From the IMG/VR virus record IMGVR_UViG_2706794687_000012: 7,825 nt of DNA; one strand, written 5' to 3'. Positions 1 to 7,825 of the stretch are shown here, one piece after another. Made by a program: the position numbers and the translations under genes. How positions within the stretch are numbered: position 1 is the first letter of the stretch; each line of letters opens with the position of its first letter. Below the pieces are notes generated by a model that searched no databases, was not told the origin of the DNA, and worked only from the letters and a program-made list of their open reading frames with translations. This DNA comes from a virus. Its lineage: Duplodnaviria > Heunggongvirae > Uroviricota > Caudoviricetes.

Positions 1-70
1 TCAATGATCGGAAGTATGCCAAATCGTGATCGATTGTGATGCCAAACTGTGATCGGAGATGGATGCCAAA

Positions 71-877
<807 letters not shown>

Positions 878-971
878 ATATATGTATTTTCTCTGTTAAG
901 CGTGAGCTACGTGAAAAATAATTTTTGGTGTGGGTATTAACTTTGCTTTATTCACGTAGAACACCGTTAAA

Positions 972-3152
972 TCATTCTTCCTCTGGATAGCTTGAACTTA
1001 AGAGCATATCCTGCGTGAACTGGTCATTAGCTGATTGATTGAAAGTAAAGAAAGATGGTTCATCTGGTCGAACGACAACTTGACCACCAAGTGAAACTTT
1101 CACTGGCTCCTGAATACGCTTACTCAAAGCACTAATTTCATCCCTCAGACCCTGAATATCTGCACTCGTTAATGCTGAATCTTGCTTAATGTTGTTTAAC
1201 TCTGGATGATTGAATCTTGCAATATTCATTGTGGCATTGTTAAACAATTCACCCATTGAACTAAAAATTCTACTCCATCCTTCGTTAATCATATTCGGTT
1301 TATTAGGGTCACCAGAATACACGGGATTAAAGTCACTACCCACACCTACCCCAGACGGATGCATATTAGCGTTTTTGACTACTTCCTGATTCATAAAATC
1401 CAGTGCTTTCTTCAATGCATATAAACCAAGAGTGACGCCTCTGATTTGTGGAATCATTGAAGCTAATGCTAACGCTGTTTCATAACCGTCATCAGCATAA
1501 CCAATTGCAAGAGCACTACCTACACCACCAGCTACACCTTTCAGTTTTCCACCACCTTTACCAGTAGCTACCTGACCAGCCACCTGATTAGCTCTTGTAC
1601 CTAACGTTGTGATTGCTCTTGTCAGGTTCATAACCCCTGTAGTAGCACTGAATAGCGTCTTTGCAGATAACGCTATAGCAAGACCTTTGACGAAGTTGAT
1701 AAAACCATCACCGACTTCATCAAGTAGTTTTCGTTTAGTGTCATCAAGGCTGTAATAGAACTTCTTAGTCTGTAAAATCCAGCCTTCAATGGTGTTATTG
1801 AATACGCGAATATCATCTACACCAGCTTTAAGCATGTCGATAAGTCCACCGATAGCATCACCAGCGATAGAAGAACTCATCCCCATTTCACTAAGCAGGT
1901 TACTCAGGCTGGATAAGAAGCCGTTTAGCTCATCCTGTGAACCTGAGAAGATTTTCACCATCGTATCATCCCAATTGTTTGCTAACTTACCTAAAGCTGT
2001 CTGAGTGCTCTTAGTGACTTCAGCCCAGCCACCCGCTTTATCAATCATCAAGCCCATCTGTTTAGCGACTTTAGGGAGAGTATCAGCGGAAAGTACCTTC
2101 CCGTTTTTCATGGCTGCATCAAGCTCTGTAGCAGTCATACCCAATGCTTCAGCGAATAGCTTAAATGCACCAGCCATACGGTCACCTAACTGCCCACGTA
2201 ATTCCTCAGCCTGAATCTTGCCCTTGCTCGCCATCTGCTCAAATGCTCTCAAAATGCCGTTTAGCTCATCGTTAGAAAGCCCCATTAAGCGACTCATAGC
2301 CGTTGCATTACCAAATAGCTCCTGTGTCTGTTCCTGTGACATAGAACCCTGAGCACCTGCTGCAAACTTAGCGTAGCTTGATAGCCCTTCAGAGATATTA
2401 AGACCTGTCTTGTCTGCTAAATTTCGAATAAATACCTCAGCTTCAGATGCTTTATCACCAAGTACAAACTTAGCGGCTCTCTGTGCGGAATCTCGTTTAA
2501 GACCTGCATTCATAATGGCCTTGTAAGCGTTAAGAGCACCCATCACAGAGTAAAATGCACCAGATAATTTAATCGCATTGCTTGCAAGATTATTAAATGC
2601 GTCGCTTGTATTGTTAATGCTGGCGGTCTTTGTCTGTGACCTGAGTTTATTCAACGTTTCACGAAGAGATTGATTTAATTTTGCAAGTTCAGCGTTAAAC
2701 TTTTCACTTCCAATATTACCAGCCTTACCGCTTAAGCTGTAATACTGTGCTTTAAACATTTTAGCCATCAGCGGATTAATATCACCAAGCTTAGACATAT
2801 TCACGCTATGCGCTGCTGTGATTGCTCTGTTTCCGCTAATTCGTGGTTGCCTTGATTGTTTTGGAGGATTAACAGTGTCATTAAATCTGGTGGCAAACTG
2901 AAATGCTTTTGTGCTTCTTGCTCTCTGCTCAATCTTGTCAAAGGTCTTATTAAACTTCCTTTCAAGCTGCCCTAAAGAACTTGTCAGATTGCTGTCAAGT
3001 TGCTTGGTATCGACCTTAAACGCTCTATTCAAATTGCGTTCAATTCTTTGTGCTGACTGCAAAGCTGCCTTTTCAACTCTTTGCAAGCCCTTAATAACGT
3101 TTTCACTGAAACTAAGTTCAACGATAAAACTATCAACTGTGAATTTGCTCAT
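972..3152 (-). CDS. Phage tail tape measure protein (726 aa)
   Basis: Track ORF 972-3152. RBS AGAGGTGA 7 nt upstream of ATG. Long, largely alpha-helical, Ala/Lys/Leu/Gly-rich protein; contains a segment typical of tape measure proteins (…NDELNGILRAFEQMASKGKIQAEELRGQLGDRMAGAFKLFAEALGMTATELDAAMKNGKVLSADTLPKV…) and a Gly-rich hydrophobic stretch (GQVATGKGGGKLKGVAGGVGSALAIGY). Recognised from memory of the family, not by search. Confidence 0.8.
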   Translation of the reverse strand: MSKFTVDSFIVELSFSENVIKGLQRVEKAALQSAQRIERNLNRAFKVDTKQLDSNLTSSLGQLERKFNKTFDKIEQRARSTKAFQFATRFNDTVNPPKQSRQPRISGNRAITAAHSVNMSKLGDINPLMAKMFKAQYYSLSGKAGNIGSEKFNAELAKLNQSLRETLNKLRSQTKTASINNTSDAFNNLASNAIKLSGAFYSVMGALNAYKAIMNAGLKRDSAQRAAKFVLGDKASEAEVFIRNLADKTGLNISEGLSSYAKFAAGAQGSMSQEQTQELFGNATAMSRLMGLSNDELNGILRAFEQMASKGKIQAEELRGQLGDRMAGAFKLFAEALGMTATELDAAMKNGKVLSADTLPKVAKQMGLMIDKAGGWAEVTKSTQTALGKLANNWDDTMVKIFSGSQDELNGFLSSLSNLLSEMGMSSSIAGDAIGGLIDMLKAGVDDIRVFNNTIEGWILQTKKFYYSLDDTKRKLLDEVGDGFINFVKGLAIALSAKTLFSATTGVMNLTRAITTLGTRANQVAGQVATGKGGGKLKGVAGGVGSALAIGYADDGYETALALASMIPQIRGVTLGLYALKKALDFMNQEVVKNANMHPSGVGVGSDFNPVYSGDPNKPNMINEGWSRIFSSMGELFNNATMNIARFNHPELNNIKQDSALTSADIQGLRDEISALSKRIQEPVKVSLGGQVVVRPDEPSFFTFNQSANDQFTQDMLLSSSYPEEE
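1525..1532 (-). other. Chi octamer 5'-GCTGGTGG-3' on the minus strand (plus strand reads CCACCAGC)
   Basis: Exact match to the E. coli-type Chi sequence, inside the tape measure gene. Confidence 0.5.
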
Positions 3153-3250
3153 TCATGTTTCACCTCTTTAAGTGTTCATATACGAAAAAGGGAAAGACTA
3201 CCGATATCACTCGATAATCTCTCCCGTAGATTTTCACCCAACCAATCTTG

Positions 3251-3457
3251 TTACCTAACCAGATAATAATTACCATCTTCACCAACAATCTGACAATCAC
3301 TTGGTAATTTATCAAGACACCACTTAGCTATTTTCCTGATTCTATTCTTTTGCTTAGAGGAGGTGAATGATTTGATTCGTTTTGGTTTGTTGGGTTGTTC
3401 TTTCAATCGTTCACTAATTGCTTTAATAAGCTCATAGCGTTCTGTTAAATCAATCAT
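3251..3457 (-). CDS. Small basic hypothetical protein (68 aa) immediately upstream of tape measure gene
   Basis: Track ORF 3251-3457; ATG preceded by GGTGGTGG-tga; translation MIDLTERYELIKAISERLKEQPNKPKRIKSFTSSKQKNRIRKIAKWCLDKLPSDCQIVGEDGNYYLVR. No family recognised. Confidence 0.55.
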   Translation of the reverse strand: MIDLTERYELIKAISERLKEQPNKPKRIKSFTSSKQKNRIRKIAKWCLDKLPSDCQIVGEDGNYYLVR

Positions 3458-3481
3458 TCACCACCACCTTTTAATTATTAA

Positions 3482-4192
3482 TTAAATAGCCTTTGCATAT
3501 TTGCTAGAAATCTTCGTAAGCTGCTCAATATCAGCCTGCATAGCAATCTTCTTAGCATCTTCATATTCTTTCACAAGCTCTTTCATAGCCTGAAGCTCTC
3601 TTGAGAGATACAACTTAACATTATCAAGTTGCTTGTTACGTGATGCCAAGATGTTCTGTCTAGCAATTTCAGCGAGTTCTTCATCGCTCTTATTAGTCAT
3701 GTAAATAAACTGACCAGCACCTCTTGATGCCTTAACCATCTTCACAATTCGATGTCCAGCAGGAAGACTACTAATCACGGCTGCGACGTTTTCTTGAAAA
3801 GTACCAAAACCATCATTATCTTCGTATTGGTAATAGACAAATGGTTTCTGTGACAATTCATCCTGAATCTCAAATTCTGACGGCTCAATAGCTGATTGCA
3901 TCAAGGTAACTTTGCTGTAAGCGTCATCTAATCTAAGGCGCTGTTCTTTCAGCAGTTGGTAATATTTCTTTTCAAGCTCAAGTAATGCTTCACTCTTGCA
4001 AATATCAGGCATCTCTTGAGGCTCAGGAGACACAAAGATGGTTGTTTTTGGTGACATCTTTAGCGATTGCTCAAGCTCAATACGCTTGTCATGCTCTTTA
4101 CGCTGAATAGTGATAGCTGGATGTTCAGTCTGTGGCGACCAGTCACTGAAGCTATCAATCACTTTGCCATTAATGTAAATATCATTTGTCAT
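3482..4192 (-). CDS. Hypothetical protein, 236 aa from the RBS-supported ATG; helical or coiled-coil-like; possibly a tail assembly chaperone or scaffold-like protein (speculative)
   Basis: Track ORF 3482-4240 (GTG start). I prefer ATG at 4192-4190 because of AGAAGAGGAAAAGCA-ATG (GAGG 7 nt upstream). The frame stays open upstream into the N block at 4252, so a longer gene cannot be excluded. C-terminal half has heptad-like charged helices (…ELAEIARQNILASRNKQLDNVKLYLSRELQAMKELVKEYEDAKKIAMQADIEQLTKISSKYAKAI). Confidence 0.7.
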   Translation of the reverse strand: MTNDIYINGKVIDSFSDWSPQTEHPAITIQRKEHDKRIELEQSLKMSPKTTIFVSPEPQEMPDICKSEALLELEKKYYQLLKEQRLRLDDAYSKVTLMQSAIEPSEFEIQDELSQKPFVYYQYEDNDGFGTFQENVAAVISSLPAGHRIVKMVKASRGAGQFIYMTNKSDEELAEIARQNILASRNKQLDNVKLYLSRELQAMKELVKEYEDAKKIAMQADIEQLTKISSKYAKAI

Positions 4193-4252
4193 TGCTTTTC
4201 CTCTTCTAAGCGGAAGTGTTTCAGTTTTTAAAAAGCACACCTGACAGCCTAT

Positions 4253-4562
4253 NNNNNNNNNNNNNNNNNNNNNNNNNNNNNNNNNNNNNNNNNNNNNNNN
4301 NNNNNNNNNNNNNNNNNNNNNNNNNNNNNNNNNNNNNNNNNNNNNNNNNNNNNNNNNNNNNNNNNNNNNNNNNNNNNNNNNNNNNNNNNNNNNNNNNNNN
4401 NNNNNNNNNNNNNNNNNNNNNNNNNNNNNNNNNNNNNNNNNNNNNNNNNNNNNNNNNNNNNNNNNNNNNNNNNNNNNNNNNNNNNNNNNNNNNNNNNNNN
4501 NNNNNNNNNNNNNNNNNNNNNNNNNNNNNNNNNNNNNNNNNNNNNNNNNNNNNNNNNNNNNN
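4253..4562. other. Masked or unresolved block (310 N)
   Basis: Run of n in the sequence; content unknown. Confidence 1.
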
Positions 4563-4579
4563 ATTAATAGTTTAATTCA

Positions 4580-4596
4580 GGAAGAGTTGCTCTTCC
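4580..4596 (-). terminator. Candidate hairpin (GGAAGAG-ttg-CTCTTCC) downstream of the small minus-strand ORF; weak or no U-tract
   Basis: 7-bp stem, 3-nt loop read from sequence; followed on the minus strand by AT-rich sequence but no clear T-run; abuts the N block. Confidence 0.25.
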
Positions 4597-4657
4597 CTAT
4601 TACCATCATCTCATGCTTAAGGTTATTTGTCAACAGCTTTTTAACAGATTGGTAACA

Positions 4658-4735
4658 TCAATTCTTATTTACCGTATTACCTACCCAGCAACCAACAAAT
4701 AACCCTAAAGTCATCCAGAGAATAACGAGTGTCAT
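4658..4735 (-). CDS. Candidate small hydrophobic peptide (25 aa, single predicted transmembrane segment), start overlapping the stop of the upstream gene (TAATG)
   Basis: Not in the ORF track (below its length cutoff). ATG at 4735-4733 overlaps TAA 4737-4735 of the 101-aa gene; translation MTLVILWMTLGLFVGCWVGNTVNKN; stop TGA at 4660-4658. Confidence 0.3.
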   Translation of the reverse strand: MTLVILWMTLGLFVGCWVGNTVNKN

Positions 4736-5040
4736 TACATCACCTCGCTGTAAGGGTTTAATTCATTCTGATAGGTCAAGAATACATTCAGCTTCAATAA
4801 TTGCTCAGGGCTTAAATCAAGTCGATTGCACTCTTCAATGATAAAGCGCTTATTGTATGGGTCTGTTACTTCCAGCTTGTGAACATAGTCACCAAGTTTA
4901 ATTTCGTTGATTATATGCTTGTCAATATACGTTGACGCTTCAAAACAATGCATGAAATAGATATTAAAGCCCGACCTGTTCAGGTCAATCAACCAATTCA
5001 TGGTTTCTTGGTCAACCATAATTTGCATTGGGTAATTCAT
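4735..5040 (-). CDS. Hypothetical protein (101 aa)
   Basis: Track ORF 4735-5040; ATG preceded by AGGAAGGA 8 nt upstream; in-frame stop 39 nt upstream of the ATG. No family recognised. Confidence 0.7.
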   Translation of the reverse strand: MNYPMQIMVDQETMNWLIDLNRSGFNIYFMHCFEASTYIDKHIINEIKLGDYVHKLEVTDPYNKRFIIEECNRLDLSPEQLLKLNVFLTYQNELNPYSEVM

Positions 5041-5093
5041 TTTTAAAATCCTTCCTGTATCGCATTCTAAGACGTTTTAACCCCTTTTTTAGA

Positions 5094-5351
5094 NNNNNNN
5101 NNNNNNNNNNNNNNNNNNNNNNNNNNNNNNNNNNNNNNNNNNNNNNNNNNNNNNNNNNNNNNNNNNNNNNNNNNNNNNNNNNNNNNNNNNNNNNNNNNNN
5201 NNNNNNNNNNNNNNNNNNNNNNNNNNNNNNNNNNNNNNNNNNNNNNNNNNNNNNNNNNNNNNNNNNNNNNNNNNNNNNNNNNNNNNNNNNNNNNNNNNNN
5301 NNNNNNNNNNNNNNNNNNNNNNNNNNNNNNNNNNNNNNNNNNNNNNNNNNN
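5094..5351. other. Masked or unresolved block (258 N)
   Basis: Run of n; lies between the stop of the 73-aa gene (5402) and the start of the 101-aa gene (5040); could hide a small gene or RNA. Confidence 1.
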
Positions 5352-5401
5352 AAAATAACGAAATGCTTTATTAGTCTGAAGTTGTACTGTGATAGTTTTC
5401 A

Positions 5402-5623
5402 TCAAGCACCCCATTCAGAAATAAGCTTAATTCCCTGCTCAAGCTGTTCAGGGTCGTTATAGTCGAGTATTACCAGTGGCTTTAATTCGTGTTTAAGCTG
5501 GTGGATTTGAGAGGGTTTTAATCGTTTGTTTGCTTTGAGGGTCACATCTTCAAATTCAGCATCTGCTAAATTCTGTCTGATTAGGTGGCGGCCAAGTGTG
5601 GAATATTGGAACCTATAACACAT
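5402..5623 (-). CDS. Hypothetical protein (73 aa), translationally coupled to the upstream 96-aa gene
   Basis: Track ORF 5402-5623; its ATG (5623-5621) overlaps the TAA (5625-5623) of the upstream gene as TAATG. Translation MCYRFQYSTLGRHLIRQNLADAEFEDVTLKANKRLKPSQIHQLKHELKPLVILDYNDPEQLEQGIKLISEWGA. Confidence 0.65.
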   Translation of the reverse strand: MCYRFQYSTLGRHLIRQNLADAEFEDVTLKANKRLKPSQIHQLKHELKPLVILDYNDPEQLEQGIKLISEWGA

Positions 5624-5913
5624 TAAACCTCCAATCTATCCGCCAGTTGATGGACCTTAGCGCTTAACACCTGAATCATTGAGCAACCTGCTACTGCGGA
5701 CTGTGCTTTGAGTAGTTCCAGTTGGCCCGTTGTGATTCTGATGGCCTTAGAACCCTCTGCGACGCCCTTAACGTTATCGAAAGGGCTAAGGTTTACCGAC
5801 TCTTTTAAAATCTCCCCAACAAGCGCTGTGTGCTTCATATCGGGATATTTGGCTTTGATTGCTGCCAGTCGTTCAAATGCCTCTGGCAAAAGGCGCGTAA
5901 CTGTGTGAGTCAT
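5623..5913 (-). CDS. Hypothetical protein (96 aa from the RBS-supported ATG; 106 aa if the upstream ATG at 5943 is used)
   Basis: Track ORF 5623-5943. The second in-frame ATG at 5913 has AAGGAGAT 7 nt upstream; the first ATG at 5943 has no obvious SD and sits about where the proposed minus-strand promoter would start transcription. Translation from second ATG: MTHTVTRLLPEAFERLAAIKAKYPDMKHTALVGEILKESVNLSPFDNVKGVAEGSKAIRITTGQLELLKAQSAVAGCSMIQVLSAKVHQLADRLEV. Confidence 0.7.
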   Translation of the reverse strand: MTHTVTRLLPEAFERLAAIKAKYPDMKHTALVGEILKESVNLSPFDNVKGVAEGSKAIRITTGQLELLKAQSAVAGCSMIQVLSAKVHQLADRLEV

Positions 5914-5949
5914 TGTAAAAATCTCCTTAAATCTCTTACTCATACTACA

Positions 5950-5978
5950 ATCTTAACATCTATTTAACATATTGTCAG
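5950..5978 (-). promoter_or_regulatory. Candidate sigma70-type promoter for the minus-strand 96-aa/73-aa operon (-35 CTGACA, 17-bp spacer, -10 TAAGAT)
   Basis: Minus strand reads CTGACA (5978-5973), 17 nt, TAAGAT (5955-5950). Its -35 overlaps the -35 of the divergent plus-strand promoter. Pattern match only. Confidence 0.3.
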
Positions 5979-6000
5979 TACCTCATTTACATGATACTAT
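5972..6000 (+). promoter_or_regulatory. Candidate sigma70-type promoter (-35 TTGTCA 5972-5977, 17-bp spacer, -10 TACTAT 5995-6000) driving the plus-strand small ORF
   Basis: Hexamers and spacing read directly; predicted start of transcription near 6007, RBS AAAGGA at 6038-6043, ATG at 6051. Confidence 0.4.
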
Positions 6001-6050
6001 GGTTGTAGGGGCTGATACAGGTGCTGTTTCCTTTCACAAAAGGAAAATTA

Positions 6051-6227
6051 ATGCATGATTTTTTCACAGCAATTATTGAATCTCATCGTTTTAGCTCGTT
6101 GGGCTTTGCGGTATTTATTGTGCTATTGGTGTTTTGCGTTATGAATCGAGTCATTACAAAAAAGACAAAGCTTACAATTCGACTTAAACTTCTTCGTGTT
6201 GAGATAGAGATTTCAGTAAATAAATAG
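6051..6227 (+). CDS. Small predicted membrane protein (58 aa from ATG 6051; 68 aa if GTG 6021 is used), only convincing plus-strand gene in the window
   Basis: Track ORF 6021-6227. RBS AAAGGA 7 nt before ATG 6051. Translation MHDFFTAIIESHRFSSLGFAVFIVLLVFCVMNRVITKKTKLTIRLKLLRVEIEISVNK: one hydrophobic segment followed by a basic tail. Divergent from the 96-aa operon and convergent with the 98-aa gene. Confidence 0.45.
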   Translation: MHDFFTAIIESHRFSSLGFAVFIVLLVFCVMNRVITKKTKLTIRLKLLRVEIEISVNK

Positions 6228-6234
6228 CTGGTGG
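6227..6234 (+). other. Chi octamer 5'-GCTGGTGG-3'
   Basis: Exact match at 6227-6234, overlapping the stop codon of the small plus-strand ORF; a near-match ATTGGTGG lies at 6262-6269. Confidence 0.5.
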
Positions 6235-6236
6235 CC

Positions 6237-6533
6237 TTACCGGCACTTTCCCTTGATAATATTGGTGGCCCTCAGATTACCGGGGTCACCGTCTTTTAAT
6301 CGTAGCTGGTGGACTGAATCCCATAAATCGTAATGATACAGCACCGCAAACTTCAAAGCGTCAATCTTTAAATCTGTCACATCATCGACGAAATAATAAT
6401 CCCTCCCTTCTTTCTTCGGTCGAATCCGGTAAACTTCCCCGTGAGTATCTTTCATCAAGTAACCTTCACGAGAAATGCTGTAACGTCTGAGTAAATAGTC
6501 ACGGTATTTTCTCTCGCCATTATAAGTTTTCAT
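6237..6533 (-). CDS. Hypothetical protein (98 aa), translationally coupled to the upstream winged-HTH gene
   Basis: Track ORF 6237-6533; ATG 6533-6531 overlaps TAA 6535-6533 of the upstream gene (TAATG); GGAGG about 9 nt upstream. Translation MKTYNGERKYRDYLLRRYSISREGYLMKDTHGEVYRIRPKKEGRDYYFVDDVTDLKIDALKFAVLYHYDLWDSVHQLRLKDGDPGNLRATNIIKGKCR. Confidence 0.7.
   Translation of the reverse strand: MKTYNGERKYRDYLLRRYSISREGYLMKDTHGEVYRIRPKKEGRDYYFVDDVTDLKIDALKFAVLYHYDLWDSVHQLRLKDGDPGNLRATNIIKGKCR
6305..6312 (+). other. Chi octamer 5'-GCTGGTGG-3'
   Basis: Exact match at 6305-6312, inside the 98-aa gene; second plus-strand copy within 80 bp of the first. Confidence 0.5.
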
Positions 6534-7471
6534 TAAAACATTCCTCCACCATAAACACGTCTGACTTTAACTTTTTCTTTCTTTGGCTCGGTGTGAGTTT
6601 TCTTTTTTGGTGTAAAAGTAAAATCATCGTCACTATCATCAAAGTCATCGAGGTCACTAACCTTGTTCTTTAGCTTCGCATTTCTGAATCTTTCTTTAAT
6701 TTCTGCTTTACGCTGTTCACGTTTCAATTCCTTTTCAGGGTCTTCTTCATCATCAAGGTCAACATCCGGTAATTCATCATCAGTGGCGGGGCACTGTGTG
6801 TTTTTATGGTCACTACTAGCAATCACATCAGAGATTTTATCTTCCTTTTTAACGACCTCTTTAGCAGCTTCACTATCAAGGTCATCTAAGTCAGATGTTT
6901 TAACAGTCTCTNNNNNNNNNNNNNNNNNNNNNNNNNNNNNNNNNNNNNNNNNNNNNNNNNNNNNNNNNNNNNNNNNNNNNNNNNNNNNNNNNNNNNNNNN
7001 NNNNNNNNNNNNNNNNNNNNNNNNNNNNNNNNNNNNNNNNNNNNNNNNNNNNNNNNNNNNNNNNNNNNNNNNNNNNNNNNNNNNNNNNNNNNNNNNNNNN
7101 NNNNNNNNNNNNNNNNNNNNNNNNNNNNNNNNNNNNNNNNNNNNNNNNNNNNNNNNNNNNNNNGCTGTAAGCTCTGTTAAAACCTCCGGTACTTCATCAA
7201 GTGAATAAACTTTAATAACACACTGATTGCTTGCAACGTTAGTTTTCTTGATTAAACCATGTGCCTCAAGTTGTTTCATACATGCAATCACGGATGTTCT
7301 TGTGATTCCAGCATACTGACCAAGATGAGCATATGAAGGGGTATAATATTGCCCCTTATCGTGATAAAACTTTTGTTCATTCAACATGACAGTGTAAATA
7401 ATACGGTCGGCAGCTTTAACGCCATTAGTCATCTGATAAATACGGTCATCAAACATGTGGAATTTTTCCAT
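6533..7471 (-). CDS. Winged-helix-turn-helix protein, putative replication initiator or replisome organiser (about 312 aa, middle 84 codons masked); charged low-complexity C-terminal region
   Basis: Track ORF 6533-7528; I prefer ATG at 7471 (AAAGGA 8 nt upstream). N-terminal part …RIIYTVMLNEQKFYHDKGQYYTPSYAHLGQYAGITRTSVIACMKQLEAHGLIKKTNVA… resembles the DNA-binding domain of phage or plasmid initiators. C-terminal part is acidic then basic (SDLDDLDSE…DVDLDDEED…SDLDDFDDSDDDFTF…PKKKTHTEPKKEKVKVRR). Reading frame is continuous across the 252-N block only if the N count is the true length. Confidence 0.6.
   Translation of the reverse strand: MEKFHMFDDRIYQMTNGVKAADRIIYTVMLNEQKFYHDKGQYYTPSYAHLGQYAGITRTSVIACMKQLEAHGLIKKTNVASNQCVIKVYSLDEVPEVLTELTXXXXXXXXXXXXXXXXXXXXXXXXXXXXXXXXXXXXXXXXXXXXXXXXXXXXXXXXXXXXXXXXXXXXXXXXXXXXXXXXXXXXXETVKTSDLDDLDSEAAKEVVKKEDKISDVIASSDHKNTQCPATDDELPDVDLDDEEDPEKELKREQRKAEIKERFRNAKLKNKVSDLDDFDDSDDDFTFTPKKKTHTEPKKEKVKVRRVYGGGMF
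6912..7163. other. Masked or unresolved block (252 N) inside the winged-HTH gene
   Basis: Run of n; length is a multiple of 3. Confidence 1.
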
Positions 7472-7569
7472 TATATTTTCCTTTTTAAAAATAAAACAAA
7501 GAAAGGGCTGACCACGTATAGTGACCAACCCCAGAGGGAGTGAATTAATTAGAAGATGGACTGATAAAG

Positions 7570-7700
7570 GAACTCAGAAGCCTGAGCGATTACGCGAGTA
7601 TTAACAGCAAAAGGAAAAGCCTTGATTGAATAAGAGGCCGTGAAAATCTGTCAATACCCTGACGCCTCCCAACGTTGTAACCTCTTAATGTTCTGAGTTC
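7570..7700. repeat. 10-bp perfect inverted repeat GAACTCAGAA (7570-7579) / TTCTGAGTTC (7691-7700) flanking 111 bp in the region upstream of the winged-HTH gene
   Basis: Read directly from sequence; a 10-bp inverted repeat within 300 bp is uncommon by chance. Confidence 0.4.
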
Positions 7701-7825
7701 TTTTATCACCCCATATAAAAACTATAACAGATGTGATTATAAATTGCAACAATTATTTCACAGAATAATTACTGATTGGTCATTTATTGTTCACAGGGAT
7801 ACTTCTTAATATCTGAATCACCTAT

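Follow-up and report, generated by a model that had tools for sequence, protein, structure and literature searches.

A chromosomal island of Enterobacteriaceae carrying two phage-related tail genes and a lambda-O-like initiator gene is most likely an undescribed phage satellite

Sequence comparison identifies the window, the whole stretch of 7,825 nucleotides analysed here (IMG/VR record IMGVR_UViG_2706794687_000012), as a decayed copy, from Shigella sonnei, of an integrative chromosomal island of ~11.5 kb and not as a phage genome. The island is most likely an undescribed phage satellite, and no paper describing it was found in the literature. In its specific form, we hold with a probability of about 0.6 that it is a PLE-like satellite of the Ounavirinae (Felixounavirus, Mooglevirus) that makes chimeric tails. 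The observation behind the original prediction is correct, and its interpretation is partly supported.

Results

Gene order of the window

Read along the minus strand, the window contains a winged-helix-turn-helix initiator gene, small genes, a 236-aa gene, a 68-aa gene and the tape measure protein (TMP) gene. The ATG of the initiator gene lies at 7471, which is the end coordinate given in the original prediction. Its stop is separated from the TMP start by 3.38 kb and searches of Pfam, PHROGs and NCBIfam gave no capsid, portal or terminase match for any window ORF, confirming that an initiator-like gene lies ~3 kb from tail genes without head or packaging genes. The masked sequence, put earlier at ~820 bp, indeed sums to 820 nt (blocks of 310, 258 and 252 nt). 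The features are as follows.

1-121: IS end with ~23-nt terminal tandem repeats (tandem repeats at 5-125)
122-815, minus strand: Dit-like baseplate/distal-tail pseudogene, located by tblastn with the intact homologue of locus L002
972-3152, minus strand: TMP gene, 726 aa, intact (PF20155, 2e-21; TIGR02675; phrog_4036, 4e-93)
3190-3225, minus strand: terminator-like hairpin and T-run separating the 68-aa and TMP genes
3251-3457, minus strand: 68-aa protein, always directly upstream of the TMP gene
3482-4192, minus strand: 236-aa orphan protein, island-specific
4193-4734: region upstream of the 236-aa, 68-aa and TMP genes, masked at 4253-4562
4633-4605, minus strand: promoter-like site within 4193-4734
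4735-5040, minus strand: 101-aa member of a conserved family of small genes (101-107 aa)
5187-5402, minus strand: 71-aa gene, mostly in masked 5094-5351, coordinates transferred from the gene at 8858-9073 of contig L013
5402-5623, minus strand: 73-aa ORF, 52-55% aa identity in other islands, not called in L013
5623-5913, minus strand: 96-aa conserved small protein
6021-6227, plus strand: hydrophobic ORF of 68 aa, oriented against the main gene direction
6227-6244: terminator-like hairpin following the 6021-6227 ORF
6237-6533, minus strand: 98-aa protein, start overlapping the initiator stop, 86-87% identity in L002 and L006
6533-7471, minus strand: lambda-O-like replication initiator (phrog_8102, 9e-11; phrog_428, 270, 8540, 678)
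7472-7825: region upstream of the initiator gene, cut by the window end 29 nt before the stop codon of Dam methylase, the next gene upstream
7556-7593 and 7677-7714: 38-nt imperfect inverted repeat upstream of the initiator gene
7749-7721: promoter-like site upstream of the initiator gene
4253-4562, 5094-5351 and 6912-7163: masked blocks

Extent, integration sites and distribution

The S. sonnei contig L013 is 99.9% identical to the window and extends it beyond the initiator gene, where only Dam and a small resolvase are found before the host genes ymdF and rutG-C, ~3 kb from the initiator. On the other side, intact relatives carry the Dit-like gene and a large serine recombinase beyond the TMP gene and then host tonB or yecD. 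Since head and packaging genes are absent from both flanks, it is the whole element, and not the window alone, that lacks them. A mosaic or rearranged phage genome, as had been suggested, is unsupported by this discrete ~11.5 kb island with host genes on both sides and its own integrase. The suggestion of a tail-only or unconventional element was essentially right, except that there is no tail module but two tail genes beside a replicon and a recombinase.

The gene order, namely large serine recombinase, Dit-like gene, TMP gene, ~68-aa gene, 236-aa orphan, small genes and initiator, is conserved. TMP and the Dit-like protein are the only structural proteins encoded, the Dit-like gene lying just downstream of the TMP gene in the same order as in phage, and tube, sheath, chaperone and fibre genes are absent from the island. 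Modules are swapped in varied combinations involving three or more recombinase types (pairwise identity 27-35%), two initiator types and several TMP types. Insertions are located between tonB and yciI, inside yecE with the gene halves on both sides, and adjoining ymdF/wrbA in S. sonnei, giving at least three chromosomal integration sites with different recombinases. An intact example is present in E. coli EC27 (NZ_CP060873).

Matches were obtained in 471 of 5,426 complete E. coli genomes (~9%), 49 of them covering at least 80% of the query, and all 644 E. coli matches are chromosomal with none on a plasmid. The island is also present in Citrobacter and at 65 metagenome loci. Judged by source protein names only, the 236-aa protein occurs in Salmonella, E. 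albertii and E. marmotae, and a small protein also in Kluyvera.

Tail genes and their probable phage source

Both tail genes have their closest phage relatives in the virulent Ounavirinae (Felix O1-like) myophages, which are their probable source. The best full-length phage matches of the window TMP are Ounavirinae TMPs at 29-34% identity, and the TMPs of 45 islands are 28-33% identical to that of phage garuso. Similarity between the window TMP and garuso is unevenly distributed, reaching 70% in residues 1-50 and 68% in alignment columns 351-400 and ranging from 13 to 46% elsewhere. The intact Dit homologue matches PF21821 Dit_like (2.9e-20) and phrog_3721 (5e-130), and positions 356-791 of the window share 87-95% nucleotide identity with more than 200 Felixounavirus records. 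Over the 45 islands, the Dit N-terminal domain has a median identity of 91% to garuso and the C-terminal domain 43%; this C-terminal domain and the TMP body are highly divergent and diversifying between islands.

In the window, island homology begins at 122, where the IS cuts 6 codons from the 3' end of the Dit-like gene. The IS, which we read as IS21-family-like, is 98.5% identical at this end to copies on S. sonnei plasmids. Dit residues 1-49 are encoded at 815-669 and residues 75-256 at 667-122 in another frame, with a 74-nt deletion at 667/668 relative to both L002 and garuso. As the Dit-like gene is lost through frameshift and IS insertion, the window copy is probably no longer a functional satellite.

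Alignment further shows some non-coding stretches of the island to be copies of unique phage intergenic DNA. Positions 5601-5725 of L013 share 72% identity and an exact 23-mer with a divergent intergenic region of Ounavirinae phages, and the 22-nt core of this motif occurs once per contig in 7 of the 7 IMG/VR contigs (~87-91 kb) containing it. A second island type has other matches to phage non-coding DNA. The hairpin at 3190-3225 has a predicted RNA fold of -30.2 kcal/mol (z = -3.4) and is kept in all island variants including Citrobacter; in L002 the stem has a different sequence that, as read from the alignment, apparently can still pair.

Orphan and small genes

Outside the tail proteins, the 236-aa protein is the best conserved of the family (median identity 83% over 45 islands), and only about five full-length clusters besides its own were found among 1.8 billion representatives. 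It has no match in Pfam, PHROGs, NCBIfam or PADLOC and no tblastn match among 50,697 phage records, and the possibility that it might prove a capsid or major tail protein was not borne out, as it is without similarity to either kind. Its AF2 model is a long helical hairpin with a small beta unit at moderate confidence (pLDDT 64), for which Foldseek returned generic coiled coils only.

Every island variant encodes the 68-aa protein, with identities of 43-100%. Its AF2 model (pLDDT 80) is not chaperone-like in fold, and neither fold nor sequence gave a match. It may act against tail assembly of the helper or else serve as a small assembly factor. The plus-strand ORF at 6021-6227, possibly encoding a small membrane protein, is kept in L002 and L006 at only 41-44% amino acid identity. 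The L013 equivalent of masked block 4253-4562 is 67 nt shorter than the block and contains a 27-nt inverted repeat.

Replication initiator and candidate origin

The initiator protein has a winged helix at its N-terminus, and its C-terminal half is acidic and rich in lysine. Its gene in L013, a 317-aa ORF, includes four 22-bp iterons (7117-7205) and behind them an AT-rich tract, none of which breaks the reading frame; masked block 6912-7163 of the window corresponds to these elements. Iterons and AT-rich tract together form a candidate ori of what may be an autonomous lambda-O-type replicon. These elements, together with the matches to initiator and lambda-O-like PHROGs, speak against the earlier alternative that the protein is a regulator and not an initiator.

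Discussion

The island as a proposed satellite

In the cycle that we propose, the island would be induced, excised, replicated and packaged. Infection by the helper would switch it on, possibly through the phage-like cis elements, and it would then excise and replicate from its own ori. By supplying its own TMP and Dit-like protein it would give rise to chimeric tails, in which the Dit N-domain, the TMP N-terminus and the central TMP motif would fit the tube, sheath, baseplate and chaperones of the helper, and its DNA would be packaged in helper capsids. The 236-aa and ~68-aa orphans may redirect or inhibit helper assembly, of either capsid or tail. We counted for the satellite reading the discrete element, the constant order with module swapping, the intact genes, the phage origin, the replicon and the non-coding mimicry, and also the experimental precedent of the PLEs and the parallel E. 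coli family described below.

Several observations count against it. Neither a packaging function (small terminase, pac, cos) nor a capsid-size redirector was identified, and no tail assembly chaperone was found in the island. The initiator has no match to the RepA_N family typical of PLEs, and no phage-encoded nuclease with the DNA-binding domain of the island initiator was found, nucleases of this kind being evidence for satellites in the ICP1/PLE and Justusliebigvirus systems. None of the metagenome contigs with the island is circular, and the IMG/VR matches appear, judged by their identifiers, to be provirus calls in isolate genomes. The frequent IS insertions could be a sign of decay.

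It is also possible, with a clearly smaller likelihood, that the island is purely an anti-phage defence and is not transduced. TMP and the chimeric Dit would then be dominant-negative poison subunits, which would block Felix O1-like tail assembly after entering it through the conserved N-domain of Dit; the 68-aa and 236-aa proteins would perhaps be tail-assembly inhibitors like Rta, Tai and Tab, and recombinase and replicon would serve only amplification and maintenance of the island. A Dit N-domain near-identical to the phage's, joined to a divergent C-domain and TMP body, is as expected of a poison subunit, and the rapid diversification of TMP (median identity 50% between islands) is as expected in an arms race. 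Tail-assembly interference is moreover an established strategy (PMC12987554, PMC11364771), Rta of PLE11 remains active even after destruction of the satellite genome (PMC12987554), and no packaging or capsid functions were found here. However, no PADLOC defence model matches any protein, and 53 of 62 TMP ORFs are held at 680-729 aa (735 aa in phage), which suggests a working ruler and not a mere blocker. The autonomous ori, the recombinase with several att specificities and the free shuffling of modules among sites point to frequent horizontal transfer, for which a vehicle is needed. The defence and satellite readings are not exclusive, as the PLE does both.

We consider it improbable that the island is an inert, decaying remnant of an unknown temperate Felix O1-like relative or of an old recombination, with tail genes now functionless. 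Such decay would agree with the IS insertion and frameshifted Dit gene of the window copy and with the IS21-family and other IS interrupting many copies. Against it, the same compact gene set is found at the several sites with different recombinases, and most of ~60 loci have intact ORFs for TMP and Dit (47 of 49 Dit ORFs being 254-276 aa) though identity falls to 37%. Synonymous changes in the Dit N-domain far exceed amino acid changes (32-38 versus 8-11 in codons 1-180). Fragments of other phage genes are absent between the island genes, and no complete prophage with these genes was found in any collection searched. Movement by another route (conjugative hitch-hiking or helper-independent transfer) with the phage-derived genes as mere cargo is very improbable: large serine recombinase, small resolvase and plasmid- or phage-type replicon do form a generic mobile-element backbone, but no relaxase, oriT-related or conjugation family was matched in Pfam, PHROGs or NCBIfam, plasmid copies are absent from the E. 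coli matches, and the cargo consists of two adjacent tail-core genes and non-coding copies from the same phage group.

Comparison with known systems

The P4 and cf-PICI satellites are likewise enterobacterial and of similar size, and tmp genes are found in some cf-PICIs (PMC12987554, Extended Data Fig. 10). The island differs from them in having no capsid, portal, protease or terminase genes and in its presumed helper, which is virulent and not temperate; homologues of Sid, Psu, Delta and alpha-primase were not found in it, and the 236-aa family is without similarity to Sid. Its initiator resembles lambda O in the N-terminal winged helix, in the matches to PHROGs annotated as 'replication initiation O-like' and in four ~20 bp direct repeats and an AT-rich tract placed after the DNA-binding domain within the gene, as in ori-lambda. 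It differs in that no lambda-P-like loader gene follows and in the low complexity of its acidic, lysine-rich C-terminal half; both binding and origin function are putative.

Tai of PICIs and prophages (PMC11364771), Tab (PMC10884400) and Rta of PLE11 are tail-assembly interference defences, in which small proteins of mobile elements block tail assembly of the helper or invader, sometimes alongside the element's own resistant tail component. The position of the 68-aa gene, next to the TMP gene on its upstream side, matches, although no sequence or fold match to such defences was found for its product.

A second putative satellite family of E. coli (PMC10448857) has the same gene order as the island, with an integrase, a 'phage baseplate protein', a TMP-like gene, a ~65-aa gene, a larger gene, small genes, an initiator and a small resolvase that is 65% identical to the island's. 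It shares the host species and also lacks most tail genes. In contrast to the island, it has a tyrosine integrase beside a tRNA gene, carries capsid and decoration genes and has tail genes related to another phage group, and apart from the resolvase none of its proteins is BLASTP-similar to the island's. The island-carrying genomes checked are absent from Table S6 of that study.

The PLEs of Vibrio cholerae, which parasitise phage ICP1, have a large serine recombinase and an iteron-binding initiator, and their TMP, chaperone and baseplate-hub genes are 20-41% identical to those of ICP1 and built into chimeric tails (PMC12987554). The likeness, which is one of organisation, covers the small size, the large serine recombinase, the iteron-type initiator and the swappable modules, as well as a virulent myophage helper, presumed in our case. 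The island differs in its host (Enterobacteriaceae) and presumed helper (Ounavirinae), in its initiator, which is lambda-O-like with the ori inside the gene and not RepA_N by Pfam, and in that no TAC homologue was found. Both elements have a partial tail pathway with their own TMP, 20% identical to the helper's in PLE and 28-33% in the island, and a baseplate-hub-type protein, for which the island Dit N-domain is much closer to the helper's (~91%) than PLE BhuB (41%). Small orphans also lie beside the TMP gene in both, that of PLE11 being the 80-aa, TMP-targeting Rta.

Gene order and extent of the element

The original prediction placed a replication-type gene within about 3 kb of a tape measure protein (TMP) gene, leaving no room for head or packaging genes between the two. 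ORF analysis and family searches bore out this order, which runs on the minus strand from the initiator through small genes and the 236-aa and 68-aa genes to the TMP gene, with 3.38 kb between the initiator stop and the TMP start.

Features of the window in the order of reading
6533-7471, minus strand: winged-helix initiator gene, whose ATG at 7471 is also the end coordinate of the original prediction
Between the initiator and the 236-aa ORF, minus strand: small ORFs of 98, 96, 73, about 71 (partly masked) and 101 aa, from ORF calls
3482-4192, minus strand: 236-aa ORF
3251-3457, minus strand: 68-aa ORF
972-3152, minus strand: TMP gene, 726 aa (PF20155, 2e-21; TIGR02675; phrog_4036, 4e-93)

No ORF of the window matched a capsid, portal, protease or terminase family in Pfam, PHROGs or NCBIfam, and the N-masked blocks (4253-4562, 5094-5351 and 6912-7163) add up to 820 nt. 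Masked and outside parts were read from L013, a 99.9% identical Shigella sonnei contig which encodes a protein 100% identical to the 236-aa protein of the window. Past the initiator, L013 has just two genes, for a Dam methylase and a small resolvase, before the host genes ymdF and rutG-C; its other end stops, as the window does, at an insertion sequence (IS). Related copies of about 92% identity are present in many E. coli chromosomes, in which two genes come after the TMP gene, one for a 262-aa 'phage baseplate protein' and one for a large serine recombinase of 506 aa, with host genes beyond them. Two of the E. coli islands (L002 and L003) are bordered by tonB on one side and yciI on the other, and islands of a second type (L011 and L012) are enclosed by the two halves of yecE. 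An intact island in yecE is found, for example, in E. coli EC27 (NZ_CP060873). Because host genes flank the element and a recombinase is present in its relatives, we conclude that it is an island, about 11.5 kb long when IS elements are discounted, with head and packaging genes nowhere in it.

Three alternatives had been offered for the unusual order. A mosaic or rearranged phage is not supported, since host genes are found at the flanks and head and packaging genes are absent throughout the element; the proposed inspection of the flanks, carried out on L013, L002, L003 and L012, found host genes and none of the missing modules. A complete tailed-phage genome or prophage was rejected on the same flanks and on the absence of terminase, portal, major capsid and tail tube or sheath genes from the window. 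It is the unconventional element that stood, as an island with a recombinase, an initiator and only two tail genes. The structural side of the general definition of a phage satellite fits the island, which is small and integrated, encodes an integrase and a replication module, and has an incomplete set of virion genes. For the other side of that definition, induction, packaging and transduction by a helper phage, the phage-derived genes and cis elements are indirect evidence. The recombinase (506 aa; PF00239, PF07508 and PF13408) is located outside the window, past the IS. The third alternative, a regulator in place of an initiator, is considered with the replication origin.

Anatomy of the island family

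The family comparison took in genome loci, one Citrobacter locus (L018) and 65 metagenome loci. The order of the genes is constant: a small resolvase and/or Dam gene, or an AP2-domain gene, is followed by the initiator, which is O-like and about 320 aa long in one type and 185 aa long in the other, and then by small genes (often with an HNH endonuclease), a gene of about 107 aa, the 236-aa gene, a gene of about 68 aa, the TMP gene, the gene for a baseplate/distal-tail (Dit-like) protein and the large serine recombinase. Most of the genes are intact, and ORF lengths are narrowly kept (TMP, 680-729 aa in 53 of 62; Dit-like, 254-276 aa in 47 of 49; 236-aa ORF, 235-236 aa almost always across islands). 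The modules themselves are freely shuffled, with at least three recombinase types (27-35% identical mutually), two initiator types and several TMP types. Searches for known RNA families and tRNAs found none in the island.

A conserved non-coding segment of 200-570 nt, at the island end far from the recombinase, is common to all island types (L013 4387-4586; L002 24799-24998; L012 19942-20514). It persists although recombinases, initiators and integration sites differ; an att arm, a pac site and an RNA are candidates. Adjoining the small resolvase gene, L013 5240-5310 contains repeated TTGTCTATAGC motifs and a CTACAG microrepeat (3.7 copies), and this region could serve as a res or crossover site. 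A hydrophobic ORF of 68 aa, running antisense to the main operon, was found at 6021-6227 (plus strand), with a terminator-like hairpin after it at 6227-6244. L013 has no gene call for it, and it is kept as an ORF at only 41-44% amino acid identity in L002 (21049-21243) and in another island variant (L006); because it is so kept, it is probably a real small membrane protein, perhaps a toxin or an exclusion factor.

Initiator and replication origin

The unmasked N-terminal part of the window initiator matched phrog_8102 (9e-11), followed by phrog_428, phrog_270 and the 'O-like' phrog_8540, and a full-length homologue likewise matched initiator and lambda-O-like PHROGs. Pfam gave only weak HTH and DnaD_N matches and no RepA_N match. 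In L013, four 22-bp direct repeats (TTACTCAGTCAGTCAA and variants) with an exact 22-bp spacing occupy 7117-7205 and are directly followed by an AT-rich tract (7206-7260), both lying in frame inside the 317-aa initiator ORF just after the winged-helix domain. L013 thus has what defines a lambda-O-type module, namely about four direct sites and an AT-rich tract inside the gene, past the N-terminal DNA-binding domain. The origin of lambda has the same layout inside gene O, and this likeness, together with the PHROG matches, argues against the view that the winged-helix protein is a regulator. No Odn-like phage nuclease with the initiator domain of the island was detected, tblastn of the initiator against phages giving no match.

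The stretch equivalent to the origin is masked in the window (6912-7163). This block, which covers the iteron array, is 252 nt long as against 267 nt in L013, and block 4253-4562 is 310 nt long as against 243 nt. Since L013 is otherwise 99.9% identical, these differences in length indicate that the source of the window has indels in both blocks. The 15-nt difference in the iteron block would be expected if the copy number of the repeat varies.

Tail genes of probable Felix O1-like phage origin

Window 356-791 is 87-95% identical at the nucleotide level to more than 200 Felixounavirus records and falls in the gene next after the TMP gene of these phages (garuso_119 in phage garuso, one of the Ounavirinae, or Felix O1-like phages). 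The island counterpart of garuso_119 is the Dit-like protein (PF21821, 2.9e-20), and the order of TMP and Dit-like genes is the same as that of garuso_118 and garuso_119. The best full-length phage matches of the window TMP are all from Ounavirinae (29-34% identity), and its length is close to that of the phage protein (726 aa vs 735 aa). Across the islands the TMP falls 6-55 aa short of the phage protein, which predicts tails shortened by about 1-8 nm.

Amino acid identity of island tail proteins to garuso in 45 islands
Dit-like protein, N-terminal 180 residues: median 91% (76-97%)
Dit-like protein, C-terminal part of about 80 residues: median 43%
TMP: 28-33%

Codon changes in the Dit N-domain are mostly synonymous (32-38 synonymous vs 8-11 amino acid changes). 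TMPs of different islands are 37-100% identical to each other (median 50%). Within the TMP, identity to garuso rises to 70% over residues 1-50 and to 68% over a central segment (alignment columns 351-400). It therefore seems that the parts expected to dock on helper components are held constant while the remainder diverges quickly. We take this pattern as the strongest evidence from sequence that the TMP and the Dit-like protein of the island would work inside a Felix O1-type tail assembly line. The pattern also marks the surfaces that are likely to matter, namely the Dit N-domain and two short TMP segments, the rest being apparently free to diverge.

Between the 68-aa and TMP genes, a strong hairpin with a T-run is present at 3190-3225 (minus strand), at a distance of 38 nt from the start codon of the downstream TMP gene. 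All island variants keep it; the stem in L002 is different in sequence and, by eye from the alignment, apparently still pairs. Conservation of this terminator-like hairpin before the TMP gene suggests that the TMP/Dit pair is under separate control, through regulated read-through or separate transcription.

Phage-like non-coding DNA outside the window

A block of about 125 nt (L013 5601-5725, which would fall at about window 8468-8592) shares 72% identity, and an exact 23-mer, CTTTTAAGATAAGAGATAGATAT, with a divergent intergenic region found in Ounavirinae phages. In both L013 and L002 it sits in the intergenic DNA that separates the resolvase gene from the divergent Dam-initiator operon. The 22-nt core of the 23-mer occurs once per contig in all seven IMG/VR contigs having it, each of about 87-91 kb, and this single occurrence points to a unique site rather than a repeated promoter consensus. 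We consider that the block could act in cis, either in sensing the helper or in packaging.

The second island type has non-coding matches of its own at 75-97% identity (L011 15888-15945, 16265-16299, 17338-17453 and 18161-18216), and these blocks in L011 and L012 resemble a non-coding region of about 1.2 kb close to where Felixounavirus genomes conventionally start. Two 55-nt copies of 91-97% identity are located on either side of the AP2-domain gene of L011, the second about 30 nt from the island end. The phage-like blocks may be helper-responsive regulatory sites or mimics of packaging signals.

Orphan proteins

Of all the non-tail proteins in the family, conservation is highest for the 236-aa protein (median 83% identity among islands). 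No phage homologue was detected by tblastn against 50,697 phage records, and only about five full-length clusters besides its own were found among 1.8 billion representative proteins. Searches of Pfam, PHROGs, NCBIfam and PADLOC gave no match for it and a PDB profile search was empty, so that the profile search proposed with the original prediction returned no capsid or tail family. Its AF2 model (pLDDT 64) consists of a long helical hairpin and a small beta unit, for which Foldseek found generic coiled coils only (E>0.1). A role as capsid, tail or scaffold protein was rejected, there being no match among families, in phage tblastn or in BLASTP against garuso structural proteins, as was kinship with P4 Sid (HHalign probability 0.6%). 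The name 'transposase', given to this protein by NCBI/PGAP in hundreds of genomes, was also set aside, as no transposase or integrase domain was matched and the model is a helical hairpin.

The gene for the 68-aa protein is directly upstream of the TMP gene in every case. Its AF2 model (pLDDT 80) has a helix, a basic linker and a small beta-alpha-beta-beta unit. We rejected a tail assembly chaperone, since fold and sequence searches gave no matches and the model is not chaperone-like. PDB matches of the 68-aa and 236-aa family profiles included no chains of PLE, the Vibrio cholerae satellite of phage ICP1, and 5IR0, the structure of the PLE1 chaperone (PMC12987554), was not among them.

State of the window copy and occurrence of the island

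Window 1-121 is an IS end with 23-nt terminal repeats, which replaces the last six codons of the Dit-like gene. This gene also has a 74-nt deletion with a frameshift at 667/668, relative to both L002 and garuso, and is judged from its sequence to be dead. The TMP, 68-aa and 236-aa genes are intact, as is the initiator gene where it is unmasked. IS-driven genome decay is typical of S. sonnei, and the state of the window copy fits it. Elements of the IS21 family (ISEc12, IS100 and the IS end of the window) recur in the islands, in the recombinase gene, the TMP gene and intergenic DNA (window 1-121; L002 11104-13406; L011; L012 16405-18206; L018 7036-8837). The islands may be a preferred target or may often be decaying.

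The island is matched in 471 of 5,426 complete E. coli genomes, always on the chromosome, and in 49 the match covers at least 80% of the query. A three-sequence alignment used as query found no distant relatives in GTDB species genomes, where the Dit query matched only Citrobacter and S. flexneri. Judged from their identifiers, the IMG/VR matches look like provirus calls in isolate genomes. Several gut-metagenome contigs of 10.6-13.6 kb (L030, L046, L051, L067, L083 and others) span the island completely, their ends lying no more than a few hundred bases from its boundaries. Such ends would fit an island present in several contexts or a free form, though none has a circular overlap; a search for a circular or excised form found no terminal overlap in 21 full-length metagenome contigs.

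Possible function and significance

The reading that we favor, with a probability of roughly 0.6, is that the island is a PLE-like satellite of Felix O1-like phages which would build chimeric tails. Its main rival is a defence island that poisons tails and is not itself transduced. This is compatible with a satellite and, taken as the explanation, seems unlikely; the PADLOC defence models gave no match for 10 island proteins.

Built upon the satellite reading, we put forward, as a tentative and somewhat doubtful whole, that the islands represent undescribed enterobacterial tail-hijacking satellites specific for virulent Felix O1-like phages. Infection would be sensed through copied, unique phage cis-regulatory DNA ahead of the replication operon. 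A Dit with a helper-identical N-domain and a private C-domain, together with a private TMP, would let satellite tails work and poison helper tails, and the conserved 236-aa orphan would act on capsids or packaging as a redirector of a new type.

Felix O1-like phages (Ounavirinae) have a classic use in Salmonella typing, and cocktails for therapy or biocontrol of Salmonella, E. coli and Shigella commonly include them. If this joint proposal is true, the island would give E. coli/Salmonella their first counterpart of the PLE-ICP1 pair that is tractable in experiments, and would be a natural resistance determinant against a phage group much used for Salmonella typing and therapy. If an island that parasitises or blocks these phages is present in about one in 11 E. 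coli genomes, then phage host range, therapy outcome and gene transfer would be affected.

Comparison with known satellites

Our literature search found no paper linking satellites to Felixounavirus or Ounavirinae, or describing the island. The 224 E. coli satellites predicted by Barth et al. are associated with Justusliebigvirus phages and carry TMP, baseplate, capsid and decoration genes (PMC10448857). An example of these (L004) has the same gene order as the island, but is similar in sequence in the small resolvase only. In the Barth et al. satellites a tyrosine integrase adjoins a tRNA gene, genes for capsid and decoration proteins are present, and a RepA_N domain is shared with a phage T5orf172 nuclease, whereas the island has a serine recombinase at non-tRNA sites, no capsid or decoration match and an initiator without a phage match. 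Membership in that family was rejected because similarity is confined to the small resolvase and the island-bearing genomes that were checked are absent from the table of Barth et al.

PLEs, which are satellites of the virulent myophage ICP1, encode a large serine recombinase and an iteron-binding initiator (PMC12987554). Their TMP, chaperone and baseplate hub, which are 20%, 20% and 41% identical to those of ICP1, are incorporated into chimeric tails, and PLE11 additionally has Rta, an 80-aa inhibitor of the helper TMP (PMC12987554). By analogy, PLE is the closest known counterpart of the island, which too has a large serine recombinase as integrase. The PLE initiator is of RepA_N type with an iteron origin, whereas the island combines iterons with an initiator matching O-like and replication-initiation PHROGs; PLE has its own TMP, chaperone and hub, whereas the island has a TMP and a Dit-like hub protein, with no chaperone detected. 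On the satellite reading, the island would extend to Enterobacteriaceae the recent PLE result, in which helper tails are rebuilt from the satellite's tape measure and hub proteins, and would offer a model in a genetically easy host. We infer that the island takes its place alongside the known systems as a putative satellite of virulent myophages with a partial tail module.

Follow-up and report, generated by a model that had tools for sequence, protein, structure and literature searches.

The small gene pair at positions 5,402 to 5,913 is most likely the head of a four-gene early operon, A-B-C-D, carried by an approximately 11-kb chromosomal island of E. coli. Gene A encodes what is probably a single-chain tandem ribbon-helix-helix (RHH) protein that would repress its own promoter at a pair of short repeats, and gene B most likely encodes an accessory or modulating regulatory protein and no toxin. 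We put the probability of this statement as a whole at about 0.5; the fold of A, its DNA binding and the role of B are the parts that we infer, the last of these from the domain architecture of paralogous forms of B.

The window, by which we mean the entire 7,825-nucleotide stretch that was analyzed, carries the four genes on its minus strand. The Shine-Dalgarno sites of the first two genes were read directly, and the low coordinate of gene C was obtained by its offset to the island copy L001.

5913-5626 (codons) with TAA at 5625-5623, minus strand: gene A, 96 aa, from the ATG at 5913
5928-5923, minus strand: Shine-Dalgarno sequence AAGGAG of gene A, 9 nt 5' of the ATG at 5913
5623-5405 (codons) with TGA at 5404-5402, minus strand: gene B (B1 form), 73 aa, from the ATG at 5623
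5632-5628, minus strand: Shine-Dalgarno sequence GGAGG of gene B, within the final codons of A and 4 nt 5' of the gene B ATG
5187-5402, minus strand: gene C, 71 aa, WP_000849709.1
5040-4735, minus strand: gene D, 101 aa, last gene of the operon, about 150 nt after C

An earlier, sequence-only reading of this DNA had described two small genes, the first with a strong Shine-Dalgarno sequence and the second starting at an overlapping TAATG. Both observations hold. The AAGGAG lies at the distance given above, and the base A at the junction is shared by the TAA of gene A and the ATG of gene B; the stop of gene A overlaps the next start in 10 of the 10 loci compared. The GGAGG of gene B is replaced by GGGGG in other loci. 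An alternative ATG at 5943 would extend gene A to 106 aa. This longer version is unlikely, since 40 of the 41 clusters of homologues use the 96/97-aa start and since position 5943 coincides roughly with the predicted transcription start. Analysis of substitution patterns yielded dN/dS values of 0.06-0.32 for gene A and 0.11-0.15 for the long form of gene B, and the comparison of the two short forms of B (B1 versus B2) gave a pN of 0.31 and a pS of about 0.75. A and B are genuine coding genes under purifying selection. RefSeq leaves the 73-aa gene B unannotated in every annotated locus carrying the short form, and a conserved, well-folding gene is consequently missing from the annotation of these islands.

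The same reading had proposed a two-component module, and this part did not survive, because the unit is not closed. The TGA of gene B overlaps the ATG of gene C (TGATG, 5404-5400), an arrangement that is conserved among the compared loci, gene D lies further downstream, and terminator-like hairpins follow gene D in L001. These three observations led us to treat the unit as a four-gene operon. A stop/start overlap also couples the upstream replication gene to its 98-aa neighbor, so the overlap is a local rule and no hallmark of the A-B pair. Gene C accompanies the B1 and B2 forms of gene B and is absent from loci carrying the B3 form. Within the window, gene C is mostly hidden by the second of three runs of N (4253-4562, 310 bases; 5094-5351, 258 bases; 6912-7163, 252 bases); the runs also mask the central part of the replication-initiator-like gene.

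The window belongs to an island that occupies positions 5215-16160 of L001 and is found in about 2% of complete E. coli genomes at several chromosomal sites (yecE, wrbA-ymdF, near yciI and in mdtG). One large and one small serine recombinase flank the island, which carries a replication-initiator-like HTH_36 protein, a tape measure, a Dit-like tail protein, sometimes a Dam methylase and a 236-aa protein without an assigned family; the tape measure and Dit are its only two tail genes. A relaxase is absent from all island copies examined. A scan at one genome per species recovered one related locus and IMG/VR provided four, while DNA searches of phage and plasmid collections returned no match. 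Literature searches found no description of the island or of tandem RHH phage regulators. The element has the appearance of either a phage satellite or a stable remnant. It is possibly an undescribed kind of phage satellite, and the A-B-C-D operon would be the obvious place to seek its induction switch.

Searches of Pfam, PHROGs, PADLOC and NCBIfam yielded no match for protein A or for protein B, in agreement with the earlier observation that neither protein contains a nameable motif, and a PDB sequence profile search of A returned noise only. The AlphaFold model of A is of low confidence (pLDDT 58.9, pTM 0.48). This low-confidence model predicts a strand (residues 3-7) followed by two helices (10-22 and 28-35), a linker, and then a second strand (57-61) with two further helices (62-75 and 79-93). 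The protein is consequently modelled as two beta-alpha-alpha units, and its only two strands can pair solely with one another. The internal linker (38-55) is the sole disordered stretch of the model, and the final helix runs to residue 93 of the 96. The top Foldseek matches in the PDB were ten chains of the F-plasmid relaxosome (9f0x-9f12), followed by DndE (4lrv), a permuted single-chain Arc (1u9p) and ParG (1p94). These matches are weak (E 0.07-7, TM about 0.5) and all of them are single-chain or dimeric RHH proteins. Chain 9f0x_E was verified to be TraY. TraY of F is a monomer that contains the entire RHH dimer fold in one chain (PMC12117103).

Conservation within the A family centers on the same elements. 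Among 29 sequences, there is little or no variation in the strand residues HTVTR and AIRIT or in the G76-C77-S/T78 turn preceding helix 79-93, and the A-like protein of the diverged island L012, which is 37% identical, also retains the strands. The G-x-S/T/N turn of RHH proteins at the start of the second helix occurs in the second unit of A only. No RHH profile of Pfam matched A at default thresholds; a low-threshold scan of the two halves and of A variants gave only sub-threshold hits to Omega_Repress (E 0.1) and DndE (E 0.06-0.07). An hhalign comparison of the two halves was negative for an internal repeat. We consider it quite probable, on the basis of the model, that A is a single-chain tandem RHH DNA-binding protein.

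The resemblance to TraY is one of form. Like A in its low-confidence model, F TraY (9f0x-9f12) is one polypeptide in which two RHH units make up the RHH dimer fold; it binds direct repeats as a monomer and heads the Foldseek matches of the A model. Unlike A, TraY has 131 aa, is the product of a tra operon gene and works at oriT together with a relaxase, none of which applies here, whereas A is located at the divergent promoter of a phage-like island. Membership of A in the TraY family was considered and rejected, as hhalign of the two sequences gave a probability of 0.7%, with no similarity, and no examined island copy has a relaxase. Protein A is outside the TraY family. Small beta-alpha-alpha repressors such as P22 Arc, Mnt, CopG and omega read DNA through a two-stranded ribbon and bind short repeats that overlap a promoter, and several of them govern divergent promoters. 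These repressors are homodimers of chains of about 45-80 aa, whereas A is seemingly a fused, asymmetric pseudo-dimer with halves unrelated in sequence. If the proposed mechanism is right, A adds a rare natural single-chain tandem RHH regulator, a type otherwise known mainly from F TraY.

The region upstream of gene A contains the following features.

5978-5950, minus strand: leftward promoter PL, with the -35 hexamer CTGACA at 5978-5973, a 17-nt spacer and the TG-extended -10 hexamer TAAGAT at 5955-5950
5972-6000, plus strand: divergent rightward promoter-like site (PR), TTGTCA-17-TACTAT, found by consensus scan
5970-5964 and 5959-5953, minus strand: ATGTTAA direct repeats 11 bp apart (ATGTTAA-N4-ATGTTAA), in the PL spacer and overlapping its -10; candidate operator
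6051-6227, plus strand: 58-aa open reading frame with one hydrophobic helix, presumed product of the rightward promoter
6227-6244, strand not given: GC-rich hairpin between the convergent 58-aa frame and upstream 98-aa gene

The promoter that had been attributed to the pair is a reasonable call, as a sigma-70-like site lies upstream and the block is conserved across diverged loci. The PL block is kept in 7 loci even where the flanks have diverged, and the -35 is a perfect TTGACA in 6 of the 7. In L001 the PL site scores 10/12 and the rightward equivalent reads TTGTCA-17-TATTAT. The -35 hexamers of PL and of the rightward site overlap. As a mere count, the promoter-like sites of the consensus scan are at chance level (5 found versus 4.5 expected), and the same is true of ATGTTAA in the window (3 found versus 1.7 expected). 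The repeat pair is also present in L001, L002, L006, L007 and L008, and it adjoins the promoter of the diverged L012 island. We infer that protein A binds at these repeats. In the copies from the three STEC genomes L009, L014 and L015, the ATGTTAA repeats show single changes relative to one another. On the other side of the promoters, the 58-aa frame shares 44% identity with the annotated L013 protein WP_000506009.1, and the hairpin at 6227-6244 forms the divider between the A operon and the replication operon.

Unlike that of A, the model of B is confident (pLDDT 92.7, pTM 0.80); in it, three strands are followed by a short helix, a fourth strand and a long helix (beta-beta-beta-alpha-beta-alpha). 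A Foldseek search of the PDB with this model returned nothing at E < 1, and a PDB sequence profile search returned nothing below E 0.02 and nothing related. The sole Foldseek match in BFVD was an unnamed 127-aa viral protein (E 7e-3, TM 0.73). A HicB-like identity was entertained for B on account of its three strands, helix and strand and of the DNA-binding domain in its long forms; it was dropped, as no HicB structure appeared in the fold search. The invariant polar residues of B are R16, D26, T28, Q39 and D54.

Comparison of islands was more informative. The slot after gene A is occupied by three forms, namely B1 (73 aa, the form in the window), B2 (76 aa, 54% identical to B1) and B3 (128-141 aa). 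An hhalign comparison of short- and long-form profiles gave a probability of 96.5% (E 7.5e-10) over 71 columns, within the N-terminal 85 positions of the long form, and a joint HMM search retrieves both forms. The extra C-terminal 40 residues of the long form weakly match HTH_28, HTH_7 and HTH_23. An exhaustive HMM search of 1.84 billion representatives produced 16 matches to B, all of them family members or helix-turn-helix repeats. Two distant long forms among these, P0092 and P0093, have helix-turn-helix-like C-termini, and P0093 has a weak precomputed match to HTH_Tnp_ISL3. A tblastn search of phages with the long form gave no match, and no functionally characterized relative of B was found by the HMM search or by Foldseek against the PDB and BFVD. 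Based on the profile homology of short and long forms and on the helix-turn-helix of the latter, B1 appears to be the version lacking a helix-turn-helix within a small family of presumed DNA-binding proteins. If the mechanism outlined below is right, B would represent a new small domain found both alone and joined to a helix-turn-helix.

At the distant B homologue loci L010 and L011 there is no adjacent tandem-RHH gene; the RHH genes nearby in L010 are single ones. The L010 locus (ENA contig k119_18569, 4700-8600) places its distant long-form homologue in a different small element with a resolvase, an RHH_3 protein and a second RHH-like open reading frame flanking a helix-turn-helix-like protein, together with a tyrosine integrase and the major capsid protein (Phage_cap_E). 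This element may be a capsid-encoding satellite.

The mechanism that we favor would proceed as follows. Genes A, B, C and D would be produced together as the early operon of the island, read leftward from the divergent promoter region. The two RHH units of an A monomer would pair their beta-strands into a DNA-reading ribbon, giving a pseudo-dimer, and this ribbon would bind the ATGTTAA repeats, 11 bp apart over the PL spacer and -10, beside the overlapping divergent promoter. In this manner A would serve as an autorepressor or switch like Cro, Arc or Mnt, repressing PL and influencing the divergent promoter. On the common mRNA, B would be translated with the help of its GGAGG and of the stop/start overlap with A. 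Its small alpha/beta domain is fused to a C-terminal helix-turn-helix in most related islands, for which reason B is placed in a regulatory family; the short B without helix-turn-helix, then followed by the separate gene C, would likewise act in regulation and not in killing. Early operons of the lambda type begin with cro and then cII. The arrangement here is similar in that a small repressor-like first gene faces a divergent promoter and precedes a second small DNA-binding regulator (the long-form B with its helix-turn-helix). It differs in that there is no homology, A would be an RHH and not a helix-turn-helix protein, the B of the window lacks the DNA-binding domain, and the divergent gene encodes a small membrane protein where that of lambda encodes a CI-type repressor.

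The modelled fold of A is also what recommends a different role for it, as a TraY-like architectural DNA-binding accessory factor at an origin, a packaging site or a recombination site, with B as a helper. DndE and the relaxosome protein TraY, which are the best structural matches of A, are DNA-binding members of processing complexes. The island contains two serine recombinases and a replication initiator, but no excision factor was identified in it; A could, for example, be a directionality factor for the large serine recombinase. The fold by itself cannot tell architectural from regulatory RHH proteins. Since A lacks sequence similarity to TraY, since neither a relaxase nor dnd genes are present in the island, and since the sole conserved repeat pair that we found sits inside a promoter, we regard an architectural role as unlikely.

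Comparable doubt attaches to the proposal that the position of B, or of B and C, holds an exchangeable accessory cassette whose early expression is governed by A. Candidate functions would include anti-defence, interference with a helper or competition between islands, and B1 could be a dominant-negative decoy of long-form B. The slot after A accepts three alternative forms and, in one island, an HNH insertion, and B1 retains the N-domain without the helix-turn-helix. Among 5426 complete E. coli genomes, A was found in 127 and B3 in 128, while B1 was found in only 20 (all at least 95.9% identical in nucleotide sequence), which suggests a recent spread of B1. Against the cassette stands the lack of similarity to any known anti-defence or defence protein in PHROGs, PADLOC and Foldseek searches of the PDB and BFVD. 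Moreover, a single homologous N-domain runs through all forms, as would be expected of alleles of one function more than of unrelated cargo. A more elaborate version strikes us as improbable: A-B-C-D would be the genetic switch of undescribed, approximately 11-kb phage-satellite-like islands, the N-domain of B would be a new fold sensing or titrating a partner, and B1 together with C would act as a decoy against the long-form B of rival islands or of a helper phage.

The sequence-only reading had compared the pair to regulator-effector modules and to type II toxin-antitoxin systems. The architecture is as it stated, and the likeness of A to a DNA-binding regulator agrees with the first comparison; the toxin-antitoxin interpretation is the part without support. 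According to it, A would be an RHH antitoxin and autorepressor, and B a toxin of new fold neutralized by A. Gene order, small sizes, the stop/start overlap and the separate promoter all fit, A resembles an RHH protein as many antitoxins do, and the handful of invariant polar residues in B could be taken in the same sense. As in ParD/ParE, CcdA/CcdB and RelB/RelE, whose antitoxins are RHH proteins, both genes are small, the first would encode a DNA-binding protein, the second starts at the stop of the first, and the promoter would be autoregulated. The pair departs from these systems in having no toxin homology or fold, no antitoxin tail, non-cognate partners and a unit that is not closed but continues into genes C and D. 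The profile searches against toxin-antitoxin families that had been suggested as a check gave no toxin, antitoxin or defence match to A or B in Pfam, PHROGs, PADLOC or NCBIfam. Nothing in these profile searches assigned B to a recognized toxin superfamily such as RelE/ParE, MazF/CcdB, VapC, HicA, Doc, Zeta or GNAT. The confident B model found no PDB structure at E < 1, though most toxin superfamilies have been solved. In its low-confidence model A ends 3 residues past the last helix, without a disordered toxin-binding tail, while homologues of B bear a DNA-binding helix-turn-helix and the distant ones are not preceded by a tandem RHH gene.

The pairing of alleles is equally difficult to reconcile with a cognate toxin and antitoxin. 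The A and B alleles reassort freely among islands: A proteins that are 92-98% identical pair with B1, B2 or B3, which are only 22-54% identical to one another, and near-identical B1 proteins (98.6%) pair with A variants of only 71% identity. In L012 a 90-aa HNH endonuclease gene (6729-7001) occupies the exact junction of the A-like gene and B3 and has stop/start overlaps with both; a homing insertion at the gene junction is a possible origin. In three STEC genomes (L009 9275-9552; L014 and L015 3272-3552), gene A carries a common frameshift after codon 34 while B1 and C are intact, as are the GGGGG of B1 and the promoter hexamers. The island in these three genomes is additionally broken by an IS3 element. 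The combined evidence from homology, fold, reassortment, the HNH insertion and the frameshift makes a toxin-antitoxin function very improbable, and a false lead is thereby removed from the annotation.

Outside the operon, several observations concern the remainder of the window. The first 121 bases match nothing in the island. The Dit-like "baseplate" gene (122-815, minus strand) matches its L001 homologue in two frames, 815-669 and 661-122, and looks frameshifted in the window copy. The 236/237-aa protein at 3485-4195 (minus strand) carries a RefSeq "transposase" label, but neither Pfam nor PHROGs recognizes it. A candidate non-coding RNA of about 215 nt (L001 11030-11282) separates gene D from the 236-aa gene; the window shows the following part of it.

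4605-4633, minus strand: promoter of the candidate non-coding RNA, the body of which is under the N run at 4253-4562

The candidate belongs to no Rfam family, and an Rfam search of the window was likewise without a match. In L001 it possesses a near-consensus promoter (TTGACA-17-CATAAT with a TG), a 5' hairpin and a strong intrinsic terminator, and its fold has a z-score of -4.26, with 0 of 200 shuffles folding as well.

Follow-up and report, generated by a model that had tools for sequence, protein, structure and literature searches.

A predicted divergent promoter pair with phased operator-like repeats, beside genes for a putative ribbon-helix-helix protein and a small membrane protein, in a satellite-like island of Escherichia and Shigella

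Introduction

The immI region of phage P22, with the repressors Arc and Mnt and the promoters Pant and Pmnt, is the closest known system to the locus described here. In P22, and by prediction at our locus, a region of structural genes contains two overlapping promoters that fire divergently and are acted on by ribbon-helix-helix (RHH) repressors, and one operon begins with the gene for a protein that represses the operon's own promoter (arc in P22). The P22 promoters overlap almost completely according to the sequence record (14793-14821 and 14798-14826), whereas here only the -35 boxes are shared. Arc and Mnt are homo-oligomers that bind palindromic operators, and Mnt favours Pmnt in phage P22; the candidate regulator of our locus is, in contrast, a single-chain tandem RHH protein next to four direct heptads phased at 11 bp. 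The regulated gene of P22 encodes an antirepressor and that of our locus a 58-aa membrane protein; a membrane exclusion gene, sieA, is annotated near immI in the P22 record. No sar-like antisense RNA was found at the locus, which has no sequence homology to immI.

Single-chain tandem RHH proteins are otherwise represented by TraY of the F plasmid, AvtR, and an engineered single-chain Arc. TraY has the fold closest to that predicted for our 96-aa protein, at 11% sequence identity and with no profile match. Its role is that of an accessory protein of the relaxosome at oriT, whereas relaxase and transfer genes are absent from the element studied here. The closest binding modes are those of Omega (inc18 plasmids) and CopG (pMV158), neither of which is a sequence relative. 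Both are homodimers controlling plasmid copy number and partition genes, and the omega heptads are contiguous, with a step of 7 bp as against 11 bp here.

The small membrane protein can be compared with two further groups. The mRNAs of type I toxins such as hok and tisB are, like the one predicted here, monocistronic, encode a short hydrophobic peptide and hide the ribosome-binding site in the leader; they differ in that no antisense RNA was found here, that control is apparently exerted by a DNA-binding protein, and that the 58-aa protein has a long, predicted cytoplasmic, basic tail. Among phage satellites, the Vibrio PLEs of the virulent myophage ICP1 encode a serine integrase as well as a chaperone, a tape measure and a hub of their own (PMC12987554), and LidI of the Vibrio cholerae PLE is a small membrane protein without homologues that collapses lysis inhibition (PMC7182436). 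Compared by description and not by sequence, LidI resembles the 58-aa protein as a small, unannotated membrane protein of a satellite of a virulent myophage. We describe here the corresponding region of IMG/VR record IMGVR_UViG_2706794687_000012, a stretch of 7,825 nucleotides referred to as the window.

The Host Island and Its Relatives

The window belongs to an island of about 11 kb whose genes are arranged in the order large serine recombinase, "phage baseplate protein" (a Dit-like hub), tape measure, genes of 68, 236, 101, 71, 73 and 96 aa, the 58-aa ORF, a 98-aa gene, a winged-helix Rep, a Dam methylase, and a small serine recombinase. Among the internal genes, only that for the 58-aa protein lies on the opposite strand. 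Insertions were found at three chromosomal sites (wrbA/ymdF, tonB/yciI, and within yecE), and intact copies occupy 2586-13036 of locus L011, 2029-12985 of L021, and 1829-12801 of L022. Identical 58-aa and 98-aa proteins are encoded in thousands of Shigella and E. coli assemblies, and related DNA is present in many Shigella assemblies and in 149 of 5,426 complete E. coli genomes. No match to the DNA of positions 5400-7600 was obtained in the phage and plasmid collections, no capsid or terminase genes were matched in the island, and no published description of it was found. Parts of the window are masked by runs of N (4253-4562, ~5090-5400 and ~6900-7160), among them the 71-aa gene and the central part of rep; the masked sequence was supplied by identical loci (L012 and others).

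The hub protein shares 68% identity with gp119 of Felixounavirus garuso, and the tape measure 33% with gp118 (E 8e-82); the two genes follow the same order as in garuso. Felix O1-like phages are virulent and are used for Salmonella typing and biocontrol. The 68-aa protein encoded upstream of the tape measure was considered as a counterpart of the garuso chaperone gp117 and gave no match. A small integrated element with an integrase and a replication protein, carrying its own tape measure and baseplate hub related to those of a Felix O1-like phage, corresponds to what characterizes the PLE type, and the island is best read as a candidate PLE-like phage satellite.

The element is mosaic as a whole. 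The tape measure (972-3152) varies between 40 and 95% identity by segment and is shuffled independently of the neighbouring genes; the idea that the small ORF is an unusually variable cassette was rejected on this account. The Shigella copy in the window is decaying: its hub gene is split (71-382 and 663-836, within 40-840), and IS1 and IS21 flank or interrupt the island, as seen in the flanks of L001-L020.

A second subfamily (L034 and L040-L043), found in E. albertii and some E. coli, carries a protein of 247-264 aa in place of Rep, the 98-aa gene and Dam. It keeps the RHH protein, the small ORF, the leader hairpin described below, the motif CTGATAC and O2-like heptads. The spacer between its RHH gene and small ORF measures only 83 bp, which contains no O1 heptads and leaves no room for the leftward promoter, P(-); the rightward promoter, P(+), survives as an extended -10 promoter. 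This layout suggests that O1 goes with the presence of P(-), and that the small gene can exist without O1.

A Predicted Divergent Promoter Pair Overlapped by Phased Repeats

Two predicted sigma-70-type promoters stand back-to-back between the 96-aa and 58-aa genes. The rightward P(+) (5972-6000, plus strand) combines a -35 box TTGTCA (5972-5977) with TACTAT (5995-6000) across 17 bp; a TG at 5992-5993 makes this an extended -10 element (TGATACTAT, 5992-6000), with a predicted start at about 6007. The leftward P(-) (5950-5978, minus strand) has the -35 box CTGACA (5978-5973), a spacer of 17 bp, and a TGn preceding the -10 box TAAGAT (5955-5950), which places its predicted start at about 5943. 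Each promoter matches the hexamer consensus at 9 of 12 positions in addition to its TG, and each is correctly placed for its gene. The initial annotation had recognized both promoters and the overlap of their -35 elements, and both observations hold: the two hexamers have 5 bp in common and lie within 7 bp. As the two -35 boxes occupy the same 7 bp, one RNA polymerase at a time could occupy the site. The term "face-to-face" used in that annotation is, in contrast, incorrect, because the promoters diverge, their predicted starts lying about 65 bp apart and firing outward in opposite directions.

A promoter scan returned a total that was not above chance (2 found as against 2.7 +/- 2.0 in shuffles), with no additional promoter-like sites on either strand of 5400-6700. 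Trust in the pair is therefore based on position and on conservation in relatives rather than on the scan count. The control region was aligned in 19 distinct versions, 18 of which belong to the main subfamily. Among these 18, the promoter hexamers are kept or improved, towards TTGACA and TGnTATTAT: the minus-strand -35 is a perfect TTGACA in 16, and the plus-strand -10 reads TATTAT or TAATAT, always with TGn ahead of it. The stretch from the first heptad through GGCTGATACAGG is nearly constant in this subfamily. To its left, the 5'UTR of the RHH gene occurs in two unrelated versions, and to its right the nucleotide identity of the small ORF falls to ~51-62%; a value of ~50-55% was also obtained for the two flanks. 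Locus L005 carries an extra change in a -35 box (TTGCCA).

Across both core promoters, from the -10 of P(-) to the extended -10 of P(+), extends a candidate operator, O1 (5953-5992), formed by four heptads (H1 to H4) on the plus strand exactly 11 bp apart: TTAACAT at 5953, TTAACAT at 5964, TCAGTAC at 5975, and TTTACAT at 5986. With a step of 11 bp on one strand, the heptads would face the same side of the helix. In relatives the array reads TTAACAT, (T/A/G)TAACAT, TCAACA(T/C/A) and TTTACAT, with the consensus TnWACAT. The third unit has decayed in the lineage of the window (5975-5981), and the same changes weaken the minus-strand -35; both promoters of this Shigella copy are weaker than those of the E. 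coli copies. The pair of TTAACAT motifs (5953-5959 and 5964-5970) had been pointed out in the initial annotation as likely operator half-sites of a small switch. It occurs once, as against 0.01 expected from shuffles, and its proposed role gains support and is extended here by the four-unit array in relatives, by a second array, and by the RHH protein encoded divergently. Four phased WACA units occur once per ~11-kb element and 0.000 times in 300 shuffles of the element.

The second array, O2, lies with a promoter-like site, P2, at 4605-4658, in a long spacer upstream of the operon encoding the 236-aa protein, the 68-aa protein, the tape measure and the hub, just past an N-masked stretch. Its plus-strand heptads are TCAACAG at 4630, TTAACAG at 4641, and GTAACAT at 4652, again 11 bp apart. 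The first of them overlaps a minus-strand TTGACA (4633-4628), followed after 17 bp by GATGAT (4610-4605), hexamers that were read by eye; the -10-like box is CATAAT in other loci as against GATGAT in the window. Within the 11-kb elements, four phased units are found only at O1 and three only at O2 (shuffle expectations 0.02 and 0.000), and each array overlaps a TTGACA box.

A Putative Ribbon-Helix-Helix Protein at the Head of the Leftward Operon

The first gene of the leftward operon (5623-5913, minus strand) encodes a 96-aa protein that appears to be a single-chain tandem RHH protein and is the candidate operator-binding repressor; the earlier reading had not recognized this divergent gene as encoding an RHH DNA-binding protein. 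Its true start is the ATG at 5913, preceded by AAGGAG. The ORF extends to 5943, but homologues, all of 96-97 aa, do not use this extension. In 27 homologues the two beta-strands predicted to read the DNA, H3-T-V-T-R7 and S55-K-A-x-R-I-T61 (HTVTR and SKAxRIT), show no variation, unlike the linker and helices. A structure model of low confidence (pLDDT 57.8) displays a beta-alpha-alpha fold with the N-terminal strands paired as a two-stranded ribbon, and it is only from this fold that membership of the RHH superfamily (MetJ/Arc/CopG) is proposed. No match was found for the sequence in Pfam, NCBIfam, PHROG, PADLOC or PDB, a search of PDB sequences with the RHH profile returned noise only, and tblastn against 50,697 phage genomes gave one weak match, in a Shewanella Mu-like phage (E 0.01). 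A scan of the genome contigs identified a single locus, and three of the four IMG/VR loci end exactly at the start of the gene.

The heptads of O1 are probably bound by this neighbouring protein. An asymmetric single-chain pseudo-dimer fits direct, non-palindromic repeats, and the invariant beta-strands match the invariant operator.

The Small Membrane Protein Gene and Its Leader

The ORF predicted to be transcribed from P(+) (6051-6227, plus strand) encodes a 58-aa protein with an N-terminal motif ESHRF..SLG, one hydrophobic segment that forms a predicted transmembrane helix (Kyte-Doolittle 2.72), and a basic tail in which hydrophobicity alternates with a period of two residues. Five alleles of 58-62 aa share the ESHRF..(L)G motif, the single transmembrane helix and the alternating tail. 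Synonymous sites between alleles are saturated and dN/dS ranges from 0.12 to 0.46, and on this evolutionary pattern the small ORF is a real protein-coding gene under purifying selection. The composition of the protein proposed in the initial annotation is thus confirmed, with constraint across the five alleles, as is the convergence of its gene on the 98-aa gene, the end of the ORF lying 9 bp from the stop of the latter. In locus L033 (~470-480, minus-strand reading), a one-base deletion in the G run after the start codon frameshifts the allele-B ORF; the change was seen in a single IMG/VR contig and reflects a pseudogene or else a sequencing error.

The family is small, amounting to 19 clusters at 90% identity and 4 real clusters at 50% among 1.84 billion representatives; in the full-library profile search these four (61-72 aa, with ESHRF) were accompanied by one spurious repeat protein. 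No match to the small protein was obtained by tblastn against 50,697 phage genomes, nor to any Pfam, PHROG, NCBIfam or PADLOC family. Its AlphaFold2 model is one long helix, for which the viral fold search was uninformative; the period-2 tail suggests strand-like structure missed by the monomer model. From the charge distribution, the positive-inside rule predicts an N-terminus outside and a C-terminal basic tail in the cytoplasm.

The leader of the predicted mRNA contains a hairpin, UUUCCUUU-CACA-AAAGGAAA (6027-6046), that pairs the Shine-Dalgarno sequence (GGA at 6042-6044). A Shine-Dalgarno-pairing hairpin is predicted in every allele with differing stems (UUUCCUUU/AAAGGAAA, AUUCCCUUUG/UAAGGGGAAU, CCCCU/AGGGG and UUCCUU/AAGGAA), changes that form a compensatory pattern as judged from the alleles, with folding energies not significantly below those of shuffles (z -0.1 to -0.8). 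The "tight control" suggested in the initial annotation gains support from this conserved predicted hairpin. After the stop codon there is a weak terminator-like hairpin in the window (6227-6244), and alleles C and D have a canonical terminator, GCTGGTG-GTTC-GTCACCAGC followed by GTTTTT. The small gene may form a unit with its own promoter, overlapped by the operator repeats, and a terminator that is canonical in alleles C and D and weak in the window.

Two known classes of small membrane proteins were compared with this unit. As in type I toxins, the protein is small and hydrophobic (58 aa, one transmembrane segment) and its mRNA is predicted to be blocked for translation by the Shine-Dalgarno hairpin; no antisense RNA antitoxin gene or promoter was found on either strand of 5400-6700, and Rfam gave no match in the region. 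The protein shares with holins the presence of a transmembrane segment and of a charged C-terminal tail; no endolysin, spanin or other lysis genes were detected among the proteins of the element. With neither an antisense RNA nor a lysis partner, the 58-aa ORF is not assigned to any known family of toxins or holins. No co-variation links the alleles of the small ORF to those of the RHH protein or the tape measure, which indicates no partner.

A Putative Bidirectional Switch and Alternative Readings

We consider it fairly probable that the region is a repressor-operated bidirectional switch that restrains a membrane effector both transcriptionally and translationally. P(-) would head the leftward operon, with the 96-aa RHH protein as its first product. 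RHH molecules would line up head to tail along one face of the DNA, one per heptad. Together they would cover P(-) over its -10 and spacer and P(+) over its spacer, as well as both -35 boxes, so that occupancy of O1 would result in negative autoregulation and in repression of P(+). The same protein would control P2, and with it the tail-gene operon, via O2. The overlapping -35 boxes would make the two promoters mutually exclusive. The transcript from P(+) would be a short monocistronic mRNA in which the leader fold also damps translation, and the 58-aa protein would be released only once repression is lifted and would then be sparingly translated. It would act at the inner membrane on opening of the switch, most plausibly upon induction of the island by a helper phage, and its effect would probably concern lysis timing or membrane integrity, the weakest step of the model. 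Any single role for the protein, be it lysis timing, exclusion of incoming DNA or cell killing, is by itself rather unlikely; the double restraint by an operator and a hidden ribosome-binding site makes us lean towards lysis timing or killing. The main caveat to the switch model is the second subfamily, which has the RHH protein and the small ORF but neither the O1 heptads nor P(-).

A more specific version of the switch model is offered tentatively and is, in our estimation, rather unlikely. The switch and the 58-aa protein could constitute the induction and effector module of undescribed satellites of Enterobacteriaceae that parasitize virulent Felix O1-like myophages in the manner of PLEs, with the RHH protein as a master repressor inactivated by a helper product and the membrane protein as an effector, LidI-like or abortive, by which lysis timing is reset or entry is blocked. 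The RHH and membrane protein families are both currently without annotation; what is described here would be a regulatory device of a known kind built from these two families, and the island around it may be of a type not seen before in enterobacteria. If the switch model holds, a compact switch over a tail-gene operon and a membrane effector would be built from some 70 bp of DNA and a single 96-aa protein. How the island is switched on and what its one clear membrane protein does would matter for resistance to phages, and for the success of phage therapy, in E. coli, Shigella and Salmonella.

The strongest alternative, still an unlikely one, is that the small protein is the product of a moron-type gene that is on in the resting island and acts as an inner-membrane superinfection-exclusion or immunity protein. 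The RHH protein on H1 and H2 would then mainly shut P(-), and the reduced competition at the shared -35 region would favour P(+), comparable to the effect of Mnt on Pmnt. In favour of this reading, the promoter, ORF and terminator may form a self-contained unit, opposite in strand to the long unidirectional series of genes around it, and H1 and H2, the best-matching repeats, lie over P(-) only; but H3 and H4 extend over the -35 box and spacer of P(+), and a hidden ribosome-binding site argues for restrained rather than steady expression. The island has its own tape measure, the kind of protein against which such membrane proteins act, and P22 has sieA beside its RHH switch; against this, small-ORF and tape-measure alleles show no co-variation, and the protein has neither homology to known exclusion proteins nor a match in the 50,697 phage genomes. 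The retention of P(+) without any O1 heptads in the second subfamily also speaks for the moron reading.

It is quite improbable that the heptads are instead an iteron set or origin bound by Rep or the 98-aa protein rather than an operator of the RHH protein. Phased direct repeats are typical of iterons, and the O1 heptads are confined to the subfamily with this Rep and the 98-aa gene and are missing where the 247-264-aa protein replaces them. However, the N-terminal DNA-binding domains of Rep fall into three classes only 36-45% identical (L012 10483-11436 and equivalents) while the heptads are unchanged, no array is present in or adjoining rep, the O2 heptads persist in the second subfamily without this Rep, and the overlap of both arrays with TTGACA boxes is operator-like.

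We likewise give very little credence to the main product of P(+) being an RNA, a counter-transcript that collides or pairs with read-through from the Rep/98-aa operon, with the ORF as a secondary feature. The P(+) transcript would be antisense to any such read-through. No minus-strand terminator is evident between the 98-aa and RHH genes, and the 5' end of the transcript (GGCUGAUACA) is the most conserved part, with a near-copy upstream of rep that closely follows a -10-like box. Against this stands the purifying selection on the protein, since frame, length and motif are kept despite saturated synonymous sites; the Shine-Dalgarno sequence and start codon are conserved as well, and no Rfam family was matched. 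Finally, a chance origin of the hexamers and repeats in an AT-rich spacer would agree with the promoter-scan count, which is within shuffle expectation, but this is already contradicted by the comparative data, namely the conservation and improvement of the sites in relatives, along with the array statistics against shuffles and the second array at another promoter-like site, and can be dismissed.

The Leader Motif, the Convergent Gene and a Possible Second Membrane Peptide

The predicted 5' end of the small-ORF mRNA carries GGCTGATACA (6010-6019, plus strand), which is invariant in 19 distinct sequences; L040 and L041 keep only CTGATAC. It is the most conserved element of the region, yet it falls outside the account given by the switch model. 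A motif GG(G/A)CTGATA(A/C)A lies ~8-9 nt after the -10 of P(+) and again just after the -10-like box upstream of rep, where it forms inverted repeats of ~22 bp spaced 130-145 bp apart (7558-7580 of the window); in L022 the inverted partners are at 10949 (+) and 11092 (-). GGCTGATACA and the copies upstream of rep might be recognized by a second regulator common to both places, act as a 5' RNA element, or be a target of the small serine recombinase; the inverted repeats could also form a long 5'UTR hairpin.

The convergent 98-aa gene (6237-6533, minus strand) is the last gene of the Rep operon. Its product gave no profile match in Pfam, PHROG, NCBIfam or PADLOC; its C-terminus (HQLRLKDGDPGNLRATNI) resembles a degenerate HNH_3 motif, and one source calls a homologue "HNH endonuclease".

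An unlisted hydrophobic mini-ORF of 25 codons (MTLVILWMTLGLFVGCWVGNTVNKN) was also observed on the minus strand of the window at 4658-4735, with a similar peptide in L036 and L037. It begins with an ATG that overlaps the stop of the 101-aa gene and has its stop codon inside the third O2 heptad, and it is possible that it encodes a second membrane peptide of the island.
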